A stretch of DNA of 64,000 bases from Flavobacteriaceae bacterium (GTDB lineage Bacteria > Bacteroidota > Bacteroidia > Flavobacteriales > Flavobacteriaceae), in NCBI GenBank assembly GCA_016764435.1, contig JAESRX010000064.1, positions 25,818-89,817 on the forward strand, in the 5' to 3' direction. The translations under genes and the position numbers were made by a program. The notes under the pieces are model-generated. The model was given only the letters and a program-made list of their open reading frames with translations. It was not told the origin of the DNA and did not search any database. Below are positions 1 through 64,000 of this stretch, one piece after another; the stretch's first letter is position 1, and each line of letters starts with the position of its first letter.

Positions 1-726
1 AACATACGTTTTGAAGGAAATTGGTTGAAAGAATTCAAACATCACCGTTCTGCACAAGATGATGGAGGCTGGAGTATTTTAGCCATCACTAAAGCGGTTA
101 ATTCTTGGATCAAGGATTGTACCTTTAAAAATGTAAACAATGCAGCTAAATTTAGTAGTTCCGCAGCGAGTACTGCCATTAATATTAACATCATAGGAAA
201 TCTAGGACATGCCTCTTTATCTGCCTCAGGTGGATCTACAGGAATCTTATTGGCTAAATTACAGGACACCGCAGGGATGCATCATGCCGCAGGTGTAGGT
301 GGAGGTTCCACTACAGCTACGGTTATTTACCGATCTGAACATCCTGCACACTCCTCTTTTGAATCGCATGCATCGCAACCGCGCTGTACCTTGTTTGACA
401 ATGTAACAGGAGGTTTCTTTTTAGGAAGAGCCGGTGGAGCACGACAAAACTTACCCAACCACGGACGCTATTTAGTCTTGTGGAATTATAATGAAACCGA
501 TGAAGCCGAACAAAACTTCGAATTTTGGTCTACAAAAACTTGGTATTGGAAAATAGTCCCTCCTATTATCGTAGGATTCCATGGAGCTGGAACAACTTTT
601 AAAATGGATGAAGTTCAAATTTTAGAAAGCTTAGGAACTCCCGTACAACCAACATCACTTTTCGAAGAACAATTAAAATTACGATTAGGAACATTGCCAC
701 AATGGATCAAATCATACCTGAATTAA
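1..726 (+). CDS. 5-prime-truncated secreted beta-helix protein (DUF4955 / pectate-lyase-fold-like), C-terminal part
   Basis: Frame 1 is open from nt 1 (NIRFEGNWLKEF...), so the gene starts upstream of the window. It has Gly/Ser/Ala-rich turn segments (SASGGSTGILLAKL, GVGGGSTTATV) and a ...PTSLFEEQLKLRLG tail like PUL beta-helix enzymes. A CBM-like protein and a sulfatase follow it. Confidence 0.6.
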   Translation, partial: NIRFEGNWLKEFKHHRSAQDDGGWSILAITKAVNSWIKDCTFKNVNNAAKFSSSAASTAININIIGNLGHASLSASGGSTGILLAKLQDTAGMHHAAGVGGGSTTATVIYRSEHPAHSSFESHASQPRCTLFDNVTGGFFLGRAGGARQNLPNHGRYLVLWNYNETDEAEQNFEFWSTKTWYWKIVPPIIVGFHGAGTTFKMDEVQILESLGTPVQPTSLFEEQLKLRLGTLPQWIKSYLN

Positions 727-739
727 ATTCCAAAATCAC

Positions 740-1330
740 ATGAAATACTTAGTACTCATTTGCTTATTCACCCTTACATTTAATGGTTTAGCACAAGAAA
801 AAATAATGGTCTCTGAAGATACATTTATCCAAGGAGGACCTTCGGCGGATATCGCTATGGGAGCCACTGTCCCAAAAAATATACGCATCTTTAATTCCAA
901 TGCCAATAGCAAATATGCACGTATTGGTTATTTAAAATTCAACCTTTCTAAAAAGATAAAAACAGTTAAAAATGTACGTCTTTGTATTCCTTTAAAAGTC
1001 TATAAATCAGCTAAAAATCCAACAGGAAAATTTGAATTGGAAGTCATGGCTATTGAAAATGACAATTGGAGTGAAAACAGTATCACATGGAACGATGCCT
1101 TAACTTTAGGAAAACAATTAGGAGCCATCAGTGTTTCACAAGCAACAAACGGAAAAAACCAATTGTTAACAATCCAATTAGATGTGGCTGTTTTTAATAG
1201 CCTTATCCTTAAAAAAGACACGACCGTTAGCCTAGCGTTAACCAACACTAATTTTAATAAAGTAAACGCCATGGCTCCGAGTAAAGAGCAATCTAAACGT
1301 GTCGCTGCTTATTTACTTATCAATGAATAA
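740..1330 (+). CDS. Secreted DNRLRE/CBM96-like carbohydrate-binding domain protein
   Basis: Signal peptide MKYLVLICLFTLTFNGLAQE. Motifs RIGYLKFNLSK and DNWSENSITWNDAL match the pattern (yLkFDLs ... W.E..vTWnn.P) of DNRLRE-type domains that accompany polysaccharide lyases. Confidence 0.6.
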   Translation: MKYLVLICLFTLTFNGLAQEKIMVSEDTFIQGGPSADIAMGATVPKNIRIFNSNANSKYARIGYLKFNLSKKIKTVKNVRLCIPLKVYKSAKNPTGKFELEVMAIENDNWSENSITWNDALTLGKQLGAISVSQATNGKNQLLTIQLDVAVFNSLILKKDTTVSLALTNTNFNKVNAMAPSKEQSKRVAAYLLINE

Positions 1331-1334
1331 TCCC

Positions 1335-2903
1335 ATGAAAAAAATCCTCATCTTAGCCTTGGCGATGCTTAGCATCACTTGTAAAACAAAAGAAGCTAAT
1401 ACAGAACTAACAGAGAAAAAACCAAATGTATTGATCATTTTCCCTGATCAATTACGTCGTTATAGTGCCGGATTTTGGTCTGAAGACGGTTTTAAAGAAC
1501 ATGTAGTAGGAAAACCAGACCCCGTGATTACTCCTACCATCGATAAATTAGCAAAAAACGGCGTCGTGTTTACGCAAGCCATCAGTAATTACCCATTGTG
1601 TAGCCCGTATAGAGGAATGCTTTTATCTGGAATGTACCCAGAACAAAGTGGAATTTGGAATAACTGTAGAGAAGGAAGAGACGACAGTTTAAATGATGAT
1701 ATGAAAACCATCACGGATTTATTCTTCGAATCAGGATATAACACCTCTTATTTTGGTAAATGTCACTGGTTAAAAACAGAACCATTATTTGATGAAAATG
1801 GAAATTATGTGGGTACAGAAGAGGCTCCAGGAGGGCATTATGTAAACACCTATGACACTTATGTCCCAGCAGGTCCAGGACGTCATAGCATTGAGTATTT
1901 TTATCAATCTTTAAAAGATGCACATTACAATCCGCATATTTATTCAAGTGATTCTAATACAATAGAAGGTAAAAAAGATGGACAACTACACTTGCCTAAA
2001 ATTTATTCTCCTAAGAACGAAGCGGATAAAATAGTATCGTATTTGAAAAACAATAATGCAGAACGCGATTCAGAGAAACCATTCTTTATGATCTGGTCTT
2101 TAAATCCTCCTCACAACCCTTGGGATGATAAAAACACCGACATGGATGCCTTAAGAAAGCATTACGACACGGATAAATATCCAAGTAATAAGGACCTTGT
2201 AGTTCGAGAAAATGCGAGTTTAAATGTTGCCAATCATTATGTCCGTAATTATTTTGCCAATGTCACCAGTACAGACACCTACATCGGTATTGTAATTGAC
2301 GAATTAGAGCGTATGGGAGTCTTAGATAACACCATCGTCATCTTTACTTCTGACCATGGTGAAATGCTAGGAAGCCACGGTTTAGAAGGGAAAAATGAGA
2401 TAGAATTAGAATCCGTAGCCGTACCGTTTATTGTACACTGGCCAAAAGGATTAAAAGCGAATATTAATGATATTTTAATGAGCGTACCGGACGTATTACC
2501 TACCACAATGGGATTGGCTGGAATTGCTTCTAAAATACCAGCAACGGTACAAGGAACTAACTTTGCCCCCTTGTTAAAAGACCCTCTAAATAGTACGATT
2601 AAAAAACCAGAAGGTGTGCTGTTAATGTTAGGGAATTCTAGAGGTATTGTCACCAATAGATATACTTTATGTTTGGAAGAAAACAAAAAACAATGGGACA
2701 AACGCAAAGGAACTGCCTTAGCTAAAAAGTTCATCTATGACAATCAAGAAGATCCTTACCAATTAAATAAAATTAATTTGGAAGACCTTCCAGAAGTAGC
2801 GGAAAAACTACTAATCCAATTAGGAAAACAACTAAAACATGCCAACGACCCTTGGTATAAAGAGAAAAAATACTCGGATGTAATTCCATATCCAAGTAAT
2901 TAA
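1335..2903 (+). CDS. Formylglycine-dependent sulfatase (lipoprotein)
   Basis: Sulfatase signature C-x-P-x-R in PLCSPYRGMLLSG, plus NVLIIFPDQLR and FTSDHGEMLGSHG. The ATG at 1335 gives the lipoprotein signal MKKILILALAMLSITC. The track start 1299 (or 1323) would overlap the upstream gene. Confidence 0.9.
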   Translation: MKKILILALAMLSITCKTKEANTELTEKKPNVLIIFPDQLRRYSAGFWSEDGFKEHVVGKPDPVITPTIDKLAKNGVVFTQAISNYPLCSPYRGMLLSGMYPEQSGIWNNCREGRDDSLNDDMKTITDLFFESGYNTSYFGKCHWLKTEPLFDENGNYVGTEEAPGGHYVNTYDTYVPAGPGRHSIEYFYQSLKDAHYNPHIYSSDSNTIEGKKDGQLHLPKIYSPKNEADKIVSYLKNNNAERDSEKPFFMIWSLNPPHNPWDDKNTDMDALRKHYDTDKYPSNKDLVVRENASLNVANHYVRNYFANVTSTDTYIGIVIDELERMGVLDNTIVIFTSDHGEMLGSHGLEGKNEIELESVAVPFIVHWPKGLKANINDILMSVPDVLPTTMGLAGIASKIPATVQGTNFAPLLKDPLNSTIKKPEGVLLMLGNSRGIVTNRYTLCLEENKKQWDKRKGTALAKKFIYDNQEDPYQLNKINLEDLPEVAEKLLIQLGKQLKHANDPWYKEKKYSDVIPYPSN

Positions 2904-2927
2904 TAGATTGTTTATAATTTCACTAAA

Positions 2928-2958
2928 ATGGAGCTTCGAAAGGAGCTCCATTTTTTTT
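2928..2958 (+). terminator. Rho-independent terminator after the sulfatase
   Basis: atggagct / agctccat 8-bp stem with an 8-nt loop, followed by T8 (2951-2958), 25 nt after the stop codon. Confidence 0.7.
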
Positions 2959-3280
2959 GTTATTAAAATAGTATCCCTCAATGATGCCCTTTGAATTTTC
3001 AATCGACAGGCTGAAAAGCCTTTTTTATACTTTTAAATAAATAACACGTACGATAATGGTTCGAAACAGAAGCGACACCCAAGGTATTTAGGACATCAGT
3101 GGACAAAAATAGCGCGTAATTTCCCTGAATCAAAAGCTCTTTTAAATGAACAAAGACCACCCAATCCACGAAATAGCTATTTTCAAAAAAATAAATGCGC
3201 TATATTAGGCGAAGTAATACCTGAAATTTAGTGTGTTCTACCATTTATAACATGAAGCCTTAGGTGTAATTTACAGAAAA

Positions 3281-4558
3281 ATGAAAAAACTCAATAAAAT
3301 CGTAAAATTATCTCTTGGACTTCTCATAATCTTCACACTTTTTACTGTTGGATTTAAAATAAAAGAGCATTTTATTGGTGAAAAATATATTGAGTATTGG
3401 AAAAGCAATTCTAATCTTTACGAATCCGTAAATCAAAATGAGTCCTTTAATTTCAAAATATTTGAAAAAAGTGCCTTGGAGAACGACTTGGTTTTATTTG
3501 GAGAATTTCACGGGACAAAACAGACCATTAAAATTGACGTTCAATTTATTAAGTACTTAAACGATAAAGTGGGAATGAAAACCCATATTGCAGAATTTGA
3601 TTTCAGTCAAGCATATTTCCTGAATAAATATTTAAAAGAAGGCAACGATTCTATTATTCAATATGTGCTGAATTCTTGGATTATCAAACATGGCCATAAC
3701 AACAAAAGTTATAACGATAAATGGAGGGAAATTCATAAACTTAATAAAACTATAACTGATAGAAACCTACACATTAAGGTTTTAGGAATAGATAAAATTC
3801 AAGATTTTAAAATTACCCAACATCATTTATTAACTCTTTTTAAAAATCTAAATGTTCGACATAAAATCCCTAGAAATGAAAAAGAAATAATCAAATGGGC
3901 GAAAGAAGATTTAGCTACAATTATTGGCAACATAAAAAAAGATTCAAGCAATCAAAAATGGATAGAAGATGTTTTATTTATTCAAAAAAACATTGTCACC
4001 TTTAATAATCAGTCAAGAGAAGATTTTATGATTAATAATTTCACTGATTTATACAAGCGATATAATCTTGAAGGTCAAAAAATATATGGCTATTTTGGAG
4101 GAGCACACGTATTACAAAAAGAAATGAACGGCAAGAAGGATTTCGGAAAACTTGTGGTGATGTCTACTCTACCGTTAAGTAAAAAAACATACTCTATTAC
4201 CACAAGGTATATAGATAGTTATATGTCCGCACCTTCAGCATATTTACCTCCATTAATAAAAAAGGACACAGAGCATACTAAAATCTCCAACACTTGCGAT
4301 AATATGGCGCTATTGTACCATTACGGAATAAATGATTTAAAAAGTGTCACTAAAAAGTATTCAAACACGTTTTTTAATATTAACGCGCTCAATTCCCCTT
4401 ACAAAAACTCTTTACGACTCATAGATAACATAGGATTGTACAGTTTGCTGGCAGGAATGAGAGTAACAGATAAAGAATCAGTAACTACCGATTATATACA
4501 AGCTGTAATTCTAATTCGTAACTCGGACTGGGCTGTACCAACAAGTTTTATAGAATAA
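3281..4558 (+). CDS. Hypothetical N-terminally anchored protein, weakly erythromycin-esterase/ChaN (Tiki-superfamily)-like
   Basis: Long ORF with an N-terminal hydrophobic anchor (LSLGLLIIFTLFTVGF). The motif LFGEFHGTKQ...HIAEFDFSQAYFLNKYL resembles the GE..HGT.E...aE.d...a..n.y pattern of Ere/ChaN-type proteins. Functional call is weak. Confidence 0.55.
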   Translation: MKKLNKIVKLSLGLLIIFTLFTVGFKIKEHFIGEKYIEYWKSNSNLYESVNQNESFNFKIFEKSALENDLVLFGEFHGTKQTIKIDVQFIKYLNDKVGMKTHIAEFDFSQAYFLNKYLKEGNDSIIQYVLNSWIIKHGHNNKSYNDKWREIHKLNKTITDRNLHIKVLGIDKIQDFKITQHHLLTLFKNLNVRHKIPRNEKEIIKWAKEDLATIIGNIKKDSSNQKWIEDVLFIQKNIVTFNNQSREDFMINNFTDLYKRYNLEGQKIYGYFGGAHVLQKEMNGKKDFGKLVVMSTLPLSKKTYSITTRYIDSYMSAPSAYLPPLIKKDTEHTKISNTCDNMALLYHYGINDLKSVTKKYSNTFFNINALNSPYKNSLRLIDNIGLYSLLAGMRVTDKESVTTDYIQAVILIRNSDWAVPTSFIE

Positions 4559-4668
4559 ACAATACCTAAAAGCCTACAGAAGAAAAATTTAAAAAAAATT
4601 AGCGACCCCAATATTTTTTTGTATTTTTATACGCAACGAGCGATATACATGCTCCGCTGGCAATAATT

Positions 4669-5682
4669 ATGAAGAGAATCTTACTCCTTTTATTACTATT
4701 GATTTCTAACTTTATTTTTTGTCAAGAAAAATTTGATAATGAAAGAGAAATCAATAATATTTTATTTTATAATATTGAGGAAATAAGTAAAAAAATCAAT
4801 GAAACTACTACTCTTTTCGGGACATTATAAACACCAAAATCTGAATTTAATAAAATCCTTATCATCATTTCTGGAACAGGAAAGATATCTCAAAAAGCGC
4901 ACAATTACTTAACAGAATTTTTACTCCAAAACAATATTGGCGTTTTCAAATTTGACAAGAGAGGCGTTGGAAAATCTACGGGAGAATATGATGACCATCC
5001 AAAAATATATACAAATGATTTCATTGAAATTTACAAAGAGTTTAAAAAACTAAAAACTATCCATCATAAAAAAATAGGCTTTTTAGGGCACAGTTTAGGT
5101 GGCATCGTAACAATTAAAGCAATAGAAAACAAAATCAAACCCGATTTCTTAATACAGTGGGCTGCACCCATTGGAAAACCCAGAGAATTGATAAAATATC
5201 AAATTGAAAATGGAATCAAAAACTATGATCAATTAATCATTGGAAAAAACACGGAAGAACGCATAAAGGCTTTAAATTATGTTTATAAATTGATTGACCA
5301 AAACCCTACTAAAAACGCATGGGATTTATGGAAAATCGGAAAGAAAGAATCTAAAAAAGTACTCATAAATAAAAAATCTTTTTCTAATTACCTAACTCCT
5401 TTTTATGTTGGATTTGCACGAATGGACAACACAAAAACTTATCAGAATATTGATTTCCCAACCTTGGTAATTATCGGAAAAGAAGATGTTTTAGTAGCCC
5501 CCAATCAAACTAAAAAGGAATTGGATAAAATAGGAAATCCAACTATAGAATTCAAAGAATTGGGAGCATTAAATCACTTTATGACTAAAAAAGGAGCGAA
5601 TATAAAAACGAATGAGATTTACACTATTGATTTATCATTTAAAGAGTTTTTATCGGATTGGATAAACGACCTAAAAATATAA
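4669..5682 (+). pseudogene. Alpha/beta hydrolase interrupted by an in-frame TAA at 4828-4830
   Basis: The ATG at 4669 gives signal peptide MKRILLLLLLLISNFIFCQE...LFGTL, then TAA. The same frame continues TPKSEFNKILIIISGTGK...FDKRGVGKSTG...GFLGHSLGG (nucleophile elbow G-x-S-x-G) and runs into track ORF 5188-5682. A Tyr codon (TAT/TAC) is the expected ancestor in the G-T-L-Y-T-P context. Confidence 0.75.
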
Positions 5683-5715
5683 GCGATTGCCAACTCCAGC
5701 GATTAGAATTATCTG

Positions 5716-5796
5716 AACCCGTGAACCCCTACTATTCCTAAAGCCTAGTCACACTATTCCCTAGTAATTATGACCAACCATAATCAAAAGATCTCC
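5716..5796 (+). repeat. Dispersed intergenic repeat, copy A
   Basis: An ungapped hand alignment to 13568-13648 gives 68/81 identical positions (core cctaaag[ct]ctagtcacacta...agtaattatg[ac]cca). A second shared block, ataaagacc[t/c]c, follows at 5852-5863. Confidence 0.8.
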
Positions 5797-6121
5797 CTGT
5801 GAAATTCACACTACTACCATCCTGTTTTTCTTCAAAATATTCCGCTACGCAATAAAGACCTCCTTTTTTTTAAAAAAAATATCACCTAAAAACTAAAGGA
5901 ATCAAATTTAAAAAACAGTTCTTGGCCATTCCAAAAGTTTTTGTATTTTTAATCAAAATTAGCAATACACGCGTTCCATTGGAAATAGCGTAATAAGCTA
6001 ATGATCTATTCAATAACTTAATGAGCATTGACTTTTACTCACTGATATAACTTGATAACTCATTTGTGTTTTTTAGATAAAAATAAAACTATATTTTTGA
6101 GTGAACTATAAAAATTACAAA

Positions 6122-7702
6122 ATGAAAAACTATCTTTTTTTACTATTACATTTACTGTTTTTAAGTCTACATACTTTTGGCCAAACAGAGATTTCTTCAA
6201 AAATTAATAAGGTCAAAGTTTTTACACAAAATGCGCAAATAACTAGAAATATATCCTTTACCACTACGTCTGGAAATCAAGAAATTGTTCTTACTGGAAT
6301 CTCCACATACATCTCTCCTTCTAGTCTACAAATACAATTCAGCAATTCCAATTCCATCTTATTATCTGCGAAATATAAAAAAAACTATTTACTTTCAAAG
6401 AGCAATAATAAACATGCAGAAAACCTTCAAAAGCAACTAGAGGACTTAAAAGACGAGTTATCTTGGCTTAATGATAAAAAAAATAGTTTAAAAGGAATGG
6501 AAGACATTCTTAATAAAAATCAAGATTTAGGGAACGGAAATTCTAGTTTTACAGCACAACAAGTTATCCAATTAAGTAATTCTTACGAACTAAAATATTT
6601 AGAAATAAGGAAACGTTTAAGAGGTTTATCAAAAAAAGAGCAGTCTCTAAAAGAAAAAGCAGCTAACATCCAAAACCAATTAAACGAAGTTAATGCTGCA
6701 TTTAATAAGCCAAGTGGAAATATAATACTTCAAATAGCATCAAAAACATCAAACATAGTAACTATTAAATGTAAGTACATGGTGAGTAATGCTGGATGGT
6801 ATCCTATATATGATATACGTTCTGAAAGTGTTAAAAAAAATATTCAACTTAATTACAAAGCAACTATTTATCAAAAAACCGGTGTAGATTGGGAAAACGT
6901 GTCAGTCATTGTCTCAACAGGGAATCCATCTCAAAATAACAATAGACCTATTTTAAACCCTTTATATCCGATCATTTACCCAAGAATAATAGACGAAAAC
7001 AAGGAGATGCTAGATGAAGTTGTTATTGTTACAAATACATCTCTTACAAAAAGTAATAATTTTGTGAAACGTACTCAAATTTCCGAAAATCAATTAAGCG
7101 TTGATTTTAAAATTTTAAACAAACAGCATATTAATAGTGACGGAAAAGAAAATTTAATAGCACTAAAATCTTACGAATTAAAGACAGATTACATTTACCA
7201 TAGTGTTCCTAAACTAAATAAAAGTGCATTCTTACTTGCCAAGATAAGTGACTGGAGCCAATATAATTTAATCGCAGGAAAAGCAAACATATTTTTTGAA
7301 GGAGGATTTGTAGGGACCTCTCAAATAAACCCACAAGTAACATCTAATTCATTATTAATTTCTATGGGACTAGACAATAGTATTGTTATTGAAAGACGCT
7401 CTATTAAAGAGTTTACTTCTTCAAAATTTATTGGAGCCAATAAAAAAGAAACTATTGGTTATGAATTCATTGTAAAGAACAAAAAATCTGTTCCAATAAA
7501 AATCGAAATCTTAGATCAAATCCCTGTATCTCAAAACAAAATGATTCAAATTGTTTTAGAAGAAAAAGGAAGTGCAAAATACTCACAGAATTCAGGGGAA
7601 TTAATTTGGACAATGGATATTAATGCAAGACAAACAAAAAAGGAACGTTTTATATATACTGTCAAATATCCAAAAAAACAACTGGTGATTGGAATTAAAT
7701 AA
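6122..7702 (+). CDS. DUF4140/DUF4139 (MuiA-type) secreted protein
   Basis: The ATG at 6122 gives signal peptide MKNYLFLLLHLLFLSLHTFGQ. Architecture is an N-terminal beta region, a central coiled coil (LQKQLEDLKDELSWLNDKKNSLKGMEDIL) and a long C-terminal beta domain, as in the TIGR02231/DUF4139 family. Confidence 0.65.
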   Translation: MKNYLFLLLHLLFLSLHTFGQTEISSKINKVKVFTQNAQITRNISFTTTSGNQEIVLTGISTYISPSSLQIQFSNSNSILLSAKYKKNYLLSKSNNKHAENLQKQLEDLKDELSWLNDKKNSLKGMEDILNKNQDLGNGNSSFTAQQVIQLSNSYELKYLEIRKRLRGLSKKEQSLKEKAANIQNQLNEVNAAFNKPSGNIILQIASKTSNIVTIKCKYMVSNAGWYPIYDIRSESVKKNIQLNYKATIYQKTGVDWENVSVIVSTGNPSQNNNRPILNPLYPIIYPRIIDENKEMLDEVVIVTNTSLTKSNNFVKRTQISENQLSVDFKILNKQHINSDGKENLIALKSYELKTDYIYHSVPKLNKSAFLLAKISDWSQYNLIAGKANIFFEGGFVGTSQINPQVTSNSLLISMGLDNSIVIERRSIKEFTSSKFIGANKKETIGYEFIVKNKKSVPIKIEILDQIPVSQNKMIQIVLEEKGSAKYSQNSGELIWTMDINARQTKKERFIYTVKYPKKQLVIGIK

Positions 7703-8391
7703 AACACTATTCACTGTTTATACTAAGCCAAAAGTAGCCCCTTAATTCCGTTGAGAAACAACCAGGGTTTTCTTCTTTTCTATTCTATTCTTATACGAAC
7801 CGTTGTCTGTATTTAAAAAATAGGTTTTAAATGAAAAACCAATCGTAATAGACAACGGTTCCAAAGAAAAACGTCCTATTTCGTAAGAAAAAACGGCTAA
7901 AAACGTATAAAAAAAAAGGGATTAACAGCCTATTAGAAGCTTGGATTTAAACAATAAAAAACAACTTGTATTATTCGCTTTTGGGAAGATAAAATTTATT
8001 TATAAATGCTCCTGAAAAAGAGATTAGACAGGGTTTAAAATACACTCCCAATATCAACAAAGGGAAGTAACTCTAGAAATTTCGAATTATTTGACAGTAT
8101 AAAAAATGCCTCACAAAAGTAATTGTTTTACCGTTACCACAGAGTCTAAAGCTTCCATACTCATTAAAAACCAAAGCATTAGTTATTCATCATAAAGACA
8201 ATTTCCAGTTGTTTTTTACGTTACTAAAAAAACAAACACATTAGCTACAAATTTTCAACTAGAGAAAAAAGATAAGATAACTAAAAGATTTCGGAATAAA
8301 CACGCAACAAAAAGGGCGCTCTTTTCAAGCCTACCCACACCATAACTAAAGTATTCAAAATCAATAAATTTAACTGTAAACAAAAAATATA

Positions 8392-9111
8392 TTGGAACTA
8401 TTTATTGAAAATGCCTTACATAATTATTCTTATCTTGTTTTATTTGGGCTGTCTTTTGGGTATTTTCTTTTTCTGTATTTCGGAATTGGAGCTTTGTTTT
8501 TATTCGCATGCAAAACCCTAGAAAAAAACAAGATACTTACTAAAATAAAATCTAAAGACGTTCCAAAAGAACAAATTTATTTTGAAATAAAACACTCCAT
8601 AAAATCAATAATCATTTTTGGTTTATCACCAATACCTATTAGCTACTTAATTAGGAATGGCAGTATAGAACTACTACCCAATACAGGATTTAATATTCTA
8701 ACAGGCATTATTTTACTCACTTTATGGAATGAAATTCATTTTTATGTAGTTCATAGGACAATGCATCAAAAATTAATGATGAAACATGTACATGTTATTC
8801 ATCATCGAACCCATATTCCTACAGTGTATTCTGTTTACAGTTTTCATTGGTTGGAAGCCTTGCTATTAAGTACGGTACCTTTAACTATTATTCCATTTAT
8901 TCCTTTTTCTATAATTGCAGTTTTTATATACCCTTTTGTGAGTATCCTATTGAATTTTGCAGGGCATTGTAATTATCGTTTTGGAAATGGAAAAGGTACT
9001 AGTTGGAAACTTTTTGGAACCTACCACAACGAACATCATAGCAGCGGAAGAAAAAACTATGGGTTTACACTTAACTTCTTGGATAAATTATTTTCCAAAC
9101 ATAACAAATAA
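8392..9111 (+). CDS. Fatty acid hydroxylase / sterol desaturase superfamily membrane protein
   Basis: Polytopic membrane protein with three His boxes: HRTMH, HVIHH and HNEHH. There is no in-frame ATG near the N-terminus, so a TTG start at 8392 is assumed. It lies 10 nt upstream of the next gene. Confidence 0.75.
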   Translation: MELFIENALHNYSYLVLFGLSFGYFLFLYFGIGALFLFACKTLEKNKILTKIKSKDVPKEQIYFEIKHSIKSIIIFGLSPIPISYLIRNGSIELLPNTGFNILTGIILLTLWNEIHFYVVHRTMHQKLMMKHVHVIHHRTHIPTVYSVYSFHWLEALLLSTVPLTIIPFIPFSIIAVFIYPFVSILLNFAGHCNYRFGNGKGTSWKLFGTYHNEHHSSGRKNYGFTLNFLDKLFSKHNK

Positions 9112-9121
9112 CAAACACTAA

Positions 9122-10972
9122 ATGAACGAAGTATATATAACAAGCTCCGGCACCTTTTTACCAAACAAAGCGATCAGCAATGAAAAAATAGACACGTTTT
9201 TAGGCCGTATAAACGGAAAAGAAAGCCGTGTAAAAGACCGGATATTAAACCAAAATGGTATTAAATCACGGTACTATGCCATCAACGAAAAACAAGAAAC
9301 AACGCATTCCAATGCGCAACTAGCAGTACATGCAGTTGAAGATGCATTGAAAAAAAGTAGTTTAAGATCTTCTGATGTTGAGCTCTTATGTACAGGAACT
9401 ACACAGGGAGACCTACCTATACCAGGTTTTGCAAGTATGGTCCATGCAAATTTAGATTTTAACAGGTGTGAAGTTGCCAGTTTTCAAAGCGTATGTGCAA
9501 GTGGCATAATGGCTTTGAAAAATGCTTATGCCCAAATTAAAAGTAATGAAAAGACAAATGCAATTTGTGTAGGAAGTGAATTAGCGAGTAGACTATTTAA
9601 AGCATCACGTTTTGAAGCACAAGAAGCAGACTCGTTACCATTTGATGCAGAATTCCTACGATGGATGCTCTCTGATGGTGCTGGTGCATTTGTATTGCAA
9701 AACAAGAAAAACGAACATGGTATTTCGCTGAAAATAGATTGGATTGATTTAAAATCCCATGCCAATGAATTTCCGGCTTGCATGTATCTTGGGAAAACCG
9801 ATAACATGAATGAAACAGAAAAAACATGGCTAGATTACCCCAGTTATGAGGAAGCTTCAAAGGCTGGTGCAATCAATTTAAAGCAAGATACCAGACTATT
9901 AAATAAGGTGATTCAAACAGGAATAGCACATTACTTTGAATTAATAGATCAAGGAAAAATAGCTAAAGATAGTATTGATTGGTTATGTTGTCATTATTCT
10001 TCCGAGGTTTTTAAGGCTCCCATTAAGGAGTTAATGCTAAAAGGAGGTGCTGCAATAACGGATGAGAAGTGGTTTAGTAATCTTAGTACAAAGGGGAATA
10101 CTGGAGCCGCTTCTATTTTTATAATGTTAGATGAATTAATGTATTCAGGAAAGTTGAAATTGGGAGATAAAATACTCTGTATGGTTCCAGAAAGCGGTCG
10201 TTTTATCACTTCATTTATGCAACTTACAGTATCGGGAAATATAGACGGAAACAAAAAGAGTTATCCCTTAAGAGAAATCAAAGCACCAGAACTCATCATT
10301 GATAAAAATGAAACCTCGGAATGGCTTATAAGAAACTTAACTCAAGTATGGATTGATTTTGAAACAGGATTACTTAAAACACCAATTATCAAAAAAATAC
10401 ATGATGGTAAGCTCAGTCTTTCAGATTATAAATTATTACTAACAGACCTTAGGCAACAAGTAATCGATGGTTCTCAATGGATATCTCGTGCCGCTTCAAA
10501 TATAGATATTGAACTATTTGACCTACGTTCTGCATTTATAAAACATACGGCAACTGAACATAAGGATTATCAAATGCTAGAAAGAAATTTCGAAGCATTA
10601 GGGGAGAATATTGATCTCATAAGAGCCGGTAACAAAAATATAGGAACCATCGCTTTAACTTCATTTATGTTTCAGCAGGCGAGTAAACCAAACCCCATTG
10701 ATTTACTAGGCGCTATGTTTATTATTGAAGGTATCGGTAAACGACTGGCTGATTACTGGGGGAATATGATAAAAAAACAATTGTCATTGAAAGACAATCA
10801 AGTCTCCTTTTTCATTTATCACGGAGTCGCTGACGAAAACCATTTTCACAACTTAGAAAAAGCATTAAACCACCCAGAAATGAATATGGAAATGGCTAAA
10901 AAAATAGTCAAAACGGCTAAAGTAACTGCCAAATTATATAAAATGCAATTAGAAGAACTAGGAAATTATTAA
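9122..10972 (+). CDS. KAS III (FabH-like) condensing enzyme fused to a heme-oxygenase-like / iron-containing redox enzyme domain
   Basis: The N-terminal ~370 aa carry the FabH-type Cys/His/Asn contexts SVCASG, CCHYSS and KGNTGAAS. The C-terminal ~220 aa are helical with ATEH..LERNFEALG, IIEGIG and HGVADENH (H-x3-D-x2-H). Confidence 0.85.
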   Translation: MNEVYITSSGTFLPNKAISNEKIDTFLGRINGKESRVKDRILNQNGIKSRYYAINEKQETTHSNAQLAVHAVEDALKKSSLRSSDVELLCTGTTQGDLPIPGFASMVHANLDFNRCEVASFQSVCASGIMALKNAYAQIKSNEKTNAICVGSELASRLFKASRFEAQEADSLPFDAEFLRWMLSDGAGAFVLQNKKNEHGISLKIDWIDLKSHANEFPACMYLGKTDNMNETEKTWLDYPSYEEASKAGAINLKQDTRLLNKVIQTGIAHYFELIDQGKIAKDSIDWLCCHYSSEVFKAPIKELMLKGGAAITDEKWFSNLSTKGNTGAASIFIMLDELMYSGKLKLGDKILCMVPESGRFITSFMQLTVSGNIDGNKKSYPLREIKAPELIIDKNETSEWLIRNLTQVWIDFETGLLKTPIIKKIHDGKLSLSDYKLLLTDLRQQVIDGSQWISRAASNIDIELFDLRSAFIKHTATEHKDYQMLERNFEALGENIDLIRAGNKNIGTIALTSFMFQQASKPNPIDLLGAMFIIEGIGKRLADYWGNMIKKQLSLKDNQVSFFIYHGVADENHFHNLEKALNHPEMNMEMAKKIVKTAKVTAKLYKMQLEELGNY

Positions 10973-10980
10973 ACTGAGCT

Positions 10981-11880
10981 ATGACAAATAAAAAAATAGA
11001 CTTATCAACGCATGATGAAAGGGATCCAAACCCTTGGTTGGCGTTACTATTAGATGATAGTATTCCTATTAATGCAACAACTAAACAGGCGTTGATGAGA
11101 GATAACTCCTCAAATTCAGTGAGGTACTTATCCCCCTTGATTCAATTTTGTTCTAAGGTGGCCATGTTTTTTATTCATATTTTTAAGTTTTTTCTTCCTA
11201 AACTAATCAATTCATCAAAGGTTTTACATCTTATTTTGTCATGGGGCCTTCGAAGATTCGTAAGCCCAGATGCCAATTTACTTATATTTAGACATTTTCA
11301 TGTAGGAACGGAGATTTTACAGTTTATAGGCAGAAACATTCCGAATATAGAATTAGTTGAAAGCCCTTTAAAACCAAAAGATTTTAAGGATGTAAAAGAT
11401 GATTTATTTTTAAATCATGATTTGAATTTGTACAATTTTGTTATTAACTTAAATCATCAATTAAAAGAAAAAGGGCTTACGATTAGCCCTCCTGAAAAAA
11501 CGAACCTAGACATGATTACAGAAGATCAATTTGAACATATAGATTTCCCTAATAAGTGGACAAATATTTTGGATCTACGCTCAGCTATTGAACTTTTCAC
11601 CCCTTTTTATCAATTATTCCTAACCTCTAATGACTTCGTAAGAGCCTCAAACTCACTACAGCTAGACGAAACAATCGCAATTTACACCGCTCAAATTTTA
11701 GGAACCCCTGGTCATTTAGGATTAATTAATAATAAACACCCGATGGTTCCTGTTAGTACTTACAGTGCTGCTTACAGACTGGTTTTACATGGTCTCGCTG
11801 CTGAAACACTACATGAAGTATTGGTAAAGATGAAGCTTCATAAAAATATTGATGGTATTCTTGTAGCTCCCAAAAAATAA
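10981..11880 (+). CDS. Hypothetical protein, third gene of the KAS III-fusion operon
   Basis: 299-aa ORF starting 8 nt after the upstream stop. It has one hydrophobic segment (SKVAMFFIHIFKFFLP) and no motif I recognise. Confidence 0.7.
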   Translation: MTNKKIDLSTHDERDPNPWLALLLDDSIPINATTKQALMRDNSSNSVRYLSPLIQFCSKVAMFFIHIFKFFLPKLINSSKVLHLILSWGLRRFVSPDANLLIFRHFHVGTEILQFIGRNIPNIELVESPLKPKDFKDVKDDLFLNHDLNLYNFVINLNHQLKEKGLTISPPEKTNLDMITEDQFEHIDFPNKWTNILDLRSAIELFTPFYQLFLTSNDFVRASNSLQLDETIAIYTAQILGTPGHLGLINNKHPMVPVSTYSAAYRLVLHGLAAETLHEVLVKMKLHKNIDGILVAPKK

Positions 11881-12333
11881 AATAATTTACAAATAACTAG
11901 CAATCAAAATTATCCAGATCTATAAGGTCCGCTAATTTTAAAGTCTTAGTTGTACTAAGTGCCGGTAATTACAAGATGAAAAATAATGATGTAATAAAAG
12001 AATTGAAATATGATCACTATAAAGATAAAATGGGAGAATGGACGTATAAATATACACATGCTAAATTAGATGAAATGGACAGAAAAAATAGCGAATTCCG
12101 AAGGAGACCCTCTTTTTACTAATACAAGAGAACTAAAATAGTATCGTGAATAAAAAACACAAACAATACACAGATACAGTAGTTTACGAATACTTAAATT
12201 AAAAAACAAAGAAAAACCTCCATTGATCTTCAAAAAAAACTACTACTTTAGATACCTGAATGTATTGGATTAAACCTTCCGAAGGACCCTGAAATAAAAC
12301 AGTACTCAGCATGCGATATAAAACAATAAAAAA

Positions 12334-13530
12334 TTGAGAGAACAACCAACCAATGCAAAAAAAAGAGTTGAATTATTAGACATCTATAGAGGATTTGCAA
12401 TTCTTGGAATTTTTGTTGTAAATATTGTAATAATGAATTCAACCTTTCTAAATCAGGACGAATTTGCTAAACAATGGACTTCTAATATTGACCAAATTTC
12501 AGAAAAAATACTTCAACTTTTTTTTTATACTAAATTCTTCCCAATATTCTCACTTCTTTTTGGATTAGGGATTTCAATGCAAGCCTTAAAAATGTTTGAT
12601 GAAAATAAACTGTCATTCTCATTTTTTGGAAGAAGAATGTTAATCTTGTTTATTTTTGGAGTTTTACATATCGCGTTTTTGTGGTCTGGAGATGTCTTAA
12701 ATCTATATGCAATTCTTGGATTATTTACCACCCTTATGATAAAACGGTCCAACAGATTAATTCTCCTGCTATCTGCAATTTTCTTTTTCTTCCCTTTTTA
12801 CGATCAAATTTTTGAATCTTTATTCAATTTCTTAAATTTTAGACCAGAAACCTATTTAAAAGAGCATACAGCAATAACGGTCAACCAAATAATACGAAGC
12901 GGTACTTACTTAGAAGGAATAAAGCTGAGACTCTTAGAATACCTTTCTAATATCCCCATGCTTTTTGGATTTTTAGCACCCATTGCTATTTCAATGTTTC
13001 TTTTAGGACTTTACCTTGGTAAAAATAAAATTTATGAATCTTTAGACTCTTTTATTCAGCAAATAAAAAAACCAATGTTAATGTTAACATTGATTACCAC
13101 TATTTATCGCCTAACATTTTTATTTATATTCGTAAATCAAGATTTTTTTTCATCAGAAAATTACAGCCAAATACTTATTAAAATAATGGTGCTTTCAGAT
13201 GTTGTAATGGGCTTGTTTTATCTCTGGATAATTGGTTGGATTTATTACAAAACTAAATGGAAAAAATTATTATCACCTTTAAAATATGTTGGTAGAATGG
13301 CACTTACAAATTATATAATGCAAAGTTTTATAGGTTTGCTCTTATTCTCATCAATCGGATTTAAACTTTATGAAACTTTAAGCCCCTCAAAAACACTTTT
13401 GATAGCAATTATAATTTTCATCTGTCAAATAAAATTAAGTAAAATTTGGTTAACACATTTCATGTTCGGACCATTGGAATGGGCTTGGAGATGTTTAACT
13501 TACCAAAAATTACTGCCGATTAAAAAGTAA
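12334..13530 (+). CDS. DUF418 (YeiB-like) polytopic membrane protein
   Basis: N-terminal RVELLDIYRGFAILGIFVVNI and C-terminal LTNYIMQS...GPLEWAWRCLTY are typical of the DUF418/YeiB family. A TTG start is assumed because there is no in-frame ATG near the 5-prime end. Confidence 0.8.
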   Translation: MREQPTNAKKRVELLDIYRGFAILGIFVVNIVIMNSTFLNQDEFAKQWTSNIDQISEKILQLFFYTKFFPIFSLLFGLGISMQALKMFDENKLSFSFFGRRMLILFIFGVLHIAFLWSGDVLNLYAILGLFTTLMIKRSNRLILLLSAIFFFFPFYDQIFESLFNFLNFRPETYLKEHTAITVNQIIRSGTYLEGIKLRLLEYLSNIPMLFGFLAPIAISMFLLGLYLGKNKIYESLDSFIQQIKKPMLMLTLITTIYRLTFLFIFVNQDFFSSENYSQILIKIMVLSDVVMGLFYLWIIGWIYYKTKWKKLLSPLKYVGRMALTNYIMQSFIGLLLFSSIGFKLYETLSPSKTLLIAIIIFICQIKLSKIWLTHFMFGPLEWAWRCLTYQKLLPIKK

Positions 13531-13567
13531 ATACAATGTCTAAAACACCTAGAAATCAAATTATATA

Positions 13568-13648
13568 AACCCGTAAAAGCCTACTACTCCTAAAGTCTAG
13601 TCACACTAAACCCGAGTAATTATGCCCAAGCATTATTAAAAGAGCTCC
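13568..13648 (+). repeat. Dispersed intergenic repeat, copy B
   Basis: 68/81 identity to 5716-5796. It starts 38 nt after the DUF418 stop, and the shared ataaagaccctc block follows at 13666-13677. Confidence 0.8.
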
Positions 13649-13733
13649 TTATTCATTTTTAATGATATAAAGACCCTCATTTTTAGATTGTCTCCTGTTC
13701 ATCGTTGGAAGTAATAAAAAAAAATAAAATCAA

Positions 13734-14276
13734 ATGATAGAATTAAGACCGCTTTCAAACATTCATATTTCTCCTTTTTATAAATGGATAAATGATCCTG
13801 AAGTGATCAAATACTCCTTGTCATTATTTCTTAAGATTCATACAGAAAATGATATTGAAAAATGGTATAAAGGACTCATTGAAAATGAGGAAATTCTTAA
13901 TTTCGGAATTTTTATTAAAGAAAATAACAAACTAATCGGGTATACAGGAATAGGTAATATTTCCAAAACAAACAAGTCTGGAGAGTTTTATATTTTCATT
14001 GGAGAAAAAAAAATGTGGGGAAAAGGAATTGGAACTTTAGCGACGAAGCAACTTTTAAAAATTGGTTTTTCAGAACAGCAATTGAACAGTATATTCTTGA
14101 CCGTTTCCGAACCAAATATTGGAGGAATCAAAGCCTATGAAAATGCTGGATTTAAACATGAAGGAAGATTGAGACAAGCCTGCTATAGAGATCATGAATT
14201 TCACGACAAATTAATTATGTCCATCCTAAAATCAGAATACCAAAAACAGAAAACTACAGAAATATCTGGTGAATAA
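13734..14276 (+). CDS. GNAT family N-acetyltransferase (RimJ/RimL-like)
   Basis: Acetyl-CoA binding motif WGKGIGTLATKQLL and a conserved AYENAGFKHEG tail. Confidence 0.85.
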   Translation: MIELRPLSNIHISPFYKWINDPEVIKYSLSLFLKIHTENDIEKWYKGLIENEEILNFGIFIKENNKLIGYTGIGNISKTNKSGEFYIFIGEKKMWGKGIGTLATKQLLKIGFSEQQLNSIFLTVSEPNIGGIKAYENAGFKHEGRLRQACYRDHEFHDKLIMSILKSEYQKQKTTEISGE

Positions 14277-14406
14277 ATTAAAGTAACATCGCTACTCCCC
14301 TACTTTTTTTTACAGAGCCTAGAATCCTTCCTCTGAATTCCGATACGAACCATCATCTAGACATTATATCTCAAGAAAAAAAACGCTACATTAAAAAAAA
14401 TAAATT

Positions 14407-14925
14407 ATGAACAATGAATTTCCAACCATAAAAACTGACCGGCTTTTACTCCGTGAAATAACTGATTTAGACCTTGAAAATATATTTAAAGGGCTTTCAA
14501 ACCCCCATGTTATTAAATACTATGGTGTTCATTATCAAAGTTTAGAAGCAACAAAGAAACAGCTGCTTTGGTTTGCAGATAAGCAACAAATGTGGTGGGC
14601 AATTTGTTCTCTTGATAACAAAACTTTTTACGGAGCAGGCGGCCTAAATGATATTGATAAAAAAGAAAAAAGAGCAGAAATAGGACTTTGGCTACTTCCT
14701 GATTTTTGGGGGAAAGGAATTATGAAAGAAGTCTTTCCTTTAATCTCTAATTACGGATTTAAAAAAATTAAATTAAGAAGAATAGAAGGATTTGTTGAAA
14801 CCGATAATTTGAATTGCAAAAATGCGATGTCTAAACTTGATTTTATAAATGAAGGAACACTAAAAGATTTCGAAATAAAAAACAAAAAATCAATACGTGT
14901 TGATCTCTATGTAAAAACTAATTAA
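14407..14925 (+). CDS. GNAT family N-acetyltransferase (RimJ/RimL-like)
   Basis: TDRLLLREIT N-terminus, WGKGIMKEVFPLI motif, and a NAMSKLDFINEG tail typical of Acetyltransf_3 proteins. Confidence 0.85.
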   Translation: MNNEFPTIKTDRLLLREITDLDLENIFKGLSNPHVIKYYGVHYQSLEATKKQLLWFADKQQMWWAICSLDNKTFYGAGGLNDIDKKEKRAEIGLWLLPDFWGKGIMKEVFPLISNYGFKKIKLRRIEGFVETDNLNCKNAMSKLDFINEGTLKDFEIKNKKSIRVDLYVKTN

Positions 14926-14984
14926 GGACTAAAAGCACTACACACTAAATAAACGTTCCTACGCTGCGTAACAGAATATGTCTT

Positions 14985-15437
14985 ATGAAAAGAACAATTA
15001 AAAAAAGGTTTAAAAAACAAATTGAATTAACTGACAGAGAAGAAAAGGTACTGGAAAGTTTGCGTTTTCAAGATAGTGATTTCTCACAAAAATTGGGCTC
15101 CACTCTTGCTTTTTCAGGCTTGATGATTGCAACCTCAATCGTGTTATTATCCACCTCGGAAGACGCCATAATGCATATAGGTAAAACTGATTTATTTTTA
15201 TTAACATTAAATTCTATAGGGCTATTCCTTTTATATATTTCAGGAATAATTTCCATATTATCATTGATATCAACCACTGAATATACAAATAACACAGAAT
15301 TGGCGCTGATTGAGTATGACGAATATTTAAAAAAGAAGAAAAAAAAATTAATGGTATCTTCTAGATTATTAGTAGCTGGGACGACCTCAATAATGGGGTC
15401 ACTCGTCATCATTCTACTAAGTAATATTCTTCATTAA
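14985..15437 (+). CDS. Hypothetical small membrane protein (3 predicted TM segments)
   Basis: 150-aa ORF with a basic N-terminus, hydrophobic stretches (LAFSGLMIATSIVLL, LNSIGLFLLYISGIISILSLI, TTSIMGSLVIILLSNIL) and a K-rich linker. Confidence 0.55.
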   Translation: MKRTIKKRFKKQIELTDREEKVLESLRFQDSDFSQKLGSTLAFSGLMIATSIVLLSTSEDAIMHIGKTDLFLLTLNSIGLFLLYISGIISILSLISTTEYTNNTELALIEYDEYLKKKKKKLMVSSRLLVAGTTSIMGSLVIILLSNILH

Positions 15438-15767
15438 AGACGCCAAAAAACGACACACACTTAGCGTATAAAAGTTGTCCGCTAGTGCATAATTGTCACC
15501 GTATAAAAACTGCTACTAAATTCAACTCCACAAGATACAATTCCACGGCAGCCTCACATCATATTCTAGAAAACACAAAACCCACTAAAATCTCTAAAAA
15601 TCATCACAAGTAACTTTTAGAGCCCGCATACTTCCCCCTTGCCAAAAATTGGTTCAAATGCCCCCCTTGTTTGAACCTATAGCCTGCTTCTTTTTTTAAA
15701 TTACTAACTACCTTGCCATTACAAGTAATAGGTGCTTATCCTTTCTTGTATATCAAACCATTCCCCT

Positions 15768-17954
15768 ATGAATACTGTAGTTTCTATTATTAATTCACGT
15801 GTCAATACTCTGAAAAACTACAGGTGTAAAATTTTAGTGGTTTGCTTATTATTATCCGTACCGTTGCAAGCACAATGGACAGATCCCTCCCTTGCCTCTC
15901 AGTTACAAGTACAGGAAGTAAGCATAGACTTTCCTTCAAAAAATGACGCTACACCACTTTTTAATCAGCTTTTAAAACACTATCAACAGCGTCAGAACAG
16001 GTATTTACAATTGGACACAAAAGCCATTCGTCAGCTTTCAAAAACACATAAAAAAGAAGCCCTTAAAACCATAGAAAATGCGGATAGGATCTTAAAAAAC
16101 ACCTTTGTTTTTAGGCATCATTGGGCCATGGAAAGAACCCATATCCCACATACATTTAAAGAGGATATAAACTGGAGTGCAAAACCCAACGGCGACGAAG
16201 AATGGTGCTATATGTTAAACCGTCACCGATATCTCATAGATTTGGGACAGGCTTATGCCCTCACGGGCGATGAAAAATACGCAGAAAAACTCGTGGCTAT
16301 TTTATCTGATTGGATACTAAACAATCCAAGAGAAGAACGCTTTAAAAGTATTTCATGGCGCAGAATAGAAGCCGGAATTCGTGCAGAAAACTGGATAAAA
16401 GGATTTGAATATGTAAAGAACTCTCCACACATTAGTCCCCAATTCTTTGAACTTTTCATCAATTCTTTATACCAACATGGCGTATTTTTAGCCCATACTT
16501 TTAGTGATTTTTCAAAAACCAGTAACTGGGGTGTTATTGAATTTCAAGGCCTTTTTAACCTTTCCCTCTTTTTAGAAGAATTTTCCACGGCTACTACTTG
16601 GCGAAGTACTGCCTTGCAAAACTTAAGTACCTGCATCGATTTACAAATTCTAGCAGACGGAACTCAATGGGAACAATCTCCTATGTATCATAACGAGGTG
16701 TTTCACAGCTACATAAACATCCTTCTATTAGCCAATAGATTTAGTATTCCTCTCCCCGAAAACATCGTCCAAAAAACACGTGCAATGGCCTATGCAAATA
16801 TTGCTTGGCAAAAACCAAATTACAAGCAACCCATGCTTGGAGACAGTGACGATACGGACATCCGAGATTTTATTACCCTTGCAGCTATTCTTTTTAACGA
16901 TCCCGTATTAAAATCAAGAGGCTTTGAAAATATCGATTATGAGTCCTTATTTATAGTGGATGCCCGTCAGAAAAAAGCCTATCAATCACTCCACACTAAA
17001 CCCGTAGATTTTACGTCTATTTACCAAGAAAGTTCTGGTGATTTTTACATGCGTTCCTCTTGGGAGTCTAACGCAAATTATGCAAGTTTTCACCTAAAGA
17101 AATTGGGTGGAGGCCATGGTCATGACAATTTATTACACTTCACTATTTTCGCAAATGGACGTGATTACCTAGTAGACCCAGGGCGTTATACCTATATAGA
17201 TAATGCTTGGAGAAAATATTTTAAAAGCAGTGTAAATCACAATTCCTTAGAAGTGGATGGTTTGCCTAATAGTATTTATAAAGACTCCTGGAGCAATTCA
17301 TTTGAAGCCACTTCAGGCAATCAATTCATTAAAACAACGCCCCTATTTGATTATGCGGAAGCCAGTAACTATGCGTACCAGCGATTGGATGATCCCGTGA
17401 CTGTAAAAAGGCGTCTCTTATATTTAAAACCCGATGTTTGGCTTTTAGTCGACAGTTTTAAGGCGAAAAAAGCACATACCTATAGCCAACATTTTATTTT
17501 TCCAAATGATAAAATAACCATAAATGACGCAGGGATTCAAACCACTTATCAATCCAACAACTTACGTATTCAACCTTTAGAAAATGTAGACATTACGCTA
17601 CGTGATGCTTGGTTTTCCTCCGAATACAATCTAAAAACAGCCTCTAAAAAAGCACTATTTTCCATAGATAAAACAGGCTCCACGTCTTTAATAACACTTT
17701 TATACTTTCCAGAAAACACAAAAATAACGTATAAATACATCCCGGTATATTCCAGAAGAGATGTTTTAATCCCACCAGCGGATGTAACGGCTATAGCGCT
17801 GACCATAAACGCTAAAAAATACCAGCTCGTAATTGTACACCAGCAAAGCGCCCCTGCCAATACTTTTTATAAAGTAGACGGTGTTTTAGTACGAGGCGAA
17901 GTAATACTGATAGATAAAAACAAGAAGACTAACATGATTACACGTATAAAATAA
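15768..17954 (+). CDS. Heparinase II/III-family polysaccharide lyase
   Basis: The ATG at 15768 gives a signal peptide (...ILVVCLLLSVPLQAQ). An N-terminal alpha/alpha toroid-like region (WCYMLNRHRYL, WRRIEAGIRAENW) is followed by a C-terminal heparinase II/III beta-sandwich (GGGHGHDNLLHFTIFANGRDYLVDPGRYTY, NHNSLEVDG). Confidence 0.85.
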   Translation: MNTVVSIINSRVNTLKNYRCKILVVCLLLSVPLQAQWTDPSLASQLQVQEVSIDFPSKNDATPLFNQLLKHYQQRQNRYLQLDTKAIRQLSKTHKKEALKTIENADRILKNTFVFRHHWAMERTHIPHTFKEDINWSAKPNGDEEWCYMLNRHRYLIDLGQAYALTGDEKYAEKLVAILSDWILNNPREERFKSISWRRIEAGIRAENWIKGFEYVKNSPHISPQFFELFINSLYQHGVFLAHTFSDFSKTSNWGVIEFQGLFNLSLFLEEFSTATTWRSTALQNLSTCIDLQILADGTQWEQSPMYHNEVFHSYINILLLANRFSIPLPENIVQKTRAMAYANIAWQKPNYKQPMLGDSDDTDIRDFITLAAILFNDPVLKSRGFENIDYESLFIVDARQKKAYQSLHTKPVDFTSIYQESSGDFYMRSSWESNANYASFHLKKLGGGHGHDNLLHFTIFANGRDYLVDPGRYTYIDNAWRKYFKSSVNHNSLEVDGLPNSIYKDSWSNSFEATSGNQFIKTTPLFDYAEASNYAYQRLDDPVTVKRRLLYLKPDVWLLVDSFKAKKAHTYSQHFIFPNDKITINDAGIQTTYQSNNLRIQPLENVDITLRDAWFSSEYNLKTASKKALFSIDKTGSTSLITLLYFPENTKITYKYIPVYSRRDVLIPPADVTAIALTINAKKYQLVIVHQQSAPANTFYKVDGVLVRGEVILIDKNKKTNMITRIK

Positions 17955-18331
17955 TGACAAAAAATCAGGTCAATAAACTCTCTTGGATTCTACGGATTTC
18001 CATTGCAGGAACATATATAGGTCACGGAATGTTTGCAATATTAGGCTACCAATCTTGGTACCGATACTTACAAGTGGTAGGAATTGCCATGGAACCCGCC
18101 AAATCAATGGTTGTTGGCATCGGGTATTTAGATCTTTTAATATCCTTCGCTATTTTAATAAAACCCCATAAATACCTCCTAGCATGGGCGGTAATATGGG
18201 CATTTTCAACAGCCTTAATTCGCCCGTTTGCAGGAGAACCAATTTGGGCATTTGTAGAGCGTGCTGCCAATTGGGCCGCCCCTTTAGTCCTATTATTCAT
18301 CTTAAAACACACTGAAAATAAGCGATATTAA
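17954..18331 (+). CDS. Small 4-TM membrane protein (DoxX-like?), start overlaps the lyase stop
   Basis: The ATG overlaps the upstream TAA by 1 nt (TAATG at 17952-17956). The 125-aa protein is hydrophobic. Confidence 0.65.
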   Translation: MTKNQVNKLSWILRISIAGTYIGHGMFAILGYQSWYRYLQVVGIAMEPAKSMVVGIGYLDLLISFAILIKPHKYLLAWAVIWAFSTALIRPFAGEPIWAFVERAANWAAPLVLLFILKHTENKRY

Positions 18332-18422
18332 AATAAAATCTCAGAAACAATAAGGATTACACACGAGCAACAAGCTAAACGTAAAACCTTTAGAGTAAAG
18401 CACTAAAAAACAATAAAATGCA

Positions 18423-18446
18423 AAAAATACAATCGATTGTATTTTT
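18423..18446. promoter_or_regulatory. Perfect 24-bp palindrome AAAAATACAATC|GATTGTATTTTT, candidate LacI-type operator of kdgK-eda
   Basis: Perfect dyad with a central CG, 76 nt upstream of the kdgK ATG. The central CG is typical of LacI/GalR operators, and a LacI-family gene lies at 22322-23368. Confidence 0.55.
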
Positions 18447-18521
18447 AATGGTTTTTTTATATCTTTACATTTTTAAAATCATAAATACCGCGTTTAAGTA
18501 TCAAAACTAATCATACAAAAA

Positions 18522-19562
18522 ATGAAAAAAGTAGTAACATTTGGAGAAATCATGTTAAGGTTATCTCCACAAGGATTTTTAAGATTTTCTCAAGCCAACA
18601 ACTTTGATGTTGTCTATGGTGGAGGGGAATCGAATGTAGCAGTTTCATTAGCAAACTATGGAGTTCCTGTAGATTTCATTACACGTTTACCAAAAAATGA
18701 CATTGGAAGATGCGCTATGATGGAAATGAGAAAACAAGGTGTAAATGTAGATAAGATTATCTATGGAGGTGATCGTTTAGGGATTTACTTTTTAGAGACT
18801 GGAGCTGTTTCCAGAGGGTCAAAAGTAGTGTATGACCGTGCGCATTCTTCCATGGCAGAGATTCAACCAGGAATGATAGACTGGAAAGTCGCTTTTGAAG
18901 GCGTAGAATGGTTCCATTGGACAGGAATTACACCTGCCATTTCTCAAGGAGCAGCCACTGTATGTTTGGAGGCAGTAAAAGTAGCCAGTAGTATGGGAAT
19001 TACCATCTCTACTGACTTAAACTACCGTGCTAAGCTATGGAATTACGGAGGAGACCGTGAAGCTATCATGACGGAATTAACAGCATACTGTGATGTTATT
19101 TTAGGAAATGAAGAAGATGCAGAAAAGCACTTTAACATCAAGCCAGAAGGCTTGGATATTACCACACAAGGGCAGGAAGTAAAAGCCACTGCTTTTTTAT
19201 CAGTATGTAAACAAATGATGAAAAAATTCCCAAAAGCAAGCAAAGTAATTACTACACTTCGTGGTTCTATTTCTGCATCGCACAATACATGGGCAGGTGT
19301 TTTATACGATGGAACTAAAATGTTAGAGACACGTCAATATCAGATTACAGATATCGTGGATCGTGTAGGAGGAGGAGATTCCTTTATGGGAGGTTTAATT
19401 TACGGATTGCTAAAATATCCAGAAGACGACCAAAACGCCTTGGATTTTGCCGTAGCAGCCTCTTGTTTAAAACATACAATTAAAGGAGATGCCAATTTGG
19501 TAACTGTAGAAGAAGTAGAAAAATTAATGGGTGGCGATGCTTCAGGAAGAGTCGCTAGATAA
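18522..19562 (+). CDS. kdgK: 2-dehydro-3-deoxygluconokinase (PfkB family)
   Basis: N-terminus MKKVVTFGEIMLRLSP...YGGGESNVAVSLA and C-terminal PfkB motif VDRVGGGDSFMGGLIYG. Followed by eda. Confidence 0.9.
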   Translation: MKKVVTFGEIMLRLSPQGFLRFSQANNFDVVYGGGESNVAVSLANYGVPVDFITRLPKNDIGRCAMMEMRKQGVNVDKIIYGGDRLGIYFLETGAVSRGSKVVYDRAHSSMAEIQPGMIDWKVAFEGVEWFHWTGITPAISQGAATVCLEAVKVASSMGITISTDLNYRAKLWNYGGDREAIMTELTAYCDVILGNEEDAEKHFNIKPEGLDITTQGQEVKATAFLSVCKQMMKKFPKASKVITTLRGSISASHNTWAGVLYDGTKMLETRQYQITDIVDRVGGGDSFMGGLIYGLLKYPEDDQNALDFAVAASCLKHTIKGDANLVTVEEVEKLMGGDASGRVAR

Positions 19563-19571
19563 GATATAATT

Positions 19572-20240
19572 ATGGCACAATTTACACGTATAGAAGTTGC
19601 TACGGCAATGAAAGAAACAGGGATGATTCCTTTGTTTTTCAACACAGACATTGCCTTGAGCAAAAAAGTATTAAAAGCTTGTTACGACGGAGGAGCACGC
19701 TTGATGGAATTTACCGCTAGAGGTGATTTCGCACATGAAGTTTTTGGAGAGTTAACGAAGTACGCCATCGCTGAATTACCAGGGATGATTATGGGAGTTG
19801 GTTCTGTAACAGATGCAGGAGCCGCCTCTTTATACATGGCTTTAGGTGCTAACTTTATTGTCACTCCTGTATTGAGAGAAGACATTGCCATTGCGTGTAA
19901 CCGACGTAAAGTTTTATGGTCTCCTGGCTGTGGAACCTTAACAGAAATAACCAGAGCAGAAGAACTAGGCTGTGAAATCATCAAATTATTCCCTGGTGAT
20001 ATTTACGGACCTCAATTTGTAAAAGGAATTAAAGGACCGCAACCTTGGACGAGCATCATGCCTACAGGAGGTGTTTCCCCTACAGAGGAAAACTTAGCGG
20101 CATGGTTTAATGCAGGTGTGACTTGTGTTGGTATGGGATCTCAGTTAATTTCTAAGGAAATTATCGCCAATCAAGCGTATGCATTGTTGACGGAAAACGT
20201 TGCAAAAGCCTTAGAAATCATACAAAAAGTTAGAAAATAA
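19572..20240 (+). CDS. eda: KDPG / 4-hydroxy-2-oxoglutarate aldolase
   Basis: 222-aa class I aldolase with EFTARG, GVGSVTD, KLFPG and MPTGGV motifs. It starts 9 nt after kdgK. Confidence 0.9.
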   Translation: MAQFTRIEVATAMKETGMIPLFFNTDIALSKKVLKACYDGGARLMEFTARGDFAHEVFGELTKYAIAELPGMIMGVGSVTDAGAASLYMALGANFIVTPVLREDIAIACNRRKVLWSPGCGTLTEITRAEELGCEIIKLFPGDIYGPQFVKGIKGPQPWTSIMPTGGVSPTEENLAAWFNAGVTCVGMGSQLISKEIIANQAYALLTENVAKALEIIQKVRK

Positions 20241-20277
20241 TTAACCCATCGCTTTTAAAGCGATAAAAATAATTACA

Positions 20278-21606
20278 ATGAGTACATTAAACATGAGTAA
20301 ACCGGCAGGGAATTACAGGTACCGTATTCTTGCCATGCTATTTTTAGCGACGACCATTAATTATATGGACCGTAGTATCATGGGGATTTTAGGCCCCACA
20401 CTACAAGAAAAATTCAACTGGACCAATGCCGATTACGGGTATATAAACATGTCTTTTAAAGCTGCTTACGCCATTGGTATGATTACCATGGGGAGTATTA
20501 TAGATAGGTTCGGGACACGGTTTGGATACACTTTATCTATCATTATCTGGTCCATCTTTGGAATGTTACATGCCGCGGTTAGACCTGCATTTGCATTCAT
20601 CGGATTTATGGCCGCACGTTTTGGTCTTGGATTTGGAGAGGCAGGAAATTTCCCCGCAGCTGTAAAAACAGTGGCCGAATGGTTTCCAAAAAAGGACCGT
20701 GCTTTTGCAACAGGAATTTTTAACGCAGGATCTAATATTGGAGCTGTTTTAGCACCTCTTATTGTTCCCTTAGTGGTTTCTAGTAATGGAGACAACTGGC
20801 AATTTGCCTTTTTAGTTACAGGATCTTTTAGTATGATTTGGGTTATATTTTGGTTGAAAATGTACCGAAAACCAGAACTACATCCAAAAGTAACTCCAGA
20901 AGAATTGGCCTATATTAATCATGATTGTCAACCACAGGAACCTGTGGCAAAACAAGAGAGATTGTCTTGGTCTAAAGTACTTCCATTACGTCAAACATGG
21001 GCATTTGCCATTGGAAAAATCACCGATGCCGTTTGGTTTTTCTTTATGTTTTGGAGTGGAATCTTTTTCAAACAACAGTTCGGATTAGACAGCATGAAAG
21101 AACTTGGGGGAGCCTTAGTCGTTATTTATGTAGTGGCGGATGTAGGAAGTATTGGTGGTGGATATTTATCAAAAATATTTATAGATAAAGGATGGAGCTT
21201 GAATGCTGCACGTAAAATATCATTACTAATTTGTGCTTTATGTATTGCCCCAGTTTCATTAGCCGCCTTAACAGATAATGTATGGATCGCTGTTGGATTA
21301 ATAGCCCTTGCTTCTGGTGGTCACCAAGCTTGGTCTGCTAATTTATTCACCCTAGTATCAGACGTTATGCCTAAAAAAGCCATTGCATCTGTAGTAGGAA
21401 TTGGAGGAATGGTAGGAGCTATTGCTGGTATGGTAGTCGATTATGTATTGGGTAACGGACTAGACGCTAGTGGAAATTCATTCTACTTTTGGATGTTCTT
21501 AGTTGCGGGACTTTTATACTTTGTCATTCTACTAATCATCCATCTATTATTACCAAACCTTGAAGGTGTAGATGAAAACTTAGAACCAATTACCGAAATT
21601 AAATAA
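20278..21606 (+). CDS. MFS transporter, hexuronate/KDG (ExuT-like) type
   Basis: 12-TM MFS protein with YRYRILAMLFLATTINYMDR and the GLGFGEAGNFPA motif of ExuT-type transporters, in a kdgK/eda operon context. Confidence 0.85.
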   Translation: MSTLNMSKPAGNYRYRILAMLFLATTINYMDRSIMGILGPTLQEKFNWTNADYGYINMSFKAAYAIGMITMGSIIDRFGTRFGYTLSIIIWSIFGMLHAAVRPAFAFIGFMAARFGLGFGEAGNFPAAVKTVAEWFPKKDRAFATGIFNAGSNIGAVLAPLIVPLVVSSNGDNWQFAFLVTGSFSMIWVIFWLKMYRKPELHPKVTPEELAYINHDCQPQEPVAKQERLSWSKVLPLRQTWAFAIGKITDAVWFFFMFWSGIFFKQQFGLDSMKELGGALVVIYVVADVGSIGGGYLSKIFIDKGWSLNAARKISLLICALCIAPVSLAALTDNVWIAVGLIALASGGHQAWSANLFTLVSDVMPKKAIASVVGIGGMVGAIAGMVVDYVLGNGLDASGNSFYFWMFLVAGLLYFVILLIIHLLLPNLEGVDENLEPITEIK

Positions 21607-21625
21607 ATAAACCTAAATTGCAAGT

Positions 21626-21662
21626 CACCTGGAAATCCCGTATTTCTAGGTGGCTTTTTTTT
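21626..21662 (+). terminator. Rho-independent terminator after the kdgK-eda-MFS operon
   Basis: cacctggaaat / atttctaggtg stem (11 bp, one mismatch), 5-nt loop, then gc plus T8. Confidence 0.7.
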
Positions 21663-21685
21663 CATGATTATACCATATTACCCTT

Positions 21686-22321
21686 ATGAAAACATATAAA
21701 GTACATCAGATAGACACTCTTTCAACTAGCTTTGTGGATGATCACTTATGGGAACAAGCTCCTAAAATGACAGATTTTTGTTCTCCATGGAATGAGGCCC
21801 CTGTAGATGAAATAACATTTAAAGCCCTGTGGAGTGACGAGTACTTATTCCTGAAATTTCACGTAGAAGATTCGCAAGTTCACCTCAATACTAGTGAGAG
21901 CAACCGCTGCACAGAAACCATTGGAGAATCAGATAGAGTGGAATTATTTTTCAGAACCAATGATCAACTGAATCCTTACTATTGTTTGGAAATTGACCCG
22001 AGTGTAAGAGTGATGGATTTTAAAGCGACCCCAGAAAAAAACTTTGATTTTGATTGGCAATGGCCTTCCGGAGAGCTACAGGTAAAATCCCTTATTAACA
22101 GCACTTATTTTACCGTAGAAATTAGACTTAGTTTAAAATCCTTGAAGGACTTAAATTTATTAAAAAATACCGTGATTGAAACGGGTATCTACCGTGCAAA
22201 GTATAACAAACAAGCCGATGGCAGTTTTGAACCTACTTGGATTTCATGGGTAAACCCACAGACAGCAACACCTAATTTCCATATTGCAAGTTCTTATGGA
22301 AAACTAGAATTCGTGAAATAA
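21686..22321 (+). CDS. CBM9-like / DOMON-like carbohydrate-binding protein
   Basis: 211 aa with no signal peptide. DRVELFF, YYCLEIDP, YRAKYN and NFHIASSYGKLEF resemble CBM9-like sugar-binding domain proteins. Confidence 0.55.
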   Translation: MKTYKVHQIDTLSTSFVDDHLWEQAPKMTDFCSPWNEAPVDEITFKALWSDEYLFLKFHVEDSQVHLNTSESNRCTETIGESDRVELFFRTNDQLNPYYCLEIDPSVRVMDFKATPEKNFDFDWQWPSGELQVKSLINSTYFTVEIRLSLKSLKDLNLLKNTVIETGIYRAKYNKQADGSFEPTWISWVNPQTATPNFHIASSYGKLEFVK

Positions 22322-23368
22322 TTAGATTAAATAACCATCTACACTTTCGGCATTTACGATCACTATCGGCAATAAAACTTCCGAAGGAATGGGCTTATCG
22401 AACAAGAAAAATTCGGCTAAATAATTCAAGGCTAATGTGACTTGTTCTTTTGGCTTTTGGTTAATTAAAAATTGAACCCCCCCATTTTTTAAATAGTGGA
22501 CATTTTTATCGACCAAGTCATAACCCACAATTAATTGCTTTTGTGCGCTGTCTTTAATAGCATCTGCTACTAAATGTGATTTTGAAATGGTCACAAACAT
22601 CGCTTCTAAGTTCTTGTTTTTATCCAAAAACTCAAGCAAGGTAGATTTAAATTTCAAAGGGTCTTTATGTGAGATACTCAAGGTTGAAATCTGATAATCA
22701 TCAGAATCTAAGGCTGAAAAATAATTACGAAACCCTTTTTCTTTTTCTTGTAAATGGGTCGCATTTCTAGATTCTTCATCAATATGAATAATACCAATAT
22801 GTCCTCTCTTAAGCAACATATGGACTAAATTAGCCGCTACTCTCCCACTCTTATACAAGTCCTGTCCTATAAAATTATGCACATAATCCGAGGCAATAAA
22901 ATTGTTGAAAATAGACACTTTTATACCCGCATCATAACATTCCTTTACGATTATATGGGCTTCCTTTGCAAAAATAGGCACCGTTAAAATGGCATCTGGT
23001 TGATGGACGATCATTCCTCTGGCGGTTTCTAAAAAAGAAACTGTACTCCCTGGGTCAAAAAAATAGTTCTCTACTTTAATTCCAAATCCTTTATAGGCAT
23101 CTTCAAACTCTTGAATGGCGTCTTTACACGGCAACCAAAAGGAATCTTTCCCCGCATTAGGAATCAATACAAACAGCTTAAAAATTTTATTAATTCGTAA
23201 GTTTTTGGCCATAGGATTTGGCTGATAATCAATTTCGTCTAACACTTTATTGACCTTCACCAATGCCGTTTCAGAAACTTTACCCCGTTTATGCAATACT
23301 CTATCCACAGTACCTTTAGATACTCCAGCCAAAGCAGCAATGTCCTTTATTGTATATTTTTTATCCAT
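22322..23368 (-). CDS. LacI family transcriptional regulator
   Basis: N-terminal HTH YTIKDIAALAGVSKGTVDRVLHKRGKVS plus a periplasmic-binding-protein-like core. Its stop abuts the stop of the convergent gene with 0 nt between them (22321/22322). Confidence 0.9.
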   Translation of the reverse strand: MDKKYTIKDIAALAGVSKGTVDRVLHKRGKVSETALVKVNKVLDEIDYQPNPMAKNLRINKIFKLFVLIPNAGKDSFWLPCKDAIQEFEDAYKGFGIKVENYFFDPGSTVSFLETARGMIVHQPDAILTVPIFAKEAHIIVKECYDAGIKVSIFNNFIASDYVHNFIGQDLYKSGRVAANLVHMLLKRGHIGIIHIDEESRNATHLQEKEKGFRNYFSALDSDDYQISTLSISHKDPLKFKSTLLEFLDKNKNLEAMFVTISKSHLVADAIKDSAQKQLIVGYDLVDKNVHYLKNGGVQFLINQKPKEQVTLALNYLAEFFLFDKPIPSEVLLPIVIVNAESVDGYLI

Positions 23369-24241
23369 TAATCAGTCTAACGATCTTCTATCCGCCCTAA
23401 AATATGGGCGCATATTCGAATTGTCAAATTTAAACTTTTATTTATTGTTGTACAATGTCAATTATCAACATTTAAATTACTCAAAATTACGACTACGACA
23501 AAATTACAAAGACTTACCAAACAGGCAGTTAAAAAACACTACTTGACGATGCCTAGATTTTTAAGTTTACTTCTTCCATAAAACACGTAACTTTTTCATG
23601 AAAAAGGTAGTTATAAAGGCAGGTGCCTTCGGTTTTGGATACAAACCATCTTCTCCGAATACCTCTTTTTTTTCATAGCAAATACCTTTTGAATATTCGA
23701 AAAATCAACAAAATTATCCTTCCCCGTTTTTAAAAAAGACTGCATTAAAGAGCCTTGTATCTGTAGCGTTTCTTTTTTTTTCTTAACAATGTATCAGCTT
23801 CCAATGTAAGCAAAATACTCCCAATAAAAAAAACTACGTTTTTAAAAATTCAAAATTACACACAGCAATGAATAGCCTTTGAATACCATGGCATAAGTAC
23901 AACTATTTCTCCCTGTTGAATCACAAGGTCATTCCGCCCAAATCATACGGTAATAATTGTCGTATCATAAAGAGCTGACGGCGCTGATAACTCCTAGCTA
24001 AACCGCTACACAAACCCGCAACTAGTTCCCCCATGTATTCCGAAATTACACTTAGAATAATCAGGACTACCTTCTATTAAATATTAATCGATAAAAAATA
24101 AATTAAGGAAATCTTCCCAAACTCCCTTTTCAACATCATTTTTCCCTCTAATAAGTCAATCTCCAAAATAAATAATTTCTCGCATTAAAAAAATCACTAA
24201 TTTACAGGATCAAATAGCTCCTTTTACAGGACAATCACAGG

Positions 24242-24306
24242 TTAGTGTGTTCGAAAACACTAATTAGTGTGCTCGAGAACACTTTTTACGTGTGTTCGAG
24301 CACATT
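24242..24306. promoter_or_regulatory. Array of three imperfect palindromic operators (consensus TGTGYTCGARCACA)
   Basis: AGTGTGTTCGAAAACACT (24244-24261), AGTGTGCTCGAGAACACT (24266-24283) and CGTGTGTTCGAGCACATT (24289-24306). Each is centred on CG, with centre-to-centre spacing of 22 and 23 bp. The array ends about 107 nt upstream of the ATG at 24413. Confidence 0.6.
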
Positions 24307-24412
24307 TTCGTAGAAAAGCTTTTGTAAATCCAATTATCATCTTTAATTTAGCGCTACCAAGTTGGGACAACTAACGACTGCCTCTACTCTAACAAACCAC
24401 AACCAATTAAAA

Positions 24413-25321
24413 ATGAACACTATAAAACCAACCCTAGTCATCTTAGCAGCCGGTATCGGAAGCAGGTATGGAGGCTTAAAACAATTAGATAGTTTTACTC
24501 CTGAAGGAGACACTATTTTAGACTTTTCTATCTACGATGCTTTACAAGCAGGATTCGGGAAATTTGTATTTATTATCCGTAAAAATATTGAGGCAGAATT
24601 TAAAGCTGTTTTTGATAAAAAGCTATTAGGAAAAGCGGAAGTTGCGTACGTTTTCCAAGAAACCGAAAATATTCCTGAAAAGTTTAAGCCTAGTAAAAGG
24701 GAAAAACCTTGGGGAACTGGACATGCTATGTTGATGGCAAAAGAAGTGGTAAAGGAGAATTTCGCCATTATAAATGCCGATGATTTTTACGGAAGAGAAG
24801 CCTTTGATATTATGGCCAAATCACTGTTAGAAATCCCTCAAGATTCTACAGAATTTAACATGATTTCCTACCAATTGAAAAACACTATTTCTGAGCATGG
24901 TTTTGTCTCACGTGGAGAATGTGTTGTCAACGAAGAAGGCTATTTGACCGGTGTTACAGAACGTACTCATATTGAAAAAATTGATTCTAAATTAGTTCGC
25001 AAGGACGCTAAAGGAAATCTTGTTCCTATCGATGAAAACACTATTGTTTCCATGAACTTCTGGGGATTCACCTACAAATGCTTTGACTATGCGACACGCC
25101 TATTTGAAGATTTTTTAGAAGAACATAAAGAAGATCAAAAAGCAGAGTTCTTTATTCCTTTAATTGTAAACGGAATGATTCAAGATAAAAAAGCAAGCGT
25201 ACAAGTACTTCAGTCCAGCTCTTTATGGTTTGGGGTGACTTATAAAGAAGACAAAGCCGTAGTACAATCGGCAATTGAGACGCTTAAAAACCATAAAATT
25301 TACCCAATAAATCTTTGGTAA
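24413..25321 (+). CDS. Sugar-1-phosphate nucleotidyltransferase family protein
   Basis: N-terminal LVILAAGIGSRYGGLKQLD (G-x-G-x-R ... K pyrophosphorylase loop) and FAIINADDFYG. The ATG at 24413 is preferred over the TTG at 24362. Confidence 0.8.
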   Translation: MNTIKPTLVILAAGIGSRYGGLKQLDSFTPEGDTILDFSIYDALQAGFGKFVFIIRKNIEAEFKAVFDKKLLGKAEVAYVFQETENIPEKFKPSKREKPWGTGHAMLMAKEVVKENFAIINADDFYGREAFDIMAKSLLEIPQDSTEFNMISYQLKNTISEHGFVSRGECVVNEEGYLTGVTERTHIEKIDSKLVRKDAKGNLVPIDENTIVSMNFWGFTYKCFDYATRLFEDFLEEHKEDQKAEFFIPLIVNGMIQDKKASVQVLQSSSLWFGVTYKEDKAVVQSAIETLKNHKIYPINLW

Positions 25322-25322
25322 T

Positions 25323-26414
25323 ATGATACTAGACCACTTAAAATCAATCTTCCGTAACTTTGACACTACAGACGCACTAGCTTCTTATAAAGAACTGGCT
25401 TCTGGTCATATTAACGACACCTATTTAATAAAAACTGAACAAGGAACTTCTTATATATTACAACGTATCAACCACGGTGTTTTTAAAGATGTACCGGGTT
25501 TGATTTCTAATAAAACGTATGTAAGTCAGCATTTATTAAAAAAAATGAGTCACTTACCAGCGGCGGAGCTTAAACGTCGTGTCTTGTCATTTATCCCCGC
25601 AACTACGGGACTTTATTATCATTTAGATGCCGATAAAAACTACTGGAATGTCATGGTTTTCATACACGACAGTATTACTTATGAAGCTGTGACCGATGAA
25701 AATGTAGCCTACGAAGGTGGGAAGTTAATTGGTAATTTTTTAAACCTCACGGACGATTTTGACGCTACTGTTTTAATCGATGTGATTCCTAAGTTTCACG
25801 ACATGTCTTTCCGTTTTGAGCAATTTAACGAAGCCTTACAACAGGCCTCCAAAGAACGATTGGCTCAAGCACAAATTTATATAGATACAGTAGATGCATT
25901 GAAAGAAGAAATGCACATTATCCAATATTTAAAAGAAGCTGGTAAGATAAAAACACGTGTAACGCATAACGACACTAAAATTTCTAACATTCTTTTTGAC
26001 CAAGAAAACAAAGGATTGTGTGTCATTGACACGGATACAGTAATGCCAGGAATCGTGCATTACGATTTTGGAGATGCCATCAGAACTATCTGTAACACCG
26101 CCAGTGAGGACGAACAGAATTTAGACTTGGTGCACTTTAACATCTCTTATTATAAAGCCTACGTAAAAGGATTTTTAGGCGAAACCAAAGACGCCTTATC
26201 TCAAACAGAAATAGACCATTTACCATTGGGCGCAAAAACCATGATTTTTATTATGGCCTTACGTTTCCTAACGGACTTCTTAAATGATGATATGTACTAC
26301 AAAACAACGTACGCCATGCACAATTTAGACCGTGCAAAAAATCAATTTAAATTAATAGAAAGTTTAACCCAACAGTATGATGCTATGACGATAACTCCGT
26401 CTATGGTAAACTAA
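25323..26414 (+). CDS. APH-fold phosphotransferase, probable anomeric (N-acetyl)hexosamine kinase
   Basis: Kinase catalytic loop HNDTKISNILF and metal-binding VIDTDTV. It starts 1 nt after the nucleotidyltransferase stop. Size and motif layout resemble NahK/AmgK-type kinases. Confidence 0.7.
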   Translation: MILDHLKSIFRNFDTTDALASYKELASGHINDTYLIKTEQGTSYILQRINHGVFKDVPGLISNKTYVSQHLLKKMSHLPAAELKRRVLSFIPATTGLYYHLDADKNYWNVMVFIHDSITYEAVTDENVAYEGGKLIGNFLNLTDDFDATVLIDVIPKFHDMSFRFEQFNEALQQASKERLAQAQIYIDTVDALKEEMHIIQYLKEAGKIKTRVTHNDTKISNILFDQENKGLCVIDTDTVMPGIVHYDFGDAIRTICNTASEDEQNLDLVHFNISYYKAYVKGFLGETKDALSQTEIDHLPLGAKTMIFIMALRFLTDFLNDDMYYKTTYAMHNLDRAKNQFKLIESLTQQYDAMTITPSMVN

Positions 26415-26427
26415 TAAACACCTTATT

Positions 26428-27762
26428 ATGTCAACAAAAACCAATACACAAACAGGCAAGGAAAGTACGCTTGTGCCTATCCTTATTATTGCCGGATTAT
26501 TTTCGATTTTTGGATTTATAACTTGGATAAATGGAGCATTAATTCCGTTTATGAAAACCATTAACGAATTAACAGAAACTCAATCTTATTTAGTGGCATC
26601 AGCCTCTTATATTTCCTTCGTTGTAATGGCGCTTCCTGCCTCTTATATTTTAGGGAAATTAGGATATAAAAAAGGGATGTCTTTAGGTTTATTTATTATG
26701 GCCATTGGTGCCTTAGTATTTATTCCAGCGGCTGAATCTAGAACTTACTGGTTATTTTTAACAGGTATTTTTATCCAAGGAGTAGGAATGACTATTTTAC
26801 AAACTGCCGCGAACCCATACATCACCATTTTAGGGCCAATGAAAAGCGCAGCAAAACGTATTGCCCTTATGGGAATTGCCAATAAAGTGGCAGGAGCCTT
26901 AGGATCATTAGTATTTGGAGCTTTATTATTATCTGGTATTGACGAGGTTAAAGAGAAGTTAGCCCATGTAACAGAATTAGAAAAACAAGCAATGTTAACC
27001 GAAATGGCTGACAGTGTGTATATTCCTTATATAGTAATGGCAGCAGTACTAGTTGTATTTGCCTTATTAATTAGAAAAGCACCATTACCTGATGTAGAAG
27101 CAGCACCAATAGAGGATGATGGAACAGGAAATGTAACCAGTAAGAGTATCTTTCAATTCCCACATTTATGGTTGGGTGTATTGACTTTATTTGTATATGT
27201 TGGAGCAGAAGTAATTGCAGGAGATACCATCATCGCCTACGGAATTTCCTTAGGGTTTACCGCAGAGGATGCCAAGTTCTTTACCACGTTTACTTTAATG
27301 GCAATGGTTGCTACTTATGGTTTAGGAGTTTTCTTAATTCCTAAATACATTCAACAAAAAACAGCCTTACAAATAAGTGCATTACTAGGAATTATATTTA
27401 GTGTATGTATCCTATTAACCACAGGATTTACCTCTGTTATGTTTGTAGCTGCTTTAGGTATTGCCAACGCATTGGTATGGCCAGCAATTTGGCCCTTGAC
27501 ATTAGAAGGTCTTGGAAAACACACAAAAACAGCCTCTGCCCTATTGGTAATGTCTATTTCTGGGGGAGCAATTATCCCTTTATTGTATGGAAGCTTGGTA
27601 GATTCCGGAAAAAAAGAACTCCTAGCTTCTGGAATTACTGATACAGACGCTATAGCAGCGGTTGCCACCAGTAGTTACTGGATTTTAATCCCTTGTTATG
27701 CACTGATCCTTTTCTTTGCTTTATCGGGACATAAAATCACAAGCTGGACTAGAAAAAAATAA
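26428..27762 (+). CDS. MFS sugar permease (FucP/GluP/NagP type)
   Basis: 12-TM protein with the N-terminal ...FGFITWINGALIPFMK motif typical of the glucose/galactose/fucose:H+ symporter family. Confidence 0.85.
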   Translation: MSTKTNTQTGKESTLVPILIIAGLFSIFGFITWINGALIPFMKTINELTETQSYLVASASYISFVVMALPASYILGKLGYKKGMSLGLFIMAIGALVFIPAAESRTYWLFLTGIFIQGVGMTILQTAANPYITILGPMKSAAKRIALMGIANKVAGALGSLVFGALLLSGIDEVKEKLAHVTELEKQAMLTEMADSVYIPYIVMAAVLVVFALLIRKAPLPDVEAAPIEDDGTGNVTSKSIFQFPHLWLGVLTLFVYVGAEVIAGDTIIAYGISLGFTAEDAKFFTTFTLMAMVATYGLGVFLIPKYIQQKTALQISALLGIIFSVCILLTTGFTSVMFVAALGIANALVWPAIWPLTLEGLGKHTKTASALLVMSISGGAIIPLLYGSLVDSGKKELLASGITDTDAIAAVATSSYWILIPCYALILFFALSGHKITSWTRKK

Positions 27763-27788
27763 TAAACGACTAACTAAAACATACTGTC

Positions 27789-29717
27789 ATGTTAAAAAGT
27801 AACATAGATGCGTCAACGGATTTCGAACAGCGATTCGAGAGCATTGACACCCTAATTTTTGAGCACTCCACCGATGCTGTAAAAGTCATCGCTAAAGAAA
27901 TAGCCGATTTAATTCGCGTAAAACAAGCCTTAAAACAACCCTGTATTTTAGGTTTGGCTACAGGTTCTTCCCCGAAAGGATTGTACCATGAACTTGTGAG
28001 ATTACACAAGGAAGAAGGATTGAGTTTTAAAAACGTAATCACATTTAACTTGGACGAATACTATCCTATGGAACCAGATTCTGTAAATAGTTATGTTCGT
28101 TTTATGAAGAGTTTACTCTTCGACCAAGTCGATATTTTACCTGAAAACTGTAACGTTCCTGACGGGACTTTAAAGAAATCTGAAATTGCAGATTACTGTG
28201 CCGCTTACGAAGCAAAAATTGAATCCTTAGGTGGTTTAGACATTCAAATCTTAGGAATTGGAGGAAACGGACATATCGGTTTTAATGAATCTGGATCTTT
28301 ACAGAATTCAAAAACGAGATTGGTGGCATTGGATCATATCACAAGAGTAGCCGCAAGTAGCGATTTTTCTGGATTGAACAATACCCCTAGAACCGCCATT
28401 ACTTTAGGAGTCAAAAAAATAATGGAAGCCAAACGTGTTATTTTAATGGCATGGGGTGAAGGAAAAGCAAACATCATCCAAACCTCTGTAGAAGGACCTG
28501 TTACAACACAAGTCCCTGCATCATTTTTACAAGAACACAACAATGTTATTTTTGTCATTGACAAAGAAGCCTCTTCTAAATTAACCCGTATTAATACACC
28601 TTGGTTAGTAGAAAAAATAGAATGGACGGACATGTTAATTCGAAAAGCTGTACTAGGATTGGCCTTAAAAGTGAACAAACCTATTTTAATGCTTACGGAT
28701 GCCGATTATATCGAAAATGGTATGAGTGATTTGTTAGCAGACAAAGGGCCTGCTTACGATATCAATATTCGAATTTTCAACAAACTTCAAAATACCATTA
28801 CTGGTTGGCCAGGAGGAAAACCAAACGCAGATGACCACAACCGTCCAGAACGTGCAGAACCTGCAAGAAAACGAATCTTAATATTTAGTCCTCACCCGGA
28901 TGATGATATTATTAGTATGGGTGGAACATTCAAACGTTTACAAGAGCAAGGACATGATGTACATGTTGCCTACCAAACTTCTGGTAACATTGCTGTAGCG
29001 GATGATGAAGCCTTACGTTTTGCTAATTTTGTATGTGATTACAACACTAAATTCGGCATCAAAAATGACGAAGCAACAGGTATTTATAACGAAGCCACTA
29101 CCTTTTTAACCAACAAGAAGAACAGTGATATTGATACGATAGAAGTTAGAAATATCAAAGGATTGATTCGTAAAGGTGAAGCGAGATCTACCAGTCATTT
29201 TATTGGATTGGACAATGATCATATCCACTTTATGGAATTGCCTTTTTACGAAACTGGGCGTATAGAAAAAGACGAGGTTGGAGAAAAAGACATTGAATTA
29301 ACCGTGGCATTAATAGATGAAATTAAACCTCATCAAATTTATGCTGCTGGAGATTTAGCCGATCCACACGGAACACATAAAGTGTGTTTAGATGCTATTT
29401 TTGAAGCGTTAAAACGCTTAAAAAAGAAAAGCTACATGAAAGACTGTTGGGTTTGGTTATACCGTGGAGCCTGGCAAGAATGGGGTATTGACGAAATTGA
29501 AATGGCCGTGCCAATGGGACCGGATCAAGTCTTAGAAAAAAGACATGGAATTTTCAAACATCAATCTCAAAAGGATGGTGTGGTATTCCAAGGTGCTGAC
29601 AGTCGTGAATTTTGGCAACGTGCTGAAGTTCGCAATAAAGAAACTGCCGATCGTTATGACGAACTAGGAATGGCGCATTATGCGGCCATGGAAGCCTTTG
29701 TACGTTGGAGATTTTAA
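27789..29717 (+). CDS. nagB: Long-form glucosamine-6-phosphate deaminase (NagB domain plus LmbE/PIG-L-like domain)
   Basis: N-terminal NagB motifs (LGLATGSSP, LDEYY, GIGGNGHIGFNE) and C-terminal PIG-L motif (FSPHPDDDIISMGG ... DPHGTH). The 642-aa architecture is common in Bacteroidota. Confidence 0.85.
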   Translation: MLKSNIDASTDFEQRFESIDTLIFEHSTDAVKVIAKEIADLIRVKQALKQPCILGLATGSSPKGLYHELVRLHKEEGLSFKNVITFNLDEYYPMEPDSVNSYVRFMKSLLFDQVDILPENCNVPDGTLKKSEIADYCAAYEAKIESLGGLDIQILGIGGNGHIGFNESGSLQNSKTRLVALDHITRVAASSDFSGLNNTPRTAITLGVKKIMEAKRVILMAWGEGKANIIQTSVEGPVTTQVPASFLQEHNNVIFVIDKEASSKLTRINTPWLVEKIEWTDMLIRKAVLGLALKVNKPILMLTDADYIENGMSDLLADKGPAYDINIRIFNKLQNTITGWPGGKPNADDHNRPERAEPARKRILIFSPHPDDDIISMGGTFKRLQEQGHDVHVAYQTSGNIAVADDEALRFANFVCDYNTKFGIKNDEATGIYNEATTFLTNKKNSDIDTIEVRNIKGLIRKGEARSTSHFIGLDNDHIHFMELPFYETGRIEKDEVGEKDIELTVALIDEIKPHQIYAAGDLADPHGTHKVCLDAIFEALKRLKKKSYMKDCWVWLYRGAWQEWGIDEIEMAVPMGPDQVLEKRHGIFKHQSQKDGVVFQGADSREFWQRAEVRNKETADRYDELGMAHYAAMEAFVRWRF

Positions 29718-29747
29718 TGACACTAAAAGGTATTTTAAAATAGCCCT

Positions 29748-30095
29748 ATGATCAGGAACACATTAAACGAAGAACTCATGGAGAAAGCAAGCATAGAATT
29801 CACAAAACCATATCACAAAATTGAATATCGTTTTAAAGAATTGAACGCCATAAACGGAGCCGACTTTCTAAATCATATCGCTGGAAATTACGCCTTAAAT
29901 TTCAAGGTAGAAACAAGTGCTCATTTAAAAGTCTACTATCCGAATGGATGGTTTGATATCCGGATGCAAGAAGAGGCTCAAAACGTAGTCAGTCTACAAT
30001 TAGACATCTATGATAAAACCTTGCTGGAAGGAAAACGAACCTTACAACAATTAGAAGACCTGCATCAGCAACTTTTAAAATACAGTGCTAATTAA
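29748..30095 (+). CDS. Hypothetical protein (115 aa), last gene of the amino-sugar operon
   Basis: ORF 30 nt after nagB, followed by a strong terminator. No recognisable motif. Confidence 0.55.
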   Translation: MIRNTLNEELMEKASIEFTKPYHKIEYRFKELNAINGADFLNHIAGNYALNFKVETSAHLKVYYPNGWFDIRMQEEAQNVVSLQLDIYDKTLLEGKRTLQQLEDLHQQLLKYSAN

Positions 30096-30174
30096 CATTG
30101 GCATTTACCACAAGTAGTTTTAACAAACTATTTTTCTTACAATAGTAAGTGATTGATCTATTGTATTACAAAAA

Positions 30175-30202
30175 CGGAGCGCCAAAAGCGCTCCGTTTTT
30201 TT
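30175..30202. terminator. Bidirectional rho-independent terminator
   Basis: cggagcgc / gcgctccg 8-bp GC-rich stem with loop caaaa, flanked by A5 upstream and T7 downstream. Confidence 0.8.
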
Positions 30203-30531
30203 ATATAATAAGAGGGGAGTTCCGCTGACATTATGGAACTTAATGTCCTGAAAACAGCTAAACAAAGAAGCATCGAACTCTTTTACGCTACGATTTAACC
30301 GACGCACTTGACGATTCTATTTCACCCAAAAAAGACCCTGTATATCCTTGATTGTAAAATAAATGAATCTCCTTATTGACATCACCGTCATAAACAGTTT
30401 GTAAAAACCCATAAAATGAACCCCCTATAATAGCTCTAATTTCTACTTCAAATAAGGCTCGTATCTGTGTTTATAAAAAAGACAGTCCTAAGATTTTACC
30501 CTGAATGGAAGTCCTAAAAAATGAGCGGGTA

Positions 30532-31167
30532 TTAAGCGCTCCATGTTTGGGAAAATAAATAATAAAAAGCTTCGTCCGGACTCGTAATTATTGCTAATTT
30601 AAAATACTCTTGAATAAATGCAATACGTTTATTACCAGAAGGATGTGTAAAACTACCTGTACCTAGTAAAGATTTCAGGAAACTTAATTGCACTTCTAAT
30701 TTAATTTTCATTGCTGGTTCGTGAATCAACAGTAGATGAACCGCCATTAAATCCGCTAAAAACTCTGCTTTTTGATAAGGATTAATAACAGCACCTGCAG
30801 GAATCTCCTCCCCTAATTCAAATTTTATTGCTTGTGAAATTGTTGCAATATGTGCCACTTCATGTGCTAAAACAAATACTTGAATAGCCTCTTTATCCGA
30901 GTTTATCAAGCCTTGGCTTACCTCAACATATCCAAAGGATGCTCCAGCATTTATAGACAAATCCTTTGTGTCTACCACAAATTCTGTAGGAATATCAAGG
31001 GCCTTAAAAGAGTTGAATAATGGTACAACTTTAGAGGTGTACACGTTTTCCAATAGTTCTTGTTTACTGAGAACTTGCAACACTTCCTTCTGTATTTCAG
31101 AGGAGGAATTACACGCAATAAAAGTAATTAACAGAATAATAAGTGCCTTTAATTTTAATGTTTTCAT
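30532..31167 (-). CDS. Lipoprotein with HExxH zinc-metallopeptidase motif
   Basis: Lipoprotein signal MKTLKLKALIILLITFIAC and the motif FVLAHEVAHIAT. Confidence 0.65.
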   Translation of the reverse strand: MKTLKLKALIILLITFIACNSSSEIQKEVLQVLSKQELLENVYTSKVVPLFNSFKALDIPTEFVVDTKDLSINAGASFGYVEVSQGLINSDKEAIQVFVLAHEVAHIATISQAIKFELGEEIPAGAVINPYQKAEFLADLMAVHLLLIHEPAMKIKLEVQLSFLKSLLGTGSFTHPSGNKRIAFIQEYFKLAIITSPDEAFYYLFSQTWSA

Positions 31168-31178
31168 GATTTTTTGAT

Positions 31179-31213
31179 AAAAAAAACGGACATACTAATC
31201 AAAGCATATCCGT
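31179..31213 (-). terminator. Probable terminator after the PUL lipoprotein gene
   Basis: On the minus strand, acggatat / atgtccgt (8 bp, one mismatch) with a 12-nt loop is followed by T8. Confidence 0.45.
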
Positions 31214-31274
31214 TTATGTAAGTATTAATCCAAGGTAATTATACAGCTTACCTTTTGGTTTTACTATCGATAAA

Positions 31275-32303
31275 TTATTCTGTGATATACGTATATGTTT
31301 TTGCAACAGTTGCAAAACCACCAAAATAGGTATAGGCCGCAGAAACAGGGAAATTATCTACATTATATTCATAAATTACAGCTTCATCAGCTAAAGTTCC
31401 TGTAGCAGGGTTATTATTATTTACCGCATGGATTCCAACATTGATTATTGAATATGCCTTCGGGTAAATTCCTTTAAAAGGATTGTTTTTATCGTCATAA
31501 GTTGCCGTATAAACTTGACCAAATCTATTTTCGGTAGTAACATTCCCATTTTCATATTCAAAAGAAATTACAGATACTGAATCTGCATCTGTATGATCAA
31601 TTCTAGTTTCTGTAACCAACTCACCCGTTAAAGCATCATACTCATAAGAGTACGTATTTGTTAACTCTTCGTCTTTTTTTATCAACGCAGTTGTTATCAC
31701 ACCTAATTCATTATACACATAGGTAATTGCGCTATTATCAGCAACTACATTTTTTCCGATTACTTGATTTTTACCATCGAATACAAACGTAACAATCGTT
31801 GTGGTGATATCTCCAAAGTCATTCGCAACAATTTCAATTTCAGACACAAATTTAGCGTCAGAATATGCATACGTATAAACGGCAGTTTCACCATATAAAT
31901 CAGCAATTTCATACACTCCTAATTGAGTTCCACTCCCTACTTCTCCACGTACATTTACAGTTACGGGATATGTTTTTATAGTTCCATCTTCTGCCGTTAC
32001 TGTAAAAACAGTAGCCACGCCGTCTACATAATCAACTTCCATTCCTGAAGCTGGTACAATTTCAGCTAAAGCATCTACAGTAATTGTAGCGACTAAACCT
32101 TCTAATGTTGTTCCAAAAGGAACACTTACTGCAATACTGTTTCCTAAATCGTAGGTAATAGCATCAGATTCAATTCCTTCAAAATTGATTTCGAAAGCTG
32201 TTATGTTGTTTAAACTTGACAATGCAACATCATCGTCATCCGAACAAGAAACGAATGCTGCTGTAGCAATAAATAAACATAAAATTGAATACACTTTTTT
32301 CAT
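31275..32303 (-). CDS. PUL-associated surface lipoprotein with YD-like repeats
   Basis: Lipoprotein signal (LFIATAAFVSCSDDDD). It lies directly downstream of susD. The C-terminal half has repeated Y-x-Y-D/N-x-x-G motifs (YVYNELGVIT, YSYEYDALTGELVT, ISFEYENGNVTT, YTATYDDKNNPF, VIYEYNVDNFP). Confidence 0.7.
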   Translation of the reverse strand: MKKVYSILCLFIATAAFVSCSDDDDVALSSLNNITAFEINFEGIESDAITYDLGNSIAVSVPFGTTLEGLVATITVDALAEIVPASGMEVDYVDGVATVFTVTAEDGTIKTYPVTVNVRGEVGSGTQLGVYEIADLYGETAVYTYAYSDAKFVSEIEIVANDFGDITTTIVTFVFDGKNQVIGKNVVADNSAITYVYNELGVITTALIKKDEELTNTYSYEYDALTGELVTETRIDHTDADSVSVISFEYENGNVTTENRFGQVYTATYDDKNNPFKGIYPKAYSIINVGIHAVNNNNPATGTLADEAVIYEYNVDNFPVSAAYTYFGGFATVAKTYTYITE

Positions 32304-32383
32304 AATAAAAAAACTTTAAATTGTTATTTGACCTCTAAATATTAAAATACCACCCAAGAGGAAATTACGAGCGATACCTCTGG

Positions 32384-33700
32384 TTATAAATTTGGATTAC
32401 TTATTTGAGCGTCTTTTGGAAAAGGAATGACATACCTTGTATCTTGTGCTTGTAAGGTGAAGGTTTCACCTCCAAATGATTTGCTTATTTCGGCTTGGCT
32501 AGTACGTCTAAGATCGTTCCATCTATGTCCTTCTATGGCCAATTCTCTTTTTCTTTCTTCTAAAATTTCTTCTTTTAGTTCTGACAAGCTCAATGCACTT
32601 AAAGCCATTTTATAGGTTTCAAAACCTTCTGTAGAATACCTATATTTAGCCAATGCTAACAAGGTGGTTTCAGCCGATGCTTGTTCTTTTAATTCCGCCA
32701 ATGCTTCGGCCTTATTTAAATACAATTCGGCAACCCTAAACGTACATTTAAAGCCATCATGTCCGCTTTTTTTGGTTTTATAGACCCCCTTTACATCGGT
32801 GAAATAAACTTCAAACCTACCATCCGTAGTTTGGTTATAGCTCTCAATAAGTGATTCCGAAATACTTGCATTATTTGCAATATCAAAAGAAGCCACTATT
32901 TCCAATGCCAAAATAGACTCTACTGAATTGTATTCAGAAGGCATCATCTCTGAACTTATAGTTAAATCCATCAAATTGGCATTTATTTCCAATGCTAAAT
33001 TCGATGCATCCACCGATTTTTGCCATTCATTTTGATATAAAAACACACGTGATTTAAAACTCTGAATTGCGACAACGGAAAATCGGTAATTAAACCCTAA
33101 CGATTGCTCTACTGTAGTGAGTAATTTTTCAGAAGCTTCAATATCACTTAAGATTAAGTCATAGACCACCTGCACTGTTTGTTTTGGATATGTTTTATCC
33201 GAATCATAATGGGTAGTGATGGGAACTCCAATGTCTGTAGTAGCCGTCGTTTTATGATAAGGAACTGCATATAAATTCACCAATTCAAAATACTGTAAAG
33301 CACGCAATGCATGCGCCTCTCCTACTAACTGGTCTATCTCTTCTTGATCTCCCGTCATGATATCCTTGTTATCAATTACATGATTGGCATAAAAAATAGT
33401 ATTGTAAAAGCTCGCATAGGCAAAAGAACGTGTTAATGGACTTGGGTTATTGTCATTCCAGGTAAAAATATCTTCGTATTGCTCTATTCCAACAGCTTTT
33501 GGATCTAAAGACAATTCGTCACTTCTGTAGGTAGTTAATACTTTATGCTCCTTCGTGGACGCATAGGCCGTGGTTAAAAAACTACGGTAATCTTTTACGG
33601 TTATTGGAATAATTTGCCCTACAGGATCTATGTCCAAATAATCATTACAAGAAATAAAACTCGTGATAAAAAGTACTGTTATATATTTTAAATATTTCAT
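32384..33700 (-). CDS. RagB/SusD family nutrient-binding outer membrane lipoprotein
   Basis: Lipoprotein signal (FITSFISCNDYLDIDP), a TPR-like helical core, and the RRxELxxEGHRWxDLRR motif (ERKRELAIEGHRWNDLRR). Confidence 0.9.
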   Translation of the reverse strand: MKYLKYITVLFITSFISCNDYLDIDPVGQIIPITVKDYRSFLTTAYASTKEHKVLTTYRSDELSLDPKAVGIEQYEDIFTWNDNNPSPLTRSFAYASFYNTIFYANHVIDNKDIMTGDQEEIDQLVGEAHALRALQYFELVNLYAVPYHKTTATTDIGVPITTHYDSDKTYPKQTVQVVYDLILSDIEASEKLLTTVEQSLGFNYRFSVVAIQSFKSRVFLYQNEWQKSVDASNLALEINANLMDLTISSEMMPSEYNSVESILALEIVASFDIANNASISESLIESYNQTTDGRFEVYFTDVKGVYKTKKSGHDGFKCTFRVAELYLNKAEALAELKEQASAETTLLALAKYRYSTEGFETYKMALSALSLSELKEEILEERKRELAIEGHRWNDLRRTSQAEISKSFGGETFTLQAQDTRYVIPFPKDAQISNPNL

Positions 33701-33711
33701 GTTTCTCTGTA

Positions 33712-36700
33712 TTAAAATGATATGTTAACGCCTAATGAAATTACCTTAGGAATCGGTTGTGCATAAATACTTCCATAAGTTTCTGGATCAAAATAGCCGT
33801 CATAATTAGACCCCAACACAAATAAATTTCGTCCTTCTAAACTAAAATTCATACGAGATAATTTCAGCTTTTCCAATTGCTTTTTAGGTAAAGAATAACC
33901 TAATTGAATGCTACTAATTCTGAGGTAAGAAATATCTTTCACCCAGATATCTAAATCATTATACGTACGTCCATCATCTGAAGAATTAAACCAGCTATAC
34001 ACTAAATCTGTATCAAAACCTGGTGTGGTATATCCAATTAACGCTGGATAATTCCCGGTTCCTGCTTTTAAAATATCCGTTGAGTAATTTTTCCCCGGAT
34101 CTACCAATGTTGGTTTGTATGATGGGGATTGTCTCACTGTTTTTTTGATATTAAAATTAGCAGAGATCTTTAAATTAAATTGTTTGTATTTAAAAGTATT
34201 GATTAACCCTCCACTAAACTTAGGAGTTCCATCCCCTACATAGCTATATAAATCCCTATGCTCTTCTCTGGTCAACTGTCTTCCGTCCGTAGCTTCTGTT
34301 AATTTATAAAAATCAACCGCTGATATTTTCTTGCCATCTTTCCAAAATAAAGGCAAACCATTACTATCGATTCCAGCTGTTTTAATCGCAAAAATGGCTT
34401 TTACGCTGTATCCTTTTAAAGAAGGTTTAAAATCTTCGTCTCTAATTTCAATTTCTTCCACTAAACTTTTATTGTGTGAGATATTAAAACTGGTAGACCA
34501 GCTAAAATTAGGAGTGTAGATATTGCGAGAGTTGATTGCCAATTCAAATCCTTTGTTACTAATCGTAGCCCAGTTTGTATTGATAAAATTATAGCCACTT
34601 TCTAATGGAACAGATTTCAATCCTATTAGATCACTACTCTTACGTTGGTAATAATCTCCTGAAATGTAAATTTTATTATCAAACAATCCCAAGTCAAAAC
34701 CAATGTTAGAAGACACGGTCTTTTCCCATCGTAATTTAGCGTTCGGTGCATTTTGAACACGAATAATTTGCTCCGAATTCCCCGGTAACACACTGGTCAA
34801 ATAATATTCTCCCACCACATATGGCGAAGTCGTTTTATCTATATTTCCTTGTACTCCGTAGGATCCTCTGAATTTTAACTCGTTTATCACATCTATATAA
34901 TCCATAAACTCTTCCTGCATTACATTCCAAGAACCCGCCATAGACCATAATGGTAAATATCGATACTTTGGATCGACACCAAATAGGTTAGAACCATCAT
35001 ATCTTAAACTTCCAAAGACTGTATACTTCTTATCAAAAGTATAGGAAGTAGTCGCAAAAAACGATGCGTATGTATTTTCTATAAACGATTTCCTATAGGT
35101 TTCAAAGGAAGCTAATGACAATGCTCTTTCGTCAGTAATTGCTGTAGTGGTTAAAGTATTGGGATTGTACCCAAAACCTTTACTATGAATTAATGTCTTG
35201 TTGTTTTTTCTAAACTCGGTTCCCGCCATCACATCTAATTCATGAATATCATTAAACGATGTATTGTAATTTACCGTTGATTTCCAGTTGTACTGAAAGG
35301 CATCTGAATTCCAATTTTGAATGATTCCTCCTTTAGGTAAAAAATAATCATAGCCACCATTCCCATCGCTATAGCGAGATTTCTGCTCGTATTTACGTGT
35401 GTAATAACTGTTTTCATCTCCAAATTTCTCTGTTTTACCAAAATCCATTTGAAGCCCTAATTGGCTATTAAACTGTAATTCTTTATTGATTTTATAATGA
35501 ACATCAAAAATTGCTTTTAAAGAATTAGATGTCAATTCATAATTGGTGTTTTTTCTCTCTTCTAGGATATTATAATCAAGGTTTAAATCCGAACGTTCTA
35601 TCAAGTCGGGATCATAGACATAATTACCATCCACGTCCGTTACTTTTAAATATGGGTTGGCTGTTCTTGAATAATAAGAAGGATTGGTATAGGAATCTAC
35701 CCCCGTAATATAAGAGTAGGATTTATTTTGACTTCCAAACAACGCCACTCCTACACTCAATTTATTTGAAATAGAATAATTATTCTTAATGGTAATATTA
35801 TACCGTTTTAAGCCCGTTCCTTTCGTAGCTCCTTTTTCGTCAAAAACTCCTGCAGAAAAATAATAATCATTTTTTTCTCCCCCTCCAGAAAGGCTCAAAC
35901 TATACTGTTGGTTTAAGGCCATTTGATAAAGCTCATCTCCCCAGCTAGTAGTTGTAGTTCTTAAGTTGTTAATTGCTTGTTGGGCTGCTGGATCAATACT
36001 ATTAAAACCATTGTTCACATAATTAGCGTACGCACCATAATTATTCAAAATTCTAGCGACTTCTCCTCTATTGGATTGGTATTTTAAATCAGATCTTCCA
36101 GCCAACATCAATTCAAAGTCTACTTTCTGATCCGAATTCATTAAATTCAATTTAGAAAAATCTGCTTTTTGAGTCACAAAACTAGTCGCATTAAAATTAA
36201 TACGCATGGCTCCTTTTTTCCCTCTTTTACTGGTAATAACAATCACTCCATTGGCAGCACGCGCTCCATAAATAGAGGTGGCTGAGGCATCTTTTAATAC
36301 CGTAATACTTTCTATATCTTCTGGATTTAAACCTGCAATTGCGTACGATTCTAAGTTGTCAATAGAGTCTTTATCTCCATAATTTTTAGGAATATCGTTC
36401 CCTTCTAATGGGATTCCATCCAATACCCATAATGGATCTGAAGATCCGTTCAAGGTAGATGTACCACGAATGCTGATTTTTGCAGGCGCTCCTGGCCCAC
36501 CATTTGTAGCCGTGATGAGAACACCTGAAATTTGACCAGATAACATTTGGTCTACATTGGCAACACCCGCTTGATGGATTTCTGCTATTTTCACCTTCGC
36601 ATAAGACGAGGTCATTTTACGTTTTTCAATTTTTTGATATCCCGTGATAATCACTTCACCCAATCGTTCCGAAGACTCTTTTAAGAAAATTTTTAAATTT

Positions 36701-37011
36701 GAAAAATTTTCAGTAACATCTATCTTTTGAGTTTCGTAGCCCATATAAGACACAATAATATAGCGGATCTCTGTGGAAACAGTAAACTTAAAATCCCCAT
36801 CAAAATCTGTGGTAGAACCAAGCATTGCTCCTTGAATAACCCCTTCTATATTTGTTTTATGGCTAATAATAGCTGACGAAGCAAATACAGACGCTCCAAT
36901 CACTGGCATGTTTGCGTTTGCATCAAAAACGTTCCCGCTGATTGTTTTTTGCTCTTGTGCCAACAATATCGTTGGCAATAGTAGTAGCAATACGTAAATT
37001 ATTTTTTTCAT
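33712..37011 (-). CDS. SusC/RagA family TonB-dependent outer membrane transporter
   Basis: Signal peptide, a carboxypeptidase-regulatory-like N-terminal domain (ISGNVFDANANMPVIGASV), a TonB-box/plug region (VIITGYQK, SITVLKDASATSIYGARAANGVIVITSKRG) and a terminal aromatic residue (...GVNISF). Confidence 0.9.
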   Translation of the reverse strand: MKKIIYVLLLLLPTILLAQEQKTISGNVFDANANMPVIGASVFASSAIISHKTNIEGVIQGAMLGSTTDFDGDFKFTVSTEIRYIIVSYMGYETQKIDVTENFSNLKIFLKESSERLGEVIITGYQKIEKRKMTSSYAKVKIAEIHQAGVANVDQMLSGQISGVLITATNGGPGAPAKISIRGTSTLNGSSDPLWVLDGIPLEGNDIPKNYGDKDSIDNLESYAIAGLNPEDIESITVLKDASATSIYGARAANGVIVITSKRGKKGAMRINFNATSFVTQKADFSKLNLMNSDQKVDFELMLAGRSDLKYQSNRGEVARILNNYGAYANYVNNGFNSIDPAAQQAINNLRTTTTSWGDELYQMALNQQYSLSLSGGGEKNDYYFSAGVFDEKGATKGTGLKRYNITIKNNYSISNKLSVGVALFGSQNKSYSYITGVDSYTNPSYYSRTANPYLKVTDVDGNYVYDPDLIERSDLNLDYNILEERKNTNYELTSNSLKAIFDVHYKINKELQFNSQLGLQMDFGKTEKFGDENSYYTRKYEQKSRYSDGNGGYDYFLPKGGIIQNWNSDAFQYNWKSTVNYNTSFNDIHELDVMAGTEFRKNNKTLIHSKGFGYNPNTLTTTAITDERALSLASFETYRKSFIENTYASFFATTSYTFDKKYTVFGSLRYDGSNLFGVDPKYRYLPLWSMAGSWNVMQEEFMDYIDVINELKFRGSYGVQGNIDKTTSPYVVGEYYLTSVLPGNSEQIIRVQNAPNAKLRWEKTVSSNIGFDLGLFDNKIYISGDYYQRKSSDLIGLKSVPLESGYNFINTNWATISNKGFELAINSRNIYTPNFSWSTSFNISHNKSLVEEIEIRDEDFKPSLKGYSVKAIFAIKTAGIDSNGLPLFWKDGKKISAVDFYKLTEATDGRQLTREEHRDLYSYVGDGTPKFSGGLINTFKYKQFNLKISANFNIKKTVRQSPSYKPTLVDPGKNYSTDILKAGTGNYPALIGYTTPGFDTDLVYSWFNSSDDGRTYNDLDIWVKDISYLRISSIQLGYSLPKKQLEKLKLSRMNFSLEGRNLFVLGSNYDGYFDPETYGSIYAQPIPKVISLGVNISF

Positions 37012-37019
37012 CGTCTCTT

Positions 37020-39551
37020 TTATTTATTCAAATTGTATTGGATTCTTGCTATCAAATCACTGTAATGCGCACGAGTATCAGAATCCCCACTGCGTTTTCT
37101 TTTCTTAAATAGCTTTAATATGCGTTCCAATTCCGCTCTTTTACTAGAGCCAATATCTGAGACTCTAGGTAGGTAGGTGAAATGGATGTTTTTAAATTGA
37201 TGAGATTCACTCGTCAATTGATTTTCTCTTGTTTTCTTCAGAAGTGTGTTTCTATCAACCGTTAATACATCCACATAATTTTTTTGCGTCATACGCTCAA
37301 ACATTGTCAATGATTTACGGCGTATTGTTTTCTCAAAAATCACTTCAAACAACCTTTTAAATACATATTGCTCCGTAAAAGGTGTTGCTCCTTTTTCTAA
37401 TAACAATTGATTTTCTACCACTCGCATTAAACGATCGGTTTTTAATAAGGCATAAATAATATTGGTTTGATAAATACGTTGCATAGAAACGGGCGAATAA
37501 TAGCGATCCCCGTCCGGTGCATCTCTTACTGGAAATACTTTATGAATCAATGCTGGTGTAAACAACCAGGCTTGAGGTAAAATTGAATGCTGTATCAAAT
37601 ACTCCAAAGATTCTTCCTGGCGCTTGGTAGGAACAGCTTCAAAAGTGTTTTTCCCATCGCCATATACCGTATTATTAATATAGACACCTCCTATATTTGC
37701 CATGACGTGGTAGGTGTACAATTCCCATTGGTCTATCACAGCTTTGTATAATTTAGCCGCTTTATAATAGCCCTTTCCTTCTTCCTGAGTCCAATCAAGA
37801 ATATTAGGCATAATTCTTTTTAAATTTTTCAAGCCATATTCACTTGCCTTTACCGCATCATCCCCTAAATCTTCACTCTGAGAACGTGGGTCTATAACGG
37901 CCGCACTGCTCTGTTGTGGACCATAAAAATACAAGGGGTCATTTTCATGAGCGCGAATCCATTTATTTAATATTGGAAGTTCCGCTTGTGGGCTATCTAA
38001 TCCCAACCATCGGTAGCCCCAATGCATGGCATATTTATCATAGACTCCAATTTTAGGCGTAATATCTACTACATTATCCTCCGGTTGTGCTACATAATTA
38101 AAACGTGCATAATCCATGATAGACGGAGCCGTTCCTCCCATTTTTGAAGTAAACGATCTCGAGCGTAAAGAATCTACAGGAAAACTACAAGAAGCTCCCA
38201 TATTATGTTTCAAACCAAAAGTATGTCCAACCTCATGCGAAGACACAAAACGGATGGCTTCTCCCATGTGATCATCTGAAAATTTATTAGCTCTGGCTTT
38301 GGGATCAATCGGTCCTGTTTGAACACGAATCCAAGAATGCAGTCCTTTCATTAAATTATGCCACCATATAATATCTGATTCTAAAATCTCTCCACTTCTC
38401 GGGTCAATAATAGATGGCCCCATAGCATTTTGTTTTTCAGAAGCTGCATAAGTGATTACTGAGTATCTTACATCATCTGCATCAAAATCTACATCGTCTT
38501 TAGTAGGGAATTTTACTTCGATGGCATTTTTAAAACCAGCGGCTTCAAAAGCTACCGCCCAATCATACACTCCTTTTTCAATAAATGGACGCCATTGTGC
38601 CGGTGTCGCAGGATCTATATAATAAACAATCGGTTTTTTTGGAGTTACTAATTCTCCTTTCTTATATTTTTCTATGTCTGCCGCTTTTGGCTCTAATCTC
38701 CAACGCGTAATCAGTTCTCTTTTTTCTACTTCGTGTTGCGCATCATTGTAGTAGTCCATTGGTTTGGTAAAAAAACCAATTCTAAAATCGGAAAACCTCG
38801 CTTGCATTATGTCTTTAGGCAACAATACAATATTTGTAGTAACTCCTATAGACAAGGGTAATGCAGCACTTGCTCCTTCTTTTACGGAAGTGGTAATTAA
38901 GGATTTTATCACGATGTTTTCTGGAAACACTTTTATAGCCTCTATCTTGGATAATTTAGTTTTAATGCTCCCTCCTAAACCCGTATTTGAAAGTACATCA
39001 CTAAAGCTTTTCTCGGTACCATTAAATACTTTATCTACTTTTATAAAAACGGACGTACTATCCGAATTTTGAGCTTCAATTTTAAACCCTTCAATAATAG
39101 ACTCGCCAAAATTTTGACGAACCGATAAGGTAATTGCATCATTTTCTGGAGATGAAATACGAGGATTCAATGTTTTAACCCAAACTTTCTTTAATAAAGT
39201 ATCTTTATAAAACCGAATCAACTTCGTTTCATACGTCATTCCCTTATTCAGGCCATGACCATTTAAAGAATAGGGAACTTTGGATATTTTATTAACAATC
39301 AACATGTCCTTCCCTAGAAGGCTATCAGGAATTTCAAAATAAGTCGCACCTTTTAATCTATAGGTGTTAAATAGTCCTTTTTTAACCTTCCCCTTTTTTA
39401 GAAAATTCTCATAAGAAATAGCTTTCGTGTCTTTATCTTTTACAGAATCCTTCTCAGCATCCTTTTGAGCTATAATATCCAAGCTAAAAAAGAGTAGAAA
39501 AACAACGAATAGTTTGAAAATTAAAAAATTACGTGGGTAAATATCGTTCAT
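37020..39551 (-). CDS. Secreted zinc metalloprotease (zincin, DUF5117/DUF5118-type)
   Basis: HEVGHTFGLKHN zincin motif with a downstream SIMDY Met-turn. The ATG at 39551 gives a signal peptide (FKLFVVFLLFFSLDIIAQ); the track start 39575 is a TTG. Confidence 0.85.
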   Translation of the reverse strand: MNDIYPRNFLIFKLFVVFLLFFSLDIIAQKDAEKDSVKDKDTKAISYENFLKKGKVKKGLFNTYRLKGATYFEIPDSLLGKDMLIVNKISKVPYSLNGHGLNKGMTYETKLIRFYKDTLLKKVWVKTLNPRISSPENDAITLSVRQNFGESIIEGFKIEAQNSDSTSVFIKVDKVFNGTEKSFSDVLSNTGLGGSIKTKLSKIEAIKVFPENIVIKSLITTSVKEGASAALPLSIGVTTNIVLLPKDIMQARFSDFRIGFFTKPMDYYNDAQHEVEKRELITRWRLEPKAADIEKYKKGELVTPKKPIVYYIDPATPAQWRPFIEKGVYDWAVAFEAAGFKNAIEVKFPTKDDVDFDADDVRYSVITYAASEKQNAMGPSIIDPRSGEILESDIIWWHNLMKGLHSWIRVQTGPIDPKARANKFSDDHMGEAIRFVSSHEVGHTFGLKHNMGASCSFPVDSLRSRSFTSKMGGTAPSIMDYARFNYVAQPEDNVVDITPKIGVYDKYAMHWGYRWLGLDSPQAELPILNKWIRAHENDPLYFYGPQQSSAAVIDPRSQSEDLGDDAVKASEYGLKNLKRIMPNILDWTQEEGKGYYKAAKLYKAVIDQWELYTYHVMANIGGVYINNTVYGDGKNTFEAVPTKRQEESLEYLIQHSILPQAWLFTPALIHKVFPVRDAPDGDRYYSPVSMQRIYQTNIIYALLKTDRLMRVVENQLLLEKGATPFTEQYVFKRLFEVIFEKTIRRKSLTMFERMTQKNYVDVLTVDRNTLLKKTRENQLTSESHQFKNIHFTYLPRVSDIGSSKRAELERILKLFKKRKRSGDSDTRAHYSDLIARIQYNLNK

Positions 39552-39620
39552 GAAAAGAATCTTAAATTTTCTCAAAGATGCTTACAAAAGCAACATTATG
39601 AAAATAAAACGGAGTGAAGT

Positions 39621-41273
39621 CTAAAATTTAGGGAGTGAACTTTCCGTTATCGTCAATAAGGGTAAATAACATTTGAATTTACCTTCATTTATTTCTGTTT
39701 TAAATGCATTATTTTGATAAAATTCATAACTATGTTTTAAATAACTCAAGCCTAAATGATGACTATCGTGATCCTGAAGTTTTCTGGGCTTGTAATTATT
39801 GGTCACAATAATTTGATGTTCCTGAATTATTACATAAATAAACAGTGGCTTTCTTTTTGTAAATTCATTATGCTTAATTGCGTTTTCAACTAAAGTTTCC
39901 AAGGCCAAAAAAGGAATTTTTTTAGCTAATACTTTCATATTCGCATCATATTCTATCCGTATATGTAGGCTTTTTCCAAATCTAATTTCCTGTAAGAATA
40001 TATACTGTTTCAAAAAATCCAATTCTTGCTTTACAGAAATTAAAGTATCCTGTCTCACATCCAATAAATAACGGTACACCTCCGATAACTTCAACACAAA
40101 CTGTTGGGATAATTCCGTATCAATATCTATTAAAACATGCAATGAATTTAAGCTATTAAATAAAAAATGAGGATTCATTTTTTTCTTTAATTGACGTAAT
40201 TGTAAGACGGCATTTTCACGTTGATACGTCTCATTACTACTTCGTAACGTTTCTTTTTCACTGGCAATTTTCAAGTTTTGACTAAATTCCAAGCGCAATA
40301 AATACCTAGAAATAGCGATCATCGCTATAAAAACAATTAAGGCCAATAAGCTAATCCAAGAAAAATAGGTTTTAATGGTGTTTATGGATTCGTTCAAATA
40401 AATATCTACCGGAAAACTAACAATTAAAATCAAAGAAAAGCTCCCCGATTGCACCGTTTTATAATACCTTAAAACATCCAATTCTAAATAGGCTGAACGT
40501 GTTTCTATTTGTGAAAACCGATCTTCTATTTGCTCATAGGAAGAAGTAACTTTATCTGATTTCCTTAAAATACTATCGACTGATATGTCCTCAAAAAATC
40601 GAGTTAATTTAGCGCCTACAAACTCAACATCTGGATGTAACAAACAATAGCCCTCACTATTCGTCAGCACTAAATAACCGCCATCACCTCTGTAATTTTC
40701 CGTGAAGTAATTCCAGAATTTTCTCAAGTTAATATCGTAGCCTATTACAATTTTCCGACCATCCTTTACTATTTTAGTCAATGTAATTCTATTATAAACG
40801 CCTCCTTTATAATTCACTACCCTATTAAATACCTGAGGTTTACCCGAGAAATCTAACAAAGAAAACCGATTTTTAAGTACTGTTTTATCAAGTAAATCTG
40901 ATGCAATTACCTCGGTAAAAACAGTAGAATCATCTCCTAGTAAGCCAATAAAACTATTTGTTATATGGGGATTTGATAAAGATATTTCATAAGAAAACTT
41001 TAATTTACGCACAAGCTCTTGAAAAGTGCTATTTTCTTTGTTTTGTAGAATGATGCGCGCATCATTTTCCAATTGGTAAAGCTTATTAAACTCAAACTGA
41101 ACAATGTTTTGTTTCGCTTTTAAGTTTCCCGCTACGATATCTCTTACTAATTTTTCAGTAACAGACGTAATTTTAGGAGTAATCAAGGCATTTCCAACGA
41201 AAAAAAGACCAATTAAAATCAAACTAAAATAGAGATAGGTCTGGTGTTTTTGTATTTTAACTAAAAACTTCAT
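39621..41273 (-). CDS. LytS/YehU-type sensor histidine kinase with extracytoplasmic sensor domain
   Basis: Two TM segments flank a ~270-aa periplasmic domain. The C-terminal His_kinase region has MNPHFLFNSLNSL and LVENAIKHN motifs. Confidence 0.85.
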   Translation of the reverse strand: MKFLVKIQKHQTYLYFSLILIGLFFVGNALITPKITSVTEKLVRDIVAGNLKAKQNIVQFEFNKLYQLENDARIILQNKENSTFQELVRKLKFSYEISLSNPHITNSFIGLLGDDSTVFTEVIASDLLDKTVLKNRFSLLDFSGKPQVFNRVVNYKGGVYNRITLTKIVKDGRKIVIGYDINLRKFWNYFTENYRGDGGYLVLTNSEGYCLLHPDVEFVGAKLTRFFEDISVDSILRKSDKVTSSYEQIEDRFSQIETRSAYLELDVLRYYKTVQSGSFSLILIVSFPVDIYLNESINTIKTYFSWISLLALIVFIAMIAISRYLLRLEFSQNLKIASEKETLRSSNETYQRENAVLQLRQLKKKMNPHFLFNSLNSLHVLIDIDTELSQQFVLKLSEVYRYLLDVRQDTLISVKQELDFLKQYIFLQEIRFGKSLHIRIEYDANMKVLAKKIPFLALETLVENAIKHNEFTKRKPLFIYVIIQEHQIIVTNNYKPRKLQDHDSHHLGLSYLKHSYEFYQNNAFKTEINEGKFKCYLPLLTITESSLPKF

Positions 41274-41311
41274 AATTTCAATCTACATCAAATTAACAGC
41301 AGAGAAAGCTG

Positions 41312-42091
41312 TTAATTATTCAACCATTTTTTAAATTCACTATTATTTTTAGAACTCACTAAAATAAGGGCCTCATTTAAGGCGGTTTCATGAAGCTCTA
41401 TTTTGATTCTATTCTTAGAATACATCACAATACTTTTTATCGCATCATGACGTACAATAAATTTCCTGTTAATTTTAAAAAAGTGTTTTTTAGATAATTT
41501 ATCCGTTAAATTTAAAATTGTATCATCGTATAAATAACTATCACCGGTATTCGTATACAAAAATAAATACTTATCCTGAGCCATAAAACAAGTCACTTCA
41601 CGACTATTTACAGAAATTAATTGCTTGCCCCGAGACACTAAAAAACGTTCTTTATAAACAAGGCCCTCCTTTATCAGGTCCTGTGGCAAACCTTCAGAAA
41701 CCGTATTTATCTCCGTGGATTCCATCGGAGGCTTTGTATCCAAAAACTTCTGAATTGCAAGAGTTAACTTTTCTTTATTATAAGGTTTCAACAAGTAATC
41801 GACGGTAAAAAAACGAAAAGATTCGATAGCGTATTGATCAAAAGCTGTGGTAAAAATAATAGGAATCTTGATATTTAAAGCATCAAAAATCTCCAAACTT
41901 TCACCATCTCCCAAGTGAATGTCACTAAAAATTAAATCGCAGGTATTATTTTTAAACCATGCTAAAGATTCTTCAACACTCTCTAATCTTGCCTTAATTT
42001 TAATTTCAAAATCACTCTTTAATAATAAGTTCTCTAAGGATACCGCTGCTAAATCTTCATCTTCTATTATAACCACCTCCATATTCACCAT
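41312..42091 (-). CDS. LytR/AlgR (LytTR) family response regulator
   Basis: Receiver domain (VVIIEDEDL, DLIFSDIHL, LLKPY) plus a C-terminal LytTR DNA-binding domain. The alternative ATG at 42082 is equally plausible. Confidence 0.9.
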   Translation of the reverse strand: MVNMEVVIIEDEDLAAVSLENLLLKSDFEIKIKARLESVEESLAWFKNNTCDLIFSDIHLGDGESLEIFDALNIKIPIIFTTAFDQYAIESFRFFTVDYLLKPYNKEKLTLAIQKFLDTKPPMESTEINTVSEGLPQDLIKEGLVYKERFLVSRGKQLISVNSREVTCFMAQDKYLFLYTNTGDSYLYDDTILNLTDKLSKKHFFKINRKFIVRHDAIKSIVMYSKNRIKIELHETALNEALILVSSKNNSEFKKWLNN

Positions 42092-42196
42092 TTAGATCAA
42101 GTAACCTGCACGTTACTGTTAAAAAGATGTAAATTTACTATAAAATGTTTACTAACAGCGTCTATGCAGGTAAGAAAGAAAAACCAACACCTATAT

Positions 42197-44494
42197 TTAA
42201 CGTTTAGGGCTTGTTAAATTTGTCATAATCTGATGGTAATTCGAATTATTAGGAGCTATTCTCAACAGTATTTTACAGGTTATTACTGCGTCTTGATTCT
42301 TCTTTAATTTCAATTGTGCTACTAATTTTAAATACAATAATCGTTCGTCAGTTGGCGCTCCCTCTAAGCCTCTTTCTATATTTTCTAAAGAAGCCTTATA
42401 CTGCCCTATCTCTTGCAGTTTAATCGCGTAATTATAAATGGCTCTCCTATTTAAAGGCCGTGTCACACTTGCTTTTTCTAAATATTTCAAGGCTTTTTCT
42501 CCATGGCCCATTTCATTGTATAGCAATCCTAGCATATAATATGAATCCCCAAAATTAGGCTCTTGATCCACCACTTTTAAATACAATTTCTCACTTTCCT
42601 CTACCTGTCCTTCTTGGTATAACAACAAGGCTAAATTCATGCGAGATTTATTAAATCGATCGTCTATTTCTAAAGCCCTACGATATGCTTTCACGGCTAA
42701 ATCTATCGCTCCTTGTTGCTGTTGATACACCGCTACTTGATGCATTCCTGAAGCAAAATCCGAATTCATCGCGAAGTACTCTTCCAGTTCCTGTGTCACT
42801 GTGTTACCCTCTGAAAGTGTGGCTAAAGAGACTCCTGAAGCATGGAGATAACGTGCGGCAAAAACACGAACACTACGGATAGAATCTGATAACATCGCCG
42901 TGATTTGAGGCGTGAATTCCTTGGTTGCAATACGTTCCAAAGCATTGACCGCTTCTACACGAACCATGACAGCCGTATCGTTTAAAAACCCTGCTATTTC
43001 TTGTACATCTTCATAGGAAGACACTACATTCCCAAACTGTTTTAGCGCAGTAGCCCTTGCTATTTCTGGATATGTTTTATTTGAAAACAATATTTTAAAT
43101 TCCTTTTTATCCTCAAAATATCCTTTTAATAAATGATCCGAAAAATGATCTTTACGTTCTGAACCATATTTCTCTATGACAAAATCACTGGCCCATTTAT
43201 CCGTTTTATCGGTATGGCAACCTGTACATGCATTTGGAGTATTGTACTTTTCTGACTGATCTGGTCTTGGAATTCTAAAACTATGATCCCGTCTAAAATC
43301 GTTCCCCATATATATTACACCCGTCATGTGACAGTTGATACATTGAGAAGCTTCCGTATTTTCTTTATGGAAATGATGTTCAGGAGTATTGTAATTCGGC
43401 GTGTGACAAGACATACATAAATCGTTTCCTTCTTTTTTTAATTTTAATGAATGCACATCATGGCAGTCTCTACAAGAAATACCCAATCCATACATTTTAC
43501 TTTGCACAAAAGAACCATATACATAATCCTCTTCCTTTATCTGACCGTCCAATTCATAAGCCGGTGCTTCTAATAAACTTGGGTAATAATGATCTAAGAA
43601 CCCTCCTTTATAATCATAATAATTAGCGATCTGACTACGTCTGGAATGACAACGAGCACAGTGGTCTACTACTTTTTTACCGATATTCCCTGTAGGCATG
43701 TGAATTTGTGGAGGAATCCCTGTTGGATTTTCTTTCTCATAATAAGCATTGTGTGCACTCCCTGGCCCATGACAGGCTTCACAACTGACATTAATCTCAT
43801 CAAAAGTGGTGGTGAACTCCTGCGTTTCTGTATTGTAATTCTTATGTAAATTGGTAGAATGACAATCGGCACACATCGTATTCCAACGCTGACTCCCTCC
43901 TGACCAATTGATCCATTCATCATGTATAATATCTAACTGGGGTTGTAAATGAAACCATTTCTTCTCCACAGTATCCCAAGCGGTTAATAAACAATTGTAT
44001 TCTCCATTCGGAAACGCTACAATATATTGTTGCAATGGAGTAAAACCAAAGGTATAGACTATTTTATAATCTGTATACAATCCATCCTCTCCTTGGGTGT
44101 TCACATAAAAATCCCCCTCCTTTTTAAAAAAAGTACTGCTTACATTATTATGACGAAAGGTAGCATCATTAAAATCACCCAACACCGATAAGGAATCCGC
44201 TATTTTCATAGATTGATCATGATGTGAATCCTTCCAACTGGCAAATTCTTCTTCGTGACAAGACTTACAGCTTTCGCCTCCTACAAAACTAGCATCGCTC
44301 GTATGTTGTTTTTTAAGATCACTATACTCATTTTTTTTCTCAGATTTACAACTACAAACCAACACTATAAAAAATAAATAACTAAAAAATGCAAGTACTG
44401 AAAACCCGCTATTATTTTTCAAAGGAGCCTTTATAAACAGTCCTGTTTTTTGCAATATCAAGGCGAAAAACTTTCGGATATCTCGTGGTATCAT
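42197..44494 (-). CDS. Octaheme c-type cytochrome fused to HEAT-like and TPR repeats (lipoprotein)
   Basis: Eight CxxCH motifs (CKSCH, CADCH, CEACH, CARCH, CRDCH, CMSCH, CINCH, CTGCH), then HEAT-like VRVEAVNALERI/VRVFAARYL and at least 5 TPR units. The ATG at 44494 gives a lipobox (FIVLVCSC). The track start 44614 is an alternative. Confidence 0.85.
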   Translation of the reverse strand: MIPRDIRKFFALILQKTGLFIKAPLKNNSGFSVLAFFSYLFFIVLVCSCKSEKKNEYSDLKKQHTSDASFVGGESCKSCHEEEFASWKDSHHDQSMKIADSLSVLGDFNDATFRHNNVSSTFFKKEGDFYVNTQGEDGLYTDYKIVYTFGFTPLQQYIVAFPNGEYNCLLTAWDTVEKKWFHLQPQLDIIHDEWINWSGGSQRWNTMCADCHSTNLHKNYNTETQEFTTTFDEINVSCEACHGPGSAHNAYYEKENPTGIPPQIHMPTGNIGKKVVDHCARCHSRRSQIANYYDYKGGFLDHYYPSLLEAPAYELDGQIKEEDYVYGSFVQSKMYGLGISCRDCHDVHSLKLKKEGNDLCMSCHTPNYNTPEHHFHKENTEASQCINCHMTGVIYMGNDFRRDHSFRIPRPDQSEKYNTPNACTGCHTDKTDKWASDFVIEKYGSERKDHFSDHLLKGYFEDKKEFKILFSNKTYPEIARATALKQFGNVVSSYEDVQEIAGFLNDTAVMVRVEAVNALERIATKEFTPQITAMLSDSIRSVRVFAARYLHASGVSLATLSEGNTVTQELEEYFAMNSDFASGMHQVAVYQQQQGAIDLAVKAYRRALEIDDRFNKSRMNLALLLYQEGQVEESEKLYLKVVDQEPNFGDSYYMLGLLYNEMGHGEKALKYLEKASVTRPLNRRAIYNYAIKLQEIGQYKASLENIERGLEGAPTDERLLYLKLVAQLKLKKNQDAVITCKILLRIAPNNSNYHQIMTNLTSPKR

Positions 44495-44751
44495 GCTGGT
44501 ATTTAAGGAAAAATTAAGAATACAAAAGCGATGTTTAACTTGTTTGAAGAAGGTATTTACATCCGTTAATTTGAATTGATTTTGGCAGACAGCGGGGACC
44601 TTAAAGTTTCTCATGAATTTCTAGTGGGATAAGTGATCTAATACATTGCTCAAAAGCCAAGCAACACGCTACAAAAATAAGTCATCTTAACTAAAAAAGC
44701 TGTACTTATCAGGCCTAATATTTCGGATTCTTAGATTGATTATCCAGTACT

Positions 44752-44794
44752 AAAAAAGAAACGGAATCCAGGAAGTATATTTCCTGAATTCCGT
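44752..44794 (-). terminator. Rho-independent terminator after the fused acyl-CoA synthetase gene
   Basis: On the minus strand, a 14-bp stem acggaattcaggaa / ttcctggattccgt (one mismatch) with a 6-nt loop is followed by a T-rich run (ttcttttttag). Confidence 0.65.
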
Positions 44795-44902
44795 GCTGGG
44801 AATTTGCCTGGTGTCTTGAAATTAATAAAACTGCTGTACCGTTGGGACGATCCAACAGCTGTATTGGAACCTTGAAAAACTTCGGTGTATTTCCCTACAG
44901 TT

Positions 44903-47900
44903 CTACAAGGCTCCTTCTATAATTTCCGCAACCACTTCTGGATTTAACAGGGTGGAAATATCTCCTAAATTACTCCTATCGTTACTGGCAATTTTACGCA
45001 AAATACGGCGCATAATTTTTCCTGATCTTGTTTTTGGCAATCCTGAAACAAATTGAATTCTATCCAGTTTTGCAATAGGTCCCACAGTACGCGAAATCAA
45101 ATCGTTGATTTCCTTCCGTAAGAAATCTTCATTTTCCGGAACTTCGTAGACAATGACATAGGCGTACAATGCATTTCCTTTGATATCATGGGGATATCCT
45201 ACAATGGCGGATTCCACAATATTACTGTGTTCATTGATTACATTTTCTATAGGTGCTGTTCCTAAATTATGTCCAGAAACAATAATTACATCATCTACTC
45301 GACCCGTAATTCTATAATTCCCTTCTAAATCCCTAAAGGCGCCATCTCCCGTAAAATACATCCCTGGAAAAGCGGTAAAATAGGTTTCTTTATAGCGTGC
45401 GTGATTGTTATAAATAGTTCTCGCAATAGAAGGCCAAGGAAATTTAATACACAAACGTCCATCCGATGGATTTGGCATTAATTCCGTTCCTTTTGTATCC
45501 ACTAATACCGGTTGAATACCTGGTAATGGACGTGTCGCAAATGTCGGTTTTGTAGGTGTTACATTCGCCAATGGCGAAATCATAATCCCTCCCGTTTCTG
45601 TTTGCCACCAAGTATCCACAATTGGAGATTTTTGTTTTCCTATTTTTTCATCATACCAGTGCCACGCTTCTTCATTAATGGGTTCTCCTACGGTCCCTAA
45701 TACTTTAATAGAACTAATATCATGCTTATCAATGAAACTAGTTGGATGTGCGGCCAAGGCTCTAATTGCCGTAGGCGCTGTATAAAACTGTGTTACTTTA
45801 TGCTTTGCAACAATGGCCCAAAAACGACCAAAATCAGGATAGCTAGGTATTCCTTCAAACATTAAGGTAGTCGCTCCGGCTCCTAATGGTCCATACACAA
45901 TATATGAATGTCCCGTAATCCATCCTATATCTGCGGTACAAAAATACACATCATTTTCCTCGTACTGAAACACGGTTTTAAAACTATAGGCCGTATACAC
46001 CATATAACCAGCACAGGTGTGTACCATTCCTTTAGGTTTCCCCGTAGAGCCCGAAGTATATAAAATAAACAACAGGTCTTCTGCATCCATAATTTCTGCA
46101 GGACATACATCAGACACGCCTTCTAATTCGTCATGCCACCAAACATCACGTCCTTCTTTCATCGTCACGGCCGCATTAATTCTGTTGTACACAATAGACG
46201 TTTCTACCGTCGGACACGTTTCCAACGCTTCGTCTACAATTACTTTTAAATCAATTGATTTTGCACCACGATACGCACCATCAGAGGTCAATACTATTTT
46301 ACAGGCCGCATCCTTAATTCTTGTAGACAATGCCAAGGAAGAAAAACCTGCAAATACCACAGAGTGAACGGCACCAATTCTAGCACAGGCTAAGGTAGCG
46401 ATCGCTAATTCTGGAATCATAGGCATGTAGATACACACACGGTCTCCTTTTTTAACCCCTCTATTTTTTAAGACATTGGCAAATTTACAAACGGCTGCAT
46501 GTAATTGTTTATAGGTAAATTCACGTACGGCTTCGTCTGGATTGTTAGGCTCCCAGATAATCGCACGCTTGTTAGGTCTTGTTAATAAATGGCGGTCCAA
46601 ACAATTTTCTGTAATATTTAATTTGGCACCTTTAAACCATTCAAATTTAGGCTCATCCCAATTGTATTCCAGTACTTTGTCCCATTTCTTATGCCAATAA
46701 AAAGTGTCCGCAATTTCTCCCCAGAACCCTTCAGGATCATTGATACTGTGTTGGTATTTCTTATAATATTTGATATAAGAATCTATCTGATGATCATCCA
46801 AGGTCTCTTGTTCTTCAATGATAGCATCGGAAAACACCCCTATTTTATGCAATTTAAATACGTGGATTATTTCGTCTACTACCGCTGGATCATCTATGGT
46901 AGAAGGAATGGTATAGGCCACCCCGTCCGCAATGTTTCTCAATAATTTTCTAAGGATTTTCCCAGACCTCGTTTTAGGCAAGCGTTTGACCATCAATACT
47001 TTTTTCAAAGAGGCAACGGGACCTATTTCTTTCCGGATCATCTGAACAATATTGTGTTCCAGTTCAAAGGAAGAAATATAATCTCCTGATTTCAATACAC
47101 TCAAGGCCAGAGGAACTTGTCCTTTTAAAGCATCTTGAATTCCAAAAACAGCACATTCTGCCACGGAAGGATGTGAAGACACTATTTCTTCCATTTCTGC
47201 CGTAGACAATCTATGTCCTGCTACATTGATCACATCATCTACACGTCCTGTAATAAACACATAGCCATCGGCATCTTTATAACCGCCATCACCTGAAAGG
47301 TAATAGCCGTCAAATCGTTTTAAATAACCATTGACAAAGCGTGCTGTATCTCCCCAAATATCTAACATATTCCCTGGAGGTAAGGGTAATTTCACCACGA
47401 CCAATCCTTCTTGATTCGGCCCAACTTCAGTTCCTTGTTCATCTAAAATTTGCACATTATATCCGGGAACCGCTTTGGCTGCAGATCCTGGTTTAATCGG
47501 CAGTAATTCCATTCCAGCCATATTGGATAACATGGGCCATCCAGACTCCGTTTGCCACCAATGATCAATAACAGGAACGCCCAAATGTTCTTGGGTCCAC
47601 TCCAATGTTGCAGTATCACAGCGTTCACCCGCTAAAAACTGAAATTTCAAACTCGACAGGTCAAATTTCTTTATAAATTCTCCATTTGGATCCTCCTTTT
47701 TTATTGCCCTAATTGCTGTAGGAGCGGTAAACATTACATTTACTTTATGTTCACTGATCACACGCCAAAAAGTACTGGCATCTGGTGTTCTCACCGGTTT
47801 TCCTTCAAAAATAATAGTGGTATTCCTATTCAATAGTGGTCCGTAGACGATATAACTATGTCCGACCACCCATCCAACATCAGAAGCGCCCCAAAAAACA

Positions 47901-48721
47901 TCTCCTGGAGCCACACCATATACGTTTTTCATAGAATATTTAAGCGCCGTCGCATAACCTCCCGTATCGCGTAAAATACCTTTTGGTTTTCCCGTAGTTC
48001 CAGAAGTATACAAGATATACAAAGGATCTGTAGCCAACATTTCCACACAGGCAGCAGGTGCCGATTTTTCTACCAAATCTACATAATCTACAAAACGTTC
48101 TGTCTTAGTCATCAGGGCTCCTAAACTCCGTTGATACACCACTACTTTCGCTGGTTTATGAGTGGCCAAGTCTATCGCTTCATCCACCATCGGCTTGTAG
48201 GCGATTAAGCGGTCTACCTCTATTCCAGAAGTGGCAGTGATTAACACTTTAGGTTTACAATCATCAATTCTAATGGCCAATTCATGGGGTGCAAAACCAC
48301 CAAACACGACCGAATGGATGGCACCAATTCTCGCACAGGCCAACATACTAAAAGCCGCATGTGGAATCATGGGCATATAAATTATTACCGTATCTCCTTT
48401 ATGCACTCCTAAATCTCGCAATCCACCCGCCAAGCGTTCCACTTCACTTTTCACCTCATCATAGGTGAATTTGACCACTTTTTGAGTTACAGGAGAATCA
48501 TAAATAATAGCCACCTGTTCCCCAAAACCATCTTCGATATGCTTATCAATTGCCAAATAACTAATATTTAACCTTCCGTCTGCAAACCAGCGATCAAATC
48601 CTTGCTCATTTTTAGACAAAATTATGCTTGGTTCTTTATACCATGCTATTTCACTCGCTTGTTTCTTCCAGAATTTTTCAGGATGGCTAACACTTTCGTT
48701 GTAATGCTCTTGATACTTCAT
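44903..48721 (-). CDS. Tandem fusion of two complete acyl-CoA synthetases (PrpE-like N-half, Acs-like C-half)
   Basis: One continuous ORF of 1272 codons with two full AMP-forming ligase units. Each has its own AMP motif (YTSGTTGKPKG, YTSGSTGKPKG) and C-terminal PKTRSGKI(L/M)R motif. The junction linker is SDAIIEEQETLDDHQIDSY. Confidence 0.85.
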   Translation of the reverse strand: MKYQEHYNESVSHPEKFWKKQASEIAWYKEPSIILSKNEQGFDRWFADGRLNISYLAIDKHIEDGFGEQVAIIYDSPVTQKVVKFTYDEVKSEVERLAGGLRDLGVHKGDTVIIYMPMIPHAAFSMLACARIGAIHSVVFGGFAPHELAIRIDDCKPKVLITATSGIEVDRLIAYKPMVDEAIDLATHKPAKVVVYQRSLGALMTKTERFVDYVDLVEKSAPAACVEMLATDPLYILYTSGTTGKPKGILRDTGGYATALKYSMKNVYGVAPGDVFWGASDVGWVVGHSYIVYGPLLNRNTTIIFEGKPVRTPDASTFWRVISEHKVNVMFTAPTAIRAIKKEDPNGEFIKKFDLSSLKFQFLAGERCDTATLEWTQEHLGVPVIDHWWQTESGWPMLSNMAGMELLPIKPGSAAKAVPGYNVQILDEQGTEVGPNQEGLVVVKLPLPPGNMLDIWGDTARFVNGYLKRFDGYYLSGDGGYKDADGYVFITGRVDDVINVAGHRLSTAEMEEIVSSHPSVAECAVFGIQDALKGQVPLALSVLKSGDYISSFELEHNIVQMIRKEIGPVASLKKVLMVKRLPKTRSGKILRKLLRNIADGVAYTIPSTIDDPAVVDEIIHVFKLHKIGVFSDAIIEEQETLDDHQIDSYIKYYKKYQHSINDPEGFWGEIADTFYWHKKWDKVLEYNWDEPKFEWFKGAKLNITENCLDRHLLTRPNKRAIIWEPNNPDEAVREFTYKQLHAAVCKFANVLKNRGVKKGDRVCIYMPMIPELAIATLACARIGAVHSVVFAGFSSLALSTRIKDAACKIVLTSDGAYRGAKSIDLKVIVDEALETCPTVETSIVYNRINAAVTMKEGRDVWWHDELEGVSDVCPAEIMDAEDLLFILYTSGSTGKPKGMVHTCAGYMVYTAYSFKTVFQYEENDVYFCTADIGWITGHSYIVYGPLGAGATTLMFEGIPSYPDFGRFWAIVAKHKVTQFYTAPTAIRALAAHPTSFIDKHDISSIKVLGTVGEPINEEAWHWYDEKIGKQKSPIVDTWWQTETGGIMISPLANVTPTKPTFATRPLPGIQPVLVDTKGTELMPNPSDGRLCIKFPWPSIARTIYNNHARYKETYFTAFPGMYFTGDGAFRDLEGNYRITGRVDDVIIVSGHNLGTAPIENVINEHSNIVESAIVGYPHDIKGNALYAYVIVYEVPENEDFLRKEINDLISRTVGPIAKLDRIQFVSGLPKTRSGKIMRRILRKIASNDRSNLGDISTLLNPEVVAEIIEGAL

Positions 48722-48834
48722 ATTCTATATTTTTGAGGGTTCGTATGTTCGCCGTAATTACAGGCGTGTATGATTTACAAGGGATATTTACCAATATCAA
48801 ATTGTATGATTGTTTCGTTGCTTATACGCGTATT

Positions 48835-49203
48835 TTAATTTCTATTTACTAATTCCTTGACTTCTTTGACTAGTTTTTTAGTAGAGAATGGTTTGGCAAT
48901 GTATTTATCTGCCCCTAGCCCCAATCCTTTTTCTATGTCTGTGACTTTGCTTTTCGCGGACAAAAAGATCACTTTTATCCCCTTTAATTTCTCCGTTTCT
49001 TTTAGGTGTTTTATCACTTGATACCCATCTACTTTCGGCATCATAACATCCAATAATACGATATCTGGAATATTCTGAGCAATGGTGGCCAATGCCTCCT
49101 CTCCATCTCTCGCAATAAACACTTGAAATCCTTCTTTTTTAAATAAATATTCCAGGGACATGACTATATTTGGTTCGTCATCTACAATTAATATCTTTTT
49201 CAT
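48835..49203 (-). CDS. Stand-alone receiver (CheY-like) response regulator, no output domain
   Basis: 122 aa with DDEPNI, the LLDVMMP phospho-acceptor context and KPF. The gene directly abuts the kinase stop (49203/49204). Confidence 0.9.
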   Translation of the reverse strand: MKKILIVDDEPNIVMSLEYLFKKEGFQVFIARDGEEALATIAQNIPDIVLLDVMMPKVDGYQVIKHLKETEKLKGIKVIFLSAKSKVTDIEKGLGLGADKYIAKPFSTKKLVKEVKELVNRN

Positions 49204-51894
49204 CTATCCTTTAATTATTAGAGAAAATGAAACTTTCGCTCCTTTTTCCAGATTATTTTCGGCCCAGATTTTTCCTTGGTGACTCTCCACTATTTGTTTG
49301 CTAATGGCGAGTCCTAATCCGCTACCGATGGGTTTTAAAATATTTTGATTTTTAGATTGGTAAAATTTATCAAAAATCAACTCCAGTTCATCCACTGGAA
49401 TTCCTTTTCCGTTATCCTCTATGGACACCTGTAAATAACGCCCTACCAACTTCGTATGAATCACTACTTTTCCTTCATTGCTTTTAGAAAACTTAATCGC
49501 GTTGGTCAATAAATTTATCAAGACTTGAATAATCCGATCTTCATCATAATCAAGCACCTCTTTTACAACATGTCCTTTTACAATAATTACATTATTTTTT
49601 TGGGCAAACTGCCTCACTTTTTCTATTGATTTTTTAACTGTTTGTTGAATCTCATGTCTCTTCAGGTCCAAGGCTTGCTTTCCCACGGCTAATTTCTCAA
49701 TATCTAACAAATTATTAATCAACCTACTTACCCGTTCACTTTCACTTAAAACACTCCTTAAAAACTTTTTTCTGATCATTGGATCTATGTCTTCATCATC
49801 CAACAAGATTTCAGAAAAAGCCCTGATAGAAGTGATGGGTGTTTTTAATTCATGTGCCACCGTATCTAGAAAATCATCCTTTTGCTTGTCCTTTTCCTTC
49901 AGTTCTATATTGGAACTCTTTATCTTATCTGCAAGGTGTTTTAATTCTGCCGATTTTTCACGCAACTCTTTATTGGATGCTTTTGCTTTCCGAGTTTCAT
50001 CTAAAATACTTAAGACTTCAGGCAAACTTATCTCCTCTTCTTTGACCACCGTAGAAATCAAAATCCTAGCAGACGCACTTCCGATAGTTCCCGTCAATAA
50101 TTTTTCAGAAAAATTAACCAATCGCGCATCCGCGAAAGGAGAATCTTTATCCAACTCATATTTGATATAAAATAAATTAAACGCTCTATTGGTTCGATTC
50201 ACACCTAAAAAACGATTTAAAATACTCTTTAAATCTTTCACATAAGCCTCCCCTTTCCACACATAAGCATCCTCGTGCAGGGCCGCGTATTTTGTATGAT
50301 CCACAAACATTTCTGCAAAATTAAGTTCTCTATAACTCCCCGCTTTACTCACCGAAATAATCACATAACAAGTCAGGTTAAAAAACAAACTCCAAAAAAA
50401 GGCATGTGGAACCGGCTCTAGAAATTGCAAGCCAAATAGTTGATAAGGACGTAATAATTCCAAGCCGAACAATCCCTCTTGCACAAAAGAACTATCGATG
50501 GATTGTGAGTCAATTGTAAAAGGAACAATCAAGGTAAAAAAGGTCACTAAAAACCCTACTAAAATCCCCGCTTTACTTCCTAATGACGAACCTCTTCTCC
50601 AAAACAAGCCTCCAAAAAACGAAGGCGCCAACTGCCCTATTATCACAAAAGAAATCAATCCTATAGACACCAACGAACGTTCCAATGTGAAACTTTTATA
50701 AAACAGGTAGGCAATGATGATCAGCGAAAATATTGCCAACCTACGAATGGTCTTTATGGATTCTGTATTCTTTTGAGATCCTTCTTTACTAAATTTACTC
50801 AAAAACCCATAGGGAATAATCAAGTTGTTACTCAGCATCGTAGAAAGTGCCAATGTAGCGATCACCACCATGGACATGGCGGAAGAAAAACCACCCAAAA
50901 ACACTATCAACGCAATGATTTTATGTTCGTAAAACAAAGGAATCATCAGTGTGTATAAATCGGCATCCACCTGTTGATTTTGAAAAATAATATTTCCGCC
51001 CCAAGCGATAAAAATCACAAATACATTGAACAATAACAGGTATAAAGGGAACAGCCATATTGCTTTTTTTAAATATTTTTCACGTTCATTTTCTACCACG
51101 GTAACCTGAAATTGCCGTGGCAATAACATAATGGCAAACATGGATAGCATGCTGAGAAAAAACCAATTAAAGCCACCTTCTAAACCTCCAATATCTAATT
51201 GCTCAGAAAAACCAGGAAGCAACGATGCCTGTGCTACAATTTCCGTAGGCCCATTAAATAAATAGAAACTTACATACACACCGATCCCAATAAAAAAGAC
51301 CAATTTAAGCATTGATTCTACGGCTACTGCCATTACTATTCCCTTATGACGTTCCGAGGCATCCGTATTTTGGGTTCCAAAAAAGGCAGCAAAAACAGCC
51401 AATAAAATAGCGATGTAGAAAGTCGTGTCCGTGAGTACCTCACTGCCAGAAGAAACATGATTTGTCAGCAGATTAAATGTTTCCGAAATAGCTTTTAATT
51501 GTAGGGATATATAAGGAACAATGGCCAATACACATACCACTGTGACGATAGCACCTAACAAGCGATCGTTTCCATAACGCAGGGAAATAAAATCAGCAAT
51601 AGATGATATTTTGTTTCCTTTAGAAATACGCATAATCTTACGCATTAACACGATCCAAGTAGGAATAATAATGACAGGCCCTAAATAAATAGTTAAGAAT
51701 TTCAGCCCAGAACTCGCGGCCAATCCAACGCCTCCATAATAGGTCCACGCAGAACAATACACGGCCAAAGACAAAGTGTATACATAGGGATTATTCACCC
51801 ATTTACTTTTCGCATTTTTTTCCGCCCAAAAAGCTACGTAGAAAATAAATCCTAAATAAGCGATAATAATGGATATGACTAAAAGGCTACTCAT
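49204..51894 (-). CDS. Sensor histidine kinase with N-terminal Na+/solute symporter (SLC5/SSS) domain (CrbS/CbrA-like)
   Basis: The first ~500 aa form a polytopic SSS-like domain, followed by a coiled coil, an H-box (FLDTVAHELKTPITSI) and N/G boxes (LINLLTNAIKF, GSGLGLAISKQIV). Confidence 0.85.
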   Translation of the reverse strand: MSSLLVISIIIAYLGFIFYVAFWAEKNAKSKWVNNPYVYTLSLAVYCSAWTYYGGVGLAASSGLKFLTIYLGPVIIIPTWIVLMRKIMRISKGNKISSIADFISLRYGNDRLLGAIVTVVCVLAIVPYISLQLKAISETFNLLTNHVSSGSEVLTDTTFYIAILLAVFAAFFGTQNTDASERHKGIVMAVAVESMLKLVFFIGIGVYVSFYLFNGPTEIVAQASLLPGFSEQLDIGGLEGGFNWFFLSMLSMFAIMLLPRQFQVTVVENEREKYLKKAIWLFPLYLLLFNVFVIFIAWGGNIIFQNQQVDADLYTLMIPLFYEHKIIALIVFLGGFSSAMSMVVIATLALSTMLSNNLIIPYGFLSKFSKEGSQKNTESIKTIRRLAIFSLIIIAYLFYKSFTLERSLVSIGLISFVIIGQLAPSFFGGLFWRRGSSLGSKAGILVGFLVTFFTLIVPFTIDSQSIDSSFVQEGLFGLELLRPYQLFGLQFLEPVPHAFFWSLFFNLTCYVIISVSKAGSYRELNFAEMFVDHTKYAALHEDAYVWKGEAYVKDLKSILNRFLGVNRTNRAFNLFYIKYELDKDSPFADARLVNFSEKLLTGTIGSASARILISTVVKEEEISLPEVLSILDETRKAKASNKELREKSAELKHLADKIKSSNIELKEKDKQKDDFLDTVAHELKTPITSIRAFSEILLDDEDIDPMIRKKFLRSVLSESERVSRLINNLLDIEKLAVGKQALDLKRHEIQQTVKKSIEKVRQFAQKNNVIIVKGHVVKEVLDYDEDRIIQVLINLLTNAIKFSKSNEGKVVIHTKLVGRYLQVSIEDNGKGIPVDELELIFDKFYQSKNQNILKPIGSGLGLAISKQIVESHQGKIWAENNLEKGAKVSFSLIIKG

Positions 51895-52081
51895 AGTGCT
51901 TTTTTAATAAAATATAGGATACAATAATACTAAGTGCCCATATAAAAAAGATATAAACAAACAAGACAGGTAAGCCAAAAAAGCTCCCTGTTTTGTTAAA
52001 TATCAGTAAAATTGGAATGTTTAAACAGCCCAATAACACCAATGATATTACGATTAATTTTTGTTCGTGTCTTTTTTTCAC
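51887..52081 (-). CDS. Small 2-TM membrane protein (DUF3311/YhdT-like symporter accessory?)
   Basis: 64-aa ORF whose stop overlaps the kinase start by 8 nt. It has two hydrophobic helices. Small subunits of this type often precede SSS-family genes. Call is tentative. Confidence 0.45.
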   Translation of the reverse strand: MKKRHEQKLIVISLVLLGCLNIPILLIFNKTGSFFGLPVLFVYIFFIWALSIIVSYILLKKHYE

Positions 52082-52168
52082 TCAGTCACTATTAGTGGTT
52101 AAAAAAAACGGGATTGTCTGAAAGGGACATTTTTATCCAAACAAGCCCGACTACAAATTTTATCTTTA

Positions 52169-53878
52169 TTAATGATCTACAGCATCACCCGCTCCAGAAG
52201 GAATACGAATGTCTTCAACAATATCCTGAACTTCCTGTGGTGGTGGTGGTGTAAAGCGTGACACGATCATAGAAACCGTAAAGTTGGCTAACATAGCAAT
52301 GGTTCCAAATCCTTCTGGGGAGATTCCAAACCACCAGTCAGATTTTAAAGAAGCAACAACTTCTTTTCCTCCACCATCAAATATTCCAAACTTGAATTTC
52401 ATCATATAGAAAATCATAAATAACAATCCTACAATCATTCCAGAAATGGCACCTTCCTTGTTCATTCGTTTGTCAAAAATCCCCAATAAAATAGCAGGAA
52501 AAAAGGAAGCAGCTGCGAGCCCAAAGGCCAGCGCGACCACCGCGGCGACAAAGCCAGGCGGATTGATTCCGAAATATCCGGCGACTAGCACTGCGACGGC
52601 AGCACTCAAACGAGCGGCAATCAATTCTCCTTTTTCCGAAATTTTAGGATTGATAATCTTTTTAATTAAATCATGAGAGATCGAGGAGGCAATCACCAGC
52701 AGCAATCCTGCGGCAGTAGAAAGTGCAGCTGCCAGACCCCCAGCTCCTACCAGCGCAATCACCCAGTTAGGCAATTGAGCAATTTCTGGATTGGCCAATA
52801 CCATAATATCACGATCAATACTCAGTTCATTTAGTTCTTTATTAGCGACATACTGTACTATTCCATCCCCATTTTTATCTTCAAACTTTAGCAAGCCTGT
52901 TTTCTCCCAATTGCCAAACCATTCCGGCAATTCAGCATATTCTTTATTACTCACTTCTTCGATCAATTTGATCCTAGCAAATACTGCTACCGCTGGAACC
53001 GTTGTATATAAAATAGCGATAAACAATAAGGCCCAACCTGCAGATTTACGGGCATCCGCCACTTTAGGCACGGTAAAGAAACGTACAATTACGTGTGGTA
53101 ATCCCGCAGTTCCTACCATTAATGCTACCGTAATGGCAAACACATCTACCATGGATTTTTGACCAGAAGTATATTCATGAAAACCTAATTCCCGTTGCAA
53201 TCCATCTAATTTATCTAACAGATACACGCCGTCAGTACCTTCACCTCCAAAACCAATTTGAGGAATCGGATTTCCGGTCATTTGAAAAGAAATAAAGATG
53301 GCGGGTACCATAAAGGCAAAAATCAACACACAATATTGCGCGACTTGGGTATAAGTAATTCCTTTCATCCCACCCAATACGGCATAGAATAAAACAATAC
53401 CCATTCCGATATAAACTCCGGTATCAATCTCTACTTCCAAATACCTTGAGAATACAATTCCAACACCACGCATTTGTCCTGCTACATAGGTAAAAGAGAC
53501 AATTAAAGCGGCGATAACAGCCACGATACGTGCCGTATTTGAATAGTATCGATCTCCAATAAAATCAGGGACTGTAAACTTTCCAAACTTACGTAAATAC
53601 GGGGCTAATAACAGGGCAAGTAATACATATCCTCCAGTCCATCCCATTAAATAGACCGAACCATCATAGCCGGTAAATGAAATAATACCTGCTAAGGAGA
53701 TAAATGAGGCAGCTGACATCCAATCTGCGGCCGTAGCCATTCCATTTAAGATAGGTGGAACTCCTCCTCCAGCAACGTAAAATTCTTTAGACGTTCCTGC
53801 GCGCGCCCAGATGGCAATTCCTATATATAAGGCAAAAGTGATCCCTACAAGGATCCAAGTCCATGTTAATATTCCCAT
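52169..53878 (-). CDS. Na+/solute symporter, large subunit (VC_2705/ActP-like carboxylate transporter)
   Basis: 569-aa polytopic SSS protein (FYVAGGGVPP, MSAASFISLAG) immediately downstream of a DUF4212 small subunit, a known pairing. Confidence 0.85.
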   Translation of the reverse strand: MGILTWTWILVGITFALYIGIAIWARAGTSKEFYVAGGGVPPILNGMATAADWMSAASFISLAGIISFTGYDGSVYLMGWTGGYVLLALLLAPYLRKFGKFTVPDFIGDRYYSNTARIVAVIAALIVSFTYVAGQMRGVGIVFSRYLEVEIDTGVYIGMGIVLFYAVLGGMKGITYTQVAQYCVLIFAFMVPAIFISFQMTGNPIPQIGFGGEGTDGVYLLDKLDGLQRELGFHEYTSGQKSMVDVFAITVALMVGTAGLPHVIVRFFTVPKVADARKSAGWALLFIAILYTTVPAVAVFARIKLIEEVSNKEYAELPEWFGNWEKTGLLKFEDKNGDGIVQYVANKELNELSIDRDIMVLANPEIAQLPNWVIALVGAGGLAAALSTAAGLLLVIASSISHDLIKKIINPKISEKGELIAARLSAAVAVLVAGYFGINPPGFVAAVVALAFGLAAASFFPAILLGIFDKRMNKEGAISGMIVGLLFMIFYMMKFKFGIFDGGGKEVVASLKSDWWFGISPEGFGTIAMLANFTVSMIVSRFTPPPPQEVQDIVEDIRIPSGAGDAVDH

Positions 53879-53912
53879 GATTAAAAAGTTTTGTTAGTTA
53901 GTAGTCAGTTAG

Positions 53913-54170
53913 TTAATCCTCGCTGTATCCGTATTTTTTATCCAATTTATTCATCAGTTTCATATAGACAAAAATAAGGATGACAAATACATACATCGCT
54001 CCTTGTTGCGCAAACCAAAAGCCCAATTTAAAGCCTCCAAATTTGATGGTATTCAATTGTTCTACCCATAAGATTCCGGCTCCATAGGAAACTAAAAACC
54101 AAACGATCAGCAATAATGCCAAGTATTTAAGGTTTTCTCTCCAATACGCCTGTTTGTTAGTTCTAGACAT
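53913..54170 (-). CDS. DUF4212 small subunit of solute:sodium symporter
   Basis: 85 aa with 2 TM segments. YWRENLKYLALLLIVWFLVSYG and FWFAQQGAMYVFVILIFVY are typical of the family. Confidence 0.8.
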   Translation of the reverse strand: MSRTNKQAYWRENLKYLALLLIVWFLVSYGAGILWVEQLNTIKFGGFKLGFWFAQQGAMYVFVILIFVYMKLMNKLDKKYGYSED

Positions 54171-54182
54171 CGTAATTAGATT

Positions 54183-55379
54183 TTAAAAATTATATATGGC
54201 AGACACAGACACTCTAACGTTTGCTACATTATCTACCCCTGCTGTTTCAATTGTTTTGTAATCAGCTCCTAGGGAACCGTATAATGCGGAGGTATATTCT
54301 CCTTCCACACCTATTTTCATATTTCCAGATTTCCATCCCACTCTTGGTGACAGCCTGTAAGAATTAGCAATGGTAGCTCCTAAACCATACATGCTCCCTG
54401 TAACAGCGTCCTTAAATCCTCCATTTTCTGTATATCCAGCAAATAATCCCCATTCTGTTGACTCAGAAATATCTCCACTAAACTCTGTCCAAAATGAGGT
54501 GGTTTTACTCGCGGTAAAATCTCCATTTGCCATTTCTCCAATCGCTCCTATCGACAATAAATCAGACATATTTTCTCCATAGGTCGCTTCCCCTTTCCAA
54601 GTTACTTTTCCTAATTTTGTTCTGAAATAGCCTATATAAGCCATGTTGGTCATATTCTTTTTTCCTAATACAGGTCTCAATGTCTTCATATTCACACCAA
54701 AACCACCTAGAAACTTACGTTTGTCCCCAAATTGCAATTGCGCATGTACCTGAGGAATTCCTGCATCACGCACATATTTAGACGTAGTTCCAATAGGACC
54801 TCTACTCGCAAAATCACGCTCTGAAAACATCACTCCTATAAATTTCACTTTTCCTTTGGTTTCGACTCTCAACTGAGGATTCCTTGCAAAAGGCTGAAAG
54901 GGAACTCCCGTACTAAAAGAATAGGTTCCAGGATAAACTGCGGTTACAAACATTGGATGCCAGTATTGCCCTAAAAAGATGTTTACGGCATCATTGGACA
55001 ACTTTATAAAAGCATGTCGCAATCTAAATCCGTTAATATCACTATTCGTATGTCCAAAAAATGCGCCCTCTACCATTCCTGAAGTTTCCATTCCGAAAAA
55101 ATCAGGTCCAGAAAACTTTGCACGCAATCTGGTCTGTACGGCTAATATGTTAAAATTGGCTTGATCATTTATATCTTTTCCATTTATGATTTTCTCGGAG
55201 GCAGGAAATAATAAAAAATGTCCCTCTCTTGCATTGACTGTTTGTCTGGAATCAAACATATAATCCACCTTAACAAACCCACTAAACTTTACACTTACTT
55301 TTTTATCGTCCTTTTGACCATAACTTAAAAACACGCCTACTACTAAGAGTGCTACTACCATTGAAATTTTACGTTTCAT
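54183..55379 (-). CDS. Outer membrane porin-like beta-barrel protein
   Basis: Signal peptide (MVVALLVVGVFLSYGQ), alternating beta-strand pattern and a C-terminal aromatic residue (...SAIYNF). First gene of the transporter operon. Confidence 0.7.
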   Translation of the reverse strand: MKRKISMVVALLVVGVFLSYGQKDDKKVSVKFSGFVKVDYMFDSRQTVNAREGHFLLFPASEKIINGKDINDQANFNILAVQTRLRAKFSGPDFFGMETSGMVEGAFFGHTNSDINGFRLRHAFIKLSNDAVNIFLGQYWHPMFVTAVYPGTYSFSTGVPFQPFARNPQLRVETKGKVKFIGVMFSERDFASRGPIGTTSKYVRDAGIPQVHAQLQFGDKRKFLGGFGVNMKTLRPVLGKKNMTNMAYIGYFRTKLGKVTWKGEATYGENMSDLLSIGAIGEMANGDFTASKTTSFWTEFSGDISESTEWGLFAGYTENGGFKDAVTGSMYGLGATIANSYRLSPRVGWKSGNMKIGVEGEYTSALYGSLGADYKTIETAGVDNVANVRVSVSAIYNF

Positions 55380-55502
55380 AAATTAATTTCTTAACTATTA
55401 ATAAATTGTTTTATTCTTAAAATTTGCTTTCACAAGTTGCAAAGAAAAACAACTTTAGTAAAATTTGATATACTATTTTGCTAAATAGTATAGTTATTTA
55501 CA

Positions 55503-55653
55503 TTGACCGCTTCTAACCATCGCCTGTAAACAGTCGCAATGAATGTTTTACATCGCCCTAAAAACAGCTAGGACAAGCTATAGACCTCTATACTAAGTAG
55601 CTATAAAACCAATGCTACTTGACCGCACAATTAATAGCATCGCCCAGAAAAAC
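55503..55653. promoter_or_regulatory. Direct-repeat array upstream of the porin operon (TTGACCGC ... CATCGCC-N3-AAAAC modules)
   Basis: CATCGCC[C]nnnAAAAC occurs three times (55518-55533, 55551-55567, 55638-55653). TTGACCGC occurs twice (55503-55510, 55619-55626), each 15-19 nt upstream of a CATCGCC unit. The motifs are GC-rich in an AT-rich spacer. Confidence 0.35.
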
Positions 55654-55662
55654 TACTAGAAA

Positions 55663-56082
55663 TTAATCTTTAAAACGTTCCCAGCGGATCAACATGTATT
55701 TATCTCCCAGTTCGGTTACAATAACCCCTGCTCCACTCAAGTTATCCGTAGAGGAAAAATACTTCGCAAGCTCCGTCGCATTTAGAATTTTATAGGTAGA
55801 ATGATACTCAAAACTATACGGGCGTTTGATATTGTATTTTTTCACCCAATTGATAATACTCACATGAGAAATTCCAAGAATACGTTCTATTTCTCGATAG
55901 CTCAACCCTTCTAAATACAATTGCAAGGCTTTGTTTACATAATAGGAATCTATTTGCTTCCCTATCTTATTCACGGTAAAGTAATAACTACATTTTTTAC
56001 ACTTGTAGCGTTGCCTTCCCTTCACAATACCACTCTTCACATAGGTATCAGAATTGCAGTTTGGACAAAATTCAATGGTCAT
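55663..56082 (-). CDS. InsA-like zinc-ribbon plus HTH protein (IS1 N-terminal-domain-like), no transposase domain
   Basis: CPNCNSDTYVKSG...YKCKKCSYYFT zinc ribbon and LEGLSYREIERILGISHVSIINWVKKY HTH, with a 50-aa unrelated tail. There is no InsB-like ORF and no terminal inverted repeats nearby. Confidence 0.7.
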   Translation of the reverse strand: MTIEFCPNCNSDTYVKSGIVKGRQRYKCKKCSYYFTVNKIGKQIDSYYVNKALQLYLEGLSYREIERILGISHVSIINWVKKYNIKRPYSFEYHSTYKILNATELAKYFSSTDNLSGAGVIVTELGDKYMLIRWERFKD

Positions 56083-56566
56083 ATATAGTAATTTTGCATA
56101 AATATATCATTTTAGCATGAATATTCACTTATAAAAACAATTAAAATCAACACATTACACACTCAACAGCTGATTTAATTGATGTTTCCACAATAAAACA
56201 CCACAAACATTTCACTTACCGAAACACAAACACATTGTTAAAGAATCGGCAACTATGAAGCTCAAATAGTAAAAAGGTTCCAAAACAAAACGCTCTTAGG
56301 TTACTTTATCTTCCCTTTTACAGGACTCCTAACAGAATTCAAAATTTTTATTATATCCGCAAAAAAGCGCTAAAAATCATCATTTTCATAATTTTATGAC
56401 AGGAGACAGCCACAAATTCAATTAGCATCGTTCAATATACCTATATATTAAAGATTTCATAATTAACAATTTGTTTTTAAGGATAAAATAAAACGTTTTC
56501 GTAGATTCATTGTATTATTATTACCAAAACAGTTAGTTTTGTGAAAATACTATAAAACAATATTTT

Positions 56567-59500
56567 ATGAAAAAACAAGGACTTTATTTACCAGAATTTG
56601 AAAGTGCGAACTGTGGAGCGGGATTTATTTGTAATTTAAAAGGTATAAAGTCTAATACAATTATTCATGATGCCTTGGAAATTTTAGAACGGCTAGAACA
56701 TCGTGGTGCGGTGAGTTCCGATGGACGTACCGGAGATGGTGCGGGAATATTAATAGACATTCCGCATGATTTTTTCAAAGCCAATGTGAATTTTGTATTG
56801 CCAGCGGCGAATGAATACGCCGTAGGTACCGTGTTTTTTCCACAAAGTAACAATCAATTAAATTACTGCCAACAACTATTTGAAAAAGAAATAGCGCAAC
56901 AAAACCTAGAAATACTAGGTTGGAGAACAGTTCCCGTAGACAGCAGCCACTTGGGAGAAATAGCCAAAGAGACCGAACCTGTAATCTTACACGTTTTTAT
57001 CGGTAAAAATGGCGCCACATTAAGCGATTTGCAATTCAATGCCAAGTTATTTGCCGCCCGTAAAATAGCAGAGCATGCGATTTCAAAAAGTAAATTATCT
57101 CAAAAAGAGACGTTTTACCTTCCTAGTTTATCTACTAAAACACTTATCTATAAAGGACTTTTAATGCCAGAGGATATTGGACGCTATTATACAGACCTTC
57201 ACAATCCTGCTTTAGTCACTCGTTTGGCATTGGTACATCAGCGTTTTTCTACCAATACCTTCCCTTCTTGGGATTTGGCCCAACCCTTTAGATATATGTG
57301 TCATAATGGGGAAATAAATACGCTAAGAGGAAACGTAAATCGGATGAATGCGCGTGAAGAACTCATGAAATCCGACTTGTTTGGAAAAGACATCGACAAG
57401 TTATTTCCAATTATCAATGCCGGAAAATCAGATTCCGCCTCGATGGATATGGCCGTAGAATTATTATTACTTACCGGACGTAGCTTGCCCGAAGTCATGA
57501 TGATTCTAGTTCCTGAAGCTTGGGAAAAAGACACTTTAATGAAGGGTGATAAAAAAGCATTCTACGAATATAACTCCTGTATAATGGAGCCTTGGGACGG
57601 TCCTGCTTCCATCCCCTTTACCGATGGGAATTTTATTGGCGCACTCTTAGACAGAAATGGATTGAGACCTTCTAGATACACCGTTACCAAAGATGGCTAT
57701 GTAATTATGTCTTCTGAAACGGGTGTGATAGAGATTGCCGATGAAAATATAGAACGACACGGACGGTTAGAACCTGGAAAAATATTCTTGGTAGACATGA
57801 ATGCGGGGAAAATAATAAATGACGCTACCGTAAAACAAGAAATTATAAAAAAACATCCTTACCAACAATGGTTGGATAAAAACTTACTCTCTTTAAGTGA
57901 CATAGAAAATACAGGAAATAAAACACCTCAGGAAGCTATAGACTTGCTCACACGACAGCGCGCTTTCGGATACACCATAGAAGAATTAACAAAACTTATA
58001 ATCCCTATGAGTTTTAATGGAAAAGAAGCCATTGGATCTATGGGAAACGACACTCCTTTAGCGGTGCTTTCAGACCAGCCACAGCTATTGTACAATTACT
58101 TTAAGCAATTATTTGCACAGGTTACAAACCCGCCTTTAGACGGAATTAGAGAAAAAATAGTTACAGATACGAGTCTTACCATTGGTTCTGACTTTAATAT
58201 TTTTGATTTAGACGATAGCCATTGTCAGAAGTTAAAAATAGAAAACCCAATTATTTCGAATCAAGATCTGGACAAGATTAAACATTTGGAACACGAAAAT
58301 TTCAACTCATTTACCATTGCTGGTTTGTATAAAAAAGAGCAAGGATTAAACGGCTTAGAAAACAGCCTGGATGCGATTGTAAACGAGATAGAAAAAGCGG
58401 TGGACAATGGTGCAAACCTAATTCTATTATCGGACAGAGGCGTCAATAAAGAATACGCTCCTATCCCAATGTTACTCATGTGCTCATTTGTGAATGACCA
58501 ACTCAAAAAACGCAATAAACGTTCTAAAGTAGGCATCATTATAGAATCGGCAGAGCCAAGAGAACCTCATCATTTCGCCTTGCTTTTCGGTTATGGAGCC
58601 AGCGCGATTAATCCGTATATGGTGAACGAGATTATCCGACAACAAATCAAAGAAAAACACATTGCAATAGATCCCACGGAGGCCATTCGGAATTTTAACG
58701 AAGCCATTGCCACAGGCATTCTAAAAATAATGAATAAAATTGGGATCTCTACCTTAAAATCCTACAGAGCCTCTCAAATATTTGAAATTTTAGGCTTAAA
58801 AAACACCTTCGTAAATAAATACTTCCCGAATACACCTTCCCGAATTGAAGGGATAGGATTGTACGAAGTAGAACGAGAAATTGACAAAAGACATGTGGAA
58901 GCATTCTCTACATCAGAAATCGCTGGAGGCTTGCCTTTAAAAATAGGAGGCGACTACAGATGGAGACGAAACGGAGAACAGCATCTATTCAACCCTACCA
59001 CCGTTGCTAAATTACAACAGGCTGTACGTGAAAATAGTTTTTCAAAATACGAAGAATATACGGAGCAAATTAACAATCAAGCAACGCGTTTAATGACCAT
59101 CCGTGGATTGTTTGAATTTGTAAACCACGACCCTATTCCTTTAGAAGAAGTAGAACCGTGGACCGCTATTGTAAAACGATTTAAAACAGGTGCCATGTCC
59201 TATGGATCTATCAGCCAGGAGGCACATGAAAATATAGCCATTGCGATGAATCGTATTGGTGGAAAAAGCAATTCTGGTGAAGGAGGAGAAAATACCAATC
59301 GCTTTCGGAAAGAGCTCAATGGAGACAGTAAAAACAGCGCCATCAAACAAGTGGCCAGTGGACGTTTTGGCGTTTCCAGTAATTACTTGACCAACGCCAA
59401 AGAGATTCAGATAAAAATGGCCCAAGGAGCCAAACCCGGTGAAGGAGGTCAATTGCCTGGAGAAAAAGTAGTGCCTTGGATTGCAGAAGTCCGAAACTGC

Positions 59501-61072
59501 ACCCCTTATGTAGGATTAATTTCGCCACCACCACACCACGATATTTATTCCATTGAAGACTTATCACAATTGATTTTTGATTTAAAAAACGCAAACAGAG
59601 AGGCGCGTATCAATGTAAAACTAGTGTCTAAAGTAGGGGTTGGAACCATTGCTGCTGGAGTCGCTAAGGCCAAGGCCGATGTTATTTTAGTTTCCGGTTA
59701 TGATGGAGGAACAGGGGCTTCGCCATTAACATCCTTACGGCACGCAGGACTCCCATGGGAATTAGGAATCGCAGAAACACAGCAAACCTTAGTGATGAAT
59801 AAGCTGCGAAGCCGCATCGTTTTAGAATGTGATGGACAGTTAAAAACAGGAAGAGATGTTGCGATTGCCTGTTTATTAGGTGCGGAAGAATTTGGTTTCG
59901 CCACAGCACCACTCGTCGCATCGGGCTGTATTATGATGCGTGCTTGTCACTTAAACACCTGCCCCGTAGGAATTGCCACACAGGATCCTGAATTGCGTAA
60001 AAACTTTAAAGGAACTCCAGAACACGTGATTAACTTTATGTATTTTATTGCTAGAGAATTGCGGAAAATAATGGCGCAATTGGGCTTTAGAACCATTGAC
60101 GAAATGGTAGGACAAGTGCAGAAGTTAGATACCAATAAAGCCATAGACCATTACAAAGCATCAGGCTTGGATTTATCGTCTATTTTATACCAACCAGAAC
60201 ACGATAGTGACGCGGATTTACGAAATACTTGCCAGCAAGATCATGACTTAGAAAATGTCTTGGATCAAAAAATAGTACGGATTGCACATCCTGCAATCTA
60301 CCGAAAAGAAAAAATGGACTTGGATTTTACGATTAAAAATACGGACAGATCTGTAGGCGCAATCATCAGTAACGAAATCTCCAAAATATACGGCGAATTT
60401 GGATTGCCAGAAGACACCTTAAATTTGACATTTAAAGGTGCCGCTGGACAGAGTTTTGGAGCATTTGCCACCAAAGGACTGACCTTAAAAGTCAAAGGGA
60501 CAACCAATGATTATTTAGGAAAAGGATTGTCGGGTGCCAAATTAATCATTCAAAAACCGGTAAAAACGACTTTTGAATCTCATAAAAATGTAATCACAGG
60601 AAATGTAACATTGTACGGAGCTATTTGCGGAGAAGCCTATATCAACGGAATAGCAGGAGAACGTTTTGCAGTTCGGAATTCGGGAGCCTTTGCTGTTGTA
60701 GAAGGAATTGGAGATCACGGATGTGAATATATGACCGGAGGATCAGTAATTGTCTTAGGAAAAACGGGTCGGAATTTTGCCGCTGGAATGAGTGGAGGAA
60801 CTGCCTATATTTTTGACAAAGACGGTCACTTTAAAAACGGGCTTTGTAATATGGAATTGGTAGCCCTAGAAACACCGAGTAAAGAAGACTACGCTTTTGT
60901 AAAAAAAATGATAGAACGGCAGGTAGCTTACACGAATAGTGGCATTGCAAAATTCATACTTTCAGATTGGAAAACACAAGCAACGCACTTCGTAAAAGTG
61001 ATACCTACAGCTTATAAAAAAGCCTTAGAATTACAAGAAAAGGAAAATGTACAACAAGAAAAAACGGCTTAA
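56567..61072 (+). CDS. gltB: Glutamate synthase large subunit
   Basis: 1501 aa. N-terminal Ntn amidotransferase Cys (ESANCGAGFI), FMN/3Fe-4S central domains and a C-terminal GXGXG beta-helix domain. Confidence 0.95.
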   Translation: MKKQGLYLPEFESANCGAGFICNLKGIKSNTIIHDALEILERLEHRGAVSSDGRTGDGAGILIDIPHDFFKANVNFVLPAANEYAVGTVFFPQSNNQLNYCQQLFEKEIAQQNLEILGWRTVPVDSSHLGEIAKETEPVILHVFIGKNGATLSDLQFNAKLFAARKIAEHAISKSKLSQKETFYLPSLSTKTLIYKGLLMPEDIGRYYTDLHNPALVTRLALVHQRFSTNTFPSWDLAQPFRYMCHNGEINTLRGNVNRMNAREELMKSDLFGKDIDKLFPIINAGKSDSASMDMAVELLLLTGRSLPEVMMILVPEAWEKDTLMKGDKKAFYEYNSCIMEPWDGPASIPFTDGNFIGALLDRNGLRPSRYTVTKDGYVIMSSETGVIEIADENIERHGRLEPGKIFLVDMNAGKIINDATVKQEIIKKHPYQQWLDKNLLSLSDIENTGNKTPQEAIDLLTRQRAFGYTIEELTKLIIPMSFNGKEAIGSMGNDTPLAVLSDQPQLLYNYFKQLFAQVTNPPLDGIREKIVTDTSLTIGSDFNIFDLDDSHCQKLKIENPIISNQDLDKIKHLEHENFNSFTIAGLYKKEQGLNGLENSLDAIVNEIEKAVDNGANLILLSDRGVNKEYAPIPMLLMCSFVNDQLKKRNKRSKVGIIIESAEPREPHHFALLFGYGASAINPYMVNEIIRQQIKEKHIAIDPTEAIRNFNEAIATGILKIMNKIGISTLKSYRASQIFEILGLKNTFVNKYFPNTPSRIEGIGLYEVEREIDKRHVEAFSTSEIAGGLPLKIGGDYRWRRNGEQHLFNPTTVAKLQQAVRENSFSKYEEYTEQINNQATRLMTIRGLFEFVNHDPIPLEEVEPWTAIVKRFKTGAMSYGSISQEAHENIAIAMNRIGGKSNSGEGGENTNRFRKELNGDSKNSAIKQVASGRFGVSSNYLTNAKEIQIKMAQGAKPGEGGQLPGEKVVPWIAEVRNCTPYVGLISPPPHHDIYSIEDLSQLIFDLKNANREARINVKLVSKVGVGTIAAGVAKAKADVILVSGYDGGTGASPLTSLRHAGLPWELGIAETQQTLVMNKLRSRIVLECDGQLKTGRDVAIACLLGAEEFGFATAPLVASGCIMMRACHLNTCPVGIATQDPELRKNFKGTPEHVINFMYFIARELRKIMAQLGFRTIDEMVGQVQKLDTNKAIDHYKASGLDLSSILYQPEHDSDADLRNTCQQDHDLENVLDQKIVRIAHPAIYRKEKMDLDFTIKNTDRSVGAIISNEISKIYGEFGLPEDTLNLTFKGAAGQSFGAFATKGLTLKVKGTTNDYLGKGLSGAKLIIQKPVKTTFESHKNVITGNVTLYGAICGEAYINGIAGERFAVRNSGAFAVVEGIGDHGCEYMTGGSVIVLGKTGRNFAAGMSGGTAYIFDKDGHFKNGLCNMELVALETPSKEDYAFVKKMIERQVAYTNSGIAKFILSDWKTQATHFVKVIPTAYKKALELQEKENVQQEKTA

Positions 61073-61074
61073 TT

Positions 61075-62532
61075 ATGGGAAAAACAACAGGATTTAAAGA
61101 ATATGACAGAGAATTAGAAGGATATAAGCCCGTAGATGAACGTGTGACTCACTATAAGGAATTCACCATTCCACTTGAGAAAAAAGCCATAGAAGAACAA
61201 GGATCTAGATGTATGGATTGTGGCATTCCATTTTGTCATAGCGCATGTCCATTAGGCAACTTAATTCCTGATTTTAACGACATGGTACATCATGGCGAAT
61301 GGGAAAAAGCACTACACATATTACATTCAACAAATAATTTTCCTGAATTTACAGGACGATTGTGCCCAGCACCTTGTGAACAAGCCTGTGTTCTAGGGAT
61401 TATAAAACCACCCATTAGCATCGAAAATCTCGAGAAAAACATCGTAGAGATTGGTTTTAAAAACGGATGGATAAACCCTGCAAAACCATTAATATCAACA
61501 GGGAAATCAGTCGCCATTATTGGCTCTGGCCCTTCAGGACTCGCCGCTGCACAGCAATTAAACCGTGCTGGACATAAGGTCACTGTTTTTGAAAGAGATG
61601 ATAAAGTAGGTGGATTATTACGCTATGGAATCCCTAATTTCAAATTAGAAAAAGAGGTAATAGACCGTAGAGTCGCCATTTTAGAAGCCGAAGGTATTGT
61701 CTTTAAAACAGCTACCGAGGTCGGGAAAAATTACGCCCTCAAAAAATTAGATGCTTTTGATGCCATACTCCTTTGTGGAGGCGCTACCAAAACACGAAGC
61801 CTCCCGATAAAAGGGATCGAAATCCCAGGAGTCGAACAAGCGATGCCCTTTTTAAAACAACAAAACAAACGCAATGCAGGCATTCTCTTTGACGCAAGCG
61901 ATATTTTAGCCACAGATAAAAACGTGATTGTGATTGGTGGTGGTGATACAGGATCGGATTGTATCGGAACTTCCAACCGACAAGGCGCTAAAAATGTGAC
62001 GAATTTTGAAATTATGCCAAAACCACCCGGCGACAGAGCGGAGACAACACCATGGCCTTTTTGGCCTTTGCAACTAAAAACCTCAACATCTCACGAGGAA
62101 GGTTGTGACAGAAATTGGTTGATTTCTACCAAGTCTTTTAATGCCGATGTCCAAGGAAAATTAGAAAGTTTAACCACTATAAATGTGGCTTGGAAATTCA
62201 AAAAAGGAGGACGTCCACAATTAGTAGAAATAGAAGGAACAGAAAAAACATGGCCCTGTGAATTGGTGCTACTAGCCCTCGGATTTACGGGACCTGAAGC
62301 CACTTTAGCCGAGAAATTCGGTATAGAAACAGGCCCAAGATCCAATTATAAAGCCCGTAATTATCAAACAAACAAAGCTCACATTTTTGTAGCAGGAGAC
62401 ATGAGAAGAGGACAATCTTTAATCGTGTGGGCTATTTCTGAAGGACGCGAAGCCGCAAGGTCTATAGACACCTATTTAATGGGAAGTAGTTCCTTACCAA
62501 CGAAAGGAGAGGGAGATTTACCTGCGATGTAA
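61075..62532 (+). CDS. gltD: Glutamate synthase small subunit (NADPH)
   Basis: Two Cys clusters (CMDCGIPFCHSACPLGN, CPAPCEQAC) and FAD/NAD motifs (VAIIGSGPSGLAAA, VIVIGGGDTGSDC). It starts 2 nt after gltB. Confidence 0.95.
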   Translation: MGKTTGFKEYDRELEGYKPVDERVTHYKEFTIPLEKKAIEEQGSRCMDCGIPFCHSACPLGNLIPDFNDMVHHGEWEKALHILHSTNNFPEFTGRLCPAPCEQACVLGIIKPPISIENLEKNIVEIGFKNGWINPAKPLISTGKSVAIIGSGPSGLAAAQQLNRAGHKVTVFERDDKVGGLLRYGIPNFKLEKEVIDRRVAILEAEGIVFKTATEVGKNYALKKLDAFDAILLCGGATKTRSLPIKGIEIPGVEQAMPFLKQQNKRNAGILFDASDILATDKNVIVIGGGDTGSDCIGTSNRQGAKNVTNFEIMPKPPGDRAETTPWPFWPLQLKTSTSHEEGCDRNWLISTKSFNADVQGKLESLTTINVAWKFKKGGRPQLVEIEGTEKTWPCELVLLALGFTGPEATLAEKFGIETGPRSNYKARNYQTNKAHIFVAGDMRRGQSLIVWAISEGREAARSIDTYLMGSSSLPTKGEGDLPAM

Positions 62533-62699
62533 ACGAGTAAGTCCTCCCAAAATTTAAGAAAAAAAGGCATCCTATAACGTTTTAACCGTCTGCATAAGTA
62601 AACTAAAACTTAGACAAACAGCGCTTTAAACATGATAAATGTCATAATTAAGGTAATTTCATACCTCTAACTTAGAGATCAATCTAAAATTATCAAATC

Positions 62700-63221
62700 A
62701 TGAGGGAAATTATAATAGCTATGATCCTAATAGCGACCATCATTTCGTGTAAAACGGATAAAAAAGAAGTAGAAAAAGCAGGCATTCCTACAGCAAAAAC
62801 CACAGAAGTAACAAGTATTAACATTGACGATTTTGACCTAAAAGCAGGAGATTTTGTAAACCAAGAAATAGCATTAACAGGTATCGTGGACCATGTATGT
62901 AAACATGGAGGAAAAAAATTATTACTTGTAAGCGATGGGGCAAAAATTCACGTAACTTCAGAAGAACGCTTTGACGACAAATTAATAGGAAGTGAAATCA
63001 CACTTTCCGGAATCGTAAAAGAAGAAAGAATAGATGAAGCTTACTGTTTAAAAATGGAAAATGACAATATTAAAAATCATTCTGAAGGCAAATACAACAA
63101 TGATGATTTTAAGAAAAAAAAGAAACACATAGAAGAATACAGAGATGAAATGAAGCAGAAAAATGTAGATCATCTCTCTAATTATTCCTTGCAATACGTT
63201 TCACATAACGAAACAAAATAA
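62700..63221 (+). CDS. Hypothetical lipoprotein
   Basis: Lipoprotein signal (MILIATIISCKTD), a Lys-rich segment and no recognised domain. It lies 6 nt upstream of the next gene. Confidence 0.6.
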   Translation: MREIIIAMILIATIISCKTDKKEVEKAGIPTAKTTEVTSINIDDFDLKAGDFVNQEIALTGIVDHVCKHGGKKLLLVSDGAKIHVTSEERFDDKLIGSEITLSGIVKEERIDEAYCLKMENDNIKNHSEGKYNNDDFKKKKKHIEEYRDEMKQKNVDHLSNYSLQYVSHNETK

Positions 63222-63227
63222 AGAATT

Positions 63228-63782
63228 GTGTTAAAAAAAATACGCAAATGGAGTCGAATTCTCCACAGAGATTTCGGCTTCTTTTTTATTGGAACCACTT
63301 TAACTTATGCTATCTCTGGAATCGCTCTAAATCACATGAGCGACTGGAACCCAAACTACTCAATAGAAACACATAACTTTACAAGTACTATCTCATTAAA
63401 AAAAACAACTTTTGTAAAAAATAATATTTTACAATTATTAGACGAGATAGATGACAGAAATAATTACAAGAAACATTATTATCCAAAACCTGATCAACTT
63501 AAAATATTTTTAGCGGGAGGATCCTCTATCATAATAAACACTACTAATGGTAAAGGAATGGCTGAATACTTAAAAAAACGCCCCCTATTTTACCAAAGTA
63601 ATTATTTACATTATAATCCTACTAGAGCTTGGACATGGTTTTCAGATGCATTTGCAATTGCCTTAATTATGTTTGCGCTTAGCTCCTTATTTATGATCAA
63701 AGGGAAAAAAGGAATTTTAGGAAGAGGAGGAATATATGCCTTACTTGGAATTATTATCCCTATCCTATTTCTAATAATTTAG
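63228..63782 (+). CDS. PepSY-associated TM helix family membrane protein (short form)
   Basis: GTG start. N-terminal IRKWSRILHRDFGFFFIGTTLTYAISGIALNH is the typical PepSY_TM motif, with a second TM pair at the C-terminus. Confidence 0.65.
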   Translation: MLKKIRKWSRILHRDFGFFFIGTTLTYAISGIALNHMSDWNPNYSIETHNFTSTISLKKTTFVKNNILQLLDEIDDRNNYKKHYYPKPDQLKIFLAGGSSIIINTTNGKGMAEYLKKRPLFYQSNYLHYNPTRAWTWFSDAFAIALIMFALSSLFMIKGKKGILGRGGIYALLGIIIPILFLII

Positions 63783-63940
63783 AAATTCTTATTTTTCAGC
63801 TAATAAAAAACAGAATTAACAATATACGAGACTCGTATATTCTTTTTATCAAAACAACTATACAATCTCAATATTTCTACTAGCCTTGATTTTTTTTTAG
63901 TAACTTTCTAAGATGCAATACATTTAACATCAAAGACACT

Positions 63941-64000
63941 ATGAAAAACAGAAAATTATTAATGATTCCAGGCCCCATAGAATTCGAGCCATCGGTATTG
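63941..64000 (+). CDS. 3-prime-truncated class V aminotransferase (alanine-glyoxylate/serine-pyruvate type), first 20 codons
   Basis: MKNRKLLMIPGPIEFEPSVL matches the conserved LLMIPGP(T/I)E N-terminus of class V aminotransferases. The ORF runs off the window end. Confidence 0.55.
   Translation, partial: MKNRKLLMIPGPIEFEPSVL

What the first reader, a model, noticed from the sequence alone, without database searches (positions are those of the whole stretch)
8392..11880. Operon of a His-box membrane hydroxylase, a KAS III::heme-oxygenase-like diiron-type fusion and an unknown protein: candidate uncharacterised lipid/small-molecule pathway
Seen: three plus-strand ORFs are separated by only 10 nt (9112-9121) and 8 nt (10973-10980), and are preceded by a 689-nt ORF-free AT-rich leader. 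ORF1 (TTG start, 239 aa, polytopic) carries the three His boxes of the fatty-acid hydroxylase/sterol desaturase superfamily (HRTMH, HVIHH, HNEHH). ORF2 (616 aa) is a fusion. Residues ~1-370 are FabH/KAS III-like with intact Cys-His-Asn contexts (SVCASG, CCHYSS, KGNTGAAS). Residues ~395-616 are helical and carry ATEH..LERNFEALG, IIEGIG and HGVADENH. H-x3-D-x2-H is the C-terminal ligand pattern of heme-oxygenase-like diiron oxidases/oxygenases (the CADD, SznF, UndA, BesC class; Pfam Haem_oxygenas_2 'iron-containing redox enzyme'). ORF3 (299 aa) has no motif I recognise. Inference: a condensing enzyme covalently fused to an O2-activating domain, next to a membrane diiron hydroxylase, suggests a pathway that builds and then hydroxylates, desaturates or decarboxylates an acyl or beta-ketoacyl chain. 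The product could be an unusual lipid, alkene or signalling molecule. I know of no characterised KAS III-HDO fusion. The operon sits in the AT-richer accessory block.
Basis: partly seen in the sequence, partly recalled or inferred. Interest (0 to 1): 0.72.

Follow-up and report, generated by a model that had tools for sequence, protein, structure and literature searches.

The report
Resorcinol-type ketosynthase fused to dimetal oxidase
This is a real, widely conserved but uncharacterised gene module in which a ring-forming lipid-condensing enzyme is fused to an oxygen-activating metalloenzyme and always partnered with a protein of unknown fold, so it probably makes an unknown oxidised fatty-acid-derived ring lipid by a route not yet described.

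Summary
In detail: three tightly spaced plus-strand genes lie at 8392-11880. ORF1 is a membrane FA_hydroxylase with three His boxes. ORF2 (616 aa) is a fusion. Its N-terminal half is not a generic KAS III but a StlD/DarB-type cyclising ketosynthase (PDB StlD 2e-80; Cys125/Glu153/His291/Asn326 intact). Its C-terminal half has a heme-oxygenase-like fold closest to CADD (pLDDT 92, TM 0.77-0.85). It keeps five of the six canonical HDO metal ligands, with an invariant Asp where the sixth, a His, normally sits. ORF3 is DUF6999, with no sequence or fold match to any solved structure.

The trio is syntenic in all 26 fetched Bacteroidota loci that include the upstream region, while the flanking genes differ. 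Outside Bacteroidota, the ketosynthase, HDO and DUF6999 occur as separate, adjacent or overlapping genes without the hydroxylase. Some metagenomic proteins fuse all three. The core module is therefore KS + HDO + DUF6999, and the membrane hydroxylase (plus a desaturase in some lineages) is an accessory. No DarA aromatase or ACP is present, and I found no paper describing this architecture.

My best mechanism, which is inferred, is that fatty-acid intermediates are condensed to a carboxy-cyclohexanedione, which the fused oxidase oxidises, perhaps by decarboxylative aromatisation. Verdict: a new variant of a known kind, of moderately high interest.

The parts
8392..9111 (+). ORF1: polytopic membrane diiron hydroxylase/desaturase of the FA_hydroxylase (sterol desaturase) superfamily, 239 aa, TTG start. 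Accessory tailoring enzyme of the module.
   Evidence: Pfam PF04116 scores 77.5 bits against a cut-off of 31. His boxes lie at 121, 134 and 212, and hydrophobic segments at 13-44 and 154-193. It sits immediately upstream of ORF2 in 26/26 loci at 45-79% identity. It is absent from the split loci L028, L032 and L033.
9122..10231 (+). ORF2 residues 1-370: StlD/DarB-type (cyclising, head-to-head) beta-ketosynthase domain.
   Evidence: NCBIfam NF005293 'StlD/DarB family' scores 428.6 bits (cut-off 450) and DarB NF053539 scores 390 bits (cut-off 550), whereas FabH models score only 90-111 bits against cut-offs of 249-292. PDB StlD 5gk0 matches at 2.2e-80 over residues 2-370. C125, E153, H291 and N326 are invariant in fused and split homologues.
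10232..10306 (+). ORF2 residues about 371-395: interdomain linker. This is the position where the gene is split in non-Bacteroidota homologues.
   Evidence: The StlD alignment ends at residue 370. The first helix of the C-terminal domain model starts at about residue 397. This is a variable region of alignment A1. The stand-alone HDO genes begin here.
10307..10972 (+). ORF2 residues about 396-616: heme-oxygenase-like dimetal oxidase/oxygenase (HDO)-type domain. Candidate ligands are E479, D482 (in place of the canonical His), E536, H567, D571 and H574. Additional invariant residues are H475 and E487, with H480 near-invariant.
   Evidence: The AF2 model has pLDDT 92.3 and pTM 0.90 and is all-helical. 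Foldseek gives 3dde TM 0.83 and CADD 8vag/1rcw TM 0.77-0.85 at rmsd 2.4-2.6 A. The residues are invariant in 35 sequences at 48-85% identity. hhalign to the canonical PF14518 member P0504 gives prob 99% with ligand columns aligned. TIGR04305 CADD scores 3.7e-4.
10981..11880 (+). ORF3: DUF6999 protein, 299 aa. It is an obligatory third component of the module, all-helical, with no known fold relative and many invariant His/Asp/Glu/Arg residues.
   Evidence: Pfam PF22523 scores 392.9 bits over the full length. It lies downstream of KS::HDO in 27/27 loci and in the split loci. It is fused to KS-HDO in P0366 and P0464. The invariant residues come from A3. There is no PDB sequence hit and no PDB or BFVD fold hit. 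The model has pLDDT 71.9.
7703..8391 (+). 689-nt intergenic leader upstream of ORF1. It presumably holds the promoter and is not a conserved element of the module.
   Evidence: There is no ORF of 60 aa or more and no Rfam hit at E<=1. Sigma-70-like matches are no more frequent than in shuffles, and there is no TAnnTTTG motif. Upstream gaps are 18-882 nt in other loci, and blastn finds no similarity.

Best explanation
The three genes encode a self-contained biosynthetic module for an oxidised, fatty-acid-derived ring lipid.

Step 1 (strongly supported by homology). The N-terminal StlD/DarB-type ketosynthase domain of ORF2 loads a beta-ketoacyl thioester on Cys125. It condenses this head-to-head with a second acyl thioester (a 2-enoyl thioester in DarB/StlD). 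Both substrates are drawn from the cell's own type II fatty-acid synthesis, because the module has no ACP or activating enzyme. The product would be a carboxy-dialkyl-cyclohexane-1,3-dione or a close relative.

Step 2 (inferred). The covalently fused heme-oxygenase-like domain binds a dinuclear Fe/Mn centre and uses O2 to oxidise this labile beta-keto acid before it escapes. The most economical reaction is an UndA-like oxidative decarboxylation across C4-C5. That would aromatise the ring to a 2,5-dialkylresorcinol and so replace the missing DarA/StlC aromatase.

Step 3 (inferred). DUF6999 works in physical complex with KS-HDO. Its role is unknown. Candidates are release or hydrolysis of the thioester-bound intermediate, a second metal-dependent oxidation, or electron delivery.

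Step 4 (inferred). The membrane FA_hydroxylase (ORF1), and in some Cytophagales an extra FA_desaturase, hydroxylate or desaturate the ring or alkyl chains of the membrane-resident product.

The confidence of 0.5 is a compromise: about 0.8 for the general module assignment and about 0.35 for the specific aromatising-decarboxylation step.
For: KS identity:
- StlD/DarB model 428.6 bits, against FabH models far below their cut-offs.
- StlD crystal-structure sequence matches at 2e-80 with the Cys, His and Asn positions aligned, plus the Glu that I recall as the Michael-addition base.
- All four residues are invariant in 13 fused or split homologues.

HDO identity:
- High-confidence HO-like fold, closest to CADD.
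- E479, E536, H567, D571 and H574 align with the canonical ligands of PF14518 members and of 3dde and are invariant.

Functional coupling:
- Fusion in Bacteroidota.
- Separate, adjacent or overlapping KS, HDO and DUF6999 genes in L028, L032 and L033.
- Triple fusion KS-HDO-DUF6999 in P0366 and P0464.
- Strict synteny in all fetched loci, with no other conserved neighbour.

Lipid substrate:
- Membrane FA_hydroxylase in every Bacteroidota locus.
- FA_desaturase inserted in 5 Bacteroidota loci, and one called in the frameshifted locus L031.

Chemistry precedent (literature):
- DarB/StlD make carboxy-CHDs from beta-keto- and 2-enoyl thioesters. DarA aromatisation is coupled to decarboxylation. ACP-less DAR clusters draw on primary metabolism. 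DarA-less DarB homologues of unknown product exist (PMC6836626).
- UndA, BesC and AetD are substrate-triggered HDOs whose substrate carboxylate ligates the metal (PMC13133933; PMC7848743).

Selection: 66-89% identity for all three core parts across several Bacteroidota families implies strong purifying selection.
Against: - No product is known and no enzyme of this clade has been assayed.
- The KS scores just below the NCBIfam StlD/DarB cut-off (428.6 vs 450) and well below the DarB cut-off. The review cited notes that DarA-less DarB homologues may not make carboxy-CHDs.
- The window protein is marginally under the Pfam PF14518 gathering score (28.0 vs 28.9).
- The canonical core-helix His ligand is an Asp here, so metal content and reactivity may differ from known HDOs.
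- A conserved acidic residue on the auxiliary helix (D449) could be a 'seventh ligand' of the substrate-independent, N-oxygenase-like class. That would weaken the UndA analogy.
- The role of DUF6999 is entirely unassigned.
Confidence: 0.5

Rival explanations
1. The enzymes are the same but the chemistry differs. The KS performs a non-cyclising head-to-head Claisen condensation (OleA-, PpyS- or CorB-like), giving a 2-alkyl-3-keto acid or a pyrone. Alternatively it makes the cyclohexanedione, and the HDO then hydroxylates it, cleaves a C-C bond or desaturates it, giving for example a hydroxy-quinol, an enone or an olefin rather than aromatising it. The product would be a ketone, alkene or oxygenated dione lipid or signal.
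For: The KS falls slightly outside the curated StlD/DarB and DarB cut-offs. DarA-less DarB homologues are suspected of different reactivity (PMC6836626). Known HDOs catalyse very diverse reactions: olefin formation, C-C cleavage and hydroxylation. The non-canonical Asp ligand may tune a different reaction.
Against: The KS is far closer to StlD (274 bits) than to OleA-type (about 20 bits) or PqsD-type (30 bits) enzymes. It retains the Glu at the position of StlD Glu154 as well as the catalytic triad.
Confidence: 0.3
2. The HDO domain acts before the KS. It would oxidise or desaturate a fatty acyl precursor, for example UndA-like or by generating the 2-enoyl or otherwise functionalised partner, and this precursor is then handed to the KS for condensation.
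For: The fusion order does not dictate reaction order. UndA-type HDOs act on free fatty acids. Additional desaturases and hydroxylases in the locus show that acyl-chain oxidation is part of the pathway.
Against: Both DarB substrates (3-oxoacyl and 2-enoyl thioesters) are already available from FAS II, so no precursor oxidation is needed. Oxidative decarboxylation would destroy the carboxyl group needed for thioester activation. The module has no acyl-activating enzyme.
Confidence: 0.1
3. The C-terminal domain is a non-redox, metal-free heme-oxygenase-fold module (TenA/PqqC-like binding or hydrolase domain, or a purely structural dimerisation or substrate-holding domain).
For: The Pfam score is marginal. 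TenA and heme oxygenases also appear among fold matches at TM 0.64-0.75. One canonical His ligand is missing. Some distant relatives (P0429, P0428) lack several of the ligands.
Against: Five canonical ligand positions plus D482, E487 and H475 are invariant over 48-85% identity and across phyla. The best fold matches with an assigned function are the dimetal enzyme CADD, at rmsd 2.4-2.6 A. No TenA/PqqC Pfam or NCBIfam hit was found at E<=0.1, whereas the CADD family model hits at 3.7e-4.
Confidence: 0.05
4. ORF2 is simply a housekeeping FabH (KAS III) initiating fatty-acid synthesis, as many database records name it, and the neighbours are unrelated.
For: Sources name homologues 'beta-ketoacyl-ACP synthase III'.
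Against: FabH models score 90-111 bits against cut-offs of 249-292, while StlD/DarB scores 428.6 bits. There is an obligatory fusion or adjacency with HDO and DUF6999. The genomic position varies and flanks are not conserved.
Confidence: 0.02

Closest known systems
DarAB(C) / StlCD dialkylresorcinol-stilbene pathway (Pseudomonas, Photorhabdus, Chitinophaga/flexirubin, cyanobacterial bartolosides)
   Same: The ketosynthase is of the same distinctive StlD/DarB class (2e-80 to the StlD structure, same Cys/His/Asn/Glu residues). Like the bartoloside and microcarbonin clusters it lacks its own ACP and is accompanied by fatty-acid desaturase/oxygenase-type tailoring genes.
   Different: There is no DarA/StlC aromatase in the window or in any related locus. 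Instead the KS is fused to an HDO-type domain and always paired with DUF6999. The KS scores below the curated DarB and StlD/DarB cut-offs. The product is unknown.
UndA / BesC / AetD: substrate-triggered heme-oxygenase-like diiron oxidases that oxidatively decarboxylate or cleave carboxylate substrates
   Same: HO-like helical fold. It has the E (core helix 1), E (core helix 2) and HxxxDxxH (core helix 3) ligand pattern. The proposed substrate carries a carboxylate beta to an abstractable H, as in UndA.
   Different: Sequence identity is only about 12-17%. UndA is a weaker fold match (TM 0.67) than CADD. The core-helix-1 His is an invariant Asp. The domain is fused to a ketosynthase. The reaction has not been demonstrated.
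CADD (Chlamydia CT610, self-sacrificing pABA synthase) and Sden_3740 (PDB 3dde)
   Same: These are the closest solved structures (TM 0.77-0.85, rmsd 2.1-2.6 A). 3dde is the only PDB sequence reached by the family profile (2e-7), with the E, E and HxxxDxxH positions aligned.
   Different: CADD is a stand-alone protein in folate metabolism using its own Tyr as substrate. 3dde has no known function. Neither is linked to a ketosynthase or to DUF6999. The CADD family model scores only 20 bits against a cut-off of 200.
SznF (HDO domain fused to a cupin domain)
   Same: It is a precedent for an HDO domain covalently fused to a second catalytic domain that acts in the same pathway.
   Different: The partner domain and the chemistry are different (N-oxygenation of an amino acid, followed by N-N bond formation).
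OleA / PpyS / CorB-MxnB head-to-head condensing KAS III-like enzymes
   Same: [quoted passage not shown]
   Different: The relationship is much more distant (OleA-type PDB hits at E about 3e-3, against 2e-80 for StlD). None is fused to an oxidase.

Membership tests
StlD/DarB family beta-ketosynthase (NCBIfam NF005293; DarB NF053539) | Score at or above the curated family cut-off | tested here: not met
   NF005293 scores 428.6 bits against a cut-off of 450. NF053539 (DarB) scores 390.3 bits against 550. This is very close to the first cut-off, and NCBI names the Zobellia orthologue 'StlD/DarB family beta-ketosynthase' (P0030). It is best regarded as a sister subfamily.
StlD/DarB family beta-ketosynthase | Catalytic Cys-His-Asn triad plus the Glu aligned with StlD Glu154 (its role as Michael-addition base is recalled from memory of Mori et al. 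2016 and was not verified here) | tested here: met
   C125, H291, N326 and E153 align with StlD C126, H302, N335 and E154. The 5gk2 H302A variant confirms the register. All four are invariant in 13 homologues.
StlD/DarB family beta-ketosynthase | Adjacent DarA/StlC aromatase gene | tested here: not met
   No fourth conserved gene family lies within +/-8 kb in 27 loci. ORF1, ORF3 and the downstream gene hit no DarA model in NCBIfam. The Pfam-annotated neighbours of the split loci show none.
StlD/DarB family beta-ketosynthase | Forms a carboxy-cyclohexanedione from 3-oxoacyl and 2-enoyl thioesters | not testable with these tools
   Requires an enzyme assay or heterologous expression.
Heme-oxygenase-like dimetal oxidases/oxygenases (HDO; Pfam PF14518) | Seven-helix heme-oxygenase-like fold | tested here: met
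   The AF2 model has pLDDT 92.3. Foldseek gives CADD TM 0.77-0.85, 3dde 0.83, heme oxygenases 0.64-0.71 and UndA 0.67.
Heme-oxygenase-like dimetal oxidases/oxygenases (HDO; Pfam PF14518) | Six conserved ligands: Glu + His on core helix 1, Glu on core helix 2, HxxxDxxH on core helix 3 (PMC13133933) | tested here: inconclusive
   Five of the six are present and invariant (E479, E536, H567, D571, H574). The core-helix-1 His position aligns with an invariant Asp (D482). H475, H480 and E487 nearby are conserved and might substitute. The geometry could not be measured because no coordinates were returned.
Heme-oxygenase-like dimetal oxidases/oxygenases (HDO; Pfam PF14518) | Pfam gathering score | tested here: inconclusive
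   The window protein scores 28.0 bits against GA 28.9. Fused homologues pass: P0365 34.1, P0371 41.8, P0412 40.9 and P0366 31.1 bits. hhalign to a canonical member gives 99% probability.
Heme-oxygenase-like dimetal oxidases/oxygenases (HDO; Pfam PF14518) | Binds a dinuclear Fe/Mn cofactor and activates O2 | not testable with these tools
   Needs metal analysis, spectroscopy and turnover assays.
FA_hydroxylase / sterol desaturase superfamily (Pfam PF04116) - ORF1 | Pfam score above cut-off; HX3H, HX2HH and HX2HH boxes; membrane-spanning segments | tested here: met
   77.5 bits against a cut-off of 31. The boxes lie at 121, 134 and 212, and hydrophobic segments at 13-44 and 154-193. It is not a member of the OlsE equivalog (29 bits against a cut-off of 475).
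DUF6999 (Pfam PF22523) - ORF3 | Full-length match above cut-off | tested here: met
   392.9 bits against a cut-off of 27, covering profile positions 1-275 of 275.
FabH / KAS III (TIGR00747, NF006829) | Score at or above the curated cut-off | tested here: not met
   89.8 bits against 292.1, and 110.8 bits against 249.
TenA / PqqC-type heme-oxygenase-fold proteins (metal-free) | Sequence-family match and absence of dimetal ligands | tested here: not met
   No TenA or PqqC family hit at E<=0.1. The ligand residues are invariant. TenA structures are weaker fold matches than CADD.

The most novel reading that the evidence does not exclude
The fused HDO domain catalyses a reaction type new to the HDO superfamily. 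This would be O2-dependent oxidative decarboxylative aromatisation (or another ring oxidation) of a ketosynthase-bound or channelled carboxy-cyclohexanedione, using a non-canonical carboxylate-rich dimetal site (Asp in place of His). It would define a DarA-independent route to dialkylresorcinol-type lipids that is widespread in Bacteroidota and present in other phyla. DUF6999 would be a new-fold enzyme, possibly a metalloenzyme, that is an obligatory subunit of this complex.
Probability: 0.25. Interest if true: 0.8.

Novelty: new variant of a known kind. Interest (0 to 1): 0.66.

Why it matters
HDO enzymes are a young superfamily in which nearly every characterised member has revealed a new oxidative reaction. 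None so far is linked to a ketosynthase.

StlD/DarB ketosynthases make the resorcinol and cyclohexanedione cores of bacterial pigments (flexirubin), signals (Photorhabdus DAR/CHD quorum sensing) and antibiotics. 'DarA-less' homologues are an acknowledged open question.

This module offers three things:
- a concrete, testable candidate for how such systems finish their product;
- a first functional context for DUF6999, which has thousands of sequences and no fold relative;
- a natural two-domain system for studying substrate channelling between a condensing enzyme and an O2-activating centre.

Its unusually high conservation across marine and soil Bacteroidota (66-89% identity across several families) suggests a physiologically important lipid or signal that current lipidomics has not assigned.

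Tried and rejected
1. Regulatory RNA or conserved leader. Rfam gives no hit at E<=1, promoter and terminator scans are no better than shuffles, and the leader is not conserved in length or sequence. Rejected as part of the feature.

2. Conserved wider gene cluster (ACP, DarA, transporter, regulator). All-vs-all clustering of ORFs of 80 aa or more from 27 loci found only the trio in more than 8 loci. The window flanks (DUF4139, DUF418, GNATs) are not conserved.

3. Function of DUF6999 from structure. The AF2 model is only moderate (pLDDT 71.9), and Foldseek against PDB and BFVD gave nothing below E = 0.5. The profile against PDB sequences gave only noise. No transmembrane segment was found by hydropathy.

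4. Direct check that the ligands converge on a dimetal site. This was not possible because model coordinates are not exposed. I substituted profile alignments to 3dde and to canonical PF14518 members.

5. Literature. Searches for DUF6999; DarB/ketosynthase/heme-oxygenase-like; StlD/cyclohexanedione/Bacteroidetes; HDO networks and fusions; PF14518; and zobelliphol/dialkylresorcinol all failed to find this architecture. A source for the role of StlD Glu154 was not found in the held library, so that point rests on memory.

6. One look-up (P0166, Paenibacillus) found no contig on record. L029, L030 and L031 are frameshifted long-read assemblies and were used only qualitatively.

Full report
**Observation**

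The intergenic gaps are 10 and 8 nt. Upstream lies a 689-nt stretch with no ORF of 60 aa or more. All the quoted motifs are present.
- ORF1 is a clear FA_hydroxylase-superfamily membrane protein: Pfam 77.5 bits, His boxes at 121/134/212, and hydrophobic segments at 13-44 and 154-193.
- ORF2 carries ketosynthase domains in residues 1-370 and a marginal Haem_oxygenas_2 match in residues 486-606, at 28.0 bits against a gathering score of 28.9.
- The exact ORF2 and ORF3 proteins are on record from a Flavobacteriaceae MAG as hypothetical proteins.

**What the ketosynthase is**

The N-terminal domain is not a generic FabH.
- NCBIfam places it next to the StlD/DarB family: NF005293 scores 428.6 bits (cut-off 450) and DarB scores 390 bits (cut-off 550). 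FabH models reach only 90-111 bits against cut-offs of 249-292.
- Against PDB sequences, the Photorhabdus stilbene/cyclohexanedione synthase StlD matches at 2e-80 over residues 2-370. The next best hit, a FabH, is at 4e-15.
- The alignment register can be checked with the deposited H302A variant (5gk2). It puts ORF2 C125, H291 and N326 on the StlD triad. It puts E153 on StlD Glu154. I recall that Glu as the base for the Michael addition, but could not verify this in the held literature.
- All four residues are invariant in ten fused and three split homologues.

According to the review PMC6836626:
- DarB/StlD enzymes have lost chain elongation in favour of head-to-head Michael/Claisen condensation of a 3-oxoacyl and a 2-enoyl thioester, giving a carboxy-cyclohexanedione.
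- DarA/StlC then aromatises this product with concomitant decarboxylation.
- ACP-less clusters draw their substrates from primary fatty-acid synthesis.
- 'DarA-less' DarB homologues of unknown product are known.

**What the C-terminal domain is**

A 35-sequence alignment at 48-85% identity (A1) gave an AlphaFold2 model with pLDDT 92.3 and pTM 0.90, made of nine helices.

Foldseek against the PDB returned:
- the structural-genomics protein Sden_3740 (3dde) at TM 0.83;
- the dimetal enzyme CADD (8vag, 1rcw) at TM 0.77-0.85 and rmsd 2.4-2.6 A;
- then heme oxygenases, TenA proteins and UndA at TM 0.64-0.75.

Two alignments place the family's invariant residues on the canonical ligand positions. 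One is the family profile against 3dde, the only PDB sequence it reaches (2e-7). The other is hhalign against a canonical PF14518 protein, P0504 (probability 99%). The mapping is:
- E479 on the core-helix-1 Glu;
- E536 on the core-helix-2 Glu;
- H567-x3-D571-x2-H574 on the core-helix-3 HxxxDxxH motif.

The exception is the His of the canonical E-x2-H pair, which is an invariant Asp (D482) here. H475, E487 and (about 90% conserved) H480 on the same helix are also conserved.

HDO papers define the family by those six residues. They distinguish substrate-triggered members, whose substrate carboxylate serves as a seventh ligand (UndA, BesC, AetD), from members with an intrinsic seventh Glu (SznF, RohS) (PMC13133933; PMC7848743).

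The domain therefore has the HDO fold and five of the six defining ligands, with a conserved carboxylate-for-histidine change. I could not measure ligand geometry because coordinates are not exposed.

**Conservation and context**

The 616-aa fusion is 66-89% identical across Flavobacteriaceae, Cyclobacteriaceae, Marivirga, Pedobacter, Saprospiraceae and other Bacteroidota.
- In 27 loci fetched from species-representative genomes, FA_hydroxylase, KS::HDO and DUF6999 occur in that order in every locus that includes the upstream region (26 of 26). DUF6999 follows in all 27.
- All-vs-all clustering of flanking ORFs found no other family in more than eight loci. The ones that did recur are antisense shadows of ORF2 or local synteny among close relatives.
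- None of the window's own neighbours (DUF4139/4140, DUF418/YeiB, two GNATs) is conserved.
- In five loci a 260-275-aa FA_desaturase (Pfam 59-75 bits) is inserted between ORF2 and ORF3.

The HDO-type domain defines a small, distinct family. It has about 320 clusters at 50% identity among 1.84 billion representatives, 50 of them at E<=1e-30. Both fused (about 616-644 aa) and stand-alone (about 223-260 aa) forms occur.
- Three metagenomic loci (L028, L032, L033) carry separate genes for the KS (362-374 aa), HDO (223-243 aa) and DUF6999 (294-301 aa). The genes are adjacent or overlapping, 44-52% identical to the window proteins, retain all catalytic residues, and have no FA_hydroxylase.
- Two proteins (P0366, 868 aa; P0464) are KS-HDO-DUF6999 triple fusions.
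- Sources label relatives from Acidobacteriota, Alphaproteobacteria and Paenibacillus.

These fused and split forms argue strongly that the three parts act together and that KS + HDO + DUF6999 is the evolutionary core. The membrane hydroxylase, and sometimes a desaturase, is a lineage-specific tailoring addition.

**DUF6999**

The family is large: at least 3,330 clusters at 90% identity match ORF3.
- Across members down to 44% identity, five His (83, 105, 146, 253, 270), six acidic residues (D147, D198, E204, D218, D229, E275) and three Arg are invariant. This looks like an active or metal-binding site, but it matches no motif I can name.
- The AF2 model is all-helical but only moderately confident (pLDDT 71.9).
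- Neither the PDB nor BFVD contains a fold match (best E 1.5 and 0.5), and the profile finds no PDB sequence.
- Hydropathy predicts no transmembrane helix.

Its function remains unknown. That it belongs to the complex is well supported.

**Mechanism**

Shown by homology:
- a StlD/DarB-type condensing domain with intact catalytic residues;
- a HO-fold domain with a conserved dimetal-type ligand set;
- a membrane diiron hydroxylase;
- no ACP, no acyl-activating enzyme and no DarA.

Inferred:
- The KS takes 3-oxoacyl and 2-enoyl intermediates from FAS II and forms a carboxy-cyclohexanedione.
- The fused oxidase acts on this labile beta-keto acid. The fusion would serve to capture the intermediate before spontaneous decarboxylation.
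- The simplest reaction consistent with known HDO chemistry is UndA-like oxidative decarboxylation across C4-C5. After tautomerisation this yields the 2,5-dialkylresorcinol. That is the net transformation attributed to DarA/StlC, which is absent here.
- ORF1, and the desaturase where present, then modify the lipid product.

I give about 0.8 to the general statement that this is a KS-HDO-DUF6999 module making an oxidised fatty-acid-derived condensation product. I give about 0.35 to the specific aromatising-decarboxylation step. The overall confidence figure for the best explanation (0.5) is a compromise between these two.

The rivals, in order of weight, are:
- different KS or HDO chemistry on the same scaffold (0.3);
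- the HDO acting upstream of the KS (0.1);
- a metal-free HO-fold domain (0.05);
- a housekeeping FabH (0.02).

**Comparison with what is known, and novelty**

The nearest known system is the DarAB/StlCD pathway. This module shares its ketosynthase class but not its aromatase, and adds two components never associated with it.

The nearest known HDOs are CADD and 3dde (by structure) and UndA, BesC and AetD (by proposed chemistry). None of these is ketosynthase-linked. A March 2026 list of characterised HDO functions contains nothing like it. Seven literature searches found no mention of DUF6999 or of this architecture.

I class it as a new variant of a known kind: a DarB-type pathway with a new oxidative partner and an orphan third subunit. 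It is not categorically new.

**Incidental features**

The 689-nt leader has no Rfam match and no enrichment of promoter-like sites. It is not conserved in other genomes. The 'AT-rich accessory block' is real as a compositional feature of roughly 3-15 kb, but the operon itself is GC-richer than its flanks.

Noticed in passing
window 7797-7861: A perfect 12-bp inverted repeat (GAACCGTTGTCT ... AGACAACGGTTC) with a 41-nt AT-rich spacer lies about 95 nt downstream of the DUF4139 gene stop. It is unique in the window. It is not a canonical terminator, because the loop is long and there is no T-run. It could be a protein-binding palindrome or a remnant of a mobile element.
   Followed up: partly
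L011 9848-10630; L013 7154-7936; L014 9847-10641; L020 9863-10690; L027 9848-10630: In several Cyclobacteriaceae, Flammeovirgaceae and Bacteroidia genomes a 260-275-aa membrane FA_desaturase (HRSLTH / HRFHH / HKDHH boxes; Pfam 59-75 bits) is inserted between the KS::HDO gene and the DUF6999 gene. A desaturase is also called in the frameshifted non-Bacteroidota locus L031.
   Followed up: partly
window 6101-7702; L033 11512-13074: A DUF4139/DUF4140 protein sits directly upstream of the operon in the window. A weak DUF4139 gene also lies two genes downstream of DUF6999, on the opposite strand, in the distant split locus L033. It is not seen in the 27 Bacteroidota loci, so this is probably coincidence.
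   Followed up: no
L012 (contig JBLIBC010000040.1, labelled Glaciecola sp. MAG): A 14-kb contig binned as a gammaproteobacterium carries the full trio at 57-78% identity to the Flavobacteriaceae proteins. This is either mis-binning of a Bacteroidota contig or recent horizontal transfer.
   Followed up: no
P0429, P0428 (distant relatives of the HDO domain, 28-29% identity): These stand-alone relatives keep the family's RQQ..W..RAAS and MFIIEG signatures but have lost several of the putative metal ligands. In P0429, for example, E479 is replaced by K and the HxxxDxxH motif is absent. They are possibly non-catalytic paralogues.
   Followed up: no
window 9526-10254, minus strand: Three antisense ORFs of 86-93 aa lie inside ORF2. 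Their counterparts recur in other loci only because the sense strand is so conserved, so they are shadow ORFs and not genes.
   Followed up: yes
window 13734-14925: Two tandem ORFs of 180 and 172 aa lie downstream of the DUF418/YeiB-like gene. I labelled them GNAT-type acetyltransferases but did not scan them against any family library. They are not conserved next to the module in other genomes.
   Followed up: no
L029, L030, L031: In these long-read metagenome contigs the module's genes are fragmented. Examples are a KS C-terminal piece of 153 aa and DUF6999 pieces of 129-239 aa. This is most likely due to assembly frameshifts rather than pseudogenisation. The gene order there is KS-HDO-(desaturase)-DUF6999-FA_hydroxylase, so the hydroxylase lies downstream rather than upstream.
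   Followed up: no
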